Source: a virus (Duplodnaviria; Caudoviricetes). Taken from it: DNA of 64,000 nt. Made by a program: the position numbers and the translations under genes. Numbering within the stretch: the first letter of the stretch is position 1; each line of letters opens with the position of its first letter. Location: positions 208,471 to 272,470 of the IMG/VR virus record IMGVR_UViG_3300038443_002533; one strand, given 5' to 3'. Positions 1-64,000 of the stretch are shown here, one piece after another. The notes under the pieces were generated by a model. That model was not told where the DNA came from. It did not search any database and saw only the letters and a program-made list of their open reading frames with translations.

Positions 1-2
1 CC

Positions 3-1214
3 AGTGAAAGCTTTGTTTCGGAAACTCTGGAACGCCTGAAGAAGATCTGGGAAAAGATCAAGGAATACTTGATCAACGCCTGGAAGTCGCTGGTGGAATA
101 TCTGGCAGGCGAAAAGCGTCAAATCGAAGCCGTGCAGAAAGAAGCCGAGAAGGTCGAAGCCTTCCTCGAAGAAAACAAGGCGATCCTGCAACTCGAATAC
201 GTGCCCAATCACCCGATCTTGCTGGGCCATGATCCGGCGGTGAAAGAACGTGCTGACGCCAAGAAAGCGCAAGATCAAGCGGACTACGATAAGCGGGTGG
301 CTGACGAAGCCCAGGCCAAGGCGGACTCCGAACAACGTGGTGAAGAAGAGCGCAAGGCCAAGATCGAACACGCCCTGGCCGAGCTGCGCAACAAAATCGC
401 CAGCCATCATTTCCAGTTCAAGGGCAACGTCAGCCTGATCTCGACCACGAGTGGCGTGCCGAAAGACTTCGAGAAGGAAGTGGTGAATCTGTCCAGCTAC
501 GCCCAGCAAGTCCACAAGGCCATCGGCCAGACCCTGCGCGAACTGTGCCACGCCTTTGACGATGTGCTGGGTAAGTTCGACAGCGCATCCCCGCAAGCGG
601 CGATTCCGGGCTTTGTGGATCGTTTCCACAAAGACTTCGAGGTGCTGGGTCGCGCCATCGGCGAGATGAAGAACCATGACGGTCTGCTGCGCGCGCACAC
701 CCGGGTCCCCCTTCTGGGTCAGTTCGATGTGGAAATCACGGACGAGAAGAAAGAAGGCGACGTTAAGCTGGCAGCCACCCTCGGCGCAGTCGGCCGTGCC
801 GCCATGAAAGTCTCGTATGGCACTGGCAAGAAAGAAGGTGACGTACCGCTGCTGCCGGAACTGCTGCAACCGGTTACAACGGCCACCATCAAGAAGTGGG
901 CCGAGTTCCAACTGGGCCATGACGCCGTGGGTCTGGAAAACACGCTGAAAGAGTACGGTGAGAAGTTCGTGCCGAAACTGGACCGTCTGGTGCAAGTCCA
1001 GCAATCGGTCAAAGGCGTGGCCGACGAGAACGAATCGTATCACGTCATCCAAGGTTTGATCAACGTCTGCCGTGGCCTGGACAAGATGATCATCGAGTTC
1101 ACCCTCAAGTATGGCTCGTCCGTCCGCAACATCATGCAAAGCGCGCTGCGTTACCAACACGAAGCCGCCCAAGAACGCATTCGCCTCTACAAAGAAGCGG
1201 TCGCCAGCATCTAA
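3..1214 (+). CDS. Internal head/virion protein, phiKZ internal-head paralogue family; 5'-truncated by window edge
   Basis: Frame is open from base 3 (SESFVSETLERLKKIWEKIKEYL...), upstream of the ORF-track start at 69. It has the same S-x-E-S-F + amphipathic W-x-x-I-K helix as the next gene. Confidence 0.7.
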   Translation, partial: SESFVSETLERLKKIWEKIKEYLINAWKSLVEYLAGEKRQIEAVQKEAEKVEAFLEENKAILQLEYVPNHPILLGHDPAVKERADAKKAQDQADYDKRVADEAQAKADSEQRGEEERKAKIEHALAELRNKIASHHFQFKGNVSLISTTSGVPKDFEKEVVNLSSYAQQVHKAIGQTLRELCHAFDDVLGKFDSASPQAAIPGFVDRFHKDFEVLGRAIGEMKNHDGLLRAHTRVPLLGQFDVEITDEKKEGDVKLAATLGAVGRAAMKVSYGTGKKEGDVPLLPELLQPVTTATIKKWAEFQLGHDAVGLENTLKEYGEKFVPKLDRLVQVQQSVKGVADENESYHVIQGLINVCRGLDKMIIEFTLKYGSSVRNIMQSALRYQHEAAQERIRLYKEAVASI

Positions 1215-1222
1215 TCCTTGTG

Positions 1223-1257
1223 CCCCTTGGCTACGGCCAAGGGGTCTTTCTTTTTTT
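1223..1257 (+). terminator. Intrinsic terminator
   Basis: CCCCTTGGC-TACG-GCCAAGGGG stem-loop followed by TCTTTCTTTTTTT. Confidence 0.8.
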
Positions 1258-1268
1258 GAAAGTGTATT

Positions 1269-2645
1269 ATGCAACGTCATTTCAAACCGCTGCCCGTACC
1301 AGTACCTACGCTGGAGTTGTCACTGGAAGAAGAAGCCATTCTGACCGATGAAGTTCGCCAGAACGAAAACGAACTGGAACAACAGGCAAACGACGTCGAT
1401 CAACTGGGTGACATCATCGTTACCATGGGGGACGTACAGACCGTCGTGTCCAACACCCCCGAAATAAAAGCCATCGACCAAGCGCTGGTTGGCGCGACTG
1501 CCGATGCCGCTGTAGCGGGTACGGATGCCGATCCGGAAGATCTCGTCGGTAGCATGCTGCCCGACGAAGGCGTCAGCGCCGAGAGCTTCGTGCAGTCCAT
1601 CAAAGACACGCTGGTCAAGATGTGGGAATCGATCAAGTCGGTCATCAGCAAAATGTGGGACCACATCAAGACGTTCTTCCAGAACATCGCTAACTTCTTT
1701 AACGGCACCAAGCGCCGGATCAAGAAGCTGCAAGGTATCTTGCATGACAACTCTTTGTCGGGCGCGGCTGTACTCGAAGATGACAAATTCAAAGGCAACC
1801 CAGCCTATCTGCTCATCCCCAACCGAAACGGACGCCAAAACGGCGGGGTGGCGTTCAGTGCGCCTCACTCGGTCAAAGAGGAGTACGAGGCGTTTGCCGA
1901 AGTCGCCATGAACACCTGCGTCTGGCTGACCGCTGGCGGCCGTGATCTGATGCAAGTCACGGGTAAGATGGGTGAGAAGTTCAAGAACGTCTCTGACATG
2001 GAAGCGGACTATTCGGGCCTCGTGAAAGAGGTTCAGGATGGTTTGGCGGAGCTGGACAAAGCACTGCGGGTGGGTTACAAGAACACCGGCGGCAACAGCG
2101 AACGCTCTGGCCACGCGCTGATGGGTGGTCTGCATTTCAGTGGTCTGGGGATTGAAAATAGTGGCAGCACCCTGACCAAGACGCTGGAATTCCTGAACCA
2201 GATGAAATACAAGGTCGAGTCGGAAGTCGCCGAGAACCCGAAGACGTATGTCGTGCGGCTTACCGGCAAAGTCGACGACGTCAAGGCCATGCTCAAAACG
2301 GCCGAAGAATGGGTGCAGATGGGCGAAGCCAAGAAGATCATGTTCGAGACCTTGGTAAAGCAAGCCGAGACGGCGCGCAGCCAGATCGACAACGGGCTGA
2401 AAGGGTTGAAAGAGCAAGACCAGCTTACGCCGGAACGCAATCGTGAACTGAAACTCATGATCTCGCTCAACGGCAAAATCAACTCGATCGTTACCAAGAC
2501 CATCTCGGGCATCGTGACTCATGGCACCCACGTCACCAACGCGGTGCTGGACTACTCGATCGAGTCGGTGGAATCGATGATGGGGGTTACGAAGACGGGC
2601 GGTATCCATAAGGGGCCGGCAAATCCTTTCCCGAAAACAGCTTGA
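1269..2645 (+). CDS. Internal head/virion protein with acidic propeptide (phiKZ internal-head paralogue family)
   Basis: Acidic N-terminus (SLEEE, ENELE), then GVSAESFVQSIKDTLVKMWESIKSVISKMWDHIKTFF. S/A/G-x-E matches the phiKZ prohead-protease consensus. Confidence 0.75.
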   Translation: MQRHFKPLPVPVPTLELSLEEEAILTDEVRQNENELEQQANDVDQLGDIIVTMGDVQTVVSNTPEIKAIDQALVGATADAAVAGTDADPEDLVGSMLPDEGVSAESFVQSIKDTLVKMWESIKSVISKMWDHIKTFFQNIANFFNGTKRRIKKLQGILHDNSLSGAAVLEDDKFKGNPAYLLIPNRNGRQNGGVAFSAPHSVKEEYEAFAEVAMNTCVWLTAGGRDLMQVTGKMGEKFKNVSDMEADYSGLVKEVQDGLAELDKALRVGYKNTGGNSERSGHALMGGLHFSGLGIENSGSTLTKTLEFLNQMKYKVESEVAENPKTYVVRLTGKVDDVKAMLKTAEEWVQMGEAKKIMFETLVKQAETARSQIDNGLKGLKEQDQLTPERNRELKLMISLNGKINSIVTKTISGIVTHGTHVTNAVLDYSIESVESMMGVTKTGGIHKGPANPFPKTA

Positions 2646-2648
2646 CCG

Positions 2649-2685
2649 CATAGCTCCCGCTCCCCTTCGGGGTAGCGGGAGTATG
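2649..2685. terminator. CATA...TATG-closed hairpin between convergent genes
   Basis: CATAGCTCCCGCTCCCC-TTCG-GGGTAGCGGGAGTATG; T-rich run follows on the + strand. Confidence 0.7.
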
Positions 2686-2690
2686 TTCGT

Positions 2691-3047
2691 CTATTTCTTT
2701 TTTGGCCACACGGGCAGGGGTACCGATTTGCCAGCGAGATGGTGCGGGCTATCGGTACAGTATTCAATGCGGCCTTCGACAATAAAGTAGTGGCACGTCG
2801 TGTACGACACGCGTCGTTCGCGTTCTTCTAAGTTACGGGGTGCGTTGGAGCTGATCCGCATCGAGGGGTAGAACGAGGGTTGTTGGTAATCGTGGTTGAA
2901 TGTCCAACCGATATTTTCATGGAACAGGGTGTATTGGTGTACCTCATCGCACGCTGGGCATAGGTGGCAGTAATACCAGCGCTTATTAAAATCGTTAAAA
3001 AAGCGCCGTAGATACGGGCCCACTTGTTCCATCTCATCATATCCCAT
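2691..3047 (-). CDS. DUF6527-like small Cys/His protein
   Basis: HLCPACDEVH, WTFNHDYQQPSFYPSM and CHYFIVEGRIEYCTDSPHHLAGKSVPLP match the recalled family pattern CPGC..H...WTFNG....PTF.PS...CHSFV.DG.I.FL.DCTH.LAGQTV.LP. Confidence 0.65.
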   Translation of the reverse strand: MGYDEMEQVGPYLRRFFNDFNKRWYYCHLCPACDEVHQYTLFHENIGWTFNHDYQQPSFYPSMRISSNAPRNLEERERRVSYTTCHYFIVEGRIEYCTDSPHHLAGKSVPLPVWPKKK

Positions 3048-3099
3048 CGTTTTCCCCTTTGCGGTTTTTTAGGCAAAGCCCCTCATAGTTTTTGAACAG

Positions 3100-3143
3100 C
3101 ATAGTCGCCTCTCTAGGACCAACCGGTCCTAGAGAGGGCTATG
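3100..3143. terminator. CATA...TATG-closed hairpin
   Basis: CATAGTCGCCTCTCTAGGACC-AACC-GGTCCTAGAGAGGGCTATG directly after the helicase stop (- strand). Confidence 0.65.
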
Positions 3144-3146
3144 GGC

Positions 3147-5198
3147 TTACCACCGCAGTGATGCAGGCTGGGTAATACTGGGTTCCACCAGCTCAGTAAA
3201 TCCTTCTTGACTGAGCAAATACGTCAAGACTTCGATCCCTTCGGTGGCCAGTTGATTCTCATCCACCGCAATCCCGAGAATCGTTTCGACTTGTTTCCGG
3301 CTCCAGTCGAGAATGTCATCCGAGCGGGTCGACAGATTCGGCTCGTTACCGGTGTCGAGCGTGACGGTGACGAACTTGATCGAACCATCTTGTCCTACTC
3401 GGTCGATCCGCGCCTCGGTTTGATCCAATTCTCCCGAACGGAACGGTCGGTTCATCATCATCGCGGTCGATGCCATGATAAGCGGGACTGCCGTCGAGAG
3501 CGATTGGAAGGTCGCGATCAAGGGATTGGCGTCTTCCATCTTGTCGAACGTATTGATGATGTTCGGCAGATCATGGTTGGTGAGACCATACACCCGCAAT
3601 GGATTGTAACCTTTCTCCTTGAGGATGTCATGGATCCGATCCACCACTTCGATGTAACTCGTAAAGATCACGGTCTTCTTGCGGGCACTGTCGATCACGG
3701 TTTCGTAATCCACATGACTGGCCAGATCCAGGTTACATTGCATCCGCCGTTTGCCCAGAATCCGCCCGAGCGCTTCGCCTTGGACTTTGAGCTTGTAATA
3801 CTTGACCACCGACTTGGCGTTACGGAATTGATCCTTGAGCGGCTGGACGAGATGGGCGATGATTTCCTTCTCGTAAGCGTTACAGAACTTCGATTCTTCT
3901 TTCATGGTCTCCGGGTCGTAGTTCTGGCGAATCATCGTCACGTACCGCTTATACGTGCCGTAGCGGGCTTCTTGATGGGGATCATGGCGAATGATGTTTT
4001 CCCACACCCCAAGACCGGCGAAATAGTCTTGTTCGTACTTCTTGAAGTTGGTGCGGTAGTATTCCATCCGCTCCGCCACGAACTCACGCATCTCCAGCGA
4101 CACCGCTTGCAGTGTGTATTGCTTCCCGTTGGGGATCTTGATCGGCAAGTCTTCGCGGGTGATCTCATTCTGGATGACCTTGGCCTTGGTCACGCGGTGC
4201 ACCAGATAACCCAGACGGTTGGCCAGGATATCCAAACCTTTCGAACTGGACTTACCAAAGATCGCGATGAAGCGTTCTTCTGCGTTGCGGTCAAAGAACG
4301 GGTCGATGGTCTTCAACAGCGGCACCACTTCTTTACCGATGGCCTTAATCGGGGTCCCTGACATCCATAGTACATGCTGGGCCTTGAGCGACTCGCGACA
4401 GAGTTCGATGAACAAGCGCGTGCGCAACGAATCGATCTCGTTCATGTTGTGCGATTCATCCAGGATCACCGTGGGTTTGCGTCCTTGGTACGTCTTGAAG
4501 AATTCCACCGCCCGATCGAGTTGCTCGTAATGGAACACGTAAAAGCGTTTGCCCATCACCAGCGGTTCGTTCGACGAGGATACCCAGAATGGCACCGGGG
4601 TCTTGTAAATCGTAGCCAACGTCGCAGCCCACACCCGGTCCAATGCATTCTTCGGGGAGATCACCACCGTGCAATCCGAGTCGAGGCATTCCGACCACGC
4701 AATCGAGTTGATGGTCTTACCTGTGCCGGGATCGGCAGCCAGCATATAGCCTTGCAGATTGAACTGCGGCACCTTCTCGTTGTAGGTGTGCAGGAACCCC
4801 ATCTGGGTGTCAAACAGCGTCGCGGTCAGCCGGTTGAGGTTATGGAAGTTCAAGATGTCCGGGAAACGCTCTGTGGTGCGTTTAAACCAGGTTTCCCGAC
4901 GCAATTCTTCCGCGGCCTTACGGATGGCCCGGTAATTGTAATTCCCGCCCCTGGGCGTTTCTAAAATACTTTCCAGTGTGTAGATGACTTCCGGCAGAAA
5001 GAACTTGTGGAAGACCACGTACGAACTGGTGATTTTGCTGAACATGTTCAGCCCGATCTTGGAGGTGCGCCAGATGCGCGCCAAGTCGTTGGTGTATTGG
5101 TAAGTGGGCAAGCCTTCGATCCGGATGAAGTTCCCTTCTTCCGAGACATGAATCGTGCCAATCATTTTGCGCAAGTTGCTCAGCAACATCCTTGCCAC
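3147..5198 (-). CDS. SF2 (SNF2/DEAD-like) helicase
   Basis: Walker A ADPGTGKT, Walker B DESH, motif III SGTP, motif VI-like QTEARIDRVGQ. Confidence 0.9.
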   Translation of the reverse strand: MARMLLSNLRKMIGTIHVSEEGNFIRIEGLPTYQYTNDLARIWRTSKIGLNMFSKITSSYVVFHKFFLPEVIYTLESILETPRGGNYNYRAIRKAAEELRRETWFKRTTERFPDILNFHNLNRLTATLFDTQMGFLHTYNEKVPQFNLQGYMLAADPGTGKTINSIAWSECLDSDCTVVISPKNALDRVWAATLATIYKTPVPFWVSSSNEPLVMGKRFYVFHYEQLDRAVEFFKTYQGRKPTVILDESHNMNEIDSLRTRLFIELCRESLKAQHVLWMSGTPIKAIGKEVVPLLKTIDPFFDRNAEERFIAIFGKSSSKGLDILANRLGYLVHRVTKAKVIQNEITREDLPIKIPNGKQYTLQAVSLEMREFVAERMEYYRTNFKKYEQDYFAGLGVWENIIRHDPHQEARYGTYKRYVTMIRQNYDPETMKEESKFCNAYEKEIIAHLVQPLKDQFRNAKSVVKYYKLKVQGEALGRILGKRRMQCNLDLASHVDYETVIDSARKKTVIFTSYIEVVDRIHDILKEKGYNPLRVYGLTNHDLPNIINTFDKMEDANPLIATFQSLSTAVPLIMASTAMMMNRPFRSGELDQTEARIDRVGQDGSIKFVTVTLDTGNEPNLSTRSDDILDWSRKQVETILGIAVDENQLATEGIEVLTYLLSQEGFTELVEPSITQPASLRW

Positions 5199-5241
5199 CC
5201 TTGGAAGTATTTTTTAGTTAAAAACAGAGTGACATATAACA

Positions 5242-5277
5242 CCCACTCTCTAGCCACACAATAGGCTAGAGAGTGGG
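5242..5277. terminator. Stem-loop between DnaB and SF2 helicase
   Basis: CCCACTCTCTAGCC-ACACAATA-GGCTAGAGAGTGGG, a 14-bp perfect stem. Confidence 0.6.
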
Positions 5278-5296
5278 GTGGGTGCTGCGTAGGAAC

Positions 5297-6868
5297 TTAG
5301 ATCATCATGTCGGAACCGTTGAAGTCCCACACCGGGTTTTCACGGGCACTGCCAATCGGACCCGCCCCAGGCTTACGCAGCGTGGTATCCGGTCCGTCTA
5401 CATCGTCGAGCAGGTTCCCGACTTCCTGCATCGCCCAAGCGGCGTAGCGATCGATCATTGGGGTCTGTCGGGTCTTACGGTGTTTGCCCCGTTGTCGGGT
5501 CAAATACGCCTTACCGTTCACATACTCGATGTGTTGGAACACTTCGAGATCGACTTCCTGGTCCAGACGCTGGGAGCCGTCATACATGCCTTTGCCGGGC
5601 AGCGTGCGGACCAAGTTCGCCGTCCCTTCCCGCACGAGCTTCTTGGCGTCGGACGAGAGCTGGTGCGGTGTGACGAACAGAATGTGCCGTGGGGCGCAGA
5701 AGTTACGAATGCGGCGGAACATGTCACGGATGTCGGAACCGGCCGTGGTCATGATGCAACCGGTGGTCGGCAGCATCGCCAGGTAATCGACGAACAACGC
5801 CACCACTTCGTAACCATCGGCTTCCAAGGCCAGGACTTTGTTTTGCACGTCCAGGTAAGTCCAGCCCGACGGGTTGACCCGCATCATGCGAATATAGAAG
5901 CCCGTGGCTTGCATCCGCGGCATGATGTAGTCAGCCAGATCTTCTTCGCTCAAGCCCGTCAAATCCGGCAGGGTCTTGACCGCGTCTTCTTTATGCTCGT
6001 TGCAATGGAACTGTTCGTAGAGGAACTGGAAGTTTTCCTTCAAGCTGTCTTCGAACGAAATGCGCAGCAGCAACGGCTTCTTGGCTGGGTTACGCAGTAC
6101 CGGGGTGTTGTACACCGCGATATGACGGAACTCGGTCAGATTCCCGCCGGTCTTGAAGTTGTGCGCCAGCGCCGCTGGACTGATCACGGCTTCGCCGCGG
6201 CGATAGCCACCGTCGAGCATGCGGTTCATGCCTTGCAGACCTAGGCGCAGGATCGTGCTGCCTTCTTCGCCTTCCTTGACCGCTTGGAACACGTTGGCGA
6301 CCTGCTCGCGTTTGCTGAAGTCGACTTCATCGACCACTGCCGGATCTTTCTCGATGTGGCTGGTGGTGTACGGCTCCAGCATCTCGCGCAGTTCCATCGC
6401 GAAGGTGTTCATCGAGTGGATCTTGGCTTTGTTGAACTTCACCTTGCTGAACGCGTCGGTGATGATCTTCTCGACTTCCTTGTTGCGGAAGTAATTGCGG
6501 ATCTGGTTGCGCAGGTTGATGCAGGTCCGTTTCAGCGCCCCTTCGGACAGTTCGGGCATAATGCCGCCCTGGAGGGCTTCGTAGGTGATGTCATCATCGC
6601 CGCAATTCATTTTGAGGCGTTGCAGCAATTCATTCGGCTCGTACTGATGGTCGTAGGGGTTACAGGCCATCATGTAAGCGGTTTCTTTCAACCCCATCAA
6701 GACTTCGGTGCCGCGGTCTTTGATATCGCGCCCCAGGCTCACGTCAGGGGTTTTGACTTCTTCCACGACCTTCAATACATCTTCCGCAGAGTTATTGGTA
6801 TGACCCACTTGCTGGCTCTCGCGGTAGAGTAAACTGATCGCGCTGACAAGCAAAAGTTGAATGTTCAT
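5297..6868 (-). CDS. dnaB: DnaB-like replicative helicase (phiKZ gp118-like)
   Basis: Variant Walker A (ALAHNFKT), Walker B ALFVDYL, TPHQLS, DQEVDLE, RGKHR arginine finger; divergent from the MCP block as recalled for phiKZ. Confidence 0.85.
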   Translation of the reverse strand: MNIQLLLVSAISLLYRESQQVGHTNNSAEDVLKVVEEVKTPDVSLGRDIKDRGTEVLMGLKETAYMMACNPYDHQYEPNELLQRLKMNCGDDDITYEALQGGIMPELSEGALKRTCINLRNQIRNYFRNKEVEKIITDAFSKVKFNKAKIHSMNTFAMELREMLEPYTTSHIEKDPAVVDEVDFSKREQVANVFQAVKEGEEGSTILRLGLQGMNRMLDGGYRRGEAVISPAALAHNFKTGGNLTEFRHIAVYNTPVLRNPAKKPLLLRISFEDSLKENFQFLYEQFHCNEHKEDAVKTLPDLTGLSEEDLADYIMPRMQATGFYIRMMRVNPSGWTYLDVQNKVLALEADGYEVVALFVDYLAMLPTTGCIMTTAGSDIRDMFRRIRNFCAPRHILFVTPHQLSSDAKKLVREGTANLVRTLPGKGMYDGSQRLDQEVDLEVFQHIEYVNGKAYLTRQRGKHRKTRQTPMIDRYAAWAMQEVGNLLDDVDGPDTTLRKPGAGPIGSARENPVWDFNGSDMMI

Positions 6869-6986
6869 GATGTTGGTTCGGTTAAGGTTTATGCGATTGC
6901 CGTTATTCTTCTATGAGTAGCTCTTAAGTCCACATACTAAAGACTTGTCTCATCTTTTTAAATCTGGTTTCACAAGGAGTTCACCC

Positions 6987-7613
6987 ATGGTGGAACAAAA
7001 GAAACATGTCGTTTACGTGCCGTACTGGATTGCCGGTGCGCTGCAACGTAATAACTTGCCGTTGTCCACCCTGCTGGACTACCGCAAAGTCGCCAAGTTC
7101 TTCAGCCCGCAAGAGCAGGCGAACATGCTGCTGTTCGAGGAAATCAACCCGTTCAAGGCCGAACTGAAAGACGGTCGTCTTCAGCCGGTGTATGGCGTGA
7201 CCGAAGTGGGCTCGACCACCAGTATCACCGAGTCGTGCTTCGACGCCCCACTCTATGACGCGTGGCGTCAGTGTGTCTCAAATTCTACCGATGCAAATGA
7301 TAATGCACTGGTGAACAATCTTTCGACGATGAACTCGCTGTCCTGGAATGAAACGACGAAAGCTGAAGTGTCTGCGCGGTTTGATCCGGCCAACGCTGGC
7401 CGCTTGAACTACACCGGACCCTTTATTACATATGACGTGGAACGTAATTACCTCCTCGTCGTGATTTACCCAGCGTTCTTTGAAAGTGCGGTACATGAAG
7501 CGAATGTGGTAGCTCTGTGCAAGCAGGTGCTGGAAACATTCTATGTGTACAACACGCCCGCATCGGGGTGCAAGACACCATACTTCCGGAAGTATCTCGA
7601 ATCGTTAGGGTAA
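6987..7613 (+). CDS. Conserved hypothetical protein between DnaB and MCP
   Basis: AAGGAG RBS before ATG 6987; 208 aa; no motif recognised. Confidence 0.6.
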   Translation: MVEQKKHVVYVPYWIAGALQRNNLPLSTLLDYRKVAKFFSPQEQANMLLFEEINPFKAELKDGRLQPVYGVTEVGSTTSITESCFDAPLYDAWRQCVSNSTDANDNALVNNLSTMNSLSWNETTKAEVSARFDPANAGRLNYTGPFITYDVERNYLLVVIYPAFFESAVHEANVVALCKQVLETFYVYNTPASGCKTPYFRKYLESLG

Positions 7614-7717
7614 TTATGTTCTGACTTCGTCAGTAGATAATTATCTAATTATTTGAGCTGAATAAGCCCCAAAGCAAATTCCTTTCCCAATTTCTCCTGT
7701 AAGGGTTGGTTATAACC

Positions 7718-9910
7718 ATGAAAAGCATCATCTTCAATAGCGACCGTGAAACCAAAGGCCTGGGCGGCTTCCTGGCACGCACCCATGACCTCGCGAATAA
7801 CTTCGTTCACGCTGGCAGCGCAGCCAAAGTCGGTCAGAACCTCCTGGCCGTCGAATCGATCTCCAGCAACCCCGCGGCCGTCAACGAACTGCAAACCACG
7901 GCGCAGGAACTGCTGGCCAAGTTCAACCAATTCGCCGCCGAATCGTTCCCGGTCACGGACAAGGCCGGCCGCGTCGGTCACGCCTACAACGACAACCAGA
8001 TGAAGGCCGCGACCATCGCCGCCATGCTGGGTCACGACCTGAAGGGTGCGATCAACGCCCCAACCAAACCGGCCATGAGCCTGGAAGGCATCGCCGTCGC
8101 CGGCGTGCTGGACCAAACCCCGTACGAGCGCCGTGCTTCGAACGAAGCCTACGACGAACAATCGACGGCAACGTCGGTGGCCTTCTCGGTCGCCTACAAC
8201 CTGGAATGCGCCCGCCAATCCGAGCTGGCCGAAACGCTGTTCCCGACCGTCGTGATTCCGCCGAACGAAGCCGGCCTGTTCATGTCGATCGACCTGGCCC
8301 TGCTGCAAGACGACGCCAACCGCCAGATCAGCGGCGCCGTGACGGACTTCCACCGTTACAACGTCATCCGTGCGCAGACCTACCCGGAACTGCTGCAAAA
8401 CGACGCGTCCGACCTGGTGCCGGTGCTGCGTGACGAATCCAAGCAGAACTTCGTCGCCGACACGATCATCGCCCCGATCGTCCGCAAGATGGACAACGGC
8501 GAAGAAATCACCACCAGCTACCTGAAGACCGGTGCCAAGTTCGACCTGCTGTCGATCTCGCACACCGACACGATGGTCGCAAAGGGCCTGCCGAACCAGA
8601 CCGACTCGATCGATCCGGGCGTCTTCCTGGAAGAGATCCTGATCCAACTCCAGTCGGCCGACGGCAACACCAAGGAAGTCATCAGCTTCAACGTCAAGGA
8701 ACTGCCGGGCGCTGCCTACTACCAGGCACAACAAGGCGACTACCGCGATCAACAACTGTCGTTCCAGAACGGCAGCCTGCTGATCAACGGCTCGACCACG
8801 ACCGCTTCGGGCGCTGCTTCGACCCTGCTGGCTCCGATCGGCACCGGCGGCTACGAAGTCCGCCTGGCAGTCGACGTCTCCGGCCGCCTGAACCTGCAAT
8901 TCGGCGCAGGCTCGGTCTACGGTCCGGCACCGGAAGTCACTGCGGTTGCCAAGAACGGCACGCAAGTCTCGACGGCTTCGGGCGCTGGCGCCACGATCGC
9001 TGCCATCTTCGCCAACGCGTCGATCATCGGCTACAAACTGTACGCAAAGCGTTCGAACCTGAACCGCCGTCTGCGCGGCCAAACGATGGACACGAACACG
9101 AAGAAGCAGTTCTACCCGCTGAACCTGCTGGCTCCGGTCACCATCGTGCGTCCGCACTCGGCTGGCGACGTCAACGACGCGCGCGACCTGTCGTTCCTGA
9201 TCTTCACGACCAAGACCCGCTCGTCGATCGACGCGGTCGAAGTGCTGCAAGCGCACGCCGCAACGATGAAGTCGATGCAAGGCCAATACCACGTCCCGGG
9301 CGAATCGGTCGAGACGTTCGGTCTGGCTCGCTGGCTGCTGGATCCGTACTACGCGCACGACACCTACGTCGCACCGGACGTGGTCGATTCGATCAAGTCG
9401 TCCGAGCGCGCTGCCGACATCCAGGCATCGCTGGTCAACCTGATCCGTGACCACGTGTACAAAATGTGGCAACTGTCGTCCTACGGTCCGGCTTCGGCAT
9501 CGCAGAACGGCGGCGTCGCAACGATCCCGACGGTCATCATCGCCTGCGATCCGCGTATCGAACAGTACCTGAACATCACCGGCGACCTGCGTCTGCTGGG
9601 CGACAAGTTCCCGGTCAAGGTCGTGTCCGATACGAACAAGAACCTCCGCGGCAAGCTGTACGTCACGTTCGGCAACATGGAAACCGCAGCGCAAGGCGTC
9701 CCGAACGTCCTGCACTTCGGCACCACCATGTATCGTCCGGAAATGACGATCATCCTGCCGGTCTCGCGCGATGGCCAGACCTCGAAAGAGATCACCGTCT
9801 CGCCGGCGTTCCGCCACTTCGTCAACCTGCCGCTCCTGGTCGAGATGGACGTGTCGGGCATCGAAGACGTGGTCGACGCCAAGCTGCCGATCGTAATGCA
9901 CACCGTCTAA
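7718..9910 (+). CDS. Major capsid protein (phiKZ gp120-like)
   Basis: About 730 aa, extreme C/G-ending codon bias, propeptide with A/S-x-E sites (AVES, AAES, SLEG, SNEAYDEQ), LAETLFPTVVIPP motif, position next to DnaB and the nvRNAP gene. Confidence 0.85.
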   Translation: MKSIIFNSDRETKGLGGFLARTHDLANNFVHAGSAAKVGQNLLAVESISSNPAAVNELQTTAQELLAKFNQFAAESFPVTDKAGRVGHAYNDNQMKAATIAAMLGHDLKGAINAPTKPAMSLEGIAVAGVLDQTPYERRASNEAYDEQSTATSVAFSVAYNLECARQSELAETLFPTVVIPPNEAGLFMSIDLALLQDDANRQISGAVTDFHRYNVIRAQTYPELLQNDASDLVPVLRDESKQNFVADTIIAPIVRKMDNGEEITTSYLKTGAKFDLLSISHTDTMVAKGLPNQTDSIDPGVFLEEILIQLQSADGNTKEVISFNVKELPGAAYYQAQQGDYRDQQLSFQNGSLLINGSTTTASGAASTLLAPIGTGGYEVRLAVDVSGRLNLQFGAGSVYGPAPEVTAVAKNGTQVSTASGAGATIAAIFANASIIGYKLYAKRSNLNRRLRGQTMDTNTKKQFYPLNLLAPVTIVRPHSAGDVNDARDLSFLIFTTKTRSSIDAVEVLQAHAATMKSMQGQYHVPGESVETFGLARWLLDPYYAHDTYVAPDVVDSIKSSERAADIQASLVNLIRDHVYKMWQLSSYGPASASQNGGVATIPTVIIACDPRIEQYLNITGDLRLLGDKFPVKVVSDTNKNLRGKLYVTFGNMETAAQGVPNVLHFGTTMYRPEMTIILPVSRDGQTSKEITVSPAFRHFVNLPLLVEMDVSGIEDVVDAKLPIVMHTV

Positions 9911-10009
9911 TCCAAGACGGAACTGATGAACCGCTGTGTCAGGATAACCTCTTGCCATGGTGGTTCGTCCATGGCTATAAGCAACCCTTACAGCTAAGCA
10001 TTGGGGCTA

Positions 10010-10035
10010 CCCTCCTACCCGCAAGGGTAGGAGGG
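10010..10035. terminator. GNRA-loop hairpin after MCP, identical to 15895-15920
   Basis: CCCTCCTACCC-GCAA-GGGTAGGAGGG. Confidence 0.7.
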
Positions 10036-10068
10036 CCAGCTGCTATGCCGTCAAAAACTTTCTCTAGA

Positions 10069-10089
10069 TTATTTCACGTCTATATCACT
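10069..10089 (+). promoter_or_regulatory. Putative phage promoter, TATATCAC core (phiKZ early TATATTAC-like)
   Basis: TTATTTCACGTCTATATCACT is repeated exactly at 30142-30162, with a variant at 62393-62410; each copy is just upstream of a + strand gene. Confidence 0.6.
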
Positions 10090-10120
10090 AAATTGATCTG
10101 CATAGAAAGCGTGGCTGCCT

Positions 10121-11329
10121 ATGCCTAACCAATTTAACAGAAATAGAGTGTCGACCATGGAACAAGACGACGTCGTAACGTTTTACGGGAAGGTCCGCAT
10201 CGCCACGATTAAACCTGGCGATACCGAACAAGGGGGCTTGACCCACTTTCAAGTCAATACCCGCTATGTGAACAATACCCGGCAAATCGTGCGGGTCAAA
10301 CATCGTTCGAATTTGGAAACCAGCTTTCCGGCGGTGCCGGTGCGGAGCCCTTATGCGCACGATGAAATGTTTATCGTTAGAAAAGAATTGGTGGTATCTA
10401 TCACTTGTATCGAAGCGATGCGCAGCTATTTCGTCAACCTGCCAGAAGGCGGCGAAGTCACGAGTGAACTCGAATGCTTTCGCAGAGCGTTTCTGCAAGT
10501 GTATGAAAATGTGTTTCGGGTCCATCAACCGCGGGAACTGCGGGCGGTGGTCGAACACACCTTCACCGAGAAAGATCTGGAAAGCCATGGCGGGATCTTC
10601 TACCATGATGAACTCGATCTGCTGATCAAGACCGGTGACGCACCGTTTGAGATCGCCCATCCGAACAGTCCGCTGGGTCGGCAACACACCCTCGAAGAGC
10701 GTGCCGTGCAACTACGCGATGAGCACGGTTTCATCTTCTGGATAGAAATTATTGATAACCTAGAAAGGTATGATGAACGTTTCGTACCGATCTGTAACCA
10801 GGTGTACAAGATCGTACCCAAGAAAGATAAAAATAGACCGGATGGGTTGTATATTGTATCGAGCAAACCGTCAGCAGGTCGGATTACGTCCACCGAAATC
10901 TCGACCCGGCATTACCCGATGGAAGATATCGAAAAGGAACTCGGTATCTACAGCAGCTACGAGTCCGCCAAAGCCAACGGCGATGTGGCTGGGGCACGAC
11001 GGCGTGAGATGCAAGAACGGGAGCACGAGTTTGCTCGACAAAAGCAAGAGTGGAACGAAACCGAACTGCGCTATAAACGTGAAGCGATCGAACGCGACCG
11101 CGCGTTAAAGGACGCTGAAGCAGAACGTCAACGCCAGAACCAGACGATGGACGATCTGCGGGAACGGCAAACCCACCTGATGAAAATGCAAGAAATGCAA
11201 AACAAAGAGCGTTTCGACCAACGCCAAGCGGAACGAAAAGATGCGTCTGAGATGATCAAGTTCTTACCTGTGATCCTCTCTGGCATCGGCACGATTCTGA
11301 TGGCCTGGTCAACGTTCCGCGGTAAGTAG
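10121..11329 (+). CDS. Conserved protein upstream of the nvRNAP subunit; C-terminal coiled coil and hydrophobic tail
   Basis: E/R/Q-rich helix (about aa 290-375), then FLPVILSGIGTILMAWSTF. Start could be 10157. Confidence 0.65.
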   Translation: MPNQFNRNRVSTMEQDDVVTFYGKVRIATIKPGDTEQGGLTHFQVNTRYVNNTRQIVRVKHRSNLETSFPAVPVRSPYAHDEMFIVRKELVVSITCIEAMRSYFVNLPEGGEVTSELECFRRAFLQVYENVFRVHQPRELRAVVEHTFTEKDLESHGGIFYHDELDLLIKTGDAPFEIAHPNSPLGRQHTLEERAVQLRDEHGFIFWIEIIDNLERYDERFVPICNQVYKIVPKKDKNRPDGLYIVSSKPSAGRITSTEISTRHYPMEDIEKELGIYSSYESAKANGDVAGARRREMQEREHEFARQKQEWNETELRYKREAIERDRALKDAEAERQRQNQTMDDLRERQTHLMKMQEMQNKERFDQRQAERKDASEMIKFLPVILSGIGTILMAWSTFRGK

Positions 11330-11363
11330 AATAATCCCAACCCGTAACAAAGGAGCTGCGTAC

Positions 11364-13058
11364 ATGGATCCCTCCCTTCGATCTTTTGTGATCGACGATT
11401 TCCCACCTCTGAATATGAAAGTGGCCGAAGGGTTCGCGGTATCGGAAATCCCCAAGTCCGAACGCTTTATCAAGATGTTGTTCGAATCGATCGTCGATAC
11501 CTTCCCGCCGGGATTGCGGTTTGTCGACGCGCAGCGCTGTACGCCGATGGAAGAATACCGGGAAGCCACCAAACGACATAACCAAAAGTCGTCGAAGAAT
11601 TCCCAGCGTTCGCAATTCGACATCGCCAAGTCGAACGTGTACATGATGAAATACCTGTTCGAGTACACGCCACCCGGCAGCCAAGTCACGATCCAACTCA
11701 AGCCGCGCTATCTGTATTTGCCCTGGGTCGACGATGGCGGCTTCATCAAGATCAGCGATTCGCTGTACACGATTTCGCCGGTGGCGGCAGACCGGGTGAT
11801 CTCGGTGATGCGCAAAACTATCTTCGTGCGCCTGATCAAATCGCGCTTCAACATCAACCGCATCAGCCAGCATTTCAAAGTGGACAACGTCGATACGTTC
11901 GCTCACGTGGTGTGGTCGAAGATTCACCAAAAGAAAGTGGTGCGCGACAAGAACGATCCGGACAGCGTGGTGGCAGAATCGACCCTCGGCCATTACCTGT
12001 TCTGCAAGTACGGTGTGCTGGAAGCGTTCCGGCAATTCGCGGGTACCAACGTCGTGGTGGGCGATGCCGAACACATCACCGAAGAGAAATACCCGCCGGA
12101 CCAATGGCACATCGCGCGGACCTCGCGCAATGAACTCAACGGTCACCCGAATGGGCGGCGCGCCGAGACCTATCGACCGACCCGACTGCGGATCGCGATC
12201 CCGCGTGGTCAAGACACTCCGATGGTGCACAACCTGATCGGGGCGTTCTTCTATCTGGCCGATCGCTTCCCGGATCGCCTGGCGTATTTGCAAGAATACG
12301 TGGTGCGCCAAGATGAGCAGAAGCTGGCCCACGAACGGCGGATGTGGACGCTGATCCTGGGGCATCTGGTGGCACCGGGTTCGCCTGAAGGTAAAGTGCT
12401 GAAGGAAATGGACAGCCACATGCGGTCGCTCGATGAATACATCGACCCGATCGTGAAAGAGCAGTTGAAGAACATCGGCTATCAAGTGGACAACGTGTAC
12501 CAGTTGTTTGCCCGCTTGATCCAGGACTTCGACCCGCTGTTGCTGGCCAACCGCAGTAAGCTCTCGTCGATGTATGACAAAGAGCTGAACGTGCTCCAGT
12601 TCGTGTTGTTCGAAATCAGCAAGAACATCATGGAACTCGGGTTCCACATGCTCAAGCTGTGCGAAGAATCGAACCTGTCGCCCGAGAAGCTCAACAGCGC
12701 ATTCGGCAACAAGATCCGTACCGGCGCGATCTTCCACATCTACAAGTCGTCTGGTGCGGTTTCCGCCAACTCGTACCCGGGCGATAACAAGGTGTTCAAG
12801 ATTACCACCCTGTTGGTGCCGCAACAACACACCAACAAAGGCGGTCGTAAGAAGGGTGGTTTGCAGCTGTCCGATCCGATCAACCAACTGCACATCTCGG
12901 TGGTTGAAGTCGGCGGGTATGCCAACCTGCCCAAATCGCAGCCGTCGGGTCACTTCCGCATCAATCCCTTCGTGGGCTTGACACTGGACAACGTGATCAG
13001 GCGTCATGCGGAACTGGTCGACGTCTACGACGACGCCCAGCGCAAGATCGAAATGTAA
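11364..13058 (+). CDS. Non-virion RNA polymerase beta-subunit N-terminal fragment (phiKZ gp123-like)
   Basis: 564 aa, position after MCP, N-terminal PPLNMKVAEGFA and CTPMEEY, LKPRYLYLPW, LHISVVEVG and GHFRINPF segments recalled from gp123-like proteins. Confidence 0.75.
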   Translation: MDPSLRSFVIDDFPPLNMKVAEGFAVSEIPKSERFIKMLFESIVDTFPPGLRFVDAQRCTPMEEYREATKRHNQKSSKNSQRSQFDIAKSNVYMMKYLFEYTPPGSQVTIQLKPRYLYLPWVDDGGFIKISDSLYTISPVAADRVISVMRKTIFVRLIKSRFNINRISQHFKVDNVDTFAHVVWSKIHQKKVVRDKNDPDSVVAESTLGHYLFCKYGVLEAFRQFAGTNVVVGDAEHITEEKYPPDQWHIARTSRNELNGHPNGRRAETYRPTRLRIAIPRGQDTPMVHNLIGAFFYLADRFPDRLAYLQEYVVRQDEQKLAHERRMWTLILGHLVAPGSPEGKVLKEMDSHMRSLDEYIDPIVKEQLKNIGYQVDNVYQLFARLIQDFDPLLLANRSKLSSMYDKELNVLQFVLFEISKNIMELGFHMLKLCEESNLSPEKLNSAFGNKIRTGAIFHIYKSSGAVSANSYPGDNKVFKITTLLVPQQHTNKGGRKKGGLQLSDPINQLHISVVEVGGYANLPKSQPSGHFRINPFVGLTLDNVIRRHAELVDVYDDAQRKIEM

Positions 13059-13094
13059 GTCGTATCCAGAACTAACAACAGCGAGGATATCACC

Positions 13095-13253
13095 ATGGAG
13101 CAAGAACCGAAACCGCCTGACACACCGCCACCGATCTCACTCACCGACCGGTGGCGCCGCATTCGGCGCCAGCAGGATATCCAGCGCGATCTGGAAGCCT
13201 GTGCTGAAGTCATCACCAAACACTTGATCGACAAGATCAAGCGCAAACGCTAA
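13095..13253 (+). CDS. Small basic hypothetical protein (52 aa, not in ORF track)
   Basis: CAA-rich leader and GAGGA RBS (ACTAACAACAGCGAGGATATCACCATG); MEQEPKPPDTPPPISLTDRWRR...KIKRKR. Confidence 0.6.
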   Translation: MEQEPKPPDTPPPISLTDRWRRIRRQQDIQRDLEACAEVITKHLIDKIKRKR

Positions 13254-13277
13254 TCACAACAAAAAAGGAACATCGCC

Positions 13278-15200
13278 ATGTACAATCCGAATCAACTGCA
13301 ATTCCCGCCCGATCAGTTCCTGGTGGCGCCGATGCCGATCGACCCGCAACGTCCACCGATCATGTTCGACATCCGCTGCGCGCCGTGGCTGCAAAACTAC
13401 GTGCCGTGGATCACCGGCATCATGATGGACATGATCACGCGCGAAGCTCAGGGTCCGGTGTCGATCCACTTCTACAACCGCATGTCCCAGGGCAACTGGA
13501 ACAACCCGGAATTCGCCGGCGAGGTGGCGAACTGCGCGGACTTCATCTACATCCAAGCGGGCGCTAACCAAGCCCCGCAGGAAATCCCGCGTTACATCCA
13601 GATGTATCTGGCGCTGCGCTCCAAGTTCGAAGTGCAGCTCACACCAGCACTGCGGGGTTTCATCGCCCAGCCGGATCAACCGCTGTTCGATCAAGCGATC
13701 AACCAGTTCCGACAGATCATCGACCAGATCCTGCAAATCCGTGGCGGCGGTGCCCCGGCGGCACAGCAGATGCGTCCAGCGCCGCAAGTCGGTGGTTATC
13801 CGGCACCGGTCGGTGCAGCGCCGTATGGGTCGATGGCGCCGGCCGTGGGTGGCTACCAAGCCCAACCGCAAGCAGGCGCCTACGTGCCGCCGGGTTCGCG
13901 GCAAAGTGGTGGCGGCCGCGATTACGGTTCGCCAGCACCGGCTTTCCAACCGCCGCCGCAAGCTCCGCAAGCGCAGCCGCAGCGTGCTCCAGTGGCGCAA
14001 GCGCCGGTGACGGCACCGACGGCGGCCGCACCAGCACCCACCGGCCCGCGTCTGGAAGACCTGGTCGATCCGGATAAAGTCAAGTGGAATCCGGTCCCGA
14101 CCATGTCGCCGATGCTGTACAACCCCGTCAAGGTCAAGATGATGTATACGCTGGACCCCGAAGGCCATACCAACACTCAACTCGTCATTACCAACATGGA
14201 TCCCATCAATTACGATCGCCACAACATCGACACGCTCTTCGGCCGGGTGCCTGCCAACATGCCCGTGCAGAAAGACAACGCGCCGATCGTGGTCGAACTC
14301 AAGGAAGCGGTGAACCAGGCGTTGGAAGAAAGCCAGGAAGTCGACGACGAGAAAGAGCGCGTGTATGAAACCCTGGGGCTGCGCAACGTCATCGCCACCT
14401 TCAGCCTGGAAGAAGCGATCCTCGACGCCCGCACCGAGATGGAAGCCAAGGTCGACCGCGACAACCGGCCGATGGTGTTCCAAGCGTACGCGCAGATCTA
14501 TACCCCGATCATGGGGGACAAGACCGAGTACGAGCTGATCCGCAAGCTGGGTGAATCGAACAGCTACCTGGAACTGCGTGAAAAGCTGGTGGCTGCCGGC
14601 GGTACGGCGTCGCCCGCGCTGCTGACCGACATCAGCCTGAAGCTGACCAACCTGATGAACGAGATCCTGCGCACGCGTCTGTCGATCCCTGCCGAGAACC
14701 TCGAAGTCGAAGATTTCGCCACCGATCTGGACGCCCTCTTCGATGCACTGAAGAAAACGTTCGGCGAAAACGGCGACCGCATCTACCGTGCTTTCATCAA
14801 GGACCAGCAGAAACGCATCCAGGCGATGTTCAACGCGCCGAATCTGGACGAGGAATCGGGCCGGGATCTGCACGCGAGCCTGCTCGAAGGTCGCCTGACC
14901 GGCAGCTGGGATGATCGTAAAGATACCCCAGCGTTCACGTTCTTCGGCCCGAACGTGCGCATCACCTTCATCAACGTGCTGTCGCACGATCTGCTGATCC
15001 AGGGCATGCGTGGTCTCGGCAACGTGATCACCAAGCAACACAGCGGGGTGTTGTACGATCTGGCGGTGTCGCTGTTCCAAATCGATACCGGTGATCTGGT
15101 GATCGATCGCCAGTACGTGGTCTCGCTTGACGGTCGGGTGATGGAAATCACGCAAGGTTTGTTCGTCGAACCGTCCTACCTGCTGTCGTTGGTGAAATAA
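13278..15200 (+). CDS. Conserved hypothetical protein with central Pro/Gln/Ala/Gly low-complexity linker
   Basis: AAAGGA RBS, strong codon bias, 640 aa; linker about 13742-14050. Confidence 0.7.
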   Translation: MYNPNQLQFPPDQFLVAPMPIDPQRPPIMFDIRCAPWLQNYVPWITGIMMDMITREAQGPVSIHFYNRMSQGNWNNPEFAGEVANCADFIYIQAGANQAPQEIPRYIQMYLALRSKFEVQLTPALRGFIAQPDQPLFDQAINQFRQIIDQILQIRGGGAPAAQQMRPAPQVGGYPAPVGAAPYGSMAPAVGGYQAQPQAGAYVPPGSRQSGGGRDYGSPAPAFQPPPQAPQAQPQRAPVAQAPVTAPTAAAPAPTGPRLEDLVDPDKVKWNPVPTMSPMLYNPVKVKMMYTLDPEGHTNTQLVITNMDPINYDRHNIDTLFGRVPANMPVQKDNAPIVVELKEAVNQALEESQEVDDEKERVYETLGLRNVIATFSLEEAILDARTEMEAKVDRDNRPMVFQAYAQIYTPIMGDKTEYELIRKLGESNSYLELREKLVAAGGTASPALLTDISLKLTNLMNEILRTRLSIPAENLEVEDFATDLDALFDALKKTFGENGDRIYRAFIKDQQKRIQAMFNAPNLDEESGRDLHASLLEGRLTGSWDDRKDTPAFTFFGPNVRITFINVLSHDLLIQGMRGLGNVITKQHSGVLYDLAVSLFQIDTGDLVIDRQYVVSLDGRVMEITQGLFVEPSYLLSLVK

Positions 15201-15220
15201 GTTTAACGTGGTGAGCTTTG

Positions 15221-15254
15221 TCAGGGGTTCGGTTCGCCGACCCCTGATTTTTTT
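15221..15254 (+). terminator. Intrinsic terminator
   Basis: TCAGGGG...CCCCTGA stem followed by TTTTTTT. Confidence 0.8.
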
Positions 15255-15269
15255 ACCCTCTTTTTAGGA

Positions 15270-15596
15270 ATGACCATGGGCGTACAAATCAATATTCAGT
15301 TACATGCGGAGGACGGACAAGACCATCCGGAATTGCATGAACGCGTATCGAACGTGGTCATGGCTGGGGTGATTCGGGGGATGGAACAAGTCTATCGGAA
15401 TACCGCAGCCTTCGATCCGGTCACTGGTGAGTTGTTGTATAACACCCCGTACCCGGATGAGGAAGCCGCGCATCTCCTGTCCCATGTCCAAGTCGCTTCA
15501 CCTCAAGCGGTCTTGAATATCTTGGCGCAGATCGATCAAGACGATGAAGTCGGTAGCATGGACGGGGCCATCATTCGCCCGGTGTGGGAGGATTGA
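15270..15596 (+). CDS. Hypothetical protein
   Basis: 108 aa; TGATG coupling to the next ORF. Confidence 0.55.
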   Translation: MTMGVQINIQLHAEDGQDHPELHERVSNVVMAGVIRGMEQVYRNTAAFDPVTGELLYNTPYPDEEAAHLLSHVQVASPQAVLNILAQIDQDDEVGSMDGAIIRPVWED

Positions 15597-15868
15597 TGGC
15601 TGAGATTCCCAAATTCCAAGTGCGGGTCACCATCTCGTGCGATGATCCCCAGGAAGCTACCGAGAAAGAATCCCAACTGGTAAAAGCCATCGCATCGGCG
15701 TTTTTGCGCATGGGTGTGACCAGTGTCACGGCAATCGCGGACAATGAACACGTGAATTACGTGGACAATGAAGTGCATAACGTGACCACAGGGGATTTGT
15801 TCCGTACCGATCCGCTGGCGCCATTGGACGTGTATCTGGTCGGTCAAGGTCCCGCCTCGATCAATTGA
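15596..15868 (+). CDS. Hypothetical protein
   Basis: Start overlaps the previous stop (TGATG) with a GGAGG RBS; 90 aa. Confidence 0.55.
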   Translation: MAEIPKFQVRVTISCDDPQEATEKESQLVKAIASAFLRMGVTSVTAIADNEHVNYVDNEVHNVTTGDLFRTDPLAPLDVYLVGQGPASIN

Positions 15869-15888
15869 TCTCCTCGTTGTACTGACGG

Positions 15889-15927
15889 CATACCCCCTCC
15901 TACCCGCAAGGGTAGGAGGGGACTATG
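15889..15927. terminator. CATA...TATG-closed hairpin between convergent genes
   Basis: CATACCCCCTCCTACCC-GCAA-GGGTAGGAGGGGACTATG. Confidence 0.7.
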
Positions 15928-15951
15928 TCCGTCTCTTTCTTTTTTGGTTAC

Positions 15952-18900
15952 TTACGTCGCACGGTCTGCATCTTTGTTCTCGTCTTCTTCCGACTTGGCC
16001 TCATTCTGGCTGTTGTCGGCTGGAGTCGATTCCTCTTCTGCATTGCCGCCGTCGTCCGGCACTGGCGTAGCTGCCGGTTCTTCTTCCTCCGGTTCCTGAG
16101 TCGGTTCCGAAGCCGAGGCGCTGTCTACGCTGGCGTCAGCGTTGGCATCCACATCGGTGGGTGTTTCAGCGTTGTCCAGCGATGCGTCACCGCTACCGCC
16201 ATCCAACTCCGCATCACCGCCGCCCTCACCACCACCCGTGTCGAAGTTGAAGCTGGTATCACCCATCCCAAAATCGTCACCGCCGCCACTACCCGTATCG
16301 CCGAAGCCACCGCTGTCACCGAAACCACCACTGCTGCCAAAGCCACCGCCCGAGTCACTGCCGAAGCTCGACGTCGAGCCGGTTTCGATACCAGCTTTCT
16401 TCAGTGCTTCTGCGGTTTTCTCTTTGGCCTTCTTATTGGCCACGAGCAGGGTTTCGACGATGTCCATGATCGACGCGTTGTGCGCGGCTTGGATTTCAGC
16501 GATATCCACATCGGTTTCGCCTTCTTCGTTCTTGGCAGTCAATGCAGCCAGCTCAGGGAGCAGACCATTCTTGATTTGCCAATCCCGCAGCAGGTATGCT
16601 TTCATCTGTGCTGCCACGATGCCGATATGGCTGGCCACCTCATCACCCACCACGGCCGGGTCCATCATGTCCGGCGAGATCCAGGCTTTGATCGCTTCTT
16701 CCACCAGCTGGCTTTGCTTGGTGTACAAGTCACCCAGGTTTTCCAGTTTGGTGGTATCCGGTTCTGGCAGCGTCATTTGGAAACCACCGACGAAGTCTTC
16801 GATCAGTTCCCGAATGAAACGCGCCTTGGCCAGCGGATTGTCTTCCAGTTCTTTCTTGGTCACCCGTTCGCCGTTGGCCATTTCCAGGTGGTCATCGTCT
16901 TGAATGTCTTTGATGATGTCCTTGTAGTTGCTGGTCAAGATATCGATCAGTTCATCCACCAGATCACCACTGTTGATGATGTGCTTACGGATATGGGCCG
17001 AGACTTGCGGGGTGAACTTCTGTTGAAGCATCATGGCCCGCTTCGACAACAACGTCGAGTTGTTGACCACCGAACGTGCAAAGTCCGCACCGGTCGCCGC
17101 ATCCACCATTTCCGGGGTCAGCCAGAATGACATCAGCCGGCGCTTGCGCAAGTCTTCCATGACCTTGCCATCAGGCGGTTGGTAGTTCGAATTCTTTTCC
17201 GAAAAGTCCACCGACATATCGGGCAGACGGGGACTGCCGGAGAAACTGAATTCAAACGCGCTGCGCTGCAACCCTTCCTTGATGTCGAGCGGATCGATCG
17301 TGCCGAGCGGGAAACCATTGCTGTTGACCCGCATCATTTCGCCGATGCCTTGTTCGATGGCTTTCCACGGATCGGGCGTATGTTCATCCAGCTTGATGTC
17401 GACGTGGGTGCGACCGATGGCATTGCGCAGCGTGCCCATGATGGTGCCAACCATCAAGTTCGCTTGCATCGAGTCGATGATCTTGGTGTTTTCCAAGAGA
17501 CTCCGACCGGTGCCATTCGGGTTGTACTCGAACGCCATGTAGGTCATGTACTCGACCGGGATGAACAGCAACTGCGTGTACTGGTTGGCCATCGAGCGCG
17601 CCAGCATCAGGTTGTAGACTTCTTCGTGGCCGGCAATTTCGACATTGCCCACCACAAAACCATTCTTCATCCGCTGCTTGAGTTCCCGATCCAGCATGCT
17701 GCCATACATCTGGGCCGCAGTCGCATACGCATTGCCTTGACCGTAGAGCGTCGAGTTATCGCCCATCGCCAGACCAGCACGCTGAATCATCGACGAGGAG
17801 AAGCTATTGGTTTGCAGACTCGCCCCGAGCTGCCGGTAATGGTTGGTACCCATGCCGCGGTTGATCGGATTGCCTTCGCCATCGAGGATCAGCCAGAAAC
17901 CGATTTGCTTACTCGGTTGATTCGGCACGTGGACTGGGATCACCGCTTCCGAGGGGAAGTGGATTTCGAGCGGCATGCCAACCGAACGCCGCTTGAGCTT
18001 TTCTTGGCTCTTGACTTCCTTCACCACGGTGTGCTGGGTGTTGGGGCGGTGGAAGGTTCGGTTCATCACCGCATCATTCGACATCCGACTCGGGTCGATA
18101 GTCGGTGCCATCCGCCGGGTGATCGATTCGGCCGACAGGGCCGAGGTCCGTCCCACGATTTCATGGATCTTTTGTTGCCGGATCTTTTCACTGACCAGCG
18201 GCATTTTCAAAAGACCAATATTGTCTGTCACCGTCACAAACGTGTCCAGTTCCATCGCCGGGTCTTTGTCAGTGGCGGGCAACTCGAAGCGGATCTGGTT
18301 GTCCCAGGTCTTGTTGGGTTTGTGGGTCAGCAGATGTTCCAGTGCCAGCCCGATACCGCTCTTGTAACCGGCTTCCCGATCCAGTTGCGCTTTCTGACGG
18401 TCGGACGGACCCAGCACGCCGAGCGATTGGATCTGACCATCCGGACGCAGCACGCTTTGCAGACTCTCCAGCGAGACGCTGCCGTTGCCGTGGATCAAAT
18501 CGTCGACCGCGTTCTCAGGCAGCACCGCCACCGGATAGCTACCCCGCCGGAATAGGATATCTTCCAGCATCTCCGGCAGCCGCGGCTTTATTTTATAGAC
18601 TTCGTCCAGGTACTTGCGCACGGCGTTAACCATTGTGGCGTTCACTTCATGCGGCAGGTCCCAGTGGGACAGGTCCGCTTTGTAGTTCACTTCCACTCCG
18701 ACCATGTCTTTCGGCGACAAAATCACCGATACCAGAATCGCGGCTGCCAGGTCCGTATCGGACAGCAGTTGCCGGATGGTTTCATGGTCGTTGACGTTTT
18801 GCATCCCTTCGTGAGCGATACCGCGCAACGCGGCCAAATTCACGCCGGTCCCTTGGGCAGCCATGGCATCAGTGGTCCGCTGGACCCGCTGATCGACCAC

Positions 18901-19020
18901 CAGCTTACTCATCAACGCAGCCGCTTTGGGGTTTTGTTTGACCAGTCGAATGGCTGGTACCCGAACGCCTGAATTTTGCATTTCAAGAGGATTCAATTGG
19001 TCCCCAGTTTGCATCGGCAT
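15952..19020 (-). CDS. Probable portal protein (phiKZ gp129-like) with long acidic Gly-rich C-terminal tail
   Basis: 1022 aa, divergent from two structural genes as recalled for phiKZ gp127-129; S/A-x-E sites (SLES, ALEH, SAES); disordered acidic tail. Confidence 0.6.
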   Translation of the reverse strand: MPMQTGDQLNPLEMQNSGVRVPAIRLVKQNPKAAALMSKLVVDQRVQRTTDAMAAQGTGVNLAALRGIAHEGMQNVNDHETIRQLLSDTDLAAAILVSVILSPKDMVGVEVNYKADLSHWDLPHEVNATMVNAVRKYLDEVYKIKPRLPEMLEDILFRRGSYPVAVLPENAVDDLIHGNGSVSLESLQSVLRPDGQIQSLGVLGPSDRQKAQLDREAGYKSGIGLALEHLLTHKPNKTWDNQIRFELPATDKDPAMELDTFVTVTDNIGLLKMPLVSEKIRQQKIHEIVGRTSALSAESITRRMAPTIDPSRMSNDAVMNRTFHRPNTQHTVVKEVKSQEKLKRRSVGMPLEIHFPSEAVIPVHVPNQPSKQIGFWLILDGEGNPINRGMGTNHYRQLGASLQTNSFSSSMIQRAGLAMGDNSTLYGQGNAYATAAQMYGSMLDRELKQRMKNGFVVGNVEIAGHEEVYNLMLARSMANQYTQLLFIPVEYMTYMAFEYNPNGTGRSLLENTKIIDSMQANLMVGTIMGTLRNAIGRTHVDIKLDEHTPDPWKAIEQGIGEMMRVNSNGFPLGTIDPLDIKEGLQRSAFEFSFSGSPRLPDMSVDFSEKNSNYQPPDGKVMEDLRKRRLMSFWLTPEMVDAATGADFARSVVNNSTLLSKRAMMLQQKFTPQVSAHIRKHIINSGDLVDELIDILTSNYKDIIKDIQDDDHLEMANGERVTKKELEDNPLAKARFIRELIEDFVGGFQMTLPEPDTTKLENLGDLYTKQSQLVEEAIKAWISPDMMDPAVVGDEVASHIGIVAAQMKAYLLRDWQIKNGLLPELAALTAKNEEGETDVDIAEIQAAHNASIMDIVETLLVANKKAKEKTAEALKKAGIETGSTSSFGSDSGGGFGSSGGFGDSGGFGDTGSGGGDDFGMGDTSFNFDTGGGEGGGDAELDGGSGDASLDNAETPTDVDANADASVDSASASEPTQEPEEEEPAATPVPDDGGNAEEESTPADNSQNEAKSEEDENKDADRAT

Positions 19021-19056
19021 AACTAACCTCTTCTCAGTTTCTCATTAGGGATAGTC

Positions 19057-21396
19057 GTGAGTTCAAATAACTATCAGATTTATATCAATCAAACCCTGCA
19101 ATTGGCGGAGACGATCGTCATCAAATCGTCTTACACCGCGCAAGCGCTCAATGCATGGGTGGAAGCGACTGGTCACACGACCGATCCCGATCCCACCACG
19201 TGGAAGTATTATCTCAATCTTGCAGGGGAATACCATAGCATCGACCAAGTGATGACGGTCGTCTCGCTGGATACCTTACAAGAGATCGTCTTTAACAAGG
19301 CGAACTTGGCGATCCATTCGGCCACGGCACGGGCGTACCAATACGGTAGCGATCAATACTCGCGCTTGATCCAACGCTATCCGAACCAAGAACAACTCAT
19401 CCTGGGGATCTTGTATCCGACGGATATTAACCTCGCGGTCAGTGCCAAGGATGGGCAGATTCTGTCTTATCCGCCAGGCCTGGTCGAGAGCAATGAATAC
19501 AGTTTGGTGCCGCGCTTACAGCGCTGGATTTACCATTTTAAACAGCGTTGGCATGTGCCGGGGTTCGACTATGTGGACGAACTCTACCACGCCACGATGT
19601 TGGGGTACATGTATGCCTTGTTGGTGCAAGCGATCCTCACCTACCGGGTGATGGCGTGTAACACCAATGAAGCGCACAGCTACCATGTGCGGGAATATCT
19701 GGCCAGTCACGGTTATCTCGATACGTACGCGAACAGCTTAACGCTGGAGCAATCGCTCTATTTCTACCGGAATATCGCTTACATCGAACACCATGCGGGG
19801 CGCAACGACACCTTCGACTCGTTAACCGAGCATATCATGACAAAACGGACTTTGCCGCTGGCAGAGTACACGATGAAGCATGACGTGACCGACCAAACGA
19901 CGACCTTGTATCCGGAAGTGATCTTCCGTAAACGTCAACTGAATCTCGGGATCGTATTGCCTAAGAACAATAAGATCAGCGTGAGTCAGATGCTGGAGAA
20001 AGAAGCGCCGCTGGCCAAAGGCAATACCTTGGATGTCAGTGACGTCACCGGCCAGATCACTGACGTGATGCAAAACTCGCCCTCCAACGTGGTAGCGACC
20101 AAGGTGCTCGAATCCTCGGTGGTGGATGAAACCAACAGCTCGCCCTGGATCCTCAGCGAGATTCTGTTTAACCACTGGTTGTACCTGAGCTGCGCGGGTT
20201 TGTATACCGCTTACGTGACGGTGACCAATCCCAAGACCAATGAAAAGATTCCCCTGACGGCCAAGGAAGCATTTACCTTGGCGTGGTATGTCTTTTCGAA
20301 AACCCTGAACGAGACCTTGGTCACGGTGCCTCGGGCGTACGCCAGCCGGGTGCAGATCATGCCGACTCCGAGCGTGGATGATATCTACGCGATCGTCGAC
20401 CACAAACTGATTGAGCGTGATGTGGCGGTGACGGCGTTGTCCCAGCAGCCGGTGATCAAGCCTTTGATTTCGATCGACGCGTTTTATGATCTCGGTTTTG
20501 CGATCAATGAAGCGGTGCAATTCCAACGCCGTTTGATTGCTCGACAACAACACTATGAACGACGTGCGCAAGTGCTCGGGATGGTGAGCCGGATCTACGA
20601 AGACACCTGGGTCGATCTGGAGCCTGCCGGTACCACGTACAGCAGCTGGCTATCGAGTCGGAATATCGATTTGTCCACGCTGTCGCGGGCGGACTTCCAA
20701 GTGATGTTTGACGACATCGTCGCGCAAGCCACCGGGGCGAGTTTGCATCCGGAGACGTCACTCAAGAGTCTGCAAAGTGCGATGGTGAATATGTTCACTC
20801 AGTTGTCATCGTACGGTATTCAAATCATTGCGGAAATCAATGACGCGAACATCCGGAAAACCGACTGGCCGGCCGTGCGGGTGGGGGATGTCATCAGTCA
20901 ACTGGAGTCCCATCCCCAGAACCCCGATGCGGCAATCGAGATTCAAGAGGTACGTGGCTCGACCTCGGTAGTGGTGGACATCCCCCTGAACCATCCTGCC
21001 ATTGGTCCGGATGTGGTGCAACATCCTCACCATCGGGTGGAGATCGATGTCGGTATGGACGGGGATTTGCTGGCACACCCGACTACGTATTACTTTGAGC
21101 GACCGATTGCCAACATCGGCATCACCAGTCCGGATCCGGCGAATATACCGATCCCGCGTGGTTGGATTCCGTTTGTGGGGATTGAGTACTTCTTGGGCTT
21201 GACGGCCGATCAGATCGGACAAATTACCGATCCGTACAATCCGACCAATCCGTATACCCCACCGACGAAGATCCCGCTGTCGCAAGTGGTGGTGATTCAA
21301 GAATTGCCGGGCTTGTGGTTGACCGATGCCGATCGCACCGAACCCCTCTCGCGCAGTGTTGAAAATATTTTGCTGGGTAAAACGTACCCGCAGTAA
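19057..21396 (+). CDS. Virion structural protein (phiKZ gp128-like, possibly baseplate)
   Basis: GTG start, 779 aa; WKYYLNLAGEYH and FYRNIAYIEHHAGRNDTF segments typical of this conserved jumbo-phage protein. Confidence 0.6.
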   Translation: MSSNNYQIYINQTLQLAETIVIKSSYTAQALNAWVEATGHTTDPDPTTWKYYLNLAGEYHSIDQVMTVVSLDTLQEIVFNKANLAIHSATARAYQYGSDQYSRLIQRYPNQEQLILGILYPTDINLAVSAKDGQILSYPPGLVESNEYSLVPRLQRWIYHFKQRWHVPGFDYVDELYHATMLGYMYALLVQAILTYRVMACNTNEAHSYHVREYLASHGYLDTYANSLTLEQSLYFYRNIAYIEHHAGRNDTFDSLTEHIMTKRTLPLAEYTMKHDVTDQTTTLYPEVIFRKRQLNLGIVLPKNNKISVSQMLEKEAPLAKGNTLDVSDVTGQITDVMQNSPSNVVATKVLESSVVDETNSSPWILSEILFNHWLYLSCAGLYTAYVTVTNPKTNEKIPLTAKEAFTLAWYVFSKTLNETLVTVPRAYASRVQIMPTPSVDDIYAIVDHKLIERDVAVTALSQQPVIKPLISIDAFYDLGFAINEAVQFQRRLIARQQHYERRAQVLGMVSRIYEDTWVDLEPAGTTYSSWLSSRNIDLSTLSRADFQVMFDDIVAQATGASLHPETSLKSLQSAMVNMFTQLSSYGIQIIAEINDANIRKTDWPAVRVGDVISQLESHPQNPDAAIEIQEVRGSTSVVVDIPLNHPAIGPDVVQHPHHRVEIDVGMDGDLLAHPTTYYFERPIANIGITSPDPANIPIPRGWIPFVGIEYFLGLTADQIGQITDPYNPTNPYTPPTKIPLSQVVVIQELPGLWLTDADRTEPLSRSVENILLGKTYPQ

Positions 21397-21421
21397 CCTG
21401 ATCTGAAACTAGGAGAATGAA

Positions 21422-22264
21422 ATGGCAGAGAAAAGCACGCGCACCGTCTACGGTCTGTATCGACAAGTGTGTGCAAATCTGGGGATCCCGTTCACGCTGG
21501 CCCCGAACACCACGCTCAACGAGTTGCTGTCGGTGCAAGCCGATCGGGTGCCGGATGCCGGGGTGTATCCGACCGTGGGCTACCTGAGCCTGGGTAACGG
21601 TGGTCTGGCTGCGAGTCTGCTGGCGGATGGCAATCTGGCGATGATCCCGAAAGTGTTCCAAGCCACCAACGCCGCGCCCTACAGCCCGATCCCGCTGGTG
21701 CTGCGCGCGGTCGGCAATGACCTGACGCCGGATCAACGGGCGAACTACGCGCTGCGTCGTCTGGAAAACCGCAACGGTACGCCGTATATCGCCTACTACC
21801 TGAAGCGCCTGGACAAGACCAACCTGAACGCCGGTATGTTTTTAACCACCGTCGTAGATGGTGTGAAATCCACCGTGCCGTATGTGCCGGATTCGTCGGT
21901 ATTGCACCCAACCCCGCCGAACGTTTCGGCCGCTGGTGTGGTCACGGCCGACGGCAGTTACGTCAGCGCGTCGGCGCCGCTCAACGTGGTGCTCGATGCG
22001 AATGACACCACGGAACTGCTGAGCGTGTTCAGCATCATTTACCAAGACACCAACGCTGCGGTGATCTCGGAACTGGCGTTGTGCTCGGGCGTGGACCTGA
22101 TGGTCAGCGTCACCGACCCGGGTCAACCCTCGTTCAACATGAAAGAAGCGATCGCCGTCCAAGTCAGCGACCTGGTCAACATCGGCGCACCGCTGCAATT
22201 CAATGCCGACGGGGTGCAGTTCTCGCTGGACATGGGCGCGAGCGAGCCCCTTTACATCAGCTAA
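21422..22264 (+). CDS. Virion structural protein (phiKZ gp127-like)
   Basis: 280 aa, AGGAG RBS; NTTLNELL, YIAYYLKRL, AVISELALCSGVD. Confidence 0.6.
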   Translation: MAEKSTRTVYGLYRQVCANLGIPFTLAPNTTLNELLSVQADRVPDAGVYPTVGYLSLGNGGLAASLLADGNLAMIPKVFQATNAAPYSPIPLVLRAVGNDLTPDQRANYALRRLENRNGTPYIAYYLKRLDKTNLNAGMFLTTVVDGVKSTVPYVPDSSVLHPTPPNVSAAGVVTADGSYVSASAPLNVVLDANDTTELLSVFSIIYQDTNAAVISELALCSGVDLMVSVTDPGQPSFNMKEAIAVQVSDLVNIGAPLQFNADGVQFSLDMGASEPLYIS

Positions 22265-22295
22265 CCCACGCTGTCGATTCTTTAAGGTATTCATC

Positions 22296-22880
22296 ATGAT
22301 CCATGTCCCCGCGAACAGTGGGGATACATTCGCCATCTGCGGCACCGATCCCGGGACTCACACCCTCGGGCTCGGGGTGCTGCATGTGGACATGTACTCC
22401 TTGCAAATTCGTTCGTACGAAGCGTACACGCTGGTGGCCACCAAACTCATGGATGACGAGGATTTACTGGTGGCCAACCACGGACACACGTACGCCCGCA
22501 CCGATGCGCACAAAGACGCCTTGGTGAAATACTTCCGCCGGATCCGTCCCAGCGTGATCGCCTCGGAAGACGCGTTCTTCAACCGTCGTACTCCGGGTGC
22601 GTATGCACCGCTTTTGAAATCGATCAACAGCATCCGCGCCGCGGTGTTGGAATACGATCCTTTTATGCCGTTCACCCTGATTGAACCGTCGGTCATCAAG
22701 ACGGGAGTGGGGGCAGTGAACTGGTCGAAGAAGAACGGGACCAACAAGTCCTCGGTATTAGAAGCACTGAAAAACAATCGCGAATTCATGGTGCCTGGGA
22801 ATGCACCGCTAGATGCCTTGACCGAACACGCGGTCGATGGCTTAGCGATTGCCTATACCCGATTAAAACAAATACGTTAA
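22296..22880 (+). CDS. ruvC: RuvC-like Holliday junction resolvase
   Basis: GTDPGTHTLG (first catalytic Asp), IASEDAF (Glu), IKTGVG, HAVDGLAIA (C-terminal acidic motif). Confidence 0.85.
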   Translation: MIHVPANSGDTFAICGTDPGTHTLGLGVLHVDMYSLQIRSYEAYTLVATKLMDDEDLLVANHGHTYARTDAHKDALVKYFRRIRPSVIASEDAFFNRRTPGAYAPLLKSINSIRAAVLEYDPFMPFTLIEPSVIKTGVGAVNWSKKNGTNKSSVLEALKNNREFMVPGNAPLDALTEHAVDGLAIAYTRLKQIR

Positions 22881-22890
22881 GGAAACGATC

Positions 22891-23352
22891 ATGGAACTCT
22901 TTGCCAGCTGGGGTTTGAAGCACTGGGTAGGGTTGTTGGCGATGATTGCTGTCTTCTGTTTTGCCGGACGGTATGAATATCTGCGCCACCAAGTCACCAA
23001 GGACCAAACCACCATCGCCAACCAGAAAGTCACCATCGCAGCTCAAGACATCGCCATCACCAACGTGAAGGCAGCCGCCAAGCTCGATGAGCAAGTGCAG
23101 GTAGCGACGCAACAGGAAGTCAAGAAGGTCACGCAACGACATGAGACCATCCAGCGTAAGGTGGAAGCGCGGGTGCGGCAGATCGAACAGCATTACGTGG
23201 AGAGTCCCGCCAGTCCCGATAACGTGATTGCTGAATCCCAGCAACTCTCGAATGCTCGCATCGACGGGTTATGGGAAGCGTACTGCGCCACCAAACCCGA
23301 TGACACGTCCTGCCAACCGACTTACACCAATCCTGGAGAACCCCATGCGTAA
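22891..23352 (+). CDS. Inner-membrane spanin (Rz-like)
   Basis: N-terminal TM helix (WVGLLAMIAVFCFAG), long coiled coil, C-terminal Cys; overlaps a lipoprotein gene by 8 nt. Confidence 0.7.
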   Translation: MELFASWGLKHWVGLLAMIAVFCFAGRYEYLRHQVTKDQTTIANQKVTIAAQDIAITNVKAAAKLDEQVQVATQQEVKKVTQRHETIQRKVEARVRQIEQHYVESPASPDNVIAESQQLSNARIDGLWEAYCATKPDDTSCQPTYTNPGEPHA

Positions 23353-23797
23353 ACTACAAGCCCTGGTCAGCTACATCTTCCACCTGTTCAATGCGTTCGG
23401 CTTCGTGCTCGTGGCCGGCACCGCGACCGCCATGACCCTGTCGGGCTGCGTCACCACCCCCAAGCCCGTGGTGGTTACCCAAAACATCGTCGTTGCTCCC
23501 GCCGACAATCTGCTGGTGGATTGCGATGTAGCGGCCCCGCCACCCAAAGCCAGCTATCTGGCCACGACGGCGACGATCCCGGGCATCAACCCGAATACCA
23601 GCCTCCAGAAAGACGATGCCTTCTATCTGGTCCAATACGCCAAGACCATCAAAGCGCTGGAAGAGCGGGAACGCCAACTCACCGAACACGCTTTGAAGCA
23701 ATTCCAAAACCTCGATGCCTGCAACAAACGCTGGCAACAACTCCGAGCGTGGAAGGTCAACAGCGAAAAGCAATTTAACGCCCCGCAAAAGGAGTAA
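23345..23797 (+). CDS. Outer-membrane spanin lipoprotein (Rz1-like)
   Basis: Hydrophobic leader with lipobox LSG/C, Pro-rich segment (APADNLLVDCDVAAPPP), second Cys pair and coiled coil. Confidence 0.75.
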   Translation: MRKLQALVSYIFHLFNAFGFVLVAGTATAMTLSGCVTTPKPVVVTQNIVVAPADNLLVDCDVAAPPPKASYLATTATIPGINPNTSLQKDDAFYLVQYAKTIKALEERERQLTEHALKQFQNLDACNKRWQQLRAWKVNSEKQFNAPQKE

Positions 23798-23802
23798 GCA
23801 TA

Positions 23803-24348
23803 ATGCGCGTCATCGGACATGTCCTGCGTAAGATCGACAACGATAAACAACTCATGCAGCAAATTGCCCAGTCGCCTGCTGTGGCGGAATTGGTCAGCAA
23901 TTACAATGCATTGGCCGTGGTGGCCCAGGCTGCCGAAGACGAGCATCTCCAAATGGTGACCGGTGAAACGTATGGGCAGGAGTTTAAATACTACCTGACC
24001 CATATCCCCTCGATCGATCTGCACCGGTTACTCGATCGATATTTATCCCACTTCGCCCAATCCGACAAAGGCAACGCCACCCGTGAGCGCAACCAAGTCG
24101 AGAGTGAAGAAGGGGAAGGCTGTGGCGATGGTCACGACCATTACGAAACCGATACCGAAAAAGAAAACCGTCGCCAAAACAATTTCCTATTCAAGTGCCT
24201 GATGGCCAGTATCATGGTGACGTTCTTTGTGATCCTGGGTGCGGTGGTGGCAATCCTCACCCACAACCACACGGCCGATAACGCGGTGTTCAAAGCGATC
24301 ATGGGCACGGCTACCGAAGTCATCAAAATCATCTTTTCAACCAAATAA
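23803..24348 (+). CDS. Membrane protein with C-terminal hydrophobic helices
   Basis: FLFKCLMASIMVTFFVILGAVVAIL and a second amphipathic helix; follows the spanins. Confidence 0.6.
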   Translation: MRVIGHVLRKIDNDKQLMQQIAQSPAVAELVSNYNALAVVAQAAEDEHLQMVTGETYGQEFKYYLTHIPSIDLHRLLDRYLSHFAQSDKGNATRERNQVESEEGEGCGDGHDHYETDTEKENRRQNNFLFKCLMASIMVTFFVILGAVVAILTHNHTADNAVFKAIMGTATEVIKIIFSTK

Positions 24349-24353
24349 CTATC

Positions 24354-25046
24354 ATGCGACGTTTTCGTTCCCAAGCATTTAGCCAACTGTCCACTGAAGC
24401 GGAAGATGTCAGTGGTGTCATGAAGGCTGAGATCGAGCACATGTTCTACGCCCGCGTGGAATCCCCTGAAACGCTTTTAAACGCGATGTGCTGCGAAATC
24501 CAACAACAGTGGGGGTTGTGGCAAGACAAGACGGAAAAGAACGTTGGGTGCGGTTCTAATCGCGTCCGGAAGGTGATTAACAAACCGATCCATAACGGCC
24601 ACTTCGATACGATCAATGTCACCGAGCAAATCGTCTTGACCACCAAGCTTAAGCGTTCGGACGGCACGTCACTCGAAGTCTCGGTAGAAAGCACCGAACA
24701 CCAACTGCGGGCCTTCCAAGTCATGGCTGAATCGGGCATGATCAAGCACCGCTATCGGTTCCCGATTCCCGGCACGGCATTGAACTGGGAAGTCGACATG
24801 TTTGTCGAACCCGGACAATCGATGTACTCCACCAAGTACATCCAGTGGGCCAAGATCGATATCGAAGTCCCGTCGATGGATTACCCGATCCCCGATCTCC
24901 CGAGTGGCTTTCTGGACGCGTTCAATTCCAAGGTAGAGAACCCCACGCCAGAGCAACAGTCCATCATCGATCAGATGAAGGATTTCTTGAGTCTGCCGAA
25001 TCCCTACCTGGTCGAGACTTATCCCGACGTCATCAAGAAAGATTAA
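24354..25046 (+). CDS. CYTH/triphosphate-tunnel-like protein
   Basis: EIEHMF (ExE motif), KHRYRF, WEVDMF, KIDIEV. Confidence 0.65.
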   Translation: MRRFRSQAFSQLSTEAEDVSGVMKAEIEHMFYARVESPETLLNAMCCEIQQQWGLWQDKTEKNVGCGSNRVRKVINKPIHNGHFDTINVTEQIVLTTKLKRSDGTSLEVSVESTEHQLRAFQVMAESGMIKHRYRFPIPGTALNWEVDMFVEPGQSMYSTKYIQWAKIDIEVPSMDYPIPDLPSGFLDAFNSKVENPTPEQQSIIDQMKDFLSLPNPYLVETYPDVIKKD

Positions 25047-25085
25047 TACGATCCCTCCTAGCCTCACGGGCTAGGAGGGCGTATG
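25046..25085. terminator. Hairpin ending the structural/lysis block
   Basis: ATACG-AT-CCCTCCTAGCC-TCACG-GGCTAGGAGGG-CGTATG. Confidence 0.7.
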
Positions 25086-25473
25086 TTGTCGAGTGTTTAT
25101 GCTTCTATTAGTTTTTTACGGTTGAGTTAGCATACTGTGCAAACTTGGCGTTTGCAGGTTCGACGGTAGCGATCTCACTTATTTGATCGCTTGCGTTGTG
25201 GGGACATATCAGAGCCCCACCTAACCCTATCCCCCTATGCCCTCCGGTGCATGTGTGCAGATGTCTCTACCTATCTTTAGATCTAAGCTTTGGGGGTTTG
25301 GGGGCGACCGGACAGGGAGCCCCTTATAAAAGAGAATTGATAGAACACTAAGCCAGCCTAACAGGGCTGGCGTTATGACGACAAAACCATGTGGAGCTAG
25401 AAATTTTCAAAACCATATAACTAGCGTGAACTGGAATTGGAATGTTCCTATAACCAACAATAAAGGAAAGACC

Positions 25474-25647
25474 ATGTGCAACGAACAACAAGTTAACCAG
25501 GCTGTAACGGTCGAATCTACTCCGGCGATGACGTACCAGTATCGCTGCGGTTACTGTGGCTCGACCGAGCTTCCGATTCCGTACGAGCAAATGTTTGGAC
25601 CCGGTGCTATTGGCTGGGACTGCTGCCCGGATTGTGGTGGCGTTTAA
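25474..25647 (+). CDS. Small zinc-ribbon protein (57 aa)
   Basis: CGYC...CPDC; leader motif. Confidence 0.6.
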   Translation: MCNEQQVNQAVTVESTPAMTYQYRCGYCGSTELPIPYEQMFGPGAIGWDCCPDCGGV

Positions 25648-25669
25648 TAATTAACAACAAGGGATTATC

Positions 25670-25894
25670 ATGTCGACCGCCGTTAGCAAAATTATTCATC
25701 TGTTTAACCATCTGACCGAACAACAGCAGGAAGAACTGAAAACGGATCTGCATTTGATCCAGCAAGTCAGTGCCGCCAGTGATGGTGAGACGCTTTACCA
25801 AGGGGCACCGAAGGCTCACCTTAATGATCGTAGGCGGGCGGCGCTGGCTCTGTCGCGGGTAACTGAACAACTGCTGCATAATCTTTCTCACTAA
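25670..25894 (+). CDS. Hypothetical protein
   Basis: 74 aa; leader motif with RBS. Confidence 0.6.
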   Translation: MSTAVSKIIHLFNHLTEQQQEELKTDLHLIQQVSAASDGETLYQGAPKAHLNDRRRAALALSRVTEQLLHNLSH

Positions 25895-25909
25895 TAACAA
25901 GGGGATATC

Positions 25910-26209
25910 ATGACTTATGCACAATGCACGGTATTGCAAACGCTCAATTACGACGTTGAACGGTTGGATGTAAGCGCTTCGATGTATCGGGCGTTTACCC
26001 TGTACGCGAAAGAAGAAGCGGCGAAAGCCATTCAGCGCTTCCTGGATGCGGAGTCCCGTTATGGTGCTCACTCGCCGGTCGCTACAAAGCTGTTGGGTGA
26101 AGCGATGGAATACCAGACCGCATACATGCGGCTCAATCTTCAGTTCCAAGATAATCTGGACGAATACGAACAAGCGCTCGAAGCACGGATCGCTTACCTT
26201 TACCGCTAA
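25910..26209 (+). CDS. Hypothetical helical protein
   Basis: 99 aa; leader motif with RBS. Confidence 0.6.
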   Translation: MTYAQCTVLQTLNYDVERLDVSASMYRAFTLYAKEEAAKAIQRFLDAESRYGAHSPVATKLLGEAMEYQTAYMRLNLQFQDNLDEYEQALEARIAYLYR

Positions 26210-26222
26210 CCGAGGAGAAACC

Positions 26223-26609
26223 ATGTATCCGCGCCGTAATGAGAAGTACTCGTACGAAGCCATCAGCCAGATGGATCTGCCGGATTCCCCGCACCTGTGC
26301 TTCTGGCACGATGGGATGTGGGTGCCGATTCAGGATAGCTGTGCGACCACGGCCGATACGCTCGGCATCCCGGGCTTTGCTCAAACCGAATGGCGTTATG
26401 GTCATACCACGGATGAGCTGATTCCGATCTTTTACTACGCCAGCGAAACGCCGATCACCGAGTTCGTCACCATCGAACCGATGCTGCATCCGCTCGATGA
26501 TCAGGACAAGTGGTGGGCGACCTTCATTCGCTATCCGCAACCGCAGTTCGGCAGTGAAGCCACCCAGAGTCAAGCGGGCACCATCCACGTCTATCTCGGC
26601 GGGGAATAA
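26223..26609 (+). CDS. Hypothetical protein
   Basis: GAGGAG RBS before ATG 26223; 128 aa. Confidence 0.55.
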   Translation: MYPRRNEKYSYEAISQMDLPDSPHLCFWHDGMWVPIQDSCATTADTLGIPGFAQTEWRYGHTTDELIPIFYYASETPITEFVTIEPMLHPLDDQDKWWATFIRYPQPQFGSEATQSQAGTIHVYLGGE

Positions 26610-26690
26610 AACCCAGAGAGTAATCTCGTAACCTGTTTGATAAGAGCAGGTTATGGGGATGCACTCTCGCATCTTACCTAAGGAGTAATC

Positions 26691-26813
26691 ATGAAACTGT
26701 ATCAACGAATCGCTGCGATCATCTGTTGTTTGGTGCTGTTCGTGTATGGCGTCAGTGAGCTGTACCACACTTTCGCTGACGACGAACCGCAACAATGCGC
26801 ATCGTGCGAGTAA
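26691..26813 (+). CDS. Small single-pass membrane peptide (40 aa, not in ORF track)
   Basis: AAGGAG RBS; MKLYQRIAAIICCLVLFVYGVSELY...CASCE. Confidence 0.55.
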   Translation: MKLYQRIAAIICCLVLFVYGVSELYHTFADDEPQQCASCE

Positions 26814-26814
26814 T

Positions 26815-26850
26815 CTCCTAGCCTGTTCCCCGCGAACAGGTTAGAGGATG
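26815..26850. terminator. Hairpin in accessory block
   Basis: CTCCTAGCCTGTTC-CCCGC-GAACAGGTTAGAGG; no T-tract. Confidence 0.45.
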
Positions 26851-26892
26851 GGCTTGCCATCTCTAATAACTAACAACATGAAAGGATTTACC

Positions 26893-27249
26893 ATGAATTC
26901 CGTTTTGAATGCTTTTAATACGCGTTTCGCTGACATTAACAACGTGCAGCATCGCGCACAACCCGCTACGCGGATCTTCGATATCGTGCATCACGCCGAC
27001 GTCTCGGCGTTGAAGCGTGACCAAGTGCTGGCAGGTAACAGTCTGGAGCGTTATCCGTTCCTGGCGATCAATACCCTGGATGGCGCGTTTGTGATGTACA
27101 ACAACGCCAATGGCGAAATCGTGTACTTCTGCCCGCCGTCGTTCGCGAATCTCGCGACAGTCAAACAGGCAGGCTTCCGTACGTTCGGTACGATCGATAC
27201 GCTGGATATGTTCAACCATATCTTCGCTATCCCGGATTCGTATCTGTGA
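26893..27249 (+). CDS. Hypothetical protein
   Basis: Leader motif with AAAGGA; 118 aa. Confidence 0.6.
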   Translation: MNSVLNAFNTRFADINNVQHRAQPATRIFDIVHHADVSALKRDQVLAGNSLERYPFLAINTLDGAFVMYNNANGEIVYFCPPSFANLATVKQAGFRTFGTIDTLDMFNHIFAIPDSYL

Positions 27250-27260
27250 AAGGATCGACC

Positions 27261-27518
27261 ATGCAATCGCAAGAAATGAAATGGAACGCTGACGATTCCC
27301 TCACGTTGGCGTACTTCCTGTTCGGCGTCGCCCTGCGCGAAGTGGTGATGCTGCTGGCGTTGGGGTTCATGCTGCTGATGGTGCTGTACCATATGTTCCC
27401 GGAAGGTTGGTTCCAAGCCGTGTGCTGGGACCTGCGGGAAGGTCGACGGGCTTACAACGACGTGTTCGGTAAGAAGCTCGCAGACAAAATCAAGATTCAC
27501 ATCGTTCAACTCGACTAG
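27261..27518 (+). CDS. Small membrane protein
   Basis: AAAGGA RBS; hydrophobic stretch LTLAYFLFGVALREVVMLLALGFMLLMVLY. Confidence 0.55.
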   Translation: MQSQEMKWNADDSLTLAYFLFGVALREVVMLLALGFMLLMVLYHMFPEGWFQAVCWDLREGRRAYNDVFGKKLADKIKIHIVQLD

Positions 27519-27527
27519 GAGAAAGTA

Positions 27528-27884
27528 ATGAAAAAGGTTATGTTGGCCCTCCAAGACGGCATCTTCATGACGCTGGGTGTCATGTGGCGCAATCTGTGGT
27601 ATGGGGTCAGTCCGCTGTGGGTGTATGCGTTTATCCCGACGTGGCTGAGTCTCGGTGGCTTGTTCCTGATGGGGCAAGTCCAGCCGCAATACCAGGACAT
27701 GGTTCATCTGGCGTTGCTGAGTACCGGCCTGAGTTGGGCGGGGTGGCTCATGGCCAACGTCTTATGCGCCTCCGTCTCGCGTTACCACTACTTTCTGTGG
27801 GTGATCCACGAGTGCAAAAAATACAACGATCGAGCGGCCCAACCTCCTGCCCCGTTGTGGCTGGAATTGCAACGCATCACGTAA
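27528..27884 (+). CDS. Multi-pass membrane protein
   Basis: AGGAG RBS; two to three hydrophobic Trp-rich segments. Confidence 0.55.
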   Translation: MKKVMLALQDGIFMTLGVMWRNLWYGVSPLWVYAFIPTWLSLGGLFLMGQVQPQYQDMVHLALLSTGLSWAGWLMANVLCASVSRYHYFLWVIHECKKYNDRAAQPPAPLWLELQRIT

Positions 27885-27894
27885 AGGAGTGATC

Positions 27895-28218
27895 ATGCGT
27901 ATCTTCATGTTGTTCCTGCTGTTGCTGTTGGGTCAAGGGAGTTTCGCCGCCCAAGACCAAGCCTTCATGCTGCGCGATTATAAACATCGTGCTTACTACC
28001 CTGCCTACCAAGCCAACAACATGACGCGCCATGCCCTCGGGGGCATGGCGTATGCCATGCGGCATTGTAAAATGGTGGACCGGTTAAGCTTCATCAAGAA
28101 CGAAAAGCTCGCCTACGATTCTAACATCGCTGGCGCGTTTTATTGCGTTCAACCGCGTGGCTTACGGACTTATGCAGTGGTCAAACGTTTTAAGCGACCA
28201 CACCGTAAAACACGATAA
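27895..28218 (+). CDS. Putative exported protein
   Basis: Signal-peptide-like MRIFMLFLLLLLGQGSFAA; AAGGAG RBS; two Cys. Confidence 0.55.
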   Translation: MRIFMLFLLLLLGQGSFAAQDQAFMLRDYKHRAYYPAYQANNMTRHALGGMAYAMRHCKMVDRLSFIKNEKLAYDSNIAGAFYCVQPRGLRTYAVVKRFKRPHRKTR

Positions 28219-28294
28219 GTAAGAAAAATACTGACGTATCACATTGACTGGGTAGACATACCTGGTTGGATAACTAACAACAAAGGATATTTCC

Positions 28295-29599
28295 ATGACT
28301 GCAACTCAAACCCCTTTCACCTTGCAGAACGATTTCTCCAAACTCAAGATGACGGGTGAAGCAGCGACGTTGCCGCTTTACATCGATCTGGCAATCTTCG
28401 ACCTCATGGCCGACGGCCGCAAACGTTCGATCAATGAAGTCGTGAGCGCGCTCGCTGTGCTGGGCTACATGCGTAAGGATGTCAACCGTCGCATGGTGGT
28501 CATGCTCCACAAGAGCAAAACCTTCGTGGAAGCCGCGGGCGGTAAAGGTAAGGTGTTGTACGAAATCAAGAAGGGCGCCACTCGCCCTGACTCATTCGCC
28601 ACTACCAAACCCCAACACGTCGTCAAGGAAAGCGACATCGTGCTGGAACCGCAAGCCCGTCTCATCCCCGTCACGCATCGCAAGCGTCGACACATCGATC
28701 TCCAGGAGTTCACCATGCAACCTCACACCACCCCCTCGCAAACCCCGGCACCGCTGTTCACCACCACCGAACCGGAACCGACGCCGGTCGAATTGGCCCG
28801 CCAAGACGTGGCTGCCGAAATCGCGCGGGTTGAACTGGAAGCGACCCACGTCAACCCGAACGACCCGGTCCGTGTCGGCCTGTGGAAAGTCATGGCCGAT
28901 CACGCCTGGTACAAGTCGACCGACCTCGTGACCCTGTTGGCGGATTTCTACCCGTCCGACATCGTGCGCTATCACCTGCGTCAGATGGTCAAGACCAATA
29001 TGGTGGAGGTCGATGAATCGAGCGCCCAGACGCACAAGTACCGCCTGAACGAAGGTGTGGCGATGCCGGAAGGTTTGGAACCGTACAAACCGAAAGCCTC
29101 GACCACCCCCGCCCCGCAACCGCAACTCCCGCTCAACCAGGAACCCGAGATGAAAACCAATATCGAAATGCCGGCGAAAGCTTACCTGAAGTCCCCGCCA
29201 GCGCCGCTGGCCAGCCCGCTCGAAGAAAAGCCGATGATCGACACCAGCAGCAACCAAGCAGCGGAACCGTTCAACCAGTTCAAGAACCCGGACGAGCCGC
29301 AACAACCGGCAACCACTCTGCTGGATCTGGTTCAAGCGTCGACCAAAGACAAACCGAAGGACGTGCCGCTGGTCGAGGTCGGCGGCATCAACGTTCTGGG
29401 TCAACGCTTCTCCTACCGTGAGGCCCGCGAACTGCTGGCTGAACTGAAGACCGAGGGTTACGGTACTGTCCATGGCGTCGTCGGCCATCGTGCCGGTAAG
29501 CACATCACGGTGCGTTGGTCGGTGACGATCGGTACGGTGCAAGTCACGCCGCACCAAGCCAACGATATCGCACTGTCGTTGATCGACGAACTGGAATAA
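28295..29599 (+). CDS. Multi-domain protein with two winged-helix-like repeats and Pro-rich linkers
   Basis: Repeat 1 AIFDLMADGRKRSINEVV...KVLYEIK; repeat 2 GLWKVMADHAWYKSTDLV...THKYRL. Confidence 0.6.
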   Translation: MTATQTPFTLQNDFSKLKMTGEAATLPLYIDLAIFDLMADGRKRSINEVVSALAVLGYMRKDVNRRMVVMLHKSKTFVEAAGGKGKVLYEIKKGATRPDSFATTKPQHVVKESDIVLEPQARLIPVTHRKRRHIDLQEFTMQPHTTPSQTPAPLFTTTEPEPTPVELARQDVAAEIARVELEATHVNPNDPVRVGLWKVMADHAWYKSTDLVTLLADFYPSDIVRYHLRQMVKTNMVEVDESSAQTHKYRLNEGVAMPEGLEPYKPKASTTPAPQPQLPLNQEPEMKTNIEMPAKAYLKSPPAPLASPLEEKPMIDTSSNQAAEPFNQFKNPDEPQQPATTLLDLVQASTKDKPKDVPLVEVGGINVLGQRFSYREARELLAELKTEGYGTVHGVVGHRAGKHITVRWSVTIGTVQVTPHQANDIALSLIDELE

Positions 29600-29609
29600 T
29601 CCCATCTAT

Positions 29610-29637
29610 CCCTAGGCTCCCTTACGGGGGCTTAGGG
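29610..29637. terminator. Hairpin after 28295-29599
   Basis: CCCTAGGCTCCC-TTAC-GGGGGCTTAGGG. Confidence 0.5.
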
Positions 29638-29713
29638 TGAGAATGGTTTTGAGAGACTGCGGTTTCTCACAAACATTTTCTTGCCTATAACCAACAACAC
29701 AAGGAGCTTTACC

Positions 29714-29866
29714 ATGTACCAAATCAATGAATTCAAAAACAGCACCATCGGCCAAGCCATCGCTACCGAAGCCCGCGATCGTTCGGATCGTAAGATCACC
29801 CTCACCGTCACCGCGATCATCGCCGCACTCGTGATCGTCGCTTTCAAACACGCCATCGGCGGTTAA
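29714..29866 (+). CDS. Small C-terminally anchored membrane peptide (50 aa)
   Basis: Leader motif with AAGGAG; ITLTVTAIIAALVIVAF. Confidence 0.6.
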   Translation: MYQINEFKNSTIGQAIATEARDRSDRKITLTVTAIIAALVIVAFKHAIGG

Positions 29867-29879
29867 TCAAGGAGACGAC

Positions 29880-30098
29880 ATGGCTACCATGGATAACGCA
29901 GAAGTCCTGCTGGCAAAAGCCCAGTTCGCGCAACGTAACATCGCTCTCGTGGCGAATAAATGGGGCGAGGATTCGGAACTGGTCGAGATGGCGAAGGAGC
30001 AGTTCGAGCATTACTTTAATCTCGCATCGGAAGCGTACAACCAAGTCTTGGGTGAAACCATGACCCGGGTGGAACAAATCCTGCAACAACTTCATTAA
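29880..30098 (+). CDS. Hypothetical helical protein
   Basis: AAGGAG RBS; 72 aa. Confidence 0.6.
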   Translation: MATMDNAEVLLAKAQFAQRNIALVANKWGEDSELVEMAKEQFEHYFNLASEAYNQVLGETMTRVEQILQQLH

Positions 30099-30103
30099 GA
30101 GAG

Positions 30104-30147
30104 CATAGAGACAGGGGTTCGTCCCCTGTCTCTGGGCTTTTTTATTT
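30104..30147 (+). terminator. Intrinsic terminator abutting the promoter repeat
   Basis: AGAGACAGGGG-TTCG-TCCCCTGTCTCT, then GGGCTTTTTT. Confidence 0.7.
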
Positions 30148-30162
30148 CACGTCTATATCACT
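30142..30162 (+). promoter_or_regulatory. Putative phage promoter (exact copy of 10069-10089)
   Basis: TTATTTCACGTCTATATCACT. Confidence 0.6.
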
Positions 30163-30176
30163 TAGAGGAAGGCTTT

Positions 30177-30497
30177 ATGAAGAACTCTCCAGCTAACAAA
30201 GAAGGGACGTCGTTTATCGAAACCTTCGTGATCGATCTGGCGCGTGGGATGGTGGGTACCATGGAACTGCTCGTACAAGAATCCCGGGAACGGGAACGTG
30301 CGATTCGTGAACGCAGCCGTCGTCATGCGGTGCGTCTTATCGAACGAGCGATCCGTACCCATCGGCGTATCAGCCGTGACCGGTTGGCCAAGTATGTTCG
30401 TAACGCGCACCTGTCGATCCCAGACTTTGCCGACGAACTCCGGATTCCTCCGACCCAGCTCAAGAAAGCCTTGAAACGCTGGTACCATTTCTTTTAA
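30177..30497 (+). CDS. Small protein with C-terminal HTH-like motif
   Basis: LSIPDFADELRIPPTQLKKAL; Arg-rich middle. Confidence 0.5.
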   Translation: MKNSPANKEGTSFIETFVIDLARGMVGTMELLVQESRERERAIRERSRRHAVRLIERAIRTHRRISRDRLAKYVRNAHLSIPDFADELRIPPTQLKKALKRWYHFF

Positions 30498-30509
30498 CAG
30501 GAGCGCATC

Positions 30510-30788
30510 ATGAATAACCAACAAAAAGCTCAAGCGCACAAACGTCAATACAAAAAGAAAGCTCGGGATAACCGAGCGATGAGTCGCGCTTTGCGGCTGT
30601 TTCCCAGTATGGGTGGCGTGTGTATCGATTTGCCGGTGACCAGTAATACCAATTGGGCTTTGACGGATTTTGGTACAACAGCCACAGACACTGGCGCCGC
30701 AGACCGCATCGTCAAGTCGATGGATGACGTGACGAACGGGCTTTTTAGTCAGCATTTTAACAAACAAAAAGAAGGTCAACATGGCTGA
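30510..30788 (+). CDS. Hypothetical basic protein
   Basis: AGGAG RBS; 92 aa. Confidence 0.55.
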   Translation: MNNQQKAQAHKRQYKKKARDNRAMSRALRLFPSMGGVCIDLPVTSNTNWALTDFGTTATDTGAADRIVKSMDDVTNGLFSQHFNKQKEGQHG

Positions 30789-31002
30789 ACTTTCCGCATT
30801 CGATAAGATGCGAATCAAAGTCGTCGAAGAACGGCTCGGCGTACCGATTACGACATACACTGCCGAAGAATGGTTGAACAAAGCCATCGAATCGGAAGAG
30901 ATTGCCAAAAGCGGCGATCCGCAGATCATTCCGGAATGGTGGTTCCAAGCCAGTCTGGATCAGCAGAAAGCCGCCGAGTTGGCAGAAAAGCTCGCCCAAT
31001 AA
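30781..31002 (+). CDS. Hypothetical protein
   Basis: Overlaps the previous gene; 73 aa. Confidence 0.55.
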   Translation: MAELSAFDKMRIKVVEERLGVPITTYTAEEWLNKAIESEEIAKSGDPQIIPEWWFQASLDQQKAAELAEKLAQ

Positions 31003-31022
31003 CCAACAACAAGGATATCAAC

Positions 31023-31472
31023 ATGGCCACTAAATCTGGCAAAGTGCAATTGAAGGACATCAAGGTCGGCAAAACGTTTTATCTGGTACATGCCGACTTT
31101 CCGATCGTGGGACCCCACATGGTCGGCACCGGGGAAGTGCAGCGGATCAAACAAATCCGTGTGACCAGTCGCCCGTTCTTCCGCCGTCTGTCCGCGACCA
31201 TGGCCTTCAAGTTCGTGGACGCTACGGGTCGGGAAGACTGGCTCAATCTCGACGAGATGGTGCTGAACCATACGGCTGCGGAAATTACCCGGGAAGATGT
31301 CCCGTATTTCACGGTATGGGTCAACCATCGCGCGATGCGTCGCTTCTGGATCGAGTTCGAGCGTCGTCAGCCGACTCCTGCGGAAACGCGACGGGTCCAG
31401 CTGCGTGAGGCGGGACTGCACGCCAATCAACGCAGCGTCGCCCAGACACCGCAATTCCAACCCAACCGATAA
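31023..31472 (+). CDS. Hypothetical protein
   Basis: Leader motif; 149 aa. Confidence 0.6.
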   Translation: MATKSGKVQLKDIKVGKTFYLVHADFPIVGPHMVGTGEVQRIKQIRVTSRPFFRRLSATMAFKFVDATGREDWLNLDEMVLNHTAAEITREDVPYFTVWVNHRAMRRFWIEFERRQPTPAETRRVQLREAGLHANQRSVAQTPQFQPNR

Positions 31473-31493
31473 CCAATAACAAGGGATATCACA

Positions 31494-31904
31494 ATGCGAG
31501 TTCAAATTCAACGTCAACCCAGTGGTGCGACCCAGGTTGTAATTGGTCGCATCGCACTCGACGCTAATACGGCCAAGGTGATCCGACCAGCCCTGCTGCG
31601 CCACATCACTGAACTGTCGGCCGCGATCGAAGCTGCGGCTACCAACTCGGTAGCAGAAGGCCAGCGCGGTCGCACCATCAGGGAACGACGTCGGACGTTC
31701 CGTTTATTGGAACACTTCGATATGGTGGTCGAAGAAGTCAATTCGGTGCAAGCGTGGCTGGGTGTCCAGAGTACCCATCTCACTGACCACGACATCGAAC
31801 TCTTCACAGAAGCCATGCGCTGGTTCCGTAACCAGTGGGCGGAAAAAGACACAGACGAATACGCGGCCGCAGACCGCATCCTCCACCTCCTCGACGCGCT
31901 CTAA
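31494..31904 (+). CDS. Hypothetical helical protein
   Basis: Leader motif; 136 aa. Confidence 0.6.
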   Translation: MRVQIQRQPSGATQVVIGRIALDANTAKVIRPALLRHITELSAAIEAAATNSVAEGQRGRTIRERRRTFRLLEHFDMVVEEVNSVQAWLGVQSTHLTDHDIELFTEAMRWFRNQWAEKDTDEYAAADRILHLLDAL

Positions 31905-31926
31905 CATAACTAACCGGGACATCACC

Positions 31927-32745
31927 ATGAAAAACTTTAATATCCGTGACATCGGCAGCTTCTCGCTCCTCTTCATCAACCTGCTGACGCAGGGTATGCG
32001 GATTCGCGATCTTCGACTCGATCAACTGGAAGACAAGTTGGTCGAGTATTACGAACCTCTGGTCAGCAACAAAGGGCACGCCAAGCATCTCGCGTATATC
32101 GCCTACAACCGTTTCTTGAACGGCAACCTCGACGTCCATCACGCTGGTGTGATCATGGAAGCCCTCAATATCCGCATCGACATCGCTATCTCGCGCCTGG
32201 AAGATGCCGCCCCGAACATCGAGGTCGGGGCACCTTACCCATCTATCTGGGATCAAAAGATCGACGCCCTGGGTCTGCAACCGCGTACGGAGAATGTTCT
32301 GCTCACGGAATCGATCCATGGTCAGCCAGCGAACGGGCTCGACTATGTGGGTCAACTCGTCAGCAAGTCCACCCTAGAGTTGCGGGAATACCCAGGACTG
32401 GGTTCCGCGGGGATACAAGACATCATCTCGCGTCTCGCGGCGGTCGGGCAGAAGCTCAACACCGATACAGGTGGCTGGAAACCCCCTGCCGCTGAATCGA
32501 CGATTGATTATGAACGGTTCTCGTTACCAATCTCGGCGCTGTCCGAACTGGTCGGGTATATCGGCGGTACGCTGAAAAACAACAGCATCGAGTTCATCGG
32601 CGATCTGGTGAGAATGAAACCCGAAGACCTGGACGCCATCCCTGGGATCGGGAAAGTCTCCCAGGAGAAAATCCTCGCCGCACTGAAGAAGCGTGGTCTG
32701 GAACTCGGGATGGATGTCGGTTATTGGAGACCGAACAAAAAATAA
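31927..32745 (+). CDS. Protein with two tandem RNA polymerase alpha-CTD-like domains
   Basis: C-terminal LPISALSELVGYIGGTLKNNSIEFIGDLVRMKPEDLDAIPGIGKVSQEKILAALKKRGLELGMDVGYWRP aligns by eye to RpoA CTD ([29 protein letters not shown]...[31 protein letters not shown]). A more divergent copy precedes it. Confidence 0.85.
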   Translation: MKNFNIRDIGSFSLLFINLLTQGMRIRDLRLDQLEDKLVEYYEPLVSNKGHAKHLAYIAYNRFLNGNLDVHHAGVIMEALNIRIDIAISRLEDAAPNIEVGAPYPSIWDQKIDALGLQPRTENVLLTESIHGQPANGLDYVGQLVSKSTLELREYPGLGSAGIQDIISRLAAVGQKLNTDTGGWKPPAAESTIDYERFSLPISALSELVGYIGGTLKNNSIEFIGDLVRMKPEDLDAIPGIGKVSQEKILAALKKRGLELGMDVGYWRPNKK

Positions 32746-32764
32746 CTTTACTTAAGGAGTGTTT

Positions 32765-32965
32765 ATGTCGCACCTGCAACCGAACTTCATCGCTAAGAAC
32801 AAAGCGCGTATCCGGAATGCCCATGCGCCGCGTTCGATGCCGCGTAGCATGATCAAGAAGGAAGCCGCTCGTTACCCCATGGCTGACTGGGGCGGTATTC
32901 CGGACAACATGTATTACAGCTGGTGCGACGTCATCAACCACCGAATCTTCACACTCCGTAAGTAA
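32765..32965 (+). CDS. Small basic hypothetical protein
   Basis: AAGGAG RBS; 66 aa. Confidence 0.55.
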   Translation: MSHLQPNFIAKNKARIRNAHAPRSMPRSMIKKEAARYPMADWGGIPDNMYYSWCDVINHRIFTLRK

Positions 32966-32967
32966 AA

Positions 32968-33019
32968 GTGTTCTACTATCCGCTTAGCAATAGGCGGTTA
33001 GTGGAAGTGCTTTTCTTTT
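32968..33019 (+). terminator. Imperfect hairpin with T-tract
   Basis: TTCTACTATCCGC...GCGGTTAGTGGAA followed by GTGCTTTTCTTTT. Confidence 0.5.
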
Positions 33020-33031
33020 ACAGGAATAAAA

Positions 33032-33289
33032 ATGACTTTACCTGAACGTATACGCAAAGATCGACCCATGAACCGCGCTCTGGCGGAACGCTTGCGCATG
33101 GTGGATTTTCTTCTGGATCATTTTGGGTTTTTCCAACGTAAACATCTCATGGATTACTTTGGGATCTCGCCCGTACAGGCATCCAATGATCTCAACGAAT
33201 ACCAGCATTTTGCGCCGACGAATATGAGATACGACGTCAGCGCTCGTATGTACCGCAAAACTGAAAATTTCAAACGTTTATTTCCTTAA
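33032..33289 (+). CDS. Stand-alone CapW/BrxR-type N-terminal winged-helix domain (no WYL/WCX)
   Basis: ERLRMVDFLL..FG...RKHLMDYFGISPVQASNDLNEYQHFAPTNMRYDVSARMY....F..LF matches the recalled CapW/BrxR pattern ERL.FIDF.L...G.I.R.DL...FGIS..QAS.DL..Y...AP.NL.YD.S.K.Y.....F.P.F. Confidence 0.8.
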   Translation: MTLPERIRKDRPMNRALAERLRMVDFLLDHFGFFQRKHLMDYFGISPVQASNDLNEYQHFAPTNMRYDVSARMYRKTENFKRLFP

Positions 33290-33294
33290 CAAAA

Positions 33295-33702
33295 ATGACC
33301 ACTGAGACCCAACTCGAACTGCAATTCCTTCCGGAAGATGGCCCGGAGACCTGCCTGTGGAAAGCTATGCATGGACAAGACTGGCTCAGCAGCCCGCAAA
33401 TCATGGCGCGCTTGGAAGAAGCGGGATGCCGCTTTGCCAGGGTGACCATGCGTAACAAACTGGGCAGCTTCTCGCGCGACATCATGGAAACCCGGCCGAT
33501 GCCCAATACTCCCAGCATCTACCGGAGCGCCAAGCAATACCGCTTGATTGCGGGTAAACCCATGCCCGATAATCTCGACCCGAAAGGGCGGGGTCCGCGC
33601 AACACTTCGGAAGACGACAAACGCATCGAACGTCAGAAAGAAAGCATGACGGCGGCGGTGGATCAAATGTCGGCCATGATGATGATGTTCGCTAAACGCT
33701 AA
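33295..33702 (+). CDS. wHTH-like paralogue A
   Basis: LPEDGPETCLWKAMHGQDWLSS, shared with the next gene. Confidence 0.55.
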   Translation: MTTETQLELQFLPEDGPETCLWKAMHGQDWLSSPQIMARLEEAGCRFARVTMRNKLGSFSRDIMETRPMPNTPSIYRSAKQYRLIAGKPMPDNLDPKGRGPRNTSEDDKRIERQKESMTAAVDQMSAMMMMFAKR

Positions 33703-33718
33703 CAATAATAGGGGTGCC

Positions 33719-34120
33719 ATGAACACTTTAATCAGCTTAACCGTGTTGCCGACGGACGGCCCCATCACGTGCTTGTGGAAGTGCATGTATGGGAAAGGCT
33801 GGATGACGGGTGCCGAAGTCGTAGAAGCGGCGCAGAAGACCCATTACGCCCCCATGACGCTATATCGCATCTTGGGCAAGGTCTCACCCGAGCTGATGGA
33901 GCGACGTAAGTCGAAACGCGCCGAGAGCCGTGGTGGGGCTTGTGAGTACCGGGTGGTGGAAACTTCGACCCCACCCACCGAACGCATCCGCGCCACCAAG
34001 CAACAGATAGAAAGCTGCACAGATCGCCGTGCGGTGGCCGAACACGGTGTGCGTCGGCGTGCCAAGCGAGGAGCAGGTGAAGTACAACGTGTCGTGTGGG
34101 CTTCCAAGTACGCGACGTAA
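33719..34120 (+). CDS. wHTH-like paralogue B
   Basis: LPTDGPITCLWKCMYGKGWMTG; basic C-terminus. Confidence 0.55.
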   Translation: MNTLISLTVLPTDGPITCLWKCMYGKGWMTGAEVVEAAQKTHYAPMTLYRILGKVSPELMERRKSKRAESRGGACEYRVVETSTPPTERIRATKQQIESCTDRRAVAEHGVRRRAKRGAGEVQRVVWASKYAT

Positions 34121-34151
34121 TTCATTTATCATAACTAACAAGGAAATCAAA

Positions 34152-34454
34152 ATGATCAAAGCAGTCGAATTCAATGTCAACATGTCCCAGAACAACTTCG
34201 CTGGCCTGATGATGGGTTCCACGGAGTTGCGCGACTTCTTCCTGGCCGCTCTGCACGAGAACAGCACCACGTGGATGGAATTCACCAAACGTCTGGATGA
34301 AATGGTCAAGAGCGAAGAGATCACCACCTTCGACCATGACCAGATCATGGATCACCTCAAGGACAACATGACGAGCCAGTTCATGTCGTGGCAGCACTTC
34401 CAGTACGCCCTGAAAGCCCTCGGCGCCAAATCCATCAAGATCGTCGTCGAGTAA
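34152..34454 (+). CDS. Hypothetical protein, possible remote paralogue of 63040-63687
   Basis: Leader motif; MSWQHFQYALKAL motif. Confidence 0.6.
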   Translation: MIKAVEFNVNMSQNNFAGLMMGSTELRDFFLAALHENSTTWMEFTKRLDEMVKSEEITTFDHDQIMDHLKDNMTSQFMSWQHFQYALKALGAKSIKIVVE

Positions 34455-34464
34455 GGAGAATACC

Positions 34465-35001
34465 ATGGCAGGTAAAAACCGTTACGGAATCACTTTGATC
34501 AGTTTCCTCTTACAAGTCGCTCCACCCCGCACTCCTCTGGATGAGAAAGCGCCGCGGCCGGATTTCTACGGCACGGTGGTGCACAAGGAAACCGGAGAGC
34601 CACGGCGGGTTGGTGTTCATCTCACTCGCGTCAAGCGTGTCGACGTAAGCCATGACGGTTATCATGACCGCAGCCGCCCACTGGAACAAATTCGGTTGGC
34701 TGTAGCCCAGTTGGCTGGCTGGCATCCAGACGAATTGATCTTCGTTCAACATCACGCCGCTTGGGTGGAAGACTCCCTTTGGGCGGTGTTACACCAGTGG
34801 GCGGATGAACACATCTACCTCTTGACGTCGCTCACCGAACAGCGCTATTGGTCGGCGGAGAAAGGGTGGGTTAATGTCGACGAAGCGACCTGGTTTACCC
34901 AACAGGAAATGATGGATCTGGATTTAAAGCAATTCGGTAAAGAGTTGAACGTCACCTGGCGTGAGATGCCTGAACCGGGCTTTCCCAATCCTTACTACTA
35001 A
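34465..35001 (+). CDS. Hypothetical protein
   Basis: AAGGAG RBS; 178 aa; Trp-rich C-terminal domain (YWSAEKGWVNVDEATWF). Confidence 0.6.
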   Translation: MAGKNRYGITLISFLLQVAPPRTPLDEKAPRPDFYGTVVHKETGEPRRVGVHLTRVKRVDVSHDGYHDRSRPLEQIRLAVAQLAGWHPDELIFVQHHAAWVEDSLWAVLHQWADEHIYLLTSLTEQRYWSAEKGWVNVDEATWFTQQEMMDLDLKQFGKELNVTWREMPEPGFPNPYY

Positions 35002-35007
35002 ACCACC

Positions 35008-35352
35008 ATGAAAACCACCCGTTACAACATGGACAAGGTCCAGCAACTGCCGGAGTACAATCCGGCTGACTACCTGAATGACAAGCAAAGCGCGGCGAAT
35101 GTGTTGAACGAGTTATTCATGACGGAAGACTCGGCGCCGACAATCGCGTACATCCTCGGCGAGCTGAGCCGGAAACACGGCATGTCGGAAGTCTCGATCC
35201 ATAGCGGCATCAAGCGTGAATCGCTGTATCACGCCCTGCGCAAAGACCCCAACTCAAAGCCGCGGTTCGATACCATTTTCAAGGTGATCAACGCCTTGGG
35301 TTTCGAACTGATGGTCGTGCCCGTCAACACCACCCCGGTCTCGGGCAAATGA
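35008..35352 (+). CDS. Orphan addiction-module antidote (HI1420-like XRE HTH)
   Basis: YNPADYL...LGELSRKHGMSEVSIHSGIKRESLYHAL....KPRFDTIFKVINALGFEL matches the family pattern (D.ADYL...ARARGM..VA...GL.RE.LY.AL....NP.F.T..KV..ALG..L). Confidence 0.8.
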   Translation: MKTTRYNMDKVQQLPEYNPADYLNDKQSAANVLNELFMTEDSAPTIAYILGELSRKHGMSEVSIHSGIKRESLYHALRKDPNSKPRFDTIFKVINALGFELMVVPVNTTPVSGK

Positions 35353-35359
35353 AGGAGAA

Positions 35360-35731
35360 ATGATGTTTGCAATTGTACTGCGCCTGATCGCTGACGGCGC
35401 CAAGGCCGATCCTGTTCGTAACCTGGATGTTCTGCCCGATGTCAACAAGGCCATGCCGTTGGTGCTGGAAGAAGACAAATGGTACGTCATGAACGTCGGC
35501 GACGCTCCGACAGTGTTCGGTCGCCTCAACCGGGCACAAAACGAACACCGTAATCTGGTCGATGACGTCACCTTCAAGCGTGCCGCTGCGGTCAAACATG
35601 TCCTCGGCGTGATCGCTGACTTCAAGAGCAAATACGGTGGCCGTAATTGCGCCCATCAAGCCTTCATCGAACTGCAAGTCCTGAGTCCGACCAAGGTGGA
35701 TGACTGCGAAATCAATCTGTCTCAGTTCTAA
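35360..35731 (+). CDS. Hypothetical protein
   Basis: AAGGAG RBS; 123 aa. Confidence 0.55.
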   Translation: MMFAIVLRLIADGAKADPVRNLDVLPDVNKAMPLVLEEDKWYVMNVGDAPTVFGRLNRAQNEHRNLVDDVTFKRAAAVKHVLGVIADFKSKYGGRNCAHQAFIELQVLSPTKVDDCEINLSQF

Positions 35732-35797
35732 TCTGTCGGCAGCATAGCACCCCACCCTTCGGGGTAGGTTTATAACCAACAACAAAGGATATCAAAA

Positions 35798-36010
35798 ATG
35801 TTTACACTGAACGAAGAAATCAAAAAACGTATTGATGAGAAGGCAGGTCCGAATTCTCCGGATTTCTGGTCACAATTTCTCCGCGCTCGCGCCTACTTCA
35901 TCGCCTCGTGCCGAGAAGCTGGGCAGACCGATGCGGAGATCTTCGCCTCCCTTTACATGGACGGACCACAACACGTGACGCGCATCCGTCAAGGTCTCAG
36001 TATCGAATAA
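35798..36010 (+). CDS. Hypothetical protein
   Basis: Leader motif; 70 aa. Confidence 0.6.
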   Translation: MFTLNEEIKKRIDEKAGPNSPDFWSQFLRARAYFIASCREAGQTDAEIFASLYMDGPQHVTRIRQGLSIE

Positions 36011-36015
36011 GACAA

Positions 36016-36055
36016 CATAGCACCCTCCCTGCCTTGCGGCGGGGAGGGTGCTATG
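36016..36055. terminator. CATA...TATG-closed hairpin between the convergent accessory and fibre/lysis blocks
   Basis: CATAGCACCCTCCCTGCC-TTGC-GGCGGGGAGGGTGCTATG. Confidence 0.75.
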
Positions 36056-36060
36056 ATCAC

Positions 36061-36780
36061 TTATTTTTTTGCTTCTTTGGAGAGCAACTCGTCTTTGGGC
36101 CAGTACACGAGGAACTTGGCTTGACGTGCTTCCACCCGACCCGGGTACTTACTGTTGATCATGCAGAACGATTCACCGTAGCCCGCGACCTTGACATTGG
36201 CTTGCGGGCATTGCTGATCGAGATGACCGAACCATTGATCGGCTTGACACCCTGGCGTTGTCCGGCACGAACGGATGCGTTTGGTCACACTTCCGAACCC
36301 GCCGTTATACGTGGCCCCATCGCACGCCTTGATGTTACGGTTCCCCGACAGTACCGCCCGACAGTTGCGCTCGTTGACTTTCATCTTGAGCACCAACCCG
36401 CGGAGCTGGTATTGTGCGTTGTAGCAATCGGCCCAGGTCCAACCCTTCAGTGTTGGGTCGAGCCGTTTGGTTTCTTCCAACGCATCAAAGCGCACATTGC
36501 CTTGGGCATCGTACGCTTTAGTGAACTGACCCAGACCACAACCAAACTCGCGTGAGGTCTTCAAGGTAGCTTTGATCTTCCAGTTCGACTCTTGGTCGGG
36601 AATCGCCGCCATCCAACTGCGCGGGGTCAGATCCGGCCAGTAAGTCTCGATCTCGTGATTGAGAATCGGCAGACCACTGGCGGCATCCCCGGGTAGCTTC
36701 TGCGCGAAGGCGCCGGTAACGGCGAGCACGTAGAACAGAAAGAACATCGCCACCCCGACGATGATGTTAGCGACCCGCAT
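36061..36780 (-). CDS. SLT-family lytic transglycosylase with N-terminal membrane/signal segment (endolysin candidate)
   Basis: MRVANIIVGVAMFFLFYVLAVTGAFA leader; catalytic DQESNW, GLGQF, TYNGG motifs; several Cys. Confidence 0.8.
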   Translation of the reverse strand: MRVANIIVGVAMFFLFYVLAVTGAFAQKLPGDAASGLPILNHEIETYWPDLTPRSWMAAIPDQESNWKIKATLKTSREFGCGLGQFTKAYDAQGNVRFDALEETKRLDPTLKGWTWADCYNAQYQLRGLVLKMKVNERNCRAVLSGNRNIKACDGATYNGGFGSVTKRIRSCRTTPGCQADQWFGHLDQQCPQANVKVAGYGESFCMINSKYPGRVEARQAKFLVYWPKDELLSKEAKK

Positions 36781-36782
36781 GG

Positions 36783-37184
36783 TTATTGCGCCAGGTAGAT
36801 CAACACCACCACACGGAACGCCCATTGCACGGTATTGACCGCATGCAGGGCCACCGCCGCACCCGGATGGAAGCGGGCTTCACCCAGCGCATCATTCAAA
36901 CCATGACGGGTATCGACCGTACTGGGTTGCGTCGCGAAACGAATCCAGAACACGCTCATTTCGATGAACGTGAGTTTGGCCGATGCCAGCATCATCGGAA
37001 TGAATTCCGGGAAGCGGTGCACCAGGGCGAAGCGATCGCTCATGCCCGAGTCGACCAAATGGTCCACCAGCGCGAAGCCGAACGATGTCAGCAGAGCCAG
37101 CGCTACGCTGCGCGCGAACATGCGTTGGAACAGATCCCAGCTTTGCTGGGTGAATTCAAACAACTTACGGTGTAGTCGGGACAT
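36783..37184 (-). CDS. Putative holin-like membrane protein
   Basis: AAGGAGG RBS before ATG 37184; about three hydrophobic segments; stop lies 2 nt before the transglycosylase start. Confidence 0.5.
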   Translation of the reverse strand: MSRLHRKLFEFTQQSWDLFQRMFARSVALALLTSFGFALVDHLVDSGMSDRFALVHRFPEFIPMMLASAKLTFIEMSVFWIRFATQPSTVDTRHGLNDALGEARFHPGAAVALHAVNTVQWAFRVVVLIYLAQ

Positions 37185-37395
37185 GAAGTCCTCCTTTGGC
37201 TTTGCGGGCTGCGCTTTGCTCTGGCGTGAGCCACGCACCGCTTAAGGTTTGGAAATAGCCGACGTTGACATCGTCCGGGATTTCTAGATAGTTATCCGCC
37301 TGATCGACACCCACGTGTTCTTCGATGCTGTGGCCTACGGGCAACTCAATGACCGCTACCACCACATTCTTGTACAATCGCCCGTAGCGTACCAT
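37165..37395 (-). CDS. Small fibre-associated protein (76 aa)
   Basis: YGRLYKNVVVAVIE...LEIPDDVNVGY resembles small proteins that usually accompany Gly-rich phage fibre genes. Confidence 0.5.
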   Translation of the reverse strand: MVRYGRLYKNVVVAVIELPVGHSIEEHVGVDQADNYLEIPDDVNVGYFQTLSGAWLTPEQSAARKAKGGLHVPTTP

Positions 37396-37488
37396 GTTAA
37401 TACCTTTGAAGAATGAAGTTGCGAAGGCGTCAACGCCTCCATAACAATGGATGATGTTTTCTTCGCAGCAACATTCTGCTACAAAGGT

Positions 37489-38553
37489 TTAACCCACATC
37501 CGAGGAAACGAGTTTACCGATCCACGTGACACCACCGTCATAGGTAGTGAATTCGTATTCGCTGATCGAGTTAGCCGCAGCCACTCGGGTCGGTACGGTT
37601 TTGTTCGGCCACAGGATCGGCGAGGCGAACGCGATACTACGGTTACCCACTGCATCATTACGAATCAGCACCCCGAACTTGAGGTAATCGTTTCCAGCCA
37701 GACCCGTGATCCCAGTCAGATCGAACTGGAACGTGGTGTTGCTGTTGAGCGCTACCACGAAGCGATTGGCCTGGCTCAAGTTGAACTTGGTGACGGCGCT
37801 GGCCGCGGTCAGCTGTTTAACGATTTCACGGTGGCCGGCTTTGAAGTAGCCATACCCATCCACGGTCAGGCGACCAAACAACTCACCACCGGCTGCATTG
37901 AATGGGGTGTAGCCGAGCGTGTTGACGATGGATTGCGCAGTCGAGCGCGATTGCACCATGGCGTCGATCACCGATTGCATATTCGCCAACTGGCCGTTCA
38001 GGTAATCGTACACACCCTTTTGACCAGCCGCCGAACCGAGCAGCACGCCGTCACGCAGACGATCGATCGCCGCCGACAGGTATTCGAAGCCGTACAGATC
38101 ACCCGCATCGTGCAGGTGCGGGGCCGGTGGGTAACCATCGGGTTTACCGATGATGTTGTCGAATTGGATCGTGCGGCTATCCAGCCCCAGGTCTTTCACC
38201 AGTTGCACAATCGCGTCATAGCTGAAGCTGTATTCGCCGCCCAGCATCTGCGCATCGAGCATGACATTCGCGCCACAGGTCGCGTCGGTGATGACGAGGA
38301 TCTGGTGGATCTCACGGCCAGTCCGTGCAGTCGGATCGGTGTAGAGGATACTCGGGTAGTAATCCACCCCTTTGGTCAAGGTGCGGTTGGTCGCCACATC
38401 ACGCAGGGCGATCGAGTCGGTGAAGAACGCGCCGTAGTTGGGCACGAGGATGCGGATATTCGTACCAGGCAACACATGCAATTCATTCGTCACACGGTTA
38501 CTGACAGCCGCACCCGTCAAATCAAGCGGGTATTTGACTGGAACTAAAGACAT
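37489..38553 (-). CDS. Tail-fibre/adaptor protein, paralogue of 43667-44899
   Basis: N-terminal YPLDLTG..SNRVTNE; central FDNIIGKPDGYPPAPHLH; C-terminal NLSQANRF...WP...P....YDGGVTWIG domain. Confidence 0.7.
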   Translation of the reverse strand: MSLVPVKYPLDLTGAAVSNRVTNELHVLPGTNIRILVPNYGAFFTDSIALRDVATNRTLTKGVDYYPSILYTDPTARTGREIHQILVITDATCGANVMLDAQMLGGEYSFSYDAIVQLVKDLGLDSRTIQFDNIIGKPDGYPPAPHLHDAGDLYGFEYLSAAIDRLRDGVLLGSAAGQKGVYDYLNGQLANMQSVIDAMVQSRSTAQSIVNTLGYTPFNAAGGELFGRLTVDGYGYFKAGHREIVKQLTAASAVTKFNLSQANRFVVALNSNTTFQFDLTGITGLAGNDYLKFGVLIRNDAVGNRSIAFASPILWPNKTVPTRVAAANSISEYEFTTYDGGVTWIGKLVSSDVG

Positions 38554-38580
38554 AAAGGGCTCCGAGATCAGAAATAATAA

Positions 38581-38615
38581 TGCCAGCTAGGCCCTTGACA
38601 GGACCTAAGCTGGCA
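38581..38615 (-). terminator. Hairpin with U-rich tail on - strand
   Basis: TGCCAGCTAGG...CCTAAGCTGGCA; reads TTATTATTTCT downstream on the - strand. Confidence 0.5.
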
Positions 38616-38634
38616 CGGGAATAAAGCGAGTTAC

Positions 38635-39105
38635 TTAACCGCCAGGAAGAGGCGGCACCGTAGGCCATACGATGTTGTAGGGGTCCGGATTGGTGGTGGG
38701 CAAATCACGGATCGCTTGCATGTATTGCAGCACGGGATTGATGTTCTCAGTGTGCGGCAGATCCAGCGCAGTTTCGTCGTTGTAGCGATCCACACGCCAA
38801 CGCTGTGCATCGATCAACTCACTGCGGGTAGCATCCAAGCTATTCCACTTGAGTTCCCAGGCGCCCGCACGGGCGATGCCGATAGCAGCCGAACTGACAC
38901 CGGCGGCCAACGCGTCCGCTTCCATGACGAAGCCGAGGTCCAGGTACTTGGTATCGGCCCAGGTCGCATGCAGGTCTTGCAGCACCGCATAGTCGACATC
39001 CGACAACCCGGTGATGGTGCCATACACCGCCGGCACGTCGCCCGCGTACAGTATCGCTTTGGTGGTTTTGTTAATCAGGTAAACCAACCCTGTGACACGA
39101 CTCAT
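38635..39105 (-). CDS. Tail-fibre assembly chaperone-like protein
   Basis: C-terminal W....TRSELI...W.VD....YMQAIRDLPTTNPDPYNIVWPTVP, the phage tail assembly chaperone pattern (YRQALRDLP....P..I.WP..P). Confidence 0.7.
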   Translation of the reverse strand: MSRVTGLVYLINKTTKAILYAGDVPAVYGTITGLSDVDYAVLQDLHATWADTKYLDLGFVMEADALAAGVSSAAIGIARAGAWELKWNSLDATRSELIDAQRWRVDRYNDETALDLPHTENINPVLQYMQAIRDLPTTNPDPYNIVWPTVPPLPGG

Positions 39106-39878
39106 TCTTGCACCTCGCTGGTGGTAACTTTCTTAAAGTGGAACATGCGTCGATAGGCGCCCATGCGTCGCGATGGGAAGCCATAACGCTGTTGATCGAT
39201 TTCGGTCGGGGTGCCTTTACCACACACGCCATGATAGCTGGTGCGTTTAAACGGCAGTGCTTGCAAAATCACTTCCCCTGCCGGGATCACGATTTCACAC
39301 GGGCGGATCACCGTTAAGATGATGTTGGCCGTATGAAAGTTTTCATAGTCCACCGTGCCGGGATAGATGAAGATCTTGTCCAGATGGGGGAAATGCATCA
39401 GCGCCGGTACCAAATGCACCGAATGTCCCGGTTCCGTGAAGATACTCCACGGCAGCGGTACCTTAAACACCTTGCACTTCACCCCATCGATGGGCGGCAA
39501 GCCTTGAATGACTTCGACATCCATCTCGGTCGGGTGCAATTGCTGGTCGACGATATGCGGTGTACTGACCACCACCCCAGCGCTGTTGGCTTTGATGTGG
39601 ATGTCGGTATGCGCACGAATCAAGAAGCCTTCTTGCATGTAGTCGTGCATGCCAGGACAGCGCACGAACTTCACCGGTTTCTTTTCCAGCTTGGCACGGC
39701 TGATCTGTTGACGCAACCATTCCGGGATTACGCCTTTGGCCGCCACCACTGGATTGATGTGGTGATACGCCCCGGTGGTGCTTTTAAAGCGTACCACCGA
39801 GTTCGCACTCCAGCGTTGCACCCGGCGACTGAGCGTGCTTAAACCATGCACCAAACCATCGAGCAGGCGGGCAATCAT
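39102..39878 (-). CDS. dUTPase-fold-like protein of unknown function, paralogue 2
   Basis: IPEWLR, RCPGMHDYMQEGF, PWSIFTEPGHS, GTVDY, IPAGEVILQALPFKR; 4-nt overlaps at both ends. Confidence 0.55.
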   Translation of the reverse strand: MIARLLDGLVHGLSTLSRRVQRWSANSVVRFKSTTGAYHHINPVVAAKGVIPEWLRQQISRAKLEKKPVKFVRCPGMHDYMQEGFLIRAHTDIHIKANSAGVVVSTPHIVDQQLHPTEMDVEVIQGLPPIDGVKCKVFKVPLPWSIFTEPGHSVHLVPALMHFPHLDKIFIYPGTVDYENFHTANIILTVIRPCEIVIPAGEVILQALPFKRTSYHGVCGKGTPTEIDQQRYGFPSRRMGAYRRMFHFKKVTTSEVQE

Positions 39879-40681
39879 TTACGTGGCTCCCGCAATTCTT
39901 TGGTGTAGTAATTGCTGCGCGCATTCTGGACCCGTGCCGTGGTGTCGAGCGCATGCCGTTCCGCGTGGGTCATGACCCGGGTGATGATATCCCGCGGTAC
40001 GTCGGCCCGTTTGAACGGAATCGCAGTCACCAGCGGCGTACCAGCACGCACCAAGCCATCGTGTTCCTTAGCGAACCACAGGCCCGGGAAGTTGACTTGG
40101 CGATGGTAGGTATCGGTGTCCACCACCGCACCCAGACAACGGAACCGGTCTTCCGCCGTATGGTTCAGCGGCGGGATGAAGAGCGTCGAGTAACCAGGGC
40201 GCGTGCGAATCAGCCAGGGGTTGTGAAACTTCACCGCCGGCATCGGGTACGTCGGGTAGTGGTCACCCAGTTGGTCTTTCGAGTGCGTCGAAATCGCATT
40301 GAACGTCGACCCCGAACGCACTTCGATGTTCTTGCCATCGCCATTGGTGCGGACAAACGCATCCGCAGCCAGGACCATGGTGTAACCCAGCCCCATGCCA
40401 TCCAGGAGCGGGATGCAGCTCTTGGCGGTCATGGCCTTGGCACCGAACTGATCACGCGCGGCTTGACCGCCCCCCGGGATTTCCATCGGGATCTTCTTCC
40501 ACCACTCCGCCACGTGTTTGAATGCCGGGACCGGTGGCAGCAGAATACCGTTCCATTGCGGTTCGATGGAGAACTCGATGATGGGGATCTGTTGATCCAG
40601 GTCTTCTTGCGTGGTGGGACGCAGACCCAGGTCGAGCAGACGCTCTTCAGTCAATAAAAAACGAATTAAACGGTTCAGCAT
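39875..40681 (-). CDS. dUTPase-fold-like protein of unknown function, paralogue 1
   Basis: AEWWKK, SCIPLLDGMGLGY, PWLIRTRPGYS, GAVVDTD, VRAGTPLVTAIPFKR; start ATG 40681 preferred over track start 40723. Confidence 0.55.
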   Translation of the reverse strand: MLNRLIRFLLTEERLLDLGLRPTTQEDLDQQIPIIEFSIEPQWNGILLPPVPAFKHVAEWWKKIPMEIPGGGQAARDQFGAKAMTAKSCIPLLDGMGLGYTMVLAADAFVRTNGDGKNIEVRSGSTFNAISTHSKDQLGDHYPTYPMPAVKFHNPWLIRTRPGYSTLFIPPLNHTAEDRFRCLGAVVDTDTYHRQVNFPGLWFAKEHDGLVRAGTPLVTAIPFKRADVPRDIITRVMTHAERHALDTTARVQNARSNYYTKELREPRK

Positions 40682-40695
40682 AACGTACTTTCCGA

Positions 40696-41364
40696 TTAGC
40701 AGATCTTGGGACCCAGCGCCCACACCACGATCGATGCCCGTTTACCCGAGGTCACGGGACGAACGCGGTGCGGAATGTGCGAGTAAAAGAACACCATCGT
40801 GCCGGCAGCGGGTTTCAGCAACACGGTACGGTCGGGGTTGCCACCGATGTTCAGTTCGAGTTCACCACCCTCGTACTCTTCCGGACCGGTCAGCATCAGG
40901 ACCGCTGACAACTTCCGGTGTTCGTTACTCTCCAGGTCTTCATGGGCATCGACGTGCCAGTCGTAATGCTGATTGAGGCCGTACTTGGTGAATTGCATTG
41001 GGTGGAACGAATCGAGCAGCATCTGGAACTTATCGCGGTTCACCATGCCAACGATATCCGCCATCTTGCCAATCAGTTCACGCCGCTGCTGGAGTTCCGG
41101 CAGGGCCGGGTCGTCATTGATCCAGGCGATTTCGGAATCACGCACCTTGCTATCTTTGACATTGCTGCCCACCAGGCCGGCTTGGAAGATCATCAGATCG
41201 CCCAAGTCGAGGATGCGTTTGCATTCATCGCGCTCGACTTTGTATACCGGCGCTTCGCCCGGCTTTTCGGCAACCCAACCATTGCCGAATGCATTGAACA
41301 GTTCCACATACGACTTGTACGCGAAGGTGCGTTGGGGGATCGAGTAACGGATCGGCTGATTCAT
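40696..41364 (-). CDS. 2OG-Fe(II) oxygenase, prolyl-4-hydroxylase/PKHD-like
   Basis: Fe triad HVD (YDWHVDA) and H (IPHRV); 2OG-binding Arg (GKRASIV); RKLS and YEGGEL. Confidence 0.9.
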   Translation of the reverse strand: MNQPIRYSIPQRTFAYKSYVELFNAFGNGWVAEKPGEAPVYKVERDECKRILDLGDLMIFQAGLVGSNVKDSKVRDSEIAWINDDPALPELQQRRELIGKMADIVGMVNRDKFQMLLDSFHPMQFTKYGLNQHYDWHVDAHEDLESNEHRKLSAVLMLTGPEEYEGGELELNIGGNPDRTVLLKPAAGTMVFFYSHIPHRVRPVTSGKRASIVVWALGPKIC

Positions 41365-41382
41365 GGTAGTTTCCTTAGTTTT

Positions 41383-43647
41383 TTAGAACTGTTGTTTAAT
41401 GACCACTTGGGCACCGGGTCCCACAGTTACCGGTGTGCCATTGGCGGAATAGGCTACAGTGACAACTTGTTCTGCCACATAATTGCCAGCGGTGGCCGCA
41501 GGGGCCCCTGGGAAGGTCACCCCCAGCGCTTGGAACGGTGCCGAAGCAACCCCTGGGGTGGACGGATTGTAGATCGCCGTCCCCGGTGCAGTGGGGTTGT
41601 AGTTGGCATTCCCCGGCATGACCGGATTGTAATTCGCCGTTCCTGGACTGGTCGGGTTGTAATACGCCGTGCCCGGGGTGGTCGGATTATAATTGGCCGT
41701 ACCAGGTGTCGCTGGGTTGTAATACGCATTGCCAGGTGTCGACGGGTTGTAACTGGCATTTCCGCCCGTGGGGGAGTTATAGTTCGCCGTCCCATCCGCG
41801 GTTGGGTTGTACCCGGTGTAACCCGGATTGGTGTACGCGGGCGCGTAACTTCCCGGGTTGGTGTTACCCGGTACATACGACGGTGGGTTCGACACGTTGT
41901 AGCTCGTGTAGCCCGGGGTATACGTACCCGGGTTGGTCGTACCCGCATCCAGAATACATTCGATGGTCTGGACGTAGTTCTGGTTACCTTCGTAGTTCGG
42001 CGGGTTGGTCCACGCATAGGCCCAGCCAGTCGGACAGGTCTCCTGCATCTGTATTTCGGTGTACTGCGCATCCGTGTTCACGTTACCCGGGGTGTACGTC
42101 GGCGAATACGTGACCGGGTTACCGGGTGCGTACGAACCTGGGTTGGTATTGCCCGGGGTGTACGAAGCTGGCACGTAGTTACCTGGCACGGTGTAGCTGT
42201 TGCCTGGGGTCGGTGGGTTGTACCCACTGATGTTGCCCGGTACCACGGGGTTGGTACCCGCATAGTTGCCTGGCGTGGCAGGGTTATAGCCGGAGACATT
42301 CCCCGGTTGATCCGGGTTGTAGCCCGATACGTTCCCTGGCGTCGCAGGATTGGTCCCGGCATAATTGCCCGGGCTCGGCGGATTGTAGCTGGCCAAATTA
42401 CCACCCGTCGGCGAGTTGTAATTGGCGATGTTCCCCGGGGTTGGCGGGTTGTACGCGATGTTACCCGGCGTCGGTGGGTTGTAATACGCGTTGCCCCCCG
42501 TCGGTGGATTGTAGTTCGCGGTACCACCCGTGGTCGGGTTATACGTCGGATTACCACCCGATGGCGGTGTCCCAGGGTTGGTCACTACGTTGCCCGGTAC
42601 GACCGGGTTATAACCAGCGATGTTACCCGGCGTCGGGCTGTTGTAGTTGGCGTTACCGCTGATGGGCGGATTATAGTTGGCCGTACCGCCGGTGGTGGGG
42701 TTATAGCTGGTATTACCCGGAGTGTAGCTCGGCGAGTTGCTGTAGCCGGGGCTATACGTACCGGGGTTGGTGTAGTTGGTCGAGGCCGTGTACGTACCCG
42801 GATTGTAGTACGCTGGCGTGTAGCTGCCAGGATTGGTGGCTGGGTTGCCGGGGGTGGTATACGCCGTGTTGTAGCTCGTGTTGCCGGGCGTATAAGTCCC
42901 AGGGTTGGTGTTACCCGGCACGTAGATATCGCAAACTTTGTGTGGTTTACCCAAGTCGTCGTAGGTGTAACCCGCGAAGGTCCAGCCCGATGGACACGGA
43001 ATGAATCCACCAGGACCATACCCCGTCGTGATTTCGTCATCGTAGCCTGCGTTGGTGTTACCCGGGGTGTACGTGGCCGGATTGGTGTAGGCCGTACTCG
43101 GCACATACGTCGGTGGATTGGTATATGCCGTCCCTGGGGTATAACTCGCAGGTACCAAGTTCCCGGGCGTGTAACTGGCCGGATTCGAGGCCGGGTTCCC
43201 AGGCGAATAGCTCGGCGGTACGTAGTTGCCCGGGGTGTACGTGCCAGGGTTGCTGTACGAATTCCCCGGTACCACGGGATTGTAGCTGGCCACATTTCCA
43301 GGTGAACCAGGATTGTAGTTAGCGACTGTCCCGGGGATGGTGGGGTTGTAATACGCGGTACCCGGGGTGGTGGGGTTGTACACCACATTGCCGGGCACCA
43401 CGGGATTATACCCTACGACGTTGCCAGGCGAAACCGGGTTGTAGCCGGCGATGTTACCGGGGGTGGGAGGATTATACTGCGCGTTACCGCCCACCGGCGC
43501 ATTGCCTGGCGAACCGGTCCCGGATACGATGACGTGAAATTTACCATATGGCAAGGACACCATCCCCGGGGCATTGAACACCGAGGTATTGGGTACGATC
43601 CTAGCATTGGTCTTTTCACGCCTGAGTTTAGTAGTAAGCCGACTCAT
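41383..43647 (-). CDS. 754-aa Tyr-Asn-Pro repeat protein, probable virion fibre/whisker
   Basis: About 27 YNP (counted by eye) in 10-11-aa units YNPxxPG(N/T), plus YTPG/TNPG units; two CPxGW...C motifs. Confidence 0.8.
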   Translation of the reverse strand: MSRLTTKLRREKTNARIVPNTSVFNAPGMVSLPYGKFHVIVSGTGSPGNAPVGGNAQYNPPTPGNIAGYNPVSPGNVVGYNPVVPGNVVYNPTTPGTAYYNPTIPGTVANYNPGSPGNVASYNPVVPGNSYSNPGTYTPGNYVPPSYSPGNPASNPASYTPGNLVPASYTPGTAYTNPPTYVPSTAYTNPATYTPGNTNAGYDDEITTGYGPGGFIPCPSGWTFAGYTYDDLGKPHKVCDIYVPGNTNPGTYTPGNTSYNTAYTTPGNPATNPGSYTPAYYNPGTYTASTNYTNPGTYSPGYSNSPSYTPGNTSYNPTTGGTANYNPPISGNANYNSPTPGNIAGYNPVVPGNVVTNPGTPPSGGNPTYNPTTGGTANYNPPTGGNAYYNPPTPGNIAYNPPTPGNIANYNSPTGGNLASYNPPSPGNYAGTNPATPGNVSGYNPDQPGNVSGYNPATPGNYAGTNPVVPGNISGYNPPTPGNSYTVPGNYVPASYTPGNTNPGSYAPGNPVTYSPTYTPGNVNTDAQYTEIQMQETCPTGWAYAWTNPPNYEGNQNYVQTIECILDAGTTNPGTYTPGYTSYNVSNPPSYVPGNTNPGSYAPAYTNPGYTGYNPTADGTANYNSPTGGNASYNPSTPGNAYYNPATPGTANYNPTTPGTAYYNPTSPGTANYNPVMPGNANYNPTAPGTAIYNPSTPGVASAPFQALGVTFPGAPAATAGNYVAEQVVTVAYSANGTPVTVGPGAQVVIKQQF
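41570..43490 (-). repeat. Degenerate coding tandem repeat (30-33 nt units)
   Basis: Recurrent + strand GGGTTGTA/GGATTGTA/GGGTTATA words at about 30-33 nt spacing; synonymous sites are diverged. Confidence 0.85.
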
Positions 43648-43666
43648 GCTGTGGTACCTTTAGTAG

Positions 43667-44899
43667 TTAGCGCGGATTGGCGTTCGACATCGAGCCCGTC
43701 CAAGTGACCATGTTATCGTCCGAGACGAAATACCACAGGTCTTTGGCACCGGCCGAGGTGGTGCGTGGGGGCGGCGCACCGTCAACCCACTTGACGTTGT
43801 TGGGCCAAGCGATGGCGTAAGCGTTGCCGCTGTTGTCGTTGACCGTGGTGACGGCGAATTCCACCACCTTACCGGTCATGTCCCCGACACGGCTGGTGTC
43901 AAACCCGATCGAACCATTGCCAGCGATCGTGATGGTGAAGGCTTCCGCTTGGGAAATATCCACCGCCATGGTACTGGTCATATTCAACGCCACCAGATTT
44001 TGTGAACCGAGGCCACTGAATTGCGGCCGCAGGCTGTTGGCTTTCTTGCTCAGCGCGGTATTGATGGCATTGATCGAGCCTTGCAGCTTTTCAAACGCCA
44101 TCAACACCGTATCGCCTTCCGCCAGACTGTCCGCCACCAGATTGGCCAGATTGGTCAGGTGCGTGCTCAGCACCCGGTCTTCAGTGAAGTACTTGTTGGT
44201 ATTGCCTTCGCGGACTTGGTCGGTGTTGGCGGCAAAGCCGTCCAGAGCCAATTGAATCGCGAGGGACATCTCCGCCTTGGTCGGTACATTGAGTTGACTC
44301 GCCGACACCCCGTGTGGGTTTTCGTGGTCAGCGATGTGCAGCACCATGGCATTGCTGGCTTGGGTCAGGATCGCATCGACGATGCGGTTGATCGCATCCA
44401 CCACATCCTTCATACCGACCATGTCTTGCAGATTCCAAGCATGCGGCACCGGTGGGAATACGTTCGGGTAACCGGCGACCATGTCCCAGCTGGTGGTGCG
44501 CGGGTTATGCACTTGGTCTGCCAGCAGCGCCGTGATGGTGGCTGCGTCCAGCGTCCATTCACCACCGATGGTTTGGTATTGATTGAAGATCAGCGTGCCG
44601 ACCAGTTCCGTATTCAGGATCGTGATCGACCCGTAGATCGGGTGCATACAGGCGCGCGAGGCGCCGATGAATTCGTGGGAAAAGTAGTAATCCACCCCCT
44701 GCACCAGCGGCCGAATATCGCCTTGCAACGTCTTGAAGCTGAGCGACATGCTCTCGCCAAAGAACGGCGCGAGTTTCGGGATCACGAAGGTATAAGCGGC
44801 ACCGGCACCCGTGAGTGCCTGCAATTCGCCCTGGATGCGGTTAGCGGGAAGCTGACCCGTCGGATCAAAGGCATAAGTCGGATTGGCTAAGGTGGTCAT
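43667..44899 (-). CDS. Tail-fibre/adaptor protein (phiKZ-type N-terminal anchor)
   Basis: YAFDPTG..ANRIQGE; SWDMVAGYPNVFPPVPHAW; DHENPHGV; C-terminal DISQAEAF...WP..VKW....P...DDNMVTWTG. Confidence 0.7.
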   Translation of the reverse strand: MTTLANPTYAFDPTGQLPANRIQGELQALTGAGAAYTFVIPKLAPFFGESMSLSFKTLQGDIRPLVQGVDYYFSHEFIGASRACMHPIYGSITILNTELVGTLIFNQYQTIGGEWTLDAATITALLADQVHNPRTTSWDMVAGYPNVFPPVPHAWNLQDMVGMKDVVDAINRIVDAILTQASNAMVLHIADHENPHGVSASQLNVPTKAEMSLAIQLALDGFAANTDQVREGNTNKYFTEDRVLSTHLTNLANLVADSLAEGDTVLMAFEKLQGSINAINTALSKKANSLRPQFSGLGSQNLVALNMTSTMAVDISQAEAFTITIAGNGSIGFDTSRVGDMTGKVVEFAVTTVNDNSGNAYAIAWPNNVKWVDGAPPPRTTSAGAKDLWYFVSDDNMVTWTGSMSNANPR

Positions 44900-44993
44900 G
44901 TAAGGCCTTCAAAGAGGTCAAGGGTGATGCCGGATCATCCTATGCTAAGGTCCCGGCGACTATATAATTTCTCAAAAGAAGGATAAGTTCATC

Positions 44994-46238
44994 ATGTACC
45001 AACTCGTTTCCGCCCTGGTTAAACCGCTTGGCACGAACAGTCGGTGGCGCGCCATGGGTATTGATAACATGCCCTTGTCGGCCCTGTTTAACGATTTCAG
45101 CCGGGTGATTGCGATCTTGAGTAATCCGGTCCTCACCCACCAAGTCAGTCTGGACATGGAATCCTTCCGCGCTGACCTCGGCAGCTCGTCCCTGACCTTC
45201 AATGGTTGGCTGGCCAGTCAAGCCGATTTGGCTTTGCCCACTTCGGATTCCATCCCCACCATCAATACCCGTTACGCCCATTTCTCGGATGCGGTGCGCT
45301 CGGGCTTTAAGATCACCCCAACCCATCCCACTATCGCACCCGATTCTCCCTTGCCGGTAGGTGACAAGACCCACGTCCTGCTGACCCGGGACGGGGAAGA
45401 TTACGAACTCATGTATAAGCATTGCTTGGTCAATGTGAATGGGTTCTATCATCAAACCGATTACAGCACCGAAGGTTTGTATGTCACCGATGGCATGAAG
45501 ACGTGCCTGAAGTCAGGTCGCAATGAACTGGGGTTGTTGTCGTTCTTGAGTCTCGGTGAACTGAGCTTCATGGCGATCACCGACGACATGATTTATACCC
45601 ATCGACCGGAACAGCAACTGCGCTTTAACTGTTACGTGAAGACCGGGCAAGATCTGTCGAACAAAACCGTGATGCTGGTGTTGGGCGGGTATCTGCATCT
45701 GCTGGATGATCGGACGTTTTACCGCACCGGCCCCGGTTCATTCGGGATTGACTTCGATCAGATTCCGTTGATCGAACGTTACTACGAGTCGCACAAAGTC
45801 ATCGACTTCGACAGTCTGAATGTGGAAACCGCTCCCACCAATCCGGACCAGGTGAGTGTGAACAGTCTGTACAGTGATGCGGTGCTCCGTAAGTACCTGC
45901 AACTGTCGCAGAGCTTCCTGGTGGTGCTCGATAACACTGACATCTTCACGGATCGGGTCGAACTGCGCCAATCCCCGCTGATCGGGGTGTACACCTCGAT
46001 GACTTCGCCGATCTACCCCCTGTTGCTGGGTCGTGGCCGGCATGAAGTGTTCTGGCCGCGCAAGGAAGCCGATCGGTATTCGATCAATACCACGGCGGCT
46101 TGGGAAGGGCATCGCAACTTCGATACCACAGTCACCAAGGACTTGGTGTCGGTAAGTGATGCCAATATCGTCTCGCTCGGGTTTCGCAACTCGCAAGCGT
46201 GTCTGCAATTGATCGGCAGCGACATCTATACGGCTTAG
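44994..46238 (+). CDS. Conserved virion structural protein (tail/baseplate candidate)
   Basis: 414 aa, AAGGA RBS, next to spike genes; CLVNVNGFYHQTD segment. Confidence 0.55.
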   Translation: MYQLVSALVKPLGTNSRWRAMGIDNMPLSALFNDFSRVIAILSNPVLTHQVSLDMESFRADLGSSSLTFNGWLASQADLALPTSDSIPTINTRYAHFSDAVRSGFKITPTHPTIAPDSPLPVGDKTHVLLTRDGEDYELMYKHCLVNVNGFYHQTDYSTEGLYVTDGMKTCLKSGRNELGLLSFLSLGELSFMAITDDMIYTHRPEQQLRFNCYVKTGQDLSNKTVMLVLGGYLHLLDDRTFYRTGPGSFGIDFDQIPLIERYYESHKVIDFDSLNVETAPTNPDQVSVNSLYSDAVLRKYLQLSQSFLVVLDNTDIFTDRVELRQSPLIGVYTSMTSPIYPLLLGRGRHEVFWPRKEADRYSINTTAAWEGHRNFDTTVTKDLVSVSDANIVSLGFRNSQACLQLIGSDIYTA

Positions 46239-46242
46239 ACGG

Positions 46243-46280
46243 CATAGTCTCCAGCTACCCTACGGGGTAGCTGGAGTATG
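46243..46280. terminator. CATA...TATG-closed hairpin between convergent genes
   Basis: CATAGTCTCCAGCTACCC-TACG-GGGTAGCTGGAGTATG. Confidence 0.75.
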
Positions 46281-46281
46281 C

Positions 46282-46539
46282 TCACGTTGAGGTGGTGGAA
46301 CCGGTGCCGATAATGGTCGCCCCGCAGCCGGCTTTATCGCCACTGCGGATAATCCCTTTGCCATTGGCCGACGAACTGCCGGTTGCGGTGATCGGGGTGG
46401 TGCCATGCCCATGAATCGGGCATTGGTGCAAATCCCCATCGATCACGCCCGCGATCCCATCTACGGTGAATCCACCCGAGGCTTGGATGATAGTGCCGCC
46501 ATGGTCGCTCTGGTCACCCAGCTTTGCGATATTGCTCAT
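46282..46539 (-). CDS. PAAR-repeat spike tip (phiKZ gp163.1-like)
   Basis: AKLGDQSDHGG, GDLHQCPIHGHG, RSGDKAGCGA; His/Cys metal ligands. Confidence 0.9.
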   Translation of the reverse strand: MSNIAKLGDQSDHGGTIIQASGGFTVDGIAGVIDGDLHQCPIHGHGTTPITATGSSSANGKGIIRSGDKAGCGATIIGTGSTTST

Positions 46540-46551
46540 GCTGATCCTCCG

Positions 46552-47478
46552 TTATGCCAACGCCACACCGTGACTGATCTTCACGCCATTACCATCGATG
46601 TCGATGTGCCCGCCGGCTTTCTCACTGATGGTGCCGCTGGCGTTGAGGTTATACGTTCCGGTGCTTTCCTTCAGACTGTCGCTGGCGTTGACTTCATACG
46701 CTTTGGTGGATTCGGTGATACTGTCGCCCGAGGTGATCTTCACCGTCTCGCCGATTTCTTCCACCTTGTTCTTGGCACGCAGCGTATACGTTTCCGGCAC
46801 TTGGATGGTGAGGTTCTTTTTGTTGAGATCCATGTAGCAATCATCGGCGTTCTTGGCTGCGATCTGGCGTTCTTGCGAATCGAACAAAATGAAATTGCCC
46901 ACGTCGTCGGTGATTTGAATCCGACCGTCTTTGGCATTGATCTCAATGTCATACATGCAGAATTCGCCATTGGCTTTGCTGGTATGAAACCGTACCGCCC
47001 CACGGTGAGTCGAGATCTCAAAGAAGTAGTAACTCTCGCCATCGACTTCCGCACCTTCTTTCTGGGTGGCACTCCAGGCGTAGATCACGGTTTCCAGTTT
47101 GCGCAGCTTCATGTCATCCAACAGCGTGGTCCAGAAGAACTCGTTGCGGTCGGCGAAGCGGTACAGCACCACTTGGGCGCCACGACGGACATCCGGCGCC
47201 GTAAAGCGGTTGTCATTGCCAAGCGGAATCCACGTGGCTGGGACGCTGTTGGCCGTGGTGGTTTGGACACTGGTGACTCCACCCGTACTGTCAGTCAGAC
47301 TGGCGGTATCGGTCACGATGCCCGATTTGACTTCACCGTCCAATAACGTCAGGTCTTCAACCGGCGTGATTTCCACCACCCGATTGGGTTTCCCATCAGG
47401 ACCGGTCAGCTTCTTATTCTCCGCGACGATCCCGTAGGAGTAAAACTTCAATTCGGATGCTTGGCCTGCCAGTGGCAT
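46552..47478 (-). CDS. Central spike protein (phiKZ gp164-like; OB-fold + beta-helix)
   Basis: WIPLGNDNRFTAPDVRRGAQV OB-fold-like segment, repetitive beta-strand C-terminus; directly upstream of PAAR. Confidence 0.8.
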   Translation of the reverse strand: MPLAGQASELKFYSYGIVAENKKLTGPDGKPNRVVEITPVEDLTLLDGEVKSGIVTDTASLTDSTGGVTSVQTTTANSVPATWIPLGNDNRFTAPDVRRGAQVVLYRFADRNEFFWTTLLDDMKLRKLETVIYAWSATQKEGAEVDGESYYFFEISTHRGAVRFHTSKANGEFCMYDIEINAKDGRIQITDDVGNFILFDSQERQIAAKNADDCYMDLNKKNLTIQVPETYTLRAKNKVEEIGETVKITSGDSITESTKAYEVNASDSLKESTGTYNLNASGTISEKAGGHIDIDGNGVKISHGVALA

Positions 47479-47549
47479 AGCGCCTCCTTAAAATGAAAAA
47501 TGATTACGGCTGTGTATGTTCTGTAAAAGACCCATATTAGAAAGCATCC

Positions 47550-50123
47550 ATGTACCGAATTCTTTCTCTGACGCTGGTCGGGTTCACACGGATTGCCCTC
47601 AATGAAATCCGTAAGATCACCCTCACCCCCAGCTCCAATATCCAATTGATTCTCGGCACCAACGGTTGCGGCAAGAGTTCACTGTTGGATCAACTCACCC
47701 CTCTCCCCGCAGAGAAAAACGACTTCTTTAAAGGCGGTAGCAAGACCATTGAGATCGAAAGCCAAGGGCATCGGTTCGTGTGCACCAGCCGCCGTGGTGA
47801 CCGTGACATGGAGCACAGCTTCCTCATGGACGATGAGGAGTTGAATCCGGGCGGGACAGCCACAGTGCAGAACGATCTGTGCAAACAATTCTTCCACGTC
47901 ACTGGTGATTCGCATGACTTGATGCGCGGCTTGGTGCGGTTCACCCAAATGGCCCCGGCCAAACGCCGTGAGTGGTTGATTGCGTTGTGCGATAACGACA
48001 ACGCGTTCGCGCTCGAAGGTTACGATAAGTTGCGTAAACGCGCCACCCAACTCGGCGGCGCAGTTGAACTGAACAAAAAGAATCTGGGCACCGAGACCGC
48101 CAAGATCATCTCGGACGCCGAAGAAGCCAAGCTCGAACAAGAAGTTAAAGAGTTGTTGGCCGAACTTCAGATTCTGCAAGCCGAACGGATTCCGGTCGAA
48201 CAATCTTCGCAACACCATCTGGACCAACGCACCCGCGCACTGCAAGCGCTGCATGATGTCTCGATGCGGTTGTTGCGCAACAAGGTGGTGGTGCCGTACG
48301 CGTACACCGATGGCCGGATCGAACGGGACGATTGGGGGCAGATCAAACGGGCCTCGTTTAAGTCGCTCGACGAGATCGATACCGAGATCGATCGCTTGAA
48401 GCATATCGTCACTGGCCGCGAAGCGACCTTGACCGCGGTGACTGAGCAATACAACAAACTGCAACGGCAATACGACATCTTGATCAAGGCCGGTGCGGAA
48501 GGCGTTGAGAGCCTCACCAAACGCATCCAGGAAAGCCGTCAGAACGTGACAGAGCGCGTCAACCGCTTGCGCCTGGGGTTGGTGTTCAACGACGCGAAAA
48601 ACGCCTTACAAACGCTGGAAACGATCGAGGCACCCCTCGTGGATATGCTGCGGGTGTTGCCCATCAATAGCGAGGATGAAGAGTCGGGTCGTCGTTATGG
48701 TCGCGCCCGCTATGAAGGCATGCAACAACAGTGGCAAAGCGTGGTCGATACCATGAACAAGCACGCGGAAGCCTTGCACCGCATGAATGGGCAAAAGGAA
48801 CATGCGGATCTGCATCGGGGGAAAAACAAGCATACCTGTCCAGCCTGTCAGCACAGCTGGGTGGTCGGCATCGATGATACCCAATACGCCAAATTAGTGG
48901 CGGATATCCAAGAGGCCACCCAAAAGCTGCGGGCCTTGCAAACCACCGAAGCGGGGTTGAAGAAAGAGTTGCTCGAAGTCGAAGCGTACTTCAACCAATA
49001 CCGCGATGTGATGGCGTACACCAAAACCGTAACGGCCCTGCGTCCGTTCTGGGAACATCTGGTGTATTCCAAAACCATCACCGAAGCGCCGCTGGAAGCC
49101 GTATCGATGGTGCAACAACTTCGGCGTGATCTGCTGGTCTCGATTGAAATCCAAGAGTTGGAAGAATCGATTCAAGATTTGACCAAACTGCGGGCCCAAG
49201 CGGAAGAAGTCGGGGATGCTAACGTCAGCAAAGTGCGGACGCAGATGGCCTCGCTCGGGGAACAACTCGGGATCTTGACTGCGGGTCTGTCACAAGTCCA
49301 ACGGGCCGTGGCCGAATACATGGAGTACCGCCGTCAGATCAACACGGGGTTGCAGCTGAACGAAGAGCTGAAACGTCTGCACGATGCGGTTGAGCAGCAA
49401 CACTACGACCATATCGAAGCGTTCCGCCGTGAGAGCATTCAACACTGTCTGCGGGAAGTGGAGAATGCCCTGTCGCTGCGCCAAGAGTCACTCCGTGCAG
49501 CCCGACGTCAAAAGGAATTGGTGGAGGCCTTGAAGCAACAAGTCCAACGGTTCGAGTTGCAAGAGGCTGCTGCCAAGACCATGGTCAAAGCGTTGTCACC
49601 CACCAATGGCTTGATCGCCGAAGGGTTGCTGGGTTTCATCCGGGCGTTCGTCGGACAGATGAATACCTACATCAATCAAATCTGGCTGTACCCACTTCAG
49701 ATCATCCCGACGGGCTTTGATCCCGACAAGCGGGAACAAACCGTGGACTTGGATTACAAGTTCAAGCTCATGGTCGATCGCGAAGACACCATCGTCAAGG
49801 ACGTGTCCTTGGCCAGTGAAGGGCAGAAAGAAATGATTGATCTGGCATTTAAAGAGATCGCGCTGCGGTATCTGAATCTGTCGGATACTCCTCACATTTT
49901 TGATGAGGCTGGAAAAACCTTCGACGACGAACACCGGGATTCGTTCACCAATGCGCTGAAGTGGAAAGTCGATAACACCAACTGCCCACAACTGTTCATG
50001 GTGAGTCACTATGCGGTGAACTACTCATCCTTCTCGAACGCGGAACTCTGTGTCATCGATGACCGCAACGTGGTCTTGCCTTCTGGTCGCACTTATAATC
50101 AACATGTGCAACTTTCACATTGA
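47550..50123 (+). CDS. sbcC: SbcC/Rad50-like SMC ATPase (phiKZ gp165-like)
   Basis: Walker A GTNGCGKS, coiled coils with zinc hook CPAC, signature ASEGQ, Walker B HIFDE, H-loop VSH. Confidence 0.9.
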   Translation: MYRILSLTLVGFTRIALNEIRKITLTPSSNIQLILGTNGCGKSSLLDQLTPLPAEKNDFFKGGSKTIEIESQGHRFVCTSRRGDRDMEHSFLMDDEELNPGGTATVQNDLCKQFFHVTGDSHDLMRGLVRFTQMAPAKRREWLIALCDNDNAFALEGYDKLRKRATQLGGAVELNKKNLGTETAKIISDAEEAKLEQEVKELLAELQILQAERIPVEQSSQHHLDQRTRALQALHDVSMRLLRNKVVVPYAYTDGRIERDDWGQIKRASFKSLDEIDTEIDRLKHIVTGREATLTAVTEQYNKLQRQYDILIKAGAEGVESLTKRIQESRQNVTERVNRLRLGLVFNDAKNALQTLETIEAPLVDMLRVLPINSEDEESGRRYGRARYEGMQQQWQSVVDTMNKHAEALHRMNGQKEHADLHRGKNKHTCPACQHSWVVGIDDTQYAKLVADIQEATQKLRALQTTEAGLKKELLEVEAYFNQYRDVMAYTKTVTALRPFWEHLVYSKTITEAPLEAVSMVQQLRRDLLVSIEIQELEESIQDLTKLRAQAEEVGDANVSKVRTQMASLGEQLGILTAGLSQVQRAVAEYMEYRRQINTGLQLNEELKRLHDAVEQQHYDHIEAFRRESIQHCLREVENALSLRQESLRAARRQKELVEALKQQVQRFELQEAAAKTMVKALSPTNGLIAEGLLGFIRAFVGQMNTYINQIWLYPLQIIPTGFDPDKREQTVDLDYKFKLMVDREDTIVKDVSLASEGQKEMIDLAFKEIALRYLNLSDTPHIFDEAGKTFDDEHRDSFTNALKWKVDNTNCPQLFMVSHYAVNYSSFSNAELCVIDDRNVVLPSGRTYNQHVQLSH

Positions 50124-50127
50124 GTGA

Positions 50128-50162
50128 CATACTCCCGCCCCCGTAAGGGAGCGGGAGCTATG
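50128..50162. terminator. CATA...TATG-closed hairpin between convergent genes
   Basis: CATACTCCCGCCCCC-GTAA-GGGAGCGGGAGCTATG. Confidence 0.75.
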
Positions 50163-50175
50163 CCGTTAAAAACAT

Positions 50176-50793
50176 TTACTGATGGGCCAACACGTACGCT
50201 TCCAAGTCATTGTACTTCTGCTGCAATGCATTGAGTGCGTTTTCAGCCGACAGTCGACGGGCCATTTCGGTGATGACGTTATCCATCACGGCTTGGCGCG
50301 CCGCCTCGATGGTCGCTGCATCATCCACCGACAGGTACGTCAGCGATGATGCCAAAGTCGCTCGCACTTGGGCATTGTCCACCCCCAGCAAATCATGGGC
50401 CAACTCAGCCACTTGATTCATGAAGTAGGTCAAGCTCAAGTCTTGCGGTAACGCCCCGAGGTTGATCCCCACCAGCATGGTGGCGTAGGGGACCCCCATC
50501 GCGATCGGTAGCGAAATCAGGTAGCTGTTGGGTACCGCCACTGGTTCACCATCCGACGCCGTCAGCGAGATGATGCAGACATTGTTACTGATGTCGTCCG
50601 CGTACACCGTTTGGTCAAGACCGTACGGCGTGTAATACAACGCAAAAGGATCCTTCCCTTCTGCGACGATGTCTTGCAAGGTGCGAATACCAGTGACCTG
50701 GTACGGGGTGTTGTCAGCACACAGCCCCGCGAACGGGGCCTTGAGCTTGATCACCCCCGTCGCACCCAGATTGGGGACGATGTATTGGGTCAT
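50176..50793 (-). CDS. Conserved hypothetical protein
   Basis: 205 aa; 4-nt overlap with the upstream structural gene; C-terminal coiled coil. Confidence 0.65.
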   Translation of the reverse strand: MTQYIVPNLGATGVIKLKAPFAGLCADNTPYQVTGIRTLQDIVAEGKDPFALYYTPYGLDQTVYADDISNNVCIISLTASDGEPVAVPNSYLISLPIAMGVPYATMLVGINLGALPQDLSLTYFMNQVAELAHDLLGVDNAQVRATLASSLTYLSVDDAATIEAARQAVMDNVITEMARRLSAENALNALQQKYNDLEAYVLAHQ

Positions 50794-52085
50794 GCTGCAT
50801 CCACACTCGATTTAGCCACCACCAGATAGTTCACGTTCTGGTAGCTCTTGGTCACGTACAGAATCCCATCGCGCATGACCTTGTTCATCCCGACCGGCAC
50901 GCTGGTGAATTGCGTCACGGTTTCTGCGGCCACCAGCATGTCTTCCAACATCGCAGCCCAGGTCTGGGTCGCTGCTTTCATGCGATTGAAGTCGAGCGAC
51001 GTCGAACTCACCGAGATCAAATCGGGGAACATACCGGGCAGCCGGTACACGGCATTGCGGTTATCGGGCGAACCCACCGAGCACAAGCTGACCGAGCGAT
51101 ACGGATGGCTGTACATCGTCAGGTTCGCATCAATATGAGTCGGTGGGTACTGGGTGGCGAAGCTGGCCATCTTGGCACTGACATCGGCATACACCATTTG
51201 GGGCGAGTAAATCCCGATGGTGAGTTCCTTGTTAGGGATCGCGAGTTGATCCCACAGCGGCAAAATGATGAATTCGGTTCGCTTGAAAATATCGGGAAAA
51301 TACTTCACCCAGTCATCTCGGCTATGGGTCGAGTTGGCCAGGATGTATGCCATGATCGCGTCTTTGATCGAGTCCGGATTGTCTCCGGCTGGACCATAGA
51401 TCAGCACGCTCCAATCGGTGGCGATGGTGTGATTGGAGTTGAGCGGATCCACCCAATTGAAGGTATTGGTGCGGATGTAGGTCTCCGCATAACCTTGCTT
51501 GACAGCCATGATGCGGTTCATTGCATCGGTGCTCGTCAACGCACTGACGTAGGTTTGTACTTGATCCCCGTCTTTAAAGAAGTTATCCAGCGTGTCAAAC
51601 GGCGGTACCACGTAGATCTCGGTCTCGTCGTACTGCAACTGGAAACTGCCATCCACAAACCAGACCCTGTGGAAGTTATCCGGATGGGCCGTATCGCTCA
51701 GGTTTTTCCACGAGACCCATTCGGGCAGGGTTACCCCGCCCGCAGTAATCATATTCCCACATGCGAAGTTACCCGCTTGGCCGGCATAATTGGTCAAGAG
51801 GTTTTGCAGCAACACCGCCGCCGTGACATTGGCGTGGGTGTAGATGAAGTTACCAATGTCGAGCGTTTGTTGCACGGTACCAACCGGCATCACAACGGCC
51901 GTACCGTCGACTTTGGAAATGAAGTTATACAGCACCAAATCGGGCGCCTTGGTTTTGTCGCTGTAAATACCCTTCTCACGCGAGAATGTGCGCGCGTTAT
52001 CTGACAACTCACCCGCCACTGCCACCACACCCGGTGTGTTATTGGCGAGGGTGTTATTGGTCATGAAACTTTTTTGTACGTACAT
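50790..52085 (-). CDS. Probable virion structural protein
   Basis: 431 aa; NNTPGVVAVAGELS and FPDIFKRTEF segments; position between SbcC and RNase H blocks. Confidence 0.55.
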   Translation of the reverse strand: MYVQKSFMTNNTLANNTPGVVAVAGELSDNARTFSREKGIYSDKTKAPDLVLYNFISKVDGTAVVMPVGTVQQTLDIGNFIYTHANVTAAVLLQNLLTNYAGQAGNFACGNMITAGGVTLPEWVSWKNLSDTAHPDNFHRVWFVDGSFQLQYDETEIYVVPPFDTLDNFFKDGDQVQTYVSALTSTDAMNRIMAVKQGYAETYIRTNTFNWVDPLNSNHTIATDWSVLIYGPAGDNPDSIKDAIMAYILANSTHSRDDWVKYFPDIFKRTEFIILPLWDQLAIPNKELTIGIYSPQMVYADVSAKMASFATQYPPTHIDANLTMYSHPYRSVSLCSVGSPDNRNAVYRLPGMFPDLISVSSTSLDFNRMKAATQTWAAMLEDMLVAAETVTQFTSVPVGMNKVMRDGILYVTKSYQNVNYLVVAKSSVDAA

Positions 52086-52177
52086 CGAATTCTCCTGCCG
52101 CTAGGTTGGCGTGGGGTGAAAGTATAAAGGCCGATGTCTGGCCCGGGATCTATAAAATAACTTAAAAGGAATGCAGG

Positions 52178-52609
52178 ATGTCTTTCTTAGCGCTTATATT
52201 TAAAGCCATCCCTTATTTGGTACCGTTCTTGCGAGAAATGATACTGGGTAAGAAAACGTGGCGGCAAGCCTTTCGGGAAAATCGCGGTAAGACGATCCTC
52301 GCCATCATCGTAATCATCTCCCTGGTGTTCAATGTGTTGTTGATGACCAAGGCTGGCACACTCGCGTACCACTACTTGGAACTCACCCGGGCCAATGACG
52401 AACTCAAGCAAAAGATGACGACGCTGGAGCACGCCAAGGCACCGGTAGAAGGATCGAATCGGCACCCGATCGTCAACAACACGGAAGTGGCCACAGAAAT
52501 CAAGAAGGACACTAAGGCCCGCCCCGTGGTCAAAGCGGACAGTAACTTAGCAGAAGAAGTGCGGACGGACTTTGAACGTATTCGACAACGTGAAGCCAAA
52601 GAACATTAA
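52178..52609 (+). CDS. Membrane protein with TM helix and coiled coil
   Basis: TILAIIVIISLVFNVLLM followed by ELTRANDELKQKMTTLE. Confidence 0.6.
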   Translation: MSFLALIFKAIPYLVPFLREMILGKKTWRQAFRENRGKTILAIIVIISLVFNVLLMTKAGTLAYHYLELTRANDELKQKMTTLEHAKAPVEGSNRHPIVNNTEVATEIKKDTKARPVVKADSNLAEEVRTDFERIRQREAKEH

Positions 52610-52627
52610 GCCAATAGGGATTCCAAC

Positions 52628-53047
52628 ATGCAACGGTCAACTAAAATCGTCGCTTCCACATTCATTTTGGTATTAGGTGGTTGCGGTAGCTTCAACAACA
52701 GTTTCAATACTTACTCGTTCCCACTGGGGCACACGGAAAACATTCCGCCGCAACACGCGGAGCATGAACCGATCGACCCCAACGGGATCGTGATCAGTCC
52801 GCCTCAACAGATCACGGTGGAAGTCAGTCGCCCACCCTGTGGGGCATTGCCCTACGTGCCGCCGGATGCGCCGCCTGAGTTGCCCAACAAAGCGCTTGCA
52901 GCCGCCAACGGTGATGTGTACGCGATTGAGCGCATCGAACGCCGCCATATCGATGAGCTGCGCGCTTACATCAGCGAATGGAAACGGCAAAACCGCGCTG
53001 CTCGGGAGAACTTCAATATCCGCTGCGACGTGGTGAGTAAAGAATAA
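52628..53047 (+). CDS. Lipoprotein, Pro-rich with helical C-terminus
   Basis: Lipobox LGG/C at aa 19; PPCGALPYVPPDAPPELP; C-terminal Cys. Confidence 0.7.
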   Translation: MQRSTKIVASTFILVLGGCGSFNNSFNTYSFPLGHTENIPPQHAEHEPIDPNGIVISPPQQITVEVSRPPCGALPYVPPDAPPELPNKALAAANGDVYAIERIERRHIDELRAYISEWKRQNRAARENFNIRCDVVSKE

Positions 53048-53133
53048 ATCACGCTAAACAATCGGTTTTTTATCCTGATGCCTCATCCTTTAGACCAGTG
53101 ATGGCTTTACATTTTTAGACATGGATACGAGGT

Positions 53134-54657
53134 ATGGCCAAGAAAAAAGAAGCAGAAGAGAAAGTGCCTGGTATGAAAGGCATGATGGTGCATTGCGATG
53201 GCAGCGCACGTCCGAACGGAGTGTGGGCAGGCTGGGGCATGCACGGATACATCTACGAGGCCACGGAACCGACCAAAGGGACCGGTAACTCGGATTACGT
53301 GTTGACTGCCAATGACTACCTGACCAAAGTCGAAAAGGCAACGATGCCGGCGCTGCCGCTGGTGACGCCCCTGTATTACGTCGACGGGTTCGGGGCTCTG
53401 CCCCATGGCTCCAGCAACAATCAAGCGGAACTGACGGCCTTGATCGAAGCGTTTAAACTCGCGCTCGACCAAGACGTGAAGAAGCTGCGGATTTGGTCCG
53501 ACAGCAACTACACGGTCAAAGGCATCACGATCGATGTGTTTCGCTGGGAAAAGAATGGTTGGCGTCTGGCCAGTGGTGAACCGGCCAAGAACGTCGACCT
53601 GTGGGAACAAGCCAAAGCACTGTATCTGGAAGTGCAAGCACGCGGGATCGATGTCGCAGTGAACTGGGTCAAAGGCCATGGGGTCGAAACCGATTCCGGT
53701 ACCTTCGGCAATGAGCTGGCGGATGGCTTGGCGTTTGTCGGTATGCGCTACGCCACCAACGGCCAGATGGAAAAGCGCATCGATCTGTCCCCGCCCGAAG
53801 GGTACTGGAAGTACGACAGCAACCGGCACCCGTTCATCATGCATCGCCGCATGTACTACAACACGCTGCCAGAGACCAACATCCCGGGCGAGTATTGCTT
53901 GGGCGAACATGACAAGGACGACGATCTGGCCGGCAAACGCATGGCCAATGGCGCCTATGCCTACGTGCGGCTGGAACAACCAGAACCAGCGCTCGAAGCC
54001 GTGCGACGTCACAGCTGCGAGGTGGCGGCAGGGGAAGACACGGTGATGATCGCGCGGGTCGACTACATCTACAAGGCGGAAGTGCATCGTTATCTGAAAC
54101 AATACGGTAACCATGTGCTGAACAATCCGAGTGATGCCAAGTCGCGTTTGGATGCGGTGGTGCGGGAAAAGAAAGAGCATGTCACCCGTGAACACAACCC
54201 ACCACTCTTGATTGCGCGGTGCGAAAACGAGCTGGCTCAATTGAAGGAAATTCTGGATGATTACCTCGCTGGCAACACCGAGATGGTCACCACAGACATC
54301 ACTCCGTTAATTTATGAGTCTTTAGTCGAAACCAATAAAAAGGGCGACGAAAAGCGAGTGACCAAGTTGCGTTCGGAATTCGTGGTGGGGACGGATAAGA
54401 TGTCTGCCACGGTGAATTACCGGCGTCCGGGACAAGCCACGGTTGAGTCCACCAACATTAATTTGTTGCTGGGTTTGGATTTGCTCGACCGTAACGCGTT
54501 GCGTCGACTCGAAGACTTAGAGCCAGAGGTCCGTTTAGTTACCTGGTCGGAAGAGCCACAGGCCTTCCGATTTGCCACCATCATTAAAGTGAATGGCGCG
54601 GTCGGGATCTGGAGCGGTTCCTACAGCAATCTCAGACTGCTTAATCCTCAACAATAA
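53134..54657 (+). CDS. rnhA: RNase HI with C-terminal extension (phiKZ gp155-like)
   Basis: HCDGSAR, SNNQAELTAL, WSDSNY, WVKGH, GNELADGLA. Confidence 0.9.
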   Translation: MAKKKEAEEKVPGMKGMMVHCDGSARPNGVWAGWGMHGYIYEATEPTKGTGNSDYVLTANDYLTKVEKATMPALPLVTPLYYVDGFGALPHGSSNNQAELTALIEAFKLALDQDVKKLRIWSDSNYTVKGITIDVFRWEKNGWRLASGEPAKNVDLWEQAKALYLEVQARGIDVAVNWVKGHGVETDSGTFGNELADGLAFVGMRYATNGQMEKRIDLSPPEGYWKYDSNRHPFIMHRRMYYNTLPETNIPGEYCLGEHDKDDDLAGKRMANGAYAYVRLEQPEPALEAVRRHSCEVAAGEDTVMIARVDYIYKAEVHRYLKQYGNHVLNNPSDAKSRLDAVVREKKEHVTREHNPPLLIARCENELAQLKEILDDYLAGNTEMVTTDITPLIYESLVETNKKGDEKRVTKLRSEFVVGTDKMSATVNYRRPGQATVESTNINLLLGLDLLDRNALRRLEDLEPEVRLVTWSEEPQAFRFATIIKVNGAVGIWSGSYSNLRLLNPQQ

Positions 54658-54702
54658 GGAGTAAGCGCTTATTAACACGGGCCAAGCCCAAGGAGTCCTA
54701 TC

Positions 54703-55104
54703 ATGCTCAAGCGATTTATCAGCAGGCTGTTGAACGAAAAATTACCCACCAAGACCAAACGGCAAGTGTTCTTGGTCTCGTTCGCGGCACTGCTGAGAGG
54801 CGCGACGACGTACGATCGAGAGATCTTTCAGCGGTTAAACCATGTCCTGGCTTTGTCGGAAACGGGCGAATCGGCTTTGGCCGTGCCGGCGATTCTGTCC
54901 AAAGTCATCTGGGATGGCAAGACCACGTACGAGATCTGTCAAGAAGATGTCACGCAAGGTAGTTTCACTGCGGATCGGATCGCTACCGTCGTTGCCAACA
55001 TTCTGAATAGCATGCCCTCGTGGCTGCTGTATGGAAATCGAGAAGAAATCGAGTCGGACATCGCTGTCATACTCAAAGGCCGTATTGAGCTGTTAGGCGC
55101 CTAA
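54703..55104 (+). CDS. Conserved hypothetical protein
   Basis: AAGGAG RBS; 133 aa. Confidence 0.6.
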   Translation: MLKRFISRLLNEKLPTKTKRQVFLVSFAALLRGATTYDREIFQRLNHVLALSETGESALAVPAILSKVIWDGKTTYEICQEDVTQGSFTADRIATVVANILNSMPSWLLYGNREEIESDIAVILKGRIELLGA

Positions 55105-55122
55105 ACCCCGCGCCCGAAACGA

Positions 55123-55165
55123 CATACTCCCACCCGTCCCCTAAAGGGGCGGGCGGGGGCCTATG
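55123..55165. terminator. CATA...TATG-closed hairpin between convergent genes
   Basis: CATACTCCCACCCGTCCCC-TAAA-GGGGCGGGCGGGGGCCTATG. Confidence 0.7.
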
Positions 55166-55167
55166 CC

Positions 55168-56034
55168 TTAACGATTTTCGCGTTCGTCTTTCAAGATCTC
55201 GATGATCTTGTTCATGGTGTCGCCGATGGCGCGGTTCATGGTGGTGATACGGAAGAACGTCGCTGCGAAGAATTCCAGTTCTGCCCCGGCTTGATACGCG
55301 CCGTTGGCGAGATTGTTGGTCACTTCCGGACCGGCACCTTCAAACTCGTTGTTACGAATCTGTTTGATGATGGTCGCAAGTTGCTGGTTGCATTCTTCGG
55401 CTTTCTTGTGCAGCGCCGTGCGGTCGATCGAGTTGATCAGGCGATCCAGATGCTCGATGCTTTGGAACACTTCGCTCCAATCCGCGTTACGCCCCACCAC
55501 GTCACCGTAAGTGGCTTCAGCTTTCGAGGAACCAGTCTTGAAGCACTTGGCCAGGCGCTTACCCAGGGCCACGCGGGTTTGCTCCATCTTGGCGTACGTC
55601 GCGTCCAGCGGCAGCGTGCTGATCTTCAGTTGACGGTTGGTGATGATCTGGGCCAGATACACCGAGTAGTCGTTGAGGATCTTGAGCGAGTTGTCGTGGC
55701 AGTGCAGGGCCGCGTCGCGCAGCACTTCCAGGTACTCCAGATAAGAAACATCCAGACCCTCCGGAATATATGCCAGCAGCGGAGAGAGGTTCAGGTACAC
55801 CCGACCTTCGATCTGCTTGATGAAGTCGCGTTCGTTGCTCTTGAGTTGCACCGCCGGTTCGCTTTTGCTAAAGCCGTGGATGAACCCTTGGAAGTTCTTT
55901 TGCAGATCCGGAATCAGGTTTTGCAGCGAATGCACGATCCCCGACAGGGAGAAGGTTTCATGGCTGATCATGGTGCGCAAATCGTCCATCTCTTGGAGCG
56001 GATCGAGTTTCAGGTGGTGTGCGGGCAGAGTCAT
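55168..56034 (-). CDS. Probable head protein with short propeptide (phiKZ gp153-like position)
   Basis: ISHE/TF protease-type site near the N-terminus; helical body; start ATG 56034 preferred. Confidence 0.55.
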   Translation of the reverse strand: MTLPAHHLKLDPLQEMDDLRTMISHETFSLSGIVHSLQNLIPDLQKNFQGFIHGFSKSEPAVQLKSNERDFIKQIEGRVYLNLSPLLAYIPEGLDVSYLEYLEVLRDAALHCHDNSLKILNDYSVYLAQIITNRQLKISTLPLDATYAKMEQTRVALGKRLAKCFKTGSSKAEATYGDVVGRNADWSEVFQSIEHLDRLINSIDRTALHKKAEECNQQLATIIKQIRNNEFEGAGPEVTNNLANGAYQAGAELEFFAATFFRITTMNRAIGDTMNKIIEILKDERENR

Positions 56035-56171
56035 GGGCGTGATCTTTTCACAAAAGTTGGGAGAACCGATTACATAATCGGAATTGCGAATCATAAAATT
56101 TACTCGGTCGTCTTATTGTACGACCGATTTAGAAAACCTCTGAATCATCTTTACAAGAAAACGGAGCTACA

Positions 56172-57743
56172 GTGAGCTTACTACCGACCAATCTTCAAGC
56201 CGCCGCCTTCATCAATCCATCGTGTCCGATTGGTGCTGGCTTTGATATCCTCAACGGCAGCTACTACAAAGGATTGCACCGTCAAAACGTTCTGTCGGGT
56301 GGTCTTTCCTACATCATGGGGATTGCTTCTGGCGGCAACAACGGCAAATCCACCCTGGCCGAATGGATGATCTACACCGCCATGGCGCGTGTCACGCCGT
56401 GGGACTTTCCGACCCACAGCGCTGGCATCTTCTACGACGCCGACGTGAACAAGAACGAACCACGCATGTCTGATCTGCAACGCGGCATTCGCGATCTGTG
56501 CGGGCGTGATCTGTTCTCGGCGGGCCGTTTCACGCTGACCAACAAAGTCGTCTACAGCGGCAACAAGTTTTTCGAAGTGGTCAAGGAATGGTTGGACGGT
56601 AAGCGCAAAGACCGCAAGAACAGCTACGACACGCCGTTCATGGACCGTGGCGGCAAGACCCCGTTCAAGATGTTCGTGCCGACGTATTGCGCCGTCGACC
56701 CGCTGTCGGAATTCGATACCGACGACATCGATGCGGTGCGTGAGAAGACCGAACTGGGTTCCAGTGCCCAGAACATCATCAACATGCGTGCAAGTCTGGT
56801 CAAGACCAACTTCCTGGCCGAACTGCCGCGGGTAACGATCCAGTCGAACAACTACACGGTGCTGGTCGCCCAGACCGGCAAGAACATGGACATCGGCGCT
56901 TCGCCGCATGCACCGCCGCGCCGTCAACTGCGCAACCTGCCCTCGTCGGAAGCCATCAAAGGCGCCACCAACAAGTTCACCACGGTCACGCATGACTGCT
57001 GGTGGATCGAAAAGTCCGACCCGCTGTGGGATGACGAGAAGCGTCCGGAATACCCGCTCGAACCTGGCCTGTCGCGTCCCGGTGATACCGACCTGCAAAT
57101 GTCGCGCCTCAAGCAACTCCGTTGCAAAGGCGGTGCCTCGGGCGTATGGCATGAACTGCTCGTGTCGCAGAAACACGGCGTGCAACCGGAACTGACCGAA
57201 TTCCACTACCTGCGTAGCCGCAAGCGTTGGGGCATGGAAGTCTCCGGTGGCGGTGGCTCGATCATGGAACTGATGCTGTATCCGGGCGTGAAGGTCACGC
57301 GCAATACCGTGCGCATGGTGATCGACGATGACCCGCTGTTCCGTCGTGCCCTGAACTTCACGATGGAAATGAAGCAGATGCACGAGCACTGGTCGTGGAT
57401 CGTCGAGGAAGGCTGGTTCGTGGAACCCGACGAACTCTACAAGGGTCTGGTCGCGCGTGGCTACGACTGGAAGGTGTTGCTCAATACCCGCGGGTACTGG
57501 TGCCTCGGTGATGGCCCATGTCCGGAACTGGCCACGATTGATCTGTGGCGCATGTACCACGGTGGCTACCATCCGTACTGGTACGACCAAGTCGTCGGCC
57601 CCGAAGCTGCCAAGAAGGTCATCAAAGGCCCCTACGAGTCCAAGCTGAACGCGCTGGCTTACGGACCCCTCCTGACCGACATGGAAGAAGGCAAGGCACT
57701 GTATGGTCTTGCCAAGGAACCGGAACTCAAGGCTGCTGCATGA
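56172..57743 (+). CDS. uvsX: UvsX/RecA-like recombinase (phiKZ gp152-like)
   Basis: P-loop GGNNGKST, CAVDPLSEF Walker-B-like; GTG start with GGAG RBS. Confidence 0.75.
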   Translation: MSLLPTNLQAAAFINPSCPIGAGFDILNGSYYKGLHRQNVLSGGLSYIMGIASGGNNGKSTLAEWMIYTAMARVTPWDFPTHSAGIFYDADVNKNEPRMSDLQRGIRDLCGRDLFSAGRFTLTNKVVYSGNKFFEVVKEWLDGKRKDRKNSYDTPFMDRGGKTPFKMFVPTYCAVDPLSEFDTDDIDAVREKTELGSSAQNIINMRASLVKTNFLAELPRVTIQSNNYTVLVAQTGKNMDIGASPHAPPRRQLRNLPSSEAIKGATNKFTTVTHDCWWIEKSDPLWDDEKRPEYPLEPGLSRPGDTDLQMSRLKQLRCKGGASGVWHELLVSQKHGVQPELTEFHYLRSRKRWGMEVSGGGGSIMELMLYPGVKVTRNTVRMVIDDDPLFRRALNFTMEMKQMHEHWSWIVEEGWFVEPDELYKGLVARGYDWKVLLNTRGYWCLGDGPCPELATIDLWRMYHGGYHPYWYDQVVGPEAAKKVIKGPYESKLNALAYGPLLTDMEEGKALYGLAKEPELKAAA

Positions 57744-57988
57744 ACCACGATATCAGCGCTGCGGAACTACGGGCGCTGATATTCGCCGTCGACGGTAAAG
57801 CCAAAATTACGTTAGACAGTCTGGTAGAGAGTTACGAATTGCTCGGTGCCGAGTTTGGTCATCAAGTTCGCTTTCTACCCGCTAACGGGAGCTTGGCCGA
57901 TGGCGATAATCAGACAGTGGTGGTGAACGCATTTTTAAAGCAGCTGGAAGAAGCTGGCTACGTTATCGTAAGGAAAACTTCTCAATGA
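57740..57988 (+). CDS. Hypothetical protein (82 aa)
   Basis: ATGA overlaps at both ends. Confidence 0.55.
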   Translation: MNHDISAAELRALIFAVDGKAKITLDSLVESYELLGAEFGHQVRFLPANGSLADGDNQTVVVNAFLKQLEEAGYVIVRKTSQ

Positions 57989-58167
57989 GAATCTTCTACA
58001 TCATCTTTGCATTGATCACCGCCACCATCGGCCAGCAAATCCACCACAGTGCTATTTGGGCTGTGATGGATTTCTTTCTGTGGCCACTCGTCTGGCTCAA
58101 GTGGTTGATCTTTCATCAAGTCACCTTGACTGCTGTCAAAACGGCCTTTGCGTGGTTCCTCACGTAA
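57985..58167 (+). CDS. Small two-TM membrane protein
   Basis: MRIFYIIFALITATIG...WAVMDFFLWPLVWLKWLIF. Confidence 0.6.
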   Translation: MRIFYIIFALITATIGQQIHHSAIWAVMDFFLWPLVWLKWLIFHQVTLTAVKTAFAWFLT

Positions 58168-58175
58168 ACCCAACC

Positions 58176-58661
58176 ATGCCCAAAATCAAACCGTTGTTTA
58201 ATAGAGGCGACATCGCCCGGTATAAGAACGCGACGTTTCATTTTCTGATATTGGCCACGCCGGAACACTGTCAACATCATGGTGCGCCAGCGTACATGGG
58301 GTTGACGACTGGCGACGGGACGATTCAATTCTACACCCAGACGTATTTGGAGAATGGGGATTGGTTCGCGTTACCCAAGCTCCAAGCGGACGACATTCGC
58401 CATCGGTTCTATCCGTCGGAGAACATCAAGGTTCCGGAAGAAAATCGTCGACGGGATGCCAGCACGTTCCGGTTCGCCCAAGACAGTCAAGTACGGCACC
58501 GTAAAACTGGCGGCGTGTATGCCATCTTGATCACCCCGGATGTCGGCCGTCTGGAGAGCAGCAACACCCCGGCTTACAGCTACCAGGATGTGCAAGGTGG
58601 GCCGGTATGGCATCGTTGCCAAGTCGAGATGGAAGATGGCCGCTTTGAGGAGGTGGTGTGA
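58176..58661 (+). CDS. Tandem SH3/DUF1653-like domain protein
   Basis: VRHRKTGGVYAIL...AYSYQD...VWHR...MEDGRF; a related unit at the N-terminus. Confidence 0.55.
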   Translation: MPKIKPLFNRGDIARYKNATFHFLILATPEHCQHHGAPAYMGLTTGDGTIQFYTQTYLENGDWFALPKLQADDIRHRFYPSENIKVPEENRRRDASTFRFAQDSQVRHRKTGGVYAILITPDVGRLESSNTPAYSYQDVQGGPVWHRCQVEMEDGRFEEVV

Positions 58662-58825
58662 CTTTATCTGACCACGTTCGTCTGTTCTGCACGGTGCTCC
58701 TGGTGACCGGCGGCGGCATGTATTTCATGCACGCTGACCGTCCACTGAACGCTATCTTCATGGTGCTCGTGGGCATTTTCCTTATGTTCGTACAAATTTT
58801 GGTGACCATTCGCACCAAGACTTGA
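58658..58825 (+). CDS. Small two-TM membrane protein (55 aa, not in ORF track)
   Basis: GTGA overlap, GAGGAGG RBS; two hydrophobic segments. Confidence 0.5.
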   Translation: MTLSDHVRLFCTVLLVTGGGMYFMHADRPLNAIFMVLVGIFLMFVQILVTIRTKT

Positions 58826-58875
58826 CAGACGGTTATTTCAGTTCGTTAACTTTTTGATACTTAATTACTTTTGAT

Positions 58876-59247
58876 ATGGATACTGTAGAACAAGCCCTGT
58901 CCGCTGAGCAATCCACCCCCGCTACCGACGAAGCCCAGCCGCTGTCGCTGGTGGATACGGTGACGCTCATGCTCACTGAAGCCGGTATCGAAAACCCGGA
59001 AGGGTGGAAGGTCGGCTTGCATCCGGAAGCCCTGACGTCGAGCGATCTGAACGTCCAGCGTTTCCTGATCAACCAGCATTGGCGCGGTCTGTTGCTGAGC
59101 GTCCCCAAGGACCGTATCCTCGAAACCCGCAACGCCCGTGGCTGTTTGGTTGACGGCCGTTGGGAGTTGGGGGATTGGATTGCCCACTTCAAAAAGGACG
59201 TCATCGAATGCGCGATCCGCGTCGAGGTATTGAAAAAGATCGCCTAA
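58876..59247 (+). CDS. Hypothetical protein
   Basis: 123 aa. Confidence 0.55.
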   Translation: MDTVEQALSAEQSTPATDEAQPLSLVDTVTLMLTEAGIENPEGWKVGLHPEALTSSDLNVQRFLINQHWRGLLLSVPKDRILETRNARGCLVDGRWELGDWIAHFKKDVIECAIRVEVLKKIA

Positions 59248-59729
59248 GCGAATTCGCTTATCGCGTCGTGGTCTTCGGCAGTCGCCAGTTCAGTGACAAA
59301 GAACTGTTCGCGCAGTGCATGGCATCGTACTTGCGCGTTATCGGTTTGGATCAACCCGACGTCAAACCCCAACTCTGCTTTCTGTTTCTCGAAGGCCGAA
59401 CGGGGGTGTCAAAGTTGGTCGCGGATTGGTGCTTGGAGCACGGGTACTTCTGGTGTGAATTCGTGCCCGATTGGGCCGATGTCGACGTCGAAGGCGCTCG
59501 GGTTAAAGTCAATCGTCAAGGGCATAAGTACAACGCCTTGGCGAGCATCTGGTGTGCTGATGAGATGGCACAAGTCAGCACACACGGCGTCTCGTTTTAC
59601 GATGGGGTATCATCTGACACCCAAGACATGATGGAAAATGTGGCAGGACATGGCAGTCCCTGCGCTAACTATCTTGTCTCCATCGATCAAGACGAGGACG
59701 AAGATGCCGAAAAACCGAGCCGCTGCTGA
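59208..59729 (+). CDS. SLOG/YspA-like (DUF2493-like) protein, degenerate
   Basis: RVVVFGSRQFSD, EGRTGVSKLVADW, PDW, FYDGVSSDTQDMM. Confidence 0.6.
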   Translation: MRDPRRGIEKDRLSEFAYRVVVFGSRQFSDKELFAQCMASYLRVIGLDQPDVKPQLCFLFLEGRTGVSKLVADWCLEHGYFWCEFVPDWADVDVEGARVKVNRQGHKYNALASIWCADEMAQVSTHGVSFYDGVSSDTQDMMENVAGHGSPCANYLVSIDQDEDEDAEKPSRC

Positions 59730-60378
59730 AGCTGTTATCCTGAAACGCATTGAACAAATGGCCCCGGGTGGACCCACCACCCAAATCTATCGCGACTTGT
59801 TTGCGAAGATGGATGACCAAGCGTTCGATGCGTTCATGATGAAAATTAAAGGGGGCGTACGCTTACCGATTCTGGACCCGAATCTGGGGGCGCACAAACT
59901 CACGATTGAAAATGCGCTGGCCATGGCGAAAGACATGGGGCATGACTTTTACCAGCGGATCTGGATTAACCCGAACGATGGCAAGACCCCGGCGTTCCTC
60001 ACCAACAAGAAGTTTCTGGTGCTGGATCTGTCGTATCGTCGGCAAGCCCAGTTGCTGGAAAAGAAAGCGCGTATCCCGAAACACAATCGTTCGGTCGACG
60101 AATTGACCGGCCAAGCTGCTGGTGAATCGAAAGGCAGTAAGTTGTCCTCGCCTGAGATTCAAGTGTTGGCGGCGCTCGACTTGCCGAACATGATCACTGA
60201 GCAAATCAAAGTGCGCGGTGGTGACGTCAAGGCCTTCGACGCATCGAACAACATGGTGGACAAGACCGGCGCTTTCTCCATGGCCGCGATCAACCATCTG
60301 GCTGGTGGCGTGGAGTCGACCAAGACGCTGGAGACGTATCTCACCAGTATGCACTTGTCGACCAAGCTCACGACCTAA
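59704..60378 (+). CDS. Virion RNA polymerase beta-subunit C-terminal fragment (phiKZ gp149-like)
   Basis: RRQAQLLEKK...SVDELTGQAAGESKGSKLSSPEIQVLAA...EQIKVRGGD parallels RpoB C-terminal motifs. Confidence 0.8.
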   Translation: MPKNRAAAEAVILKRIEQMAPGGPTTQIYRDLFAKMDDQAFDAFMMKIKGGVRLPILDPNLGAHKLTIENALAMAKDMGHDFYQRIWINPNDGKTPAFLTNKKFLVLDLSYRRQAQLLEKKARIPKHNRSVDELTGQAAGESKGSKLSSPEIQVLAALDLPNMITEQIKVRGGDVKAFDASNNMVDKTGAFSMAAINHLAGGVESTKTLETYLTSMHLSTKLTT

Positions 60379-60380
60379 TT

Positions 60381-60962
60381 GTGCTGCCGGGTTATCAATT
60401 GATAAATAACACCAAAAATATTGCGGATGGGGAAATGCAAGATTACCGAGTCTTAGAAGAGATCTTTGTACGCACCGTCGGCCAAACCTTGGCCAACCTG
60501 TCGGATGCGAATGCCGTCAAGGTGCGGGAGAAGCTGCTGGAAATCACCGGTGGCTGGACGGCGTCGTACTTGTTCTCGCAAGATCACTTCGGTGAAAAGA
60601 ACGCTGAAGTCTACGCGGATGAAGTGTTCCGTGATTGGCTGTTCAATACGCGTTTCGTGTTCATGACCAACGCGTCGTTTCACTGCGGGCTGGCGGTTCA
60701 TGCGCTGGTGCTGGATATGTTGGCACGCAGCGTGTCGCTCGATATGGGGGTAGGTGAAGACCTCAAGATCAGCGACCATGAACTGGTGGCACTGTCGGCC
60801 ATGCCGGAACAGTTCCCGCAAGAGATTCTGAATTACGAGGACGCCAAGAAGCTGTTGGCGGCCAACAATTGGGTGTGTGTGGTCTTGCTGGTGATCGCAT
60901 TCATTCCAATGGAACATGAGGTGCTCAAGACACCCGTTCCCGATAACAACCAAAACAATTAG
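60381..60962 (+). CDS. Conserved hypothetical protein
   Basis: 193 aa as called (start may be ATG 60435). Confidence 0.55.
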   Translation: MLPGYQLINNTKNIADGEMQDYRVLEEIFVRTVGQTLANLSDANAVKVREKLLEITGGWTASYLFSQDHFGEKNAEVYADEVFRDWLFNTRFVFMTNASFHCGLAVHALVLDMLARSVSLDMGVGEDLKISDHELVALSAMPEQFPQEILNYEDAKKLLAANNWVCVVLLVIAFIPMEHEVLKTPVPDNNQNN

Positions 60963-60992
60963 TTCCTCCAATTCTGAAAGAGATACTGGGTC

Positions 60993-61736
60993 ATGACAGC
61001 TTCACCCGAACCAGTGGTAGCAGGTGTGCTGGTATCGCTCGATGTTTTGCTCGATACCCGTATTGCGACTGTGGCGAAACTTGCCGGTCATGCAGTTGCG
61101 TTAGAAGTCCTTAAAGGAAACTATCATACCCGGAAGGATGATAAATTTCCAGCCGTAAGTGTGGAAGCCTACAAAACCTTGTATGCTGCACGCGATGAAG
61201 AAACGCTCGCTTTGTCGTGCTCGACGAACATCGACACGTTTTTGCGTGACCTCGTTCACTCGCTGCTCAAGCAAACATTCTCCAGGCCATTCCACCAAGG
61301 TGTGCGCGTGGTGATCAACACGTACCCGTATCAACTGTCTGACGAAATCACCCAGCAGATTTTGGGAGCCGTCATCGATAAGTTACTACCCGACCCGGGG
61401 TTGCAAACACCCCTCACTGTCGTTGCGGAACACTTACCCGATCAAGCGCTAACCCCTGATTACTGCAAGAATAATTTCTCAGCGTTGTTGATGTACGATT
61501 ACGAACATTGGCTACAAATGCAACAGCTCGCGCTCCTCAAACGACCCATGCCCGAGGTCACCCTTTTCGCGCCAGCTCTATACTTCGTTCATACACCAAC
61601 TGAAGAAGAAATCGCACAGCATCAAACCGAATTTGAGTGGGACCCTTTTGAAAGTATTCAACGCGCCGTCCGTGGCGGTATCGATCTTCAGTTTCTCCCG
61701 ATCGAATTATTCAGCATTGTTAAGCCAGTGAGTTGA
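60993..61736 (+). CDS. Conserved hypothetical protein, possible HAD-like fold
   Basis: VLVSLDVLLDTR and VVINTYPY. Confidence 0.55.
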   Translation: MTASPEPVVAGVLVSLDVLLDTRIATVAKLAGHAVALEVLKGNYHTRKDDKFPAVSVEAYKTLYAARDEETLALSCSTNIDTFLRDLVHSLLKQTFSRPFHQGVRVVINTYPYQLSDEITQQILGAVIDKLLPDPGLQTPLTVVAEHLPDQALTPDYCKNNFSALLMYDYEHWLQMQQLALLKRPMPEVTLFAPALYFVHTPTEEEIAQHQTEFEWDPFESIQRAVRGGIDLQFLPIELFSIVKPVS

Positions 61737-61739
61737 CAT

Positions 61740-61783
61740 CATACGCCCCTACTACCCACCCTCGCGGGTTGGGTAGTAGGATG
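61740..61783. terminator. Hairpin between convergent genes
   Basis: CATACGCC-CCTACTACCCACCC-TCGC-GGGTTGGGTAGTAGG-ATG. Confidence 0.65.
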
Positions 61784-61797
61784 CAGTAGGCCCCCAG

Positions 61798-62349
61798 TTA
61801 CGACTGGGGCGCTTCGAAGCCGTTCTCTTTGGCGAAGCCGTCGTATGACAGCTGGGGCGTACCGATCTCGGTTTCCCCGGGAACCCCGGTGGGGAGTTCT
61901 ACGGTTGGCGGCAGACTCGGGGCTTTGCGGTTCGGATCCACTTCATTCGGGTCCACGCGAAACGCATTGGCTTTACCCGCCAGACTGCGCAGGATCGCGG
62001 CCGTATCGCGTTGGGTTTGTTCCGAGGTTTTGGCAGCTTCTTCCTCGATACCGACCCGGCGACGATTGACCGTGGCTTTGTCCATGTCACCGGCTGCTTT
62101 GAGCAGGGCATTGATCATTTCCGAATCGACGCCTTGTTTCAGGGCATGGTTGATGGTCTTGATGGCACCCAGACGGACCTGCTGGGTGTATGCCATCACG
62201 TTGTCCAGATCCAGCACATCGGCCGGTGCTTCGGGCAGCGGGGGCACATAACCCACTTCTGCCGCTTCGGTGATTTGTTTCGCTTGTTGTTGGATGGCCG
62301 GGTATTGCTCGATGCCATCATCGTACTCTTGATCGGGGGTCGCCATCAT
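61798..62349 (-). CDS. Conserved hypothetical protein
   Basis: 183 aa; AAGGA RBS. Confidence 0.6.
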   Translation of the reverse strand: MMATPDQEYDDGIEQYPAIQQQAKQITEAAEVGYVPPLPEAPADVLDLDNVMAYTQQVRLGAIKTINHALKQGVDSEMINALLKAAGDMDKATVNRRRVGIEEEAAKTSEQTQRDTAAILRSLAGKANAFRVDPNEVDPNRKAPSLPPTVELPTGVPGETEIGTPQLSYDGFAKENGFEAPQS

Positions 62350-62392
62350 TCCATCCTTATAAACGTATGCACTTCACAGAGATTCTAACGAA

Positions 62393-62410
62393 TCTCAAGT
62401 CTATATCATT
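62393..62410 (+). promoter_or_regulatory. Variant of the TATATCAC promoter repeat
   Basis: TCTCAAGTCTATATCATT, 15/18 identical to TTTCACGTCTATATCACT. Confidence 0.45.
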
Positions 62411-62447
62411 AAAATGATAGCTGGGTAATTTTGATAAAGGAGACCCT

Positions 62448-62975
62448 ATGTTCAAACCCATTTGGGAACGCATTCGCACCGCGTTTGCCAAACCCATCGT
62501 AGCTGCCCCGGTCGAAGTCGACATCACCAAACTGCCGATCATCGAACGGGTCCGGTTGATCTACACCAAGATTGACTTGGCACCCTACCAACGTTTTACC
62601 CTGAATGATGGTCGCGGTAAAGCGGTACAAGTCGCCCACCAAACCATCGAGGCCTGCATTCAGGACATCACCCAACACATTCACCAACTGGAGCGTCAAC
62701 ACTACATCAACCAAGACCGCGTACAATACCAACACTTCAGCCGGCCCGTCAACCGGTTCTTCTTAACCGTCGACGAGTGCTATCTGCCCTCGGTGTATGA
62801 AACCCTCAAGACCTTGCAACTGAGCGTCTTGGCGATGCTGGAGCAAGTCGATCGTACCCGTGATACGGACTATTACTCGTACAACCTGCGCATGCTCAAC
62901 ACCTTATTGTTCACGCTGTATGACCTCGGCACAGGTCTGATGGAGATCGCTGAACATATCAAATTTCGCTCGTAA
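62448..62975 (+). CDS. Hypothetical protein
   Basis: AAGGAG RBS; 175 aa. Confidence 0.6.
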   Translation: MFKPIWERIRTAFAKPIVAAPVEVDITKLPIIERVRLIYTKIDLAPYQRFTLNDGRGKAVQVAHQTIEACIQDITQHIHQLERQHYINQDRVQYQHFSRPVNRFFLTVDECYLPSVYETLKTLQLSVLAMLEQVDRTRDTDYYSYNLRMLNTLLFTLYDLGTGLMEIAEHIKFRS

Positions 62976-63039
62976 CTTCACTTTTCTTTGACTTTCTTTT
63001 TGCTGTTCGTTTTTACTTTACTTTTACTTTGAGGTAGCC

Positions 63040-63687
63040 ATGGCTGATCGTAAACGGGTACGTCCGGTCCAACAGATGTTGGATGATCCCAATAAAGGCA
63101 TTACAAAAACCCATACCTACGGGGCATGGGGGTTGTTATCGAAACTCTGGCGGATTTTCTTGAAAGAGAATCACGTGTCAGGGTATCGCTTCTGGATGTT
63201 GATGGACCGTTATCTGAATGATCCTAAAAACCGCACCAAGAAAAACAACAGTGAGCATTCAGACAACCGCGGTAATCTGAACAAGGAATTCTCCAACCCC
63301 ACCATGAGTTGGAAAGTGTTTTGCAAAGCCTTGCGTTTTGCCCAAATCATTGAATTTCGCGTGACGCTCGAAACCCGCCATCGGGACGGCCACATCAGCA
63401 CCCATCGGGCGATGGTGAATCTGGACGACAATCTGTTGGTGCATGATCCGGTCTTCAAGGAAGAACTGGAGCAGCGCCTCGACGCCCAGGTCGACAACCC
63501 CAACGCGGTGAATCTGCCGATCCCTGACGACCAAATCCCGATCGTGTTTCTCGACCCTCATCCGGATGACCAGATCGCCGGGATCGTCCACCCCGAGATG
63601 GATGGGGACGATGATGAGGACGACGATGACGATGACGATGAAACGCCGGATGCTGAGGGTTCCAACGATGATCCGATTTATCAATGA
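63040..63687 (+). CDS. Conserved jumbo-phage protein with acidic tail
   Basis: RGNLNKEFSNPTMSWKVFCKAL; Asp-rich C-terminus. Confidence 0.65.
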   Translation: MADRKRVRPVQQMLDDPNKGITKTHTYGAWGLLSKLWRIFLKENHVSGYRFWMLMDRYLNDPKNRTKKNNSEHSDNRGNLNKEFSNPTMSWKVFCKALRFAQIIEFRVTLETRHRDGHISTHRAMVNLDDNLLVHDPVFKEELEQRLDAQVDNPNAVNLPIPDDQIPIVFLDPHPDDQIAGIVHPEMDGDDDEDDDDDDDETPDAEGSNDDPIYQ

Positions 63688-63707
63688 TAACCGCAGCGTG
63701 ACGCACC

Positions 63708-64000
63708 ATGCCAACACTTAAGCCTACCCCCGTCAAGTTGCCGCCGCCGAATCCTGCAATGGACAGCATCAGCCACATCAACGTCCATTACAAAGACAGC
63801 AAAACCAAACTCGGTCGCATGCTGTCGACCTACTTCGTGGCGCGTTTTCACCACCCTTATTTCGGCCCCTTCAAGTGCATCGAAGGGTTTATGCTGTTCG
63901 TGCGCACCGGCTGTCAAGATGACGCTTTCCGGCACATGAACGGTGCCGATGCCAAACGCTACTACCGGGAGCAATGCCGTACCCGGCAACTCCAAAAACA
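63708..64000 (+). CDS. Partial ORF running off the window; weak NADAR-like resemblance
   Basis: HINVHYKDSKTKLGRMLSTY...HPYFGPFKCIEGF; no stop before 64000. Confidence 0.55.
   Translation, partial: MPTLKPTPVKLPPPNPAMDSISHINVHYKDSKTKLGRMLSTYFVARFHHPYFGPFKCIEGFMLFVRTGCQDDAFRHMNGADAKRYYREQCRTRQLQK

Follow-up and report, generated by a model that had tools for sequence, protein, structure and literature searches.

A complete gene at positions 31927..32745 (+) of the phage DNA analysed here encodes a 272-aa protein, the two C-terminal domains of which are genuine RNA polymerase alpha-CTDs, and not generic helix-hairpin-helix domains, by sequence as well as by fold. In bacteria, alpha-CTD is the hub linking promoters and activators to RNA polymerase (RNAP). 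We propose, with a probability of about 0.4, that the phage protein acts as a homodimer which reads the minor groove of A/T-rich DNA and is probably a competitor for sequences upstream of host promoters. Free phage alpha-CTD proteins are known already as database annotations; what is new here is the family of N-terminal domains, the predicted dimer-of-tandem-CTDs layout, the restriction to a chimallin-type clade and the evolutionary rate.

The window, that is the whole stretch of 64,000 nucleotides analysed, forms the last 64 kb of a complete IMG/VR virus record of 272,470 bp with a terminal repeat of 127 bp, and the sample from which the phage DNA originated was a rhizosphere metagenome. Comparison of phiKZ proteins with the genome by tblastn revealed homologues of the chimallin gp54 (E 5e-12), gp55 (8e-72), gp68 (6e-19), gp71 (3e-40), gp73 (2e-48), gp74 (6e-85) and the virion RNAP (vRNAP) protein gp80 (4e-61). 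These homologues occur in phiKZ-like order, with gp55 directly following the chimallin gene, and represent both the non-virion RNAP (nvRNAP; gp55/gp68/gp71-73/gp74) and the vRNAP (gp80). Judged by this gene content, the phage is a chimallin-encoding, nucleus-forming phiKZ-like jumbo phage of the Chimalliviridae type, with split nvRNAP and vRNAP genes. The RNAP beta-like subunit was nearest to that of Burkholderia phage FLC9 (41.5%) and to those of the Ralstonia phages RP31, RP12 and RSF1. A reading made earlier from the letters of this DNA (hereafter, the sequence-only reading) had held that the RNAPs of the phage are without alpha subunits. The genome search bore this out, as phiKZ RNAP homologues were detected by tblastn and neither of the two alpha-NTD families (PF01193 RNA_pol_L and PF01000 RNA_pol_A_bac) gave a match at E<=1 in the whole genome, with controls positive in 14 of 14 cases. 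Pfam analysis revealed no alpha-NTD in the 272-aa protein itself either, and the protein therefore cannot enter RNAP in the manner of alpha. Jumbo-phage RNAPs in general are described as devoid of alpha, sigma and omega homologues and as not stably binding the bacterial ones (2026 review, PMC13282480). The alpha-CTD family PF03118 found no match in FLC9, RP12 or phiKZ and only a sub-threshold match in RSF1, and the alpha-CTD gene is thus accessory, lying outside the conserved transcription apparatus.

The open frame (272 codons followed by the stop codon, which is included in the coordinates) has no internal stop in translation, and full-length relatives are 29-40% identical to its product. 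In the family alignment, the ATG start of the 272-aa protein coincides with the N-terminus of all the full-length relatives. The start lies 22 bases past the stop codon of the upstream gene, and the sequence abutting that stop (31906..31926, +) was read as a degenerate copy of a genome-wide leader motif, ATAACTAAC...GGGA..., containing a weak Shine-Dalgarno sequence (GGGA). Across the genome this motif was counted 40 times on the + strand vs 3 times on the - strand. PHROGs held no family for the 272-aa protein; among its ten neighbours, the gene at 31023-31472 weakly matched phrog_2978 of unknown function (E 4e-5) and the other nine matched none. Root metatranscriptome contigs, 90-99% alike, covered 29 of the 30 bins of the region 27000-38000, the alpha-CTD gene included, and no insertion or deletion inside this gene was listed among them. 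Such RNA-library contigs cannot prove transcription of the gene, because DNA carry-over is possible.

Two alpha-CTD-like domains had been recognised in the sequence-only reading, which suggested an HMM search against the RpoA C-terminal family. When this search was carried out, Pfam RNA_pol_A_CTD (PF03118) matched the 272-aa protein over two stretches (E 2.7e-13; 49.9 bits against a cut-off of 23.8), with domain limits essentially as had been given. The generic HHH_5 model scored 27.5 bits, i.e. 22 bits lower, and the best structural matches were RpoA, thereby disposing of the generic HhH fold which the same reading had named as the finding that would speak against it. Domain 1 comprises residues 107-188 (32245..32490, +) and domain 2 residues 199-272 (32521..32742, +), as delimited from the profile, the model and the family alignment. 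At the DNA level, PF03118 scored 29.4 bits for domain 2 and 22.6 bits for domain 1 (25.9 bits with neighbours). Among PDB sequences, the E. coli alpha-CTD chains were matched by domain 1 alone at E 4e-5 (phmmer) and by domain 2 at E about 1e-5, and the matches of the whole protein were essentially all RpoA chains. An AF2 model, for which the alignment contained 30 sequences, had a mean pLDDT of 89.7, with low values limited to two linkers and one loop. The best 50 matches of this model against the PDB in Foldseek were all RpoA. Superposition on 3n4m_C yielded a TM of 0.93 and an rmsd of 1.1 Å over 73 columns at 36% identity, and the isolated E. coli alpha-CTD chains gave TM values of 0.82-0.94, rmsd of 0.9-1.9 Å and identities of 33-38%. 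The domains were judged unlikely to be a recent capture from host rpoA, since they share ~35% of their residues with any RpoA alpha-CTD and only 31% with one another.

Three sets of residues are relevant to the function of an alpha-CTD, namely the '265 determinant' for UP-element DNA binding (R265, N268, C269, G296, K298 and S299), the '287 determinant' for contact with CRP (T285, E286, V287, E288, R317 and L318) and the '261 determinant' for contact with sigma70 region 4 (D258, D259 and E261). Domain 1 was said earlier to keep R265 and N268 and to lose the GKKS motif, and the mapping derived from the family alignment and the model agreed with this: R120, N123 and G159 correspond to R265, N268 and G296, respectively, and the changed positions are C269 to V, K297 to S, K298 to A and S299 to G. 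The mapping to E. coli requires an 8-residue loop insertion after helix 1. In the family alignment this insertion is located at residues 127-139 (TES.HG....G.D; 32305..32343, +), for which the counterpart in the E. coli alpha-CTD is residues 271-276. It is common to the two closest long relatives and 54% identical to the closest relative of all, P0002, and pLDDT is low at 131-133. An ungapped phmmer alignment of domain 1, which places E and H at the R265/N268 positions, was rejected because relatives without the insertion fit the E. coli spacing unambiguously, and also because helix 1 of the model is 119-127, starting with P119-R120.

Domain 2 aligned unambiguously to E. coli residues 256-323 and was found, again as predicted from the letters, to have lost R265 and N268 (now Y211 and G214), along with K298 (now V), and to have kept G296, K297 and S299 in the form G-K-V-S, together with a tail, GL.LGM...W.P, which resembles the proteobacterial one. 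The closest relatives carry a conserved G-Y-x-G-G motif in this domain. The pI was 9.05 for domain 2 and 5.1 for domain 1. At the CRP-contact positions, domain 2 has K/P/E/D in place of T285/E286/V287/E288 and D/V in place of R317/L318, and domain 1 has S/T/L/E followed by D/T; the 261 determinant reads S/A/E in domain 2 and D/A/G in domain 1. Across the family, the first alpha-CTD retains R265 in 12 of 13 representatives, N268 in 11, G296 in all 13 and S/T at position 299 in 8, with K298 present in only one; the 261 and 287 determinant positions are variable among the same 13.

The N-terminal domain (residues 1-95; 31927..32211, +), which did not figure in the sequence-only reading, was delimited from the AF2 model (pLDDT 88) and contains helices at 12-26, 31-45, 49-64 and 70-79, after which residues 81-92 are extended. 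It is joined to domain 1 by a flexible linker of residues 96-106 (32212..32244, +), assigned from low pLDDT (51 at residues 91-100), which ends where the family motif YP.IWD begins; P105, W108 and D109 are invariant or almost so in the family alignment. Comparison of the N-domain with Pfam and, as a family profile, with the PDB gave no meaningful match. HTH families likewise found none at E<=1 among 13 N-domains, and the family profile found no HTH in the PDB. Structural comparison by VIA-align placed it nearest to the HicB3 HTH (6u0i_A, Z 6.4), HipB (5k98_B, Z 5.7) and XRE (2o38_B, Z 5.7), within a range of Z 5-6.4. Foldseek returned XRE-type neighbours at E 0.65 or worse, BFVD returned XRE and HipB-like phage proteins, and the neighbours in the ESM Atlas were HTH_3 clusters with TM 0.47-0.53. 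The fold lists are thus uniformly Xre/HipB/HicB at scores within the range of chance helical matches, and the fold of the modelled N-domain may be called weakly Xre/HipB-like. With HipB/Xre repressors (5K98, 4YG1, 2O38 and the C-terminal domain of 6U0I) it has four helices and a strand in common, and the predicted dimer is held, as in HipB, by an antiparallel intermolecular strand pair. In contrast to these repressors, its helices are ~15 residues long instead of 8-10, sequence similarity is absent and no HipA-like partner was found.

When two copies of the N-domain were predicted together, an ipSAE of 0.47 was obtained vs 0.00 for the best of 3 controls. This value was reached by 20 of 30 solved one-chain pairs vs 1 of 23 solved single chains, counts which hold roughly since our own alignment was supplied. 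The runs agreed in at least 96% of contacts, with a partner pLDDT of at least 82. The contacts with the lowest error were those of residues 82-91 against 82-91, where symmetric antiparallel strands 81-92 (32167..32202, +) pack on helix 1 and would form the core of the homodimer interface. The 272-aa protein is therefore predicted, on the strength of the modelling, to homodimerise via its N-domain, although the dimer score may partly mirror the likeness to HipB, as HipB-type dimers have already been solved. With the N-domain predicted to dimerise, the picture shifts to a dimer bearing four alpha-CTD-like modules on flexible linkers, which is the likely architecture.

An exhaustive search for relatives among 1.84 billion representatives yielded 180 matches at E<=1e-3. 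The N-domain is common to about 13 representatives having 1-3 alpha-CTD modules, comprising five long forms with two CTDs, several short forms (168-184 aa) and one form with three CTDs. Since the short relatives consist of the N-domain and one alpha-CTD only, this pair would constitute the functional core. The remaining matches were unrelated proteins of 2-9 alpha-CTD repeats, or fusions. Four relatives, those on long-enough contigs, share one syntenic position in uncultured jumbo-phage genomes (52 to 269 kb), at which the gene is preceded by small +-strand genes, including one for a ~148-aa Phage_g100-like protein, and followed by a reverse-strand structural block. Among the cultured phages of INPHARED, no match was obtained for the protein (tblastn) or for 10 kb (megablast), and relaxing the threshold to E<=1 for the two CTDs brought up only rpoA, in five records which were bacterial or fragments and for the most part mislabelled. 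Pattern scans of IMG/VR with the 272-aa protein (P0001) and with P0032 returned nothing, the scan with P0002 returned one 226-kb contig, and a word-based homologue search returned the 272-aa protein alone.

The protein was found to be diverging rapidly. Identity to P0002 is 56% in domain 1, 41% in domain 2 and 27% in the N-domain, domain 1 being the best-conserved portion. Between the two phages concerned, identity is 88% for the RNAP beta-like subunit vs 38% for the alpha-CTD protein. Over the 221 ORF pairs common to the two genomes the median identity is 75%; the alpha-CTD gene ranks ninth lowest among them and is the lowest of the 20 genes in its own block. Thus, the gene is maintained yet fast-changing, a typical trait of genes involved in host interaction, but weak constraint could equally account for its fast evolution.

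The gene belongs to an accessory block that evolves fast, and from these data we infer DNA binding, a target DNA and an effect on transcription for the 272-aa protein, as follows. The HipB/Xre-like helical N-domain would join two chains by its intermolecular strand, and the two alpha-CTD-fold domains of each chain would hang from flexible linkers. Domain 1 would be the DNA reader of a narrow A/T-rich minor groove, as in UP elements, because it has kept the R/N/G set which alpha-CTD uses on UP elements. Domain 2, without the DNA-reading set, may be an additional module that contacts proteins or binds the backbone. The dimer would occupy A/T-rich promoter-upstream DNA of the host, compete with the host alpha-CTDs and damp strong UP-dependent promoters. 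There is phage precedent for such a target, as Alt and ModA of T4 ADP-ribosylate R265 of alpha and thereby hit the alpha-CTD/UP interaction. Several observations count against this reading in its parts. K298 and S299, which assist UP binding in E. coli, are both missing from domain 1, and this domain is acidic (the E. coli alpha-CTD is acidic too). The N-domain has no HTH sequence signature and has helices longer than those of canonical Xre proteins. Identity of ~35% to any RpoA alpha-CTD means that the domains are no close copy of the host domain. Moreover, phiKZ-type phages transcribe without needing host RNAP shut-off, which counts against a host shut-off role.

The free alpha-CTDs might instead be a protein decoy, titrating host partners (class I activators, sigma region 4, NusA or Spx-like proteins) or modifying enzymes, a reading that we consider rather unlikely. 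The fold by Foldseek is specifically that of alpha-CTD, and a domain 2 which lost the DNA-reading residues yet keeps G-Y-x-G-G in the closest relatives suggests a non-DNA role; rapid evolution would suit a protein-protein arms race. However, the known contact surfaces are lost in domain 2 and free to vary in domain 1, and a mimic of host surfaces would be expected to resemble RpoA more closely. Since the DNA-reading residues are conserved and the CRP and sigma surfaces are not, DNA binding is favoured over activator titration. Another unlikely reading, to which we would give no more weight, directs the protein to the phage itself: the dimer would be imported into the phage nucleus and act there as a temporal regulator or as an alpha-like upstream reader for phage RNAP. 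In favour of it, the order dimerisation domain, linker, CTD recalls that of the alpha subunit, the phage RNAPs are without alpha (both by genome search and in PMC13282480), related jumbo phages of one clade have the gene at an unchanged position, and operator binding would be a natural task for an Xre-like domain. On the other hand, FLC9, RP12, RSF1 and phiKZ possess homologous RNAPs with no over-threshold PF03118, the RNAP subunits change far more slowly than the gene does, and relatives carry anything from 1 to 3 alpha-CTD modules. In addition, a scan of the genome for A/T-rich islands found 28 of them and no UP-like element pattern at phage gene starts. A tethered alpha-CTD pair for the phage RNAP, which the sequence-only reading had offered beside a decoy, becomes less likely given the distribution of PF03118 among RNAP-homologous phages and the 38% vs 88% identity. 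A trans-acting alpha substitute, in which the dimer docks on the alpha-less phage RNAP or beside it on DNA and reads UP-like upstream promoter DNA in the phage nucleus, appears very improbable.

The fold neighbours of the N-domain (HipB, HicB3 HTH and C-proteins) also bring to mind a local repressor or antitoxin, i.e. a HipB/Xre-type dimer which would autoregulate its block or neutralise a partner and to which the alpha-CTDs would contribute no more than non-specific DNA affinity. The block does contain an HI1420-type antidote gene (35008-35352) and other small putative regulators. Nevertheless, such a role is improbable, as the N-domain is without an HTH sequence signature, no toxin-like gene was found among the neighbours of the alpha-CTD gene and it is the alpha-CTD, and not the N-domain, that is conserved in the protein. 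The alpha-less phage RNAPs, the accessory nature of the gene and its fast evolution together favour the host-directed DNA binder.

Viewed against known systems, the protein resembles the RpoA alpha-CTD (PF03118; E. coli structures 1COO, 1LB2, 3K4G, 3N4M and 3N97) in fold (rmsd 1.1-1.9 Å, 33-38% identity), in the R265, N268 and G296 of domain 1 and in the flexible linker ahead of the domain. It differs from RpoA in having tandem CTDs, a loop insertion in domain 1 and no 287/261 determinants, and it reproduces the design of bacterial alpha (dimerisation domain, linker and CTD) on an unrelated N-domain. The target in common with T4 Alt/ModA would be the alpha-CTD/UP-element contact at strong host promoters; the T4 proteins modify the host domain enzymatically, whereas the phage protein, without an enzyme domain, would compete. 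As for phage factors acting on phage RNAP, the non-virion RNAP of phiKZ has a sigma-like fifth subunit, gp68, a phage-specific accessory protein through which an RNAP without alpha and sigma gains promoter recognition (PMC13282480). This subunit is conserved here and in phiKZ, and its fold is unrelated to that of the alpha-CTD protein.

A complete chimallin-type phage which needs no alpha and yet keeps an alpha-CTD protein clade-wide provides a well-defined case, and the 272-aa protein is small, soluble-looking and readily testable. Competition with the host alpha-CTD at UP elements, if it takes place, would represent a new, non-enzymatic shutdown of strong host promoters and one of few ways to learn how host transcription is handled by nucleus-forming phages. 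Should the protein instead serve the phage RNAP, it would alter the view that such polymerases function without alpha-like activity, and a trans-acting alpha substitute, if true, would be the first alpha-CTD function recruited by a non-canonical viral multisubunit RNAP. Our literature search found no functional study of free phage alpha-CTD proteins or of alpha-CTD in jumbo phages. Proteins of uncultured phages that likewise carry an alpha-CTD without an alpha-NTD are present in UniProt (A0A6J5L490 and A0A6J5QDR9), where they are annotated as 'RNA polymerase, alpha subunit, C-terminal'. Free alpha-CTD proteins, including the multi-repeat metagenomic P0005-P0013, are often tandem or fused to a DNA-binding or oligomerising module; the present family is set apart from them by its own N-domain and by its one syntenic chimallin-type jumbo-phage locus. 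The ESM Atlas clusters holding free alpha-CTD proteins are half viral in make-up.

The 272-kb genome contains a recurrent leader motif that consists of ATAAC[CT]AACAACAA, then (A)GGATATC, with an ATG 9-14 bases further on. It occurred 40 times on the plus strand and 3 times on the minus strand, and at 33 of the 40 plus-strand sites an ATG lay within 15 bases downstream. Sites in the window were located at 13068, 25450-26866, 28270, 29687, 30999, 31469, 34131 and 35772, with about 27 further sites elsewhere in the genome, and the alpha-CTD gene is preceded by a degenerate copy. The motif looks like a promoter or leader plus ribosome site common to one temporal class of genes.

The alpha-CTD gene has a conserved upstream neighbour (31023-31472, plus strand, 149 aa), the product of which matched Pfam Phage_g100 weakly (E 4.6e-5, below the cut-off) and also showed a weak match to phrog_2978, a family of unknown function. 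Four related jumbo-phage contigs, L006, L009, L019 and L023, carry a similarly sized gene (142-148 aa) at one or two genes' distance upstream of their alpha-CTD gene, and its homology was confirmed by tblastn only in L006 and L019. Two adjacent plus-strand genes of about 134 aa each, 33295-33702 and 33719-34120, look like paralogues, as their products have the N-terminal motif LP.DGP.TCLWK in common and both map to one gene of L019 (9711-10028). The product of the gene at 35008-35352 (plus strand, 114 aa) matched PF21716, the family of HI1420-type 'addiction module antidote' proteins, at E 7e-21. No recognisable toxin partner was found beside it, and in relatives its counterpart adjoins a GIY-YIG endonuclease gene; its product may be an orphan antitoxin acting against host toxin-antitoxin defence.

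Contigs of run X2, a root metatranscriptome library, spanned 29 of the 30 bins of window 27000-38000 and were 90-99% identical to it, thereby placing a close strain of the phage in plant-root samples of a second study. Two of these contigs pass over part of the window sequence, one by 167 bases (29390-29558) and the other by 431 bases (32878-33310), which suggests that gene content differs between strains, with the 85-aa gene at 33032-33289 among the differences. Outside the window, at C1:61088-87819 in coordinates of the complete genome, lie homologues of chimallin, nvRNAP (gp55, gp68, gp71-73, gp74) and vRNAP gp80, which follow an order identical to that of phiKZ. The gp71 and gp73 of phiKZ correspond to a single 735-aa ORF in the present genome (C1:75731-77938).

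Follow-up and report, generated by a model that had tools for sequence, protein, structure and literature searches.

A stand-alone BrxR/CapW-type winged-helix gene in a chimallin-encoding jumbo phage, and the phage family of sensor-less DNA-binding domains to which it belongs

Bacterial chromosomes and phages appear, on comparison of their sequences, to be sharply divided in the form of BrxR/CapW-type regulator that they encode: the chromosomes carry the full three-domain protein, whereas the phages carry the DNA-binding domain only, and do so as a large family. Many anti-phage systems are under the control of WYL-domain repressors, among them CapW, BrxR and related proteins, and surviving cells are primed against phage counter-defenses when this repression is lifted. 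CapW is a CBASS-associated repressor composed of wHTH, WYL and WCX domains, and BrxR is a repressor associated with BREX and defense islands. The phage protein that is the subject of this report is encoded within a window of 64,000 nucleotides, which represents the last 64 kb of a 272,470-bp virus record that has direct terminal repeats, is estimated to be complete, and was recovered from a rhizosphere metagenome. No description of stand-alone or phage-encoded BrxR/CapW wHTH proteins was found in the literature searched, which was incomplete in its coverage. The gene and its putative ribosome-binding site lie as follows.

33032..33289, + strand: stand-alone BrxR/CapW-type winged-helix gene, 85 aa; the alternative start Met13 at 33068 gives 73 aa.
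33022..33025, + strand: Shine-Dalgarno-like AGGA, 6 nt 5' of the ATG at 33032, from reading of the sequence.

Read directly from the sequence, the frame at 33032-33289 (+) extends from an ATG start over 85 codons to a TAA stop, and with the AGGA 6 nt upstream the initial annotation was correct in describing an ORF with its own ribosome-binding site and a clean stop. In the public annotation this frame begins at Met13, which gives a product of 73 aa. Residues 1-12 of the 85-aa protein are unconserved among its relatives, and the domain runs from about residue 13 to residue 85. The secondary structure consists of helices at 15-31 and 36-43, a recognition helix at 47-60, and a wing formed by strands at 65-68 and 73-76, right behind which the protein stops.

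The 85-aa ORF is a BrxR/CapW-type winged helix, and the homology is far above chance. In a phmmer search of the PDB the best match is P. aeruginosa CapW (7tb5; E 1.5e-13, query residues 18-85 against chain residues 25-92), with further matches to S. maltophilia CapW (7tb6, 2.3e-8), E. fergusonii BrxR (7qfz, 3.3e-8), 9c5g, and 7t8k. An HMM comparison with CapW/BrxR N-domains, which had been proposed as a check on the identification, gave an equally clear answer: a model of N-domains taken from 24 full-length members recognizes the 33032-33289 frame at E 5.9e-28, as the sole copy in the 272,470-bp genome. With an alignment of 56 sequences, AF2 predicts a canonical winged helix (pLDDT 93.3, pTM 0.82); this model was used instead of the single-sequence one, which was poor (pLDDT 67). 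When the structure was compared with the PDB by Foldseek, the top 15 matches were all BrxR/CapW wHTH domains (TM 0.75-0.85, rmsd 0.5-1.4 Å), and the match after these was IclR at E 0.01 and TM 0.54. Precomputed tables label the product as PF26109, WHD_BrxR. The ORF is blank in hmmscan searches against Pfam, NCBIfam, PADLOC, and PHROGs (for Pfam and PADLOC even at E 10), and these scans are uninformative because PF26109 was absent from the Pfam copy used. The assignment to the CapW/BrxR N-terminal wHTH, made initially from the letters alone, is thus borne out by phmmer, the N-domain HMM, and Foldseek, all of which agree. The same winged helix is found in the CapW proteins of P. aeruginosa PA17 (7TB5), S. 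maltophilia (7TB6), and R. leguminosarum (9C5G), with an rmsd of 0.5-0.7 Å for CapW and, for the Pseudomonas protein, 46% identity over about 70 residues. The best structural matches are the BrxR proteins of E. fergusonii (7QFZ) and Acinetobacter (7T8K/7T8L), at TM 0.79-0.85.

With respect to membership in the wHTH-WYL-WCX regulators, the wHTH is present, the WYL sensor is absent, and so is the WCX/dimerization domain. An HMM of the WYL-WCX region, made from 24 full-length members, has no match when the complete 272,470-bp genome is searched in six frames (best E 0.71, and none nearby); as a control, the same model scores between E 1e-43 and 1e-68 on full-length loci. The statement that no WYL/WCX coding sequence lies downstream, originally made for the immediate surroundings, therefore holds genome-wide. 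In comparison to CapW, the phage protein is without the WYL and WCX domains and the linker helices, is phage-encoded, and has no adjoining CBASS operon. Relative to BrxR, it corresponds to the first of three domains only and is without the domain-swapped WYL/C-terminal dimer, and there is no BREX or defense island beside its gene. A syntenic ortholog is carried by L002, a metagenomic contig from a related phage, with about 67-68% identity over 72 residues, and the comparison of the two genes gives a pN of 0.25 against a pS of 0.89; the synonymous sites are therefore saturated and the selection is purifying. The gene itself is intact. A frameshifted WYL remnant downstream, which would have made a pseudogene of the ORF and had been raised as a reason for doubt, does not occur in any frame, and with purifying selection this candidate explanation was discarded.

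The residues that contact DNA are also retained. In the ungapped phmmer alignments, R20 aligns with R17 of BrxR-Efer, and R36, S46, Q49, and S51 align with R32, S42, Q45, and S47 of Sm CapW. In the full-length proteins, mutation of these BrxR-Efer and Sm CapW residues abolished both DNA binding and repression. R20 is hence the counterpart of a residue essential to BrxR, and the query keeps all four of the CapW residues, including R36, whose equivalent R32 is conserved in CapW and not in BrxR. According to column statistics, the five DNA-contact residues are kept in 78-99% of the stand-alone members and equally in the full-length group. The same statistics identify seven positions that separate stand-alone from full-length proteins, namely 15, 22, 27, 30, 31, 38, and 82. 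The full-length proteins have E22, R27, W30, E31, and D38 where the stand-alone proteins have R22, L27, H/Q30, Y/F31, and A38, and the alpha1-alpha2 face is charged and Trp-bearing in the full-length regulators, whereas it is hydrophobic in the stand-alone clade. It is on this face, at positions 22, 27, 30, 31, and 38, that the query differs from CapW, as well as in belonging to a separate clade. From the set of clade residues Y15, R22, L27, H/Q30, Y/F31, and R82, the query has R22, L27, H30, F31, and R82, and its position 15 is R15, not the Y15 of the clade.

The altered face coincides with a predicted site of self-association. Prediction of a two-copy complex gave a score of 0.59, compared with 0.11 for the best of three controls. 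The calibration set reached the mark in 20 of 30 cases for proteins whose solved structure is a one-chain pair and in 1 of 23 for those solved as a single chain, counts that hold only roughly since a custom alignment was used. The runs share at least 85% of their contacts, with a partner pLDDT of at least 87, and five of the seven clade-diagnostic positions fall within the predicted interface (22-23, 26-27, 30-31, 35, 38, 41-42). In the solved CapW/BrxR dimers the wHTH domains lie side by side, and the pass may reflect memory of these structures. The two-copy prediction supports self-pairing via the alpha1-alpha2 face. The initial annotation had cautioned that full-length proteins dimerize through WYL/WCX and that the isolated domain might bind weakly; the remodeled face, with its predicted self-pairing, answers this in part, although as a predicted dimer only.

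The phage protein belongs to an extended family. An exhaustive HMMER search of 1.84 billion representatives returned 500 matches, and the best 50 or so of these are nearly all 65-170 aa in length with the domain at the C-terminal end; full-length proteins of 280-300 aa first appear at E ~6e-9. For the family pattern search a narrower alignment, A2, was used, as alignment A1 was too diverse. In IMG/VR, every one of the 26 loci found with this pattern is stand-alone and lacks a WYL-WCX within 4 kb, in a set that includes near-duplicates and also jumbo contigs of 187-315 kb. Gene 088 of Stenotrophomonas phage Sonora and the genes of contigs L002-L005 are stand-alone too. With the same kind of pattern, 15 of 19 loci in GTDB genomes are full-length; of the four that are stand-alone, three correspond to prophages predicted in IMG/VR. 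Among 301 sampled Burkholderiaceae genomes, 31 of the 33 matches fall in frames of 263-372 aa, and the other two are a known prophage copy and a fragment at a contig end. Sonora is the only match among 50,697 cultured phage genomes, a megablast search of the 4-kb neighborhood against cultured phages gave no match, and nothing was found in an IMG/VR scan with the single protein as query. The BFVD adds one structural match, in Pantoea phage LIET2.

A tree of the domain, which is weakly resolved (157 rows, 80 columns), places 88 of 105 stand-alone rows, the query included, in one pure group with an SH-aLRT of 78. The stand-alone or full-length label changes 9 times on this tree, as against 44 in shuffles, and several of the nested 'short' singletons are evident truncated fragments. 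Stand-alone WHD_BrxR thus appears, from sequence relationships, to be a mostly pure and old phage/prophage clade that lies apart from the host regulators. The survey of phages and bacteria for stand-alone homologs that had been suggested at the outset gives a consistent result: those of phages are stand-alone and those of bacteria are mostly full-length. The concern that the homologs would turn out to be mostly fragments of bacterial genes is answered by a coherent phage/prophage family, and the pure stand-alone clade of complete small ORFs contradicts that reading.

Several members are found in unusual arrangements. In L026, a 107-kb viral contig, two stand-alone WHD_BrxR genes lie in tandem (3962-4219 and 4207-4437). 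In L056, the gene at 4863-5300 encodes a fusion of an XRE/CI-type HTH to a stand-alone WHD_BrxR (protein P0020), within an integrative element that has integrase genes and a primase. An alpha-CTD-like fusion was suspected in P0024, but a Pfam search of the N-terminal extensions of the longer homologs gave no significant family. In L051, the WHD_BrxR gene at 1470-1700 is located two genes upstream of an AcrVA2-like (PF26125) gene at 2163-3131, in an abutting run of genes on the same strand. Elsewhere, the few annotated neighbors of homologs comprise AcrVA2-like, DNA methyltransferase, H-NS-like, and Lar-like genes, the Lar-like match being below Pfam's cut-off. Across 38 loci there is no conserved neighbor gene beyond related lineages, nor a conserved operator.

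The genome that harbors the gene encodes a phiKZ-type RNA polymerase beta, a virion structural protein, and a helicase, together with a homolog of chimallin, the phiKZ nuclear shell protein. The latter lies outside the window (G000:C1:60674-62296, in L058) and is found at 24% identity and E 1.5e-15 in a 687-aa frame. The chimallin homolog and the phiKZ-type RNA polymerase mark this virus as a divergent chimallin-encoding jumbo phage, and we infer that it forms a phage nucleus. Chimallin is also found in three of the five other jumbo contigs that carry a stand-alone WHD_BrxR gene. The gene and its surroundings contain the following features.

32879..33309, + strand: low-GC accessory cassette, running from the 3' end of the upstream ORF through a hairpin and the complete wHTH gene into the first bases of the ORF that follows.
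32960..33017, + strand: A-tract, 16-bp imperfect hairpin, and U-tract, from folding; terminator-like for the upstream 68-aa ORF.
31927-32745, + strand: tandem RNAP alpha-CTD-like protein with two HhH modules, PF03118 E 2.7e-13.
33295-33702 and 33719-34120, + strand: adjacent paralogs with 33% identity, E 9e-15, and no family match.
35008-35352, + strand: HigA-type antitoxin or XRE repressor, PF21716 E 7e-21, phrog_4268.

The wHTH gene is a recently acquired, dispensable low-GC cassette in this chimallin-encoding phage. In a relative of about 95% identity, represented by a root metatranscriptome contig, position 32878 is joined to 33310 with 185 other letters between, and this relative is therefore without the wHTH gene; it is only the gap-joining contig that counts here, and missing contig cover over 33042-33275 (runs X2 and X4) was set aside. 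The gene has a GC content of 45.0% in a genome of 54.8%, and genome windows of its size fall below it in only 1.9% of cases. The low-GC block extends over about 32900-33300, and at third codon positions the GC3 of the gene is 48% against 60-81% in its neighbors. A conserved leader of about 20-28 nt (ATAACCAACAACAAAGGATATCAACATG-like) precedes at least 8 genes of the surrounding island, between window positions 28270 and 35797, with examples at 28270, 29684, 30513, 30756, 30998, 31468, 31902, 34127, and 35771. The wHTH gene is without this leader, which fits a foreign cassette.

With regard to the neighbors themselves, the protein of 31927-32745 is without an N-terminal alpha domain and is conserved in L002. 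The two paralogs share an N-terminus of the form 'DGP.TCLWK.M.G..W', a motif that recurs at 28878-28909, inside the 434-aa ORF at 28295-29599. The HigA-type antitoxin of 35008-35352 has no recognizable adjoining toxin, and L002 also retains it in the vicinity of the wHTH gene. PADLOC, Pfam, and PHROGs scans of the neighbors in the window revealed no defense genes and no known anti-defense gene. Most of the island between positions 30000 and 37000 is represented, in two root metatranscriptome libraries, by contigs from relatives with 90-95% identity to this phage, which is a record of presence and not of transcription.

The imperfect inverted repeat upstream of the gene had been put forward as a candidate operator. 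The repeat at 32971-33006 does exist, with 16-nt arms that match at 13 of 16 positions around a 4-nt spacer, and two of the three arm mismatches are G-U compatible. As RNA, 32960-33017 folds with a dG of -25.8 kcal/mol (z -5.5), which none of 200 shuffles equaled, and the orthologous locus in L002 has a different hairpin and T-run in the same place. The repeat is thus better read as a terminator-like RNA hairpin than as an operator, and the operator assignment was rejected in view of the flanking A- and U-tracts and the lack of conservation in the L002 ortholog. Strong hairpins with T-runs are also found at gene ends at 30096-30144 and 36006-36065.

As for its mode of action, a wHTH that stands alone, with its DNA-contact residues intact and without WYL/WCX, would be a functional, ligand-independent DNA-binding protein. 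Pairing through the alpha1-alpha2 face may present the two recognition helices of a homodimer to a palindromic operator, in the place of a dimer held by WYL/WCX, and, with no sensor, ssDNA would not release the binding, which would make the protein a constitutive repressor. The likely targets would be host promoters with CapW/BrxR-type operators that control defense or stress operons, and keeping such operons shut would represent a counter-defense or host-takeover function. In a phage with a chimallin homolog and phiKZ-type RNA polymerase subunits, the phage DNA is probably shielded and transcribed by the phage's own enzymes, and we therefore regard host DNA as the most likely target. A host-directed repressor of CapW/BrxR operators, looser variants of the idea included, is the reading that we tentatively prefer, with somewhat less than even confidence; the target is its unproven step. 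Its narrower form, in which phages maintain a family of sensor-less, self-dimerizing copies that occupy WYL-controlled defense operators (CBASS, BREX, and others) and block induction or 'priming', is unlikely, though far from negligible. A role against host defense is favored by the homology of the domain to defense repressors together with the missing sensor, by the dispensability and horizontal acquisition of the gene, by its occurrence in phages with unrelated transcription programs, by neighbors of anti-defense or host-takeover type elsewhere, and by an island that also holds the alpha-CTD protein and the HigA-type antitoxin. Against it, the old and separate stand-alone clade gives no indication of a recent capture for operator mimicry, and the absence of a full-length homolog from three of the four bacterial genomes that carry a prophage copy weakens the operator-mimic reading. 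The Sonora copy is no closer to the CapW of S. maltophilia, its host species, than to that of P. aeruginosa. WYL repressors are operator-specific and show no crosstalk, and a single phage protein would therefore have to be matched in specificity. Furthermore, CapW- or BrxR-dependent induction is dispensable for blocking a first infection; the benefit to the infecting phage is consequently not evident, which counts against the host-defense reading. The proposal of the initial annotation, an uninducible repressor of host defense operons, thus retains its domain identity, missing sensor, and intact gene, whereas the specific mimicry of CapW/BrxR operators is weakened by the separate clade, the lysogens, the Sonora comparison, and the lack of crosstalk.

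The protein may instead serve the phage or mobile element itself, as a small and autonomous regulator that represses early or accessory operons (for example, anti-defense operons) from operators on phage DNA, in the manner of Aca proteins. This is possible, if on balance rather unlikely. A clade that is old and separate is in keeping with phage regulators of long standing, and the gene is found among small early genes in arrays where the stop of one gene often overlaps the start of the next. Certain members are carried by temperate elements, close to integrases, and one forms a fusion with an XRE/CI-type HTH; the position of another, two genes 5' of an AcrVA2-like gene, is like that of Aca genes, and the three lysogens without a host full-length homolog point the same way. 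The likeness to Aca extends to the query, as a small stand-alone HTH protein in a phage accessory gene array and hence a candidate for working like Aca, and to the homolog that shares an operon with the AcrVA2-like gene; the query differs in having no known acr beside it and no promoter operator identified. Aca proteins we take to belong to a different HTH family. Regulation of phage genes is made less probable by the lack of a conserved palindrome or partner gene across the family, by the fact that the only adjoining inverted repeat behaves as an RNA hairpin and is unconserved in the ortholog, by the span of the family over very different transcription programs, including chimallin jumbo phages with their own RNA polymerases, and by the absence of the gene from a close relative, which indicates that it is not a core regulator.

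Three other explanations bear on the same evidence. A host-takeover DNA-binding protein that targets promoters or nucleoid sites of the host with no relation to CapW/BrxR-controlled defense operons would be at home in an island with other stand-alone parts of host regulators (the tandem alpha-CTD and the orphan HigA-type antitoxin), an arrangement conserved in L002, and one homolog adjoins an H-NS-like gene. However, the CapW/BrxR recognition-helix residues are kept as often as in full-length regulators, which points to a similar operator architecture and not to general binding, and we consider this explanation improbable. In CapW, each WYL domain interacts chiefly with the wHTH of the opposite protomer, and it is on this contact that one could picture a free wHTH docking on the host CapW/BrxR dimer and disturbing its switching. 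Such protein-directed action seems very improbable, in that self-pairing is predicted for the very face that departs from the full-length proteins, and the conserved DNA-contact residues would be needless for a pure protein binder. Finally, the foreign composition of the gene and its absence from a close relative could be those of a decaying, functionless fragment of a captured bacterial regulator gene, but the intact frame with its ribosome-binding site, the purifying selection against the 67% identical syntenic ortholog, the lack of any WYL remnant, and the large clade of complete small ORFs with a conserved C-terminus leave this with hardly any likelihood.

Stenotrophomonas phage Sonora, with its gene 088, and S. 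maltophilia, with a characterized CapW and operator, provide a cultured system that is already at hand. If host operators are bound, phages could freeze immune gene expression, and no report of such a counter-defense was found in the literature searched. If it is phage DNA that is bound instead, these proteins would make up a new family of regulators that is widespread among phages, and the host regulators may perhaps have drawn their DNA-binding domain from it.

Follow-up and report, generated by a model that had tools for sequence, protein, structure and literature searches.

Does a phage that encodes a prolyl-hydroxylase-type oxygenase next to a proline-rich repeat protein and a set of fibre genes chemically modify its own tail fibre? 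The window analysed here (64,000 nucleotides of a 272-kb phage genome) contains such a locus. All eight ORFs were found on the minus strand at the coordinates given in a preliminary description (table 1), which had rightly called them one tightly packed run: reading from 44899 to 37165, they are separated by 19, 18 and 14 nt (the last, between oxygenase and DUF6065-A, counted from the ATG start of DUF6065-A), by two 4-nt overlaps (the start of DUF6065-B with the end of DUF6065-A, and the start of the chaperone with the end of DUF6065-B), and by 81 and 93 nt, in agreement with the description of gaps below 20 nt or 4-nt overlaps from 44899 to 38635. The cassette sits within the baseplate/fibre block of the genome, flanked by genes for a baseplate assembly protein and PAAR on one side and an endolysin-like/lysis gene on the other, and we found no published description of a repeat protein/oxygenase/DUF6065 cassette in the literature. 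Judged from the genes of this uncultured phage, chemical modification of its own fibre is the best candidate reading, and one to which we give roughly an even chance.

Table 1. Genes of the cassette, in order of transcription, and the domains delimited within the repeat protein
Feature	Coordinates	Strand	Basis
Proximal fibre/adaptor, 410 aa	43667..44899	-	phrog_28376/2163/13857 (N-terminal), phrog_9017 (C-terminal)
YNP-family repeat protein, 754 aa	41383..43647	-	composition, repeat map, terminal family HMMs
Base domain, N-terminal half, residues 1-57	43477..43647	-	alignment, AF2
Tip 1, residues 201-244	42916..43047	-	Cys218 + Cys239 (CPSGW...C), AF2
Tip 2, residues 526-567	41947..42072	-	Cys538 + Cys564 (CPTGW...C), AF2
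Base domain, C-terminal half, residues 701-754	41386..41547	-	motif G[VI]x[FL]PG[GSA], AF2
2OG-Fe(II) oxygenase, P4H/PKHD type, 222 aa	40696..41364	-	PF13640
DUF6065-A, dUTPase fold, 268 aa	39875..40681	-	phrog_7084, AF2 + structure match
DUF6065-B, divergent paralogue of A, 258 aa	39102..39878	-	phrog_7084, hhalign
Tail-fibre assembly chaperone, 156 aa	38635..39105	-	PF16778 Phage_tail_APC
Second fibre, 354 aa	37489..38553	-	phrog_2163, phrog_9017; paralogue of first fibre
76-aa ORF ending the run	37165..37395	-	position only

The putative substrate is the repeat protein, which is rich in Pro (16.7%), Asn (14.1%), Thr (13.4%), Gly (13.0%) and Tyr (10.7%) and contains 31 long units of the form [Y/T]N[P/S]xx[P/G/S/D]G and 56 Pro-Gly dipeptides. 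It has no match in Pfam, PHROG or NCBIfam and, by its sequence, founds an unnamed family, whose members range from 183 to 967 aa and have conserved folded termini. The protein is a hairpin in which hypervariable arms leave a shared base, reach a tip bounded by Cys residues and return. Its Pro/Asn/Tyr/Gly/Thr-rich repeats make two such excursions, each with its own tip, and the segments on either side of a tip mirror each other in length (74/69-tip-70/74 and 97/40-tip-45/88). In single-tip relatives (n = 17) the tip falls halfway along the repeats, with arms of 23-376 residues whose lengths correlate at r = 0.97. The N-terminal half of the base carries the family motif FNAPG..(5)..YGK..(6)..G.G..GN, with E11, F24, G35, K36, G43, G45 and G48 invariant in an alignment of 14 members, and the C-terminal motif is found in 66 of 71 distinct members (missing in five). 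AF2 confidence follows this layout, with mean pLDDT of 81-95 per 10-residue block over residues 21-50, 87-95 in the C-terminal half of the base, 58-77 for the predicted beta strands of tip 1 and ~30 for the repeats, which have no confident fold. Structure matches span residues ~13 to 754, yet only 80-95 residues are aligned, from which we infer that the two termini form one split beta-sandwich.

The fibre encoded just upstream matches phrog_28376 (E 4e-47), phrog_2163 (E 3e-44) and phrog_13857 (E 7e-44) over residues 7-257, an attachment-type domain, and phrog_9017 'tail fiber protein' (E 2e-16) over residues 293-406. Its C-terminal domain of ~100 aa also ends the fibre that precedes the genome's second repeat-protein gene, the two domains being 40% identical. 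That second gene lies 133 kb away between a fibre and a chaperone gene, with no enzyme genes beside it, so modification would there act in trans or be dispensable. The second fibre of the cassette (phrog_2163 E 4e-63, phrog_9017 E 4e-12) is a full-length paralogue of the first at 23% identity (BLASTP, E 9e-22), and the chaperone matches Phage_tail_APC at 30.1 bits (cut-off 26.6) as well as phrog_188 and phrog_4912 'tail fiber assembly'.

The oxygenase is the only PF13640 (2OG-FeII_Oxy_3) gene in the genome, at 75.1 bits against a cut-off of 27 (E 9e-21). The HxD...H...R signature noted earlier is intact: between 97 and 100% of 70 orthologues, at identities as low as 35%, share H137, D139, H199 and R209. 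Such retention points to selection on catalysis, and the enzyme looks active as judged by these residues. Its best solved relatives are the PKHD-type hydroxylases 3dkq (E 1e-8) and PiuC, followed at E 0.003 by 5c5t, a PBCV-1-type prolyl 4-hydroxylase. The nearest of these, of YbiX/PiuC type, are annotated merely as 'PKHD-type hydroxylase', and we know of no established substrate for them.

Conservation of the gene set was assessed in two samples. Among the 80 IMG/VR loci closest to DUF6065-A (35-73% identity; contigs of 6 to 226 kb), the oxygenase lies directly upstream of DUF6065-A in 77, DUF6065-B lies downstream in 73, and a repeat-family protein, detected with HMMs built on the two termini, lies upstream of the oxygenase in 70; the full order of repeat protein(s), oxygenase, DUF6065-A and DUF6065-B is found in 68. 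The gene set is a conserved cassette, not a chance neighbourhood, and its recurrence in these 68 loci is what makes self-modification probable. An Undibacterium prophage carries the same gene order, with head/adaptor genes (Phage_capsid_3, SU10_adaptor) that differ from the neighbours seen in jumbo-phage relatives. The repeat gene varies from one to four copies (four tandem paralogues in L007) whereas the enzyme genes stay single, as one would expect if the repeat genes encode substrates and the single genes the enzymes that modify them. In the second sample, 80 loci retrieved with the oxygenase, every one of the 15 at or above 37% identity lies in the cassette; the other 65 (31-41% identity, most encoding a 212-aa protein) adjoin neither DUF6065 nor a repeat-family protein. 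The co-occurrence of homologous oxygenases with repeat proteins, a test set in advance, thus holds for the oxygenase orthologous group (70/80 and 15/15), but the wider suggestion that the locus provides a substrate for the many phage P4H-like genes does not survive those 65 loci.

DUF6065-A (282 aa when counted from the GTG at 40723 instead of the ATG) and DUF6065-B match phrog_7084 with E 3e-46 and 3.5e-19, and PF19541 reaches 20.1 bits on DUF6065-A, below its cut-off of 26.6. That they are dUTPase-fold-like paralogues, as first proposed, is borne out by alignment of B against the A alignment (hhalign probability 98.6%, E 7e-16) and by comparison of the AF2 model of A (pLDDT 94.2) with 3h6x (VIA Z 9.3, rmsd 3.3 Å over 121 residues). 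DUF6065-A has ~20 invariant polar residues, and its invariants across 73 sequences include K87, C89, D94, G163, S165, D190, T215, P216 and R225; DUF6065-B (61 sequences) keeps the Cys-Pro-x-x-x-Asp motif, and with it an invariant Cys common to both, and has lost several A-specific invariant residues. The two proteins are predicted to bind each other: the modelled complex reaches an ipSAE of 0.78 (best of three controls, 0.01), a mark that 51 of 78 solved complexes attain, against 2 of 108 mismatched pairs, with at least 72% of contacts agreeing between runs and partner pLDDT of at least 69, although this result may partly reflect likeness, because dUTPase-type oligomers have been solved. In the model, residues 183-187 of A, beside D188/D190, face the conserved C-P-G-x-x-D segment of B. 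The family is large (4082 representative clusters) and includes a tandem double-DUF6065 protein (P0166, 479 aa, two matched stretches) and, in the ESM Atlas, fusions to PF13640 (84 members, viral) and to Cupin_8/JmjC (73 members, bacterial). DUF6065 and 2OG oxygenase genes also lie beside fibre genes in Syn9, in S-RIM44, in L113, where the two alternate, and in L012, which in addition encodes GT25 and a PF11397 GlcNAc-transferase. Neighbours of stand-alone bacterial copies are unrelated.

We hold with moderate confidence that the locus is a conserved tail-fibre maturation module in which the repeat protein is the substrate of the co-encoded oxygenase. The repeat protein would be a distal fibre or adhesin component, whose probable docking site is the C-terminal domain of the fibre from the preceding gene. 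As the late genes are expressed, the oxygenase would hydroxylate the repeat protein before or during folding, most likely at the prolines of the 56 X-Pro-Gly sites, including that of the conserved FPG base motif; the DUF6065 paralogues would work with the oxygenase as a heteromer, perhaps as its substrate-holding subunit or, alternatively, as an additional enzyme acting through the invariant Cys located where A and B meet, and the downstream chaperone would then aid fibre assembly. The original proposal that the phage hydroxylates its own fibre is partly borne out: gene content, conserved order, catalytic signature, dUTPase-like fold, paralogy and hairpin geometry are established, whereas the substrate, the modified residue and the role of the DUF6065 pair are what we infer. 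We count against this reading the proline-poor relatives, the five family members without the FPG motif of the base, the enzyme-free distal repeat locus, the neighbours of DUF6065 in haloviruses and of its stand-alone bacterial copies, the annotation of the nearest solved oxygenases and the low AF2 confidence in the repeats.

The proline-poor relatives bear on a reading that keeps module and substrate and places the modification on Asn (as beta-hydroxy-Asn) or a neighbouring aromatic residue, possibly with the involvement of DUF6065. Proline or asparagine had both been proposed as targets; Pro-Gly is abundant here, but L061, L066 and L073 retain the oxygenase with 4-6% Pro and Pro-free repeat units (YNQGSQNLANT in L061, at 4% Pro). 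Across the family Pro ranges from 4 to 25% and Asn from 8 to 25%, and aromatic-Asn, or at least Asn, is the sole feature common to all repeat types seen (YNP, YNQ, YNA, FNI, NFNP, YNTNYNV, SNP). FIH, which makes beta-hydroxy-Asn in ankyrin repeats, belongs to the Cupin_8/JmjC superfamily found fused to DUF6065. However, every interpretable PDB match of the oxygenase is a prolyl hydroxylase, characterised PF13640 enzymes to our knowledge hydroxylate Pro or Lys and not Asn (Asn/Asp hydroxylases belonging to other families), and the conserved Asn may be purely structural, in turns or Asn ladders; we regard a non-proline target as unlikely. The further idea that hydroxylation primes glycosylation found no support here, with no recognisable GT2 or GT25 glycosyltransferase match in the 272-kb genome; in the search for PF11397, the control matched in no genome.

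It is rather unlikely that the repeat gene is a mere neighbour and that the enzymes target another protein, for instance one of the two flanking fibres, a different component of the virion, or a protein of the host (a translation factor or one on its surface). Relatives in bacteria and eukaryotes have EF-Tu and ribosomal proteins as hydroxylation targets, Alcaligenaceae MAGs contain two stand-alone DUF6065 genes that adjoin rpsA and tuf, and the distal repeat locus lacks the enzymes; yet the repeat-family gene is immediately 5' of the oxygenase in 70 of the 80 loci, whereas the flanking fibres vary and the chaperone HMM matches in just 15, and a translationally coupled position between fibre and chaperone genes would be unexpected for an enzyme with a host target.

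Synthesis or tailoring of a small molecule or of a non-ribosomal or ribosomal peptide metabolite, the role that Iyer et al. propose for the Syn9 dioxygenase/halogenase cluster containing the homologue gp43, appears improbable, as the present cassette has one oxygenase and no halogenase, synthetase or transporter, and lies in a structural operon beside a long protein with folded termini rather than a short precursor. The location also weighs on nucleotide or DNA modification, in which the DUF6065 pair would bind a pyrimidine nucleotide for TET/JBP-like oxidation. This reading draws on the dUTPase/dCTP-deaminase fold, on a VDTD motif in DUF6065-A that we take to resemble dUTPase motif III, on a weak Tet_JBP match of the oxygenase (E 0.008; 15.8 bits, cut-off 34.9) and on haloarchaeal virus homologues that adjoin thymidylate synthase, DNA polymerase or ribonucleotide reductase genes, with no oxygenase annotated within the stretch shown. 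It is nonetheless very unlikely, since the Pfam dUTPase model matches just 1 of 53 family members (E 0.017), the oxygenase is clearly PF13640, and the invariant location is a fibre operon, not a replication module. Equally unlikely are non-catalytic roles as assembly factors or minor structural parts with a signature retained for historical reasons: herpesviruses have turned dUTPase-fold domains into structural proteins (pp71 and ORF10 are among the structure matches of DUF6065-A) and a chaperone gene lies directly downstream, but the metal- and 2OG-binding residues and the invariant polar residues of DUF6065-A are retained.

The 76-aa ORF that ends the run is without a family match in the Pfam, PHROG and NCBIfam searches; a gene of 75-91 aa occupies its position in relatives such as L004 and L005.

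The fibre run lies within the baseplate and fibre block of the phage genome (a source record of 272,470 bp with direct terminal repeats, rated complete, of which the window forms bases 208471-272470). All eight minus-strand reading frames of the run are present as the preliminary description had listed them. Successive genes are 19, 18 and 14 nt apart, then overlap twice by 4 nt, and the last two gaps measure 81 and 93 nt. The two fibres are paralogous (23% identity over the full length), and family searches match their N-termini to phrog_2163, phrog_28376 and phrog_13857 and their C-termini to phrog_9017. The chaperone, whose gene is positioned after a fibre gene, matches PF16778 (Phage_tail_APC; 30.1 bits against a cut-off of 26.6, residues 112-151), phrog_188 and phrog_4912; the 76-aa reading frame had no match in the family searches. 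Promoter and terminator scans gave no signal above shuffled controls, and a megablast of the region against 50,697 phage records returned no matches. The membrane-protein and endolysin-like reading frames share a 43-nt overlap (36783-36825).

Features of the fibre run, its flanks and the distal trio. Coordinates are those of the window unless marked; G000:C1 is the whole genome of the window phage and L099 a stretch of that genome.
Feature	Coordinates	Size or family	Setting
Baseplate assembly protein	46552-47478	phrog_3216	flanks the fibre run on one side
PAAR protein	46282-46539		same flank as the baseplate assembly protein
Divergently transcribed gene		phrog_3337	same flank as the PAAR and baseplate assembly proteins
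Fibre	43667-44899		fibre run
YNP repeat protein	41383-43647	754 aa	fibre run
Oxygenase	40696-41364		fibre run
DUF6065-A	39875-40681		fibre run
DUF6065-B	39102-39878		fibre run
Probable membrane protein	36061-37238 (with the endolysin-like gene)	151 aa	beside the endolysin-like gene, directly downstream of the fibre run
Endolysin-like protein	36061-36825	254 aa, phrog_669	other flank, downstream of the fibre run
Distal fibre	L099 41-1303		trio at G000:C1 ~114.4-117.6 kb, outside the window
Distal short YNP-family protein	L099 1186-2238		same trio
Distal fibre-assembly protein	L099 2250-3170		same trio

The repeat protein (16.7% Pro, 14.1% Asn, 13.4% Thr, 13.0% Gly and 10.7% Tyr, with Lys and Arg together contributing only 10 of its 754 residues) holds 31 long units of the form [Y/T]N[P/S]xx[P/G/S/D]G with a period of 10-11 residues (YNPxxPGNxx; 30 nt in the DNA), shorter YTPGN-type units with a period of 7-10 residues, 56 Pro-Gly dipeptides, and four Cys arranged as two CPxGW...C pairs. 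A collagen-like reading of the repeats was rejected because Gly-X-Y triplets, with Gly at every third residue, are absent. Segment lengths along the chain are mirror-symmetric (74/69-tip-70/74, then 97/40-tip-45/88 residues). AF2 is confident only at about residues 20-55 and 690-754 (pLDDT up to 95) and moderately so at the Cys tips, and gives the repeats no fold (pLDDT ~30). Structure matches to the two ends span from about residue 13 to residue 754, yet only 80-95 residues align, to single jelly-roll or beta-sandwich domains, which argues that the termini form one split base domain; the matched structures are generic jelly-rolls (Z 5.6 or less) and not diagnostic. Among 17 single-tip relatives, the arms before and after the tip (23-376 residues) correlate in length with r = 0.97 and a mean ratio of 1.12. 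From the mirror symmetry, the split base and the correlated arms we conclude that the repeat chain exits the base, reaches a tip and returns, and does so twice in the protein of the window phage.

The family searches found no family for the repeat protein, and tblastn against the 50,697 phage records gave no matches, to which low-complexity filtering may contribute. HMMs of the YNP family, built from 10 seeds, matched both ends of most upstream genes at 80 related loci, and the window protein has the architecture that defines the family: N-terminal and C-terminal base halves of ~57 and ~54 aa around a hypervariable, Asn-rich middle. The termini are conserved (G[VI]x[FL]PG[GSA] is found in 66 of 71 distinct members), while the repeat units are wholly different between lineages, examples being YNPxxPGN, YNQGSQNLANT, FNIVPGNATGT, NFNPATNGPQ, NPPNPGSYTPG and the 24-residue YNTNYNVVYPVxNQPIANQPATAW. 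Asn is always present among relatives (8-25%); Pro content spans 4-25%, and certain units are Pro-free.

A single-protein scan of IMG/VR with DUF6065-A gave no match; an alignment-based scan recovered at least 590 relatives, and the cassette was counted at the best 80 of these loci. There, the oxygenase lies directly upstream of DUF6065-A in 77 and DUF6065-B directly downstream in 73, and a repeat-family protein is encoded upstream in 70; several of the exceptions are truncated contigs. The proposed co-occurrence of the oxygenase with the repeat protein and the two paralogues is thus borne out, the full order being kept at 68 of the 80 loci. Its extension to phage P4H-like genes generally fails: when 80 loci were sampled by oxygenase, all 15 at 37% identity or more sit in a cassette, and the other 65 encode more distant oxygenases, mostly a 212-aa protein, with neither a DUF6065 nor a repeat gene adjacent, so that the linkage is specific to this oxygenase subfamily. 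The order repeat protein, oxygenase, DUF6065-A, DUF6065-B and chaperone recurs in jumbo-phage contigs of 154-323 kb (48-73% identity). It is also found in a prophage carried by the cultured isolate Undibacterium sp. Rencai35W, where the repeat gene at L009 6796-7404 encodes only 202 aa. One related locus (L007 2346-7260) carries four tandem repeat-protein paralogues of 383, 390, 397 and 411 aa before a single enzyme and chaperone set; it belongs to the 263-kb JGI contig Ga0495616_0000004, in which the gene caller had missed the fourth repeat gene.

A second, shorter repeat-family gene lies 133 kb from the first in the same genome, flanked by genes for a fibre and a fibre-assembly protein, and this distal trio includes no oxygenase or DUF6065 gene. 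Its fibre ends in a phrog_9017-type domain 40% identical to that of the fibre preceding the window repeat gene. That both repeat genes are flanked by a fibre with this domain supports docking of the repeat protein on the fibre C-terminal domain, and the lack of enzymes at the distal locus implies that any modification there must act in trans or is dispensable.

The oxygenase, the only PF13640 gene in the 272-kb genome, matches that family over residues 123-216 with 75.1 bits (E 9e-21; cut-off 27) and with 76.1 bits in the genome search. The HxD...H triad and the basic residue that contacts the 2OG C5-carboxylate (H137, D139, H199 and R209) align to their equivalents in 3dkq, are invariant in an 18-sequence alignment and are kept in 97-100% of 70 orthologues. 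The closest solved relatives of the core (residues 119-216) are PKHD-type YbiX/PiuC proteins (3dkq, 9ghl and 9qn1; E 1e-8 to 7e-6), and the orthologues carry the JGI product name 'PKHD-type hydroxylase'. Membership of the YbiX/PiuC equivalogs (NCBIfam NF003972-NF003975) was rejected, the best score of 64.7 bits falling far under the cut-off of 143; the oxygenase is hence related to YbiX/PiuC and not an orthologue. We know of no substrate for YbiX/PiuC, so the match transfers no function. On a quick tree, the cassette label of the oxygenases changed four times among 138 sequences, and a tree constrained to keep the cassette oxygenases together was rejected (p-AU 0.012); as the adjacency labels misfile at least eight extra oxygenases from cassette loci, no claim is made about their clade.

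The suspicion that the two unknown genes encode dUTPase-fold paralogues was correct. The AF2 model of DUF6065-A, built on a 53-sequence alignment, has a pLDDT of 94.2 and a beta-clip jelly-roll fold, with Z 9.3 to the dUTPase 3h6x (VIA; rmsd 3.3 A over 121 aligned residues), eight dUTPases at Z 8.5 or more followed by dCTP deaminases, and a Foldseek E of 1.6e-4 to 3ecy; hhalign relates DUF6065-B to the DUF6065-A family with a probability of 98.6%. Identity in the structural alignments is 8-17%. Membership of the trimeric dUTPase and dCTP deaminase superfamily by sequence, as marked by motifs I-V (motif V being C-terminal and P-loop-like) and PF00692, is not supported: PF00692 matches one of the 53 family members (E 0.017), and a phmmer search of PDB with a DUF6065 protein returned nothing at E up to 10. 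PF19541 matches 50 of the 53 aligned homologues at E up to 1 (best E 9.5e-10) and scores 20.1-20.3 bits on the window's DUF6065-A, under its cut-off of 26.6; DUF6065-B has no Pfam match, and phrog_7084 matches both (E 3e-46 and 3.5e-19). DUF6065 clusters are ESM Atlas structural neighbours (TM 0.72-0.77), with 122 close homologues of DUF6065-A in a set of 5.8 billion proteins and 4082 representative clusters in a profile search. About 20 polar or special residues are invariant in DUF6065-A (including K87, C89, D94, H133, S165, D188, D190 and R225); DUF6065-B retains the C-P-G-x-x-D segment together with a few more of these residues and has lost several A-specific invariants.

A modelled complex supports binding of DUF6065-A and DUF6065-B to each other: it scores 0.78 against 0.01 for the best of three controls. 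Of 78 solved complexes 51 attain that mark, as do 2 of 108 mismatched pairs; at least 72% of contacts are common to the runs, and partner pLDDT is at least 69. The pass may partly reflect likeness to dUTPase oligomers already solved. In the model, residues 183-187 of DUF6065-A (beside D188/D190) face the Cys-Pro-Gly-x-x-Asp segment of DUF6065-B, a predicted interface that would resemble the inter-subunit active sites of dUTPases. ESM Atlas lists a viral PF13640+DUF6065 fusion cluster (84 members) and a bacterial Cupin_8/JmjC+DUF6065 fusion cluster (73 members), which, having the same origin, count as one source of evidence; together with the modelled complex they are evidence that the oxygenase and the DUF6065 proteins work together. 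A tandem double-DUF6065 protein also occurs (P0166; 479 aa, two matched stretches).

We hypothesize, with about even confidence, that the cassette is a self-modifying fibre module: the repeat protein would be hydroxylated by the oxygenase, which would have the DUF6065 heteromer as its partner. In this phage the sites would most likely be the X-Pro-Gly sites of the repeat protein, and the heteromer would hold the substrate or carry out a second step. The preliminary description had named Pro or Asn as the target; the family of the oxygenase favours Pro, and the comparative pattern, in which Asn occurs in all repeat types and Pro is missing from some units, keeps Asn in play as an unlikely alternative. 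More tentatively, and on balance doubtfully, the heteromer may be an unrecognised class of protein-modifying enzyme that works with 2OG oxygenases and introduces a new post-translational modification into receptor-binding fibres, the YNP arms being its dedicated substrate family. Such an enzyme would use the dUTPase fold, with an interface built jointly by its subunits and carrying an invariant Cys and acidic residues, and might, for example, cross-link the hydroxylated residues or attach a nucleotide-activated group to them.

DUF6065 genes also occur in other contexts. A 73-kb JGI contig (Ga0153801_1000003; L012 258-12940) carries an array opened by fibre genes (Phage_fiber_2, Mtd_N) and continued by a thioredoxin-like protein, three DUF6065, a methyltransferase-like protein, a PF13640 oxygenase, a GT25 and a PF11397 GlcNAc-transferase. 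PF11397 is the Skp1-type hydroxyproline GlcNAc-transferase family, and by gene content the array looks like a hydroxylation-plus-glycosylation variant; GT2 and GT25 had no match in the 272-kb genome of the window phage. In an Acidimicrobiaceae MAG contig (L113 1-7654), 2OG-oxygenase-like genes (five weak-to-clear matches) alternate with three DUF6065 genes within 8 kb. The Hafunaviridae haloviruses HF1 (L003 7938-8822) and HSTV-2 (L096 5929-6798) each have one DUF6065 homologue bordering the tail-fibre module and nucleotide-metabolism or replication genes (ribonucleotide reductase; thymidylate synthase and DNA polymerase), with no oxygenase annotated in the stretches shown. Stand-alone bacterial copies share no common neighbour theme, and none of seven such loci has a small repeat-peptide gene upstream. 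The halovirus and stand-alone contexts count against a uniform picture, and enzymes acting on other targets are a rather improbable alternative for the cassette, given its invariant place after the repeat gene in a structural operon and its conserved catalytic residues. Two stand-alone genes in Alcaligenaceae MAGs adjoin translation genes (L110 7808-9643, ribosomal protein S1; L111 7703-8914, EF-Tu); translation proteins are classic 2OG-oxygenase substrates, and the adjacency may be coincidence.

Metabolite synthesis is the reading given to the dioxygenase/halogenase cluster of Syn9 (Iyer, Abhiman, de Souza and Aravind 2010, PMC2938197). Both Syn9 and S-RIM44 encode a DUF6065 homologue downstream of genes for tail fibres, fibre assembly and two halogenases; after it comes a series of 2OG oxygenases, among them a JmjC. 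The Syn9 homologue, gp43, shares the dUTPase fold and the conserved Cys. Syn9 differs in that its dioxygenases number about ten and represent at least five families, and in having two halogenases and one DUF6065 copy, and the family HMMs found no YNP-family protein in it. For the cassette, its fixed position and intact catalytic residues make metabolite synthesis highly unlikely, and they leave nucleotide chemistry, despite the dUTPase fold, and non-catalytic roles each with only the slimmest probability.

A virus-encoded hydroxylase acting on the virus's own repeat proteins is already known: PBCV-1 is reported to have a prolyl 4-hydroxylase alongside Pro-rich repeat ORFs that the virus itself encodes (Eriksson et al. 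1999, doi 10.1074/jbc.274.32.22131, cited in PMC9301287). The window cassette likewise pairs a virus-encoded P4H-type 2OG oxygenase with virus-encoded Pro-rich repeat proteins, and its oxygenase has weak yet detectable sequence similarity to PBCV-1-type P4H (E 0.003). PBCV-1, however, is a eukaryotic giant virus (a chlorovirus) without DUF6065 partners, whereas the window comes from a phage; its repeats have a (PAPK)n-like form, those of the window protein being YNPxxPGN units of 10-11 residues; and hydroxylase activity was shown in vitro for the PBCV-1 enzyme, whereas it is predicted for the window oxygenase. To our knowledge, PBCV-1 does not carry its substrate genes and the hydroxylase in one operon; PDB 5c5t and 5c5u, titled only 'Prolyl 4-hydroxylase', are presumably the PBCV-1 enzyme. 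A mimivirus hydroxylase reportedly also acts on that virus's own repeat proteins.

Collagen prolyl 4-hydroxylase modifies X-Pro-Gly sites in the unfolded repeat chain before assembly, the animal enzyme requiring PDI as an accessory non-catalytic subunit, and Bacillus anthracis has a P4H together with the collagen-like exosporium fibre BclA. Here too a small beta-sandwich domain anchors the repeat region, and the weak base-domain matches include domains of BclA and C1q type (Z 4.5-5.3). Unlike collagen and BclA, the window repeats are not Gly-X-Y, so that a triple helix would not be expected. The chain also doubles back rather than running in a single direction, and the partner proteins have a dUTPase fold. 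Phage S16 gp38 is a T-even fibre-tip adhesin whose glycine-rich motifs form a polyglycine-II sandwich. Like gp38, the YNP protein is a separate small protein encoded just after the distal fibre and before or beside the chaperone, with a conserved framework and hypervariable Gly/Pro-rich segments, and it probably determines host range. The two show no sequence or confident structural match, the YNP hairpin arms reach much greater lengths (in relatives, as many as 376 residues each), and we know of no modifying enzymes needed by gp38. The glycine-rich motif (GRM) concept for such adhesins has been described (PMC7230728).

Phage P4H-like 2OG oxygenases are abundant, with a role that 'remains cryptic' (PMC9301287), and those of cyanophages have been ascribed to DNA repair or 2OG draw-down (PMC3037559). 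The cassette gives one oxygenase subfamily a concrete substrate candidate, encoded by the adjacent gene. Our literature search found no paper describing such hydroxylation of a phage fibre, and none on the YNP family or on DUF6065 under that name; if the hydroxylation module is real, this would be, as far as that literature goes, the first bacteriophage found to hydroxylate its own receptor-binding fibre enzymatically, and the split base with out-and-back hypervariable arms would be a new structural class of fibre protein. Such a class would matter for host-range prediction and phage engineering, as a fibre produced in the absence of its modifying enzymes could misfold or show poor binding.

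Syn9 gp46 and gp49 were considered as extra DUF6065 copies and rejected (hhalign probability <1%). Within gp45-gp53 (L014 7964-13516), gp46, one of two 'minor coat proteins' in RefSeq, has no Pfam match; the other, gp52, and the 'DNA endonuclease V' proteins gp51 and gp53 score as 2OG oxygenases (PF13640, PF13759 or DUF6445; gp51 and gp53 under the cut-offs), and gp49, named plainly 'gp49', scores as a JmjC. By these scores, the RefSeq product names of gp49 and gp51-gp53 look wrong.
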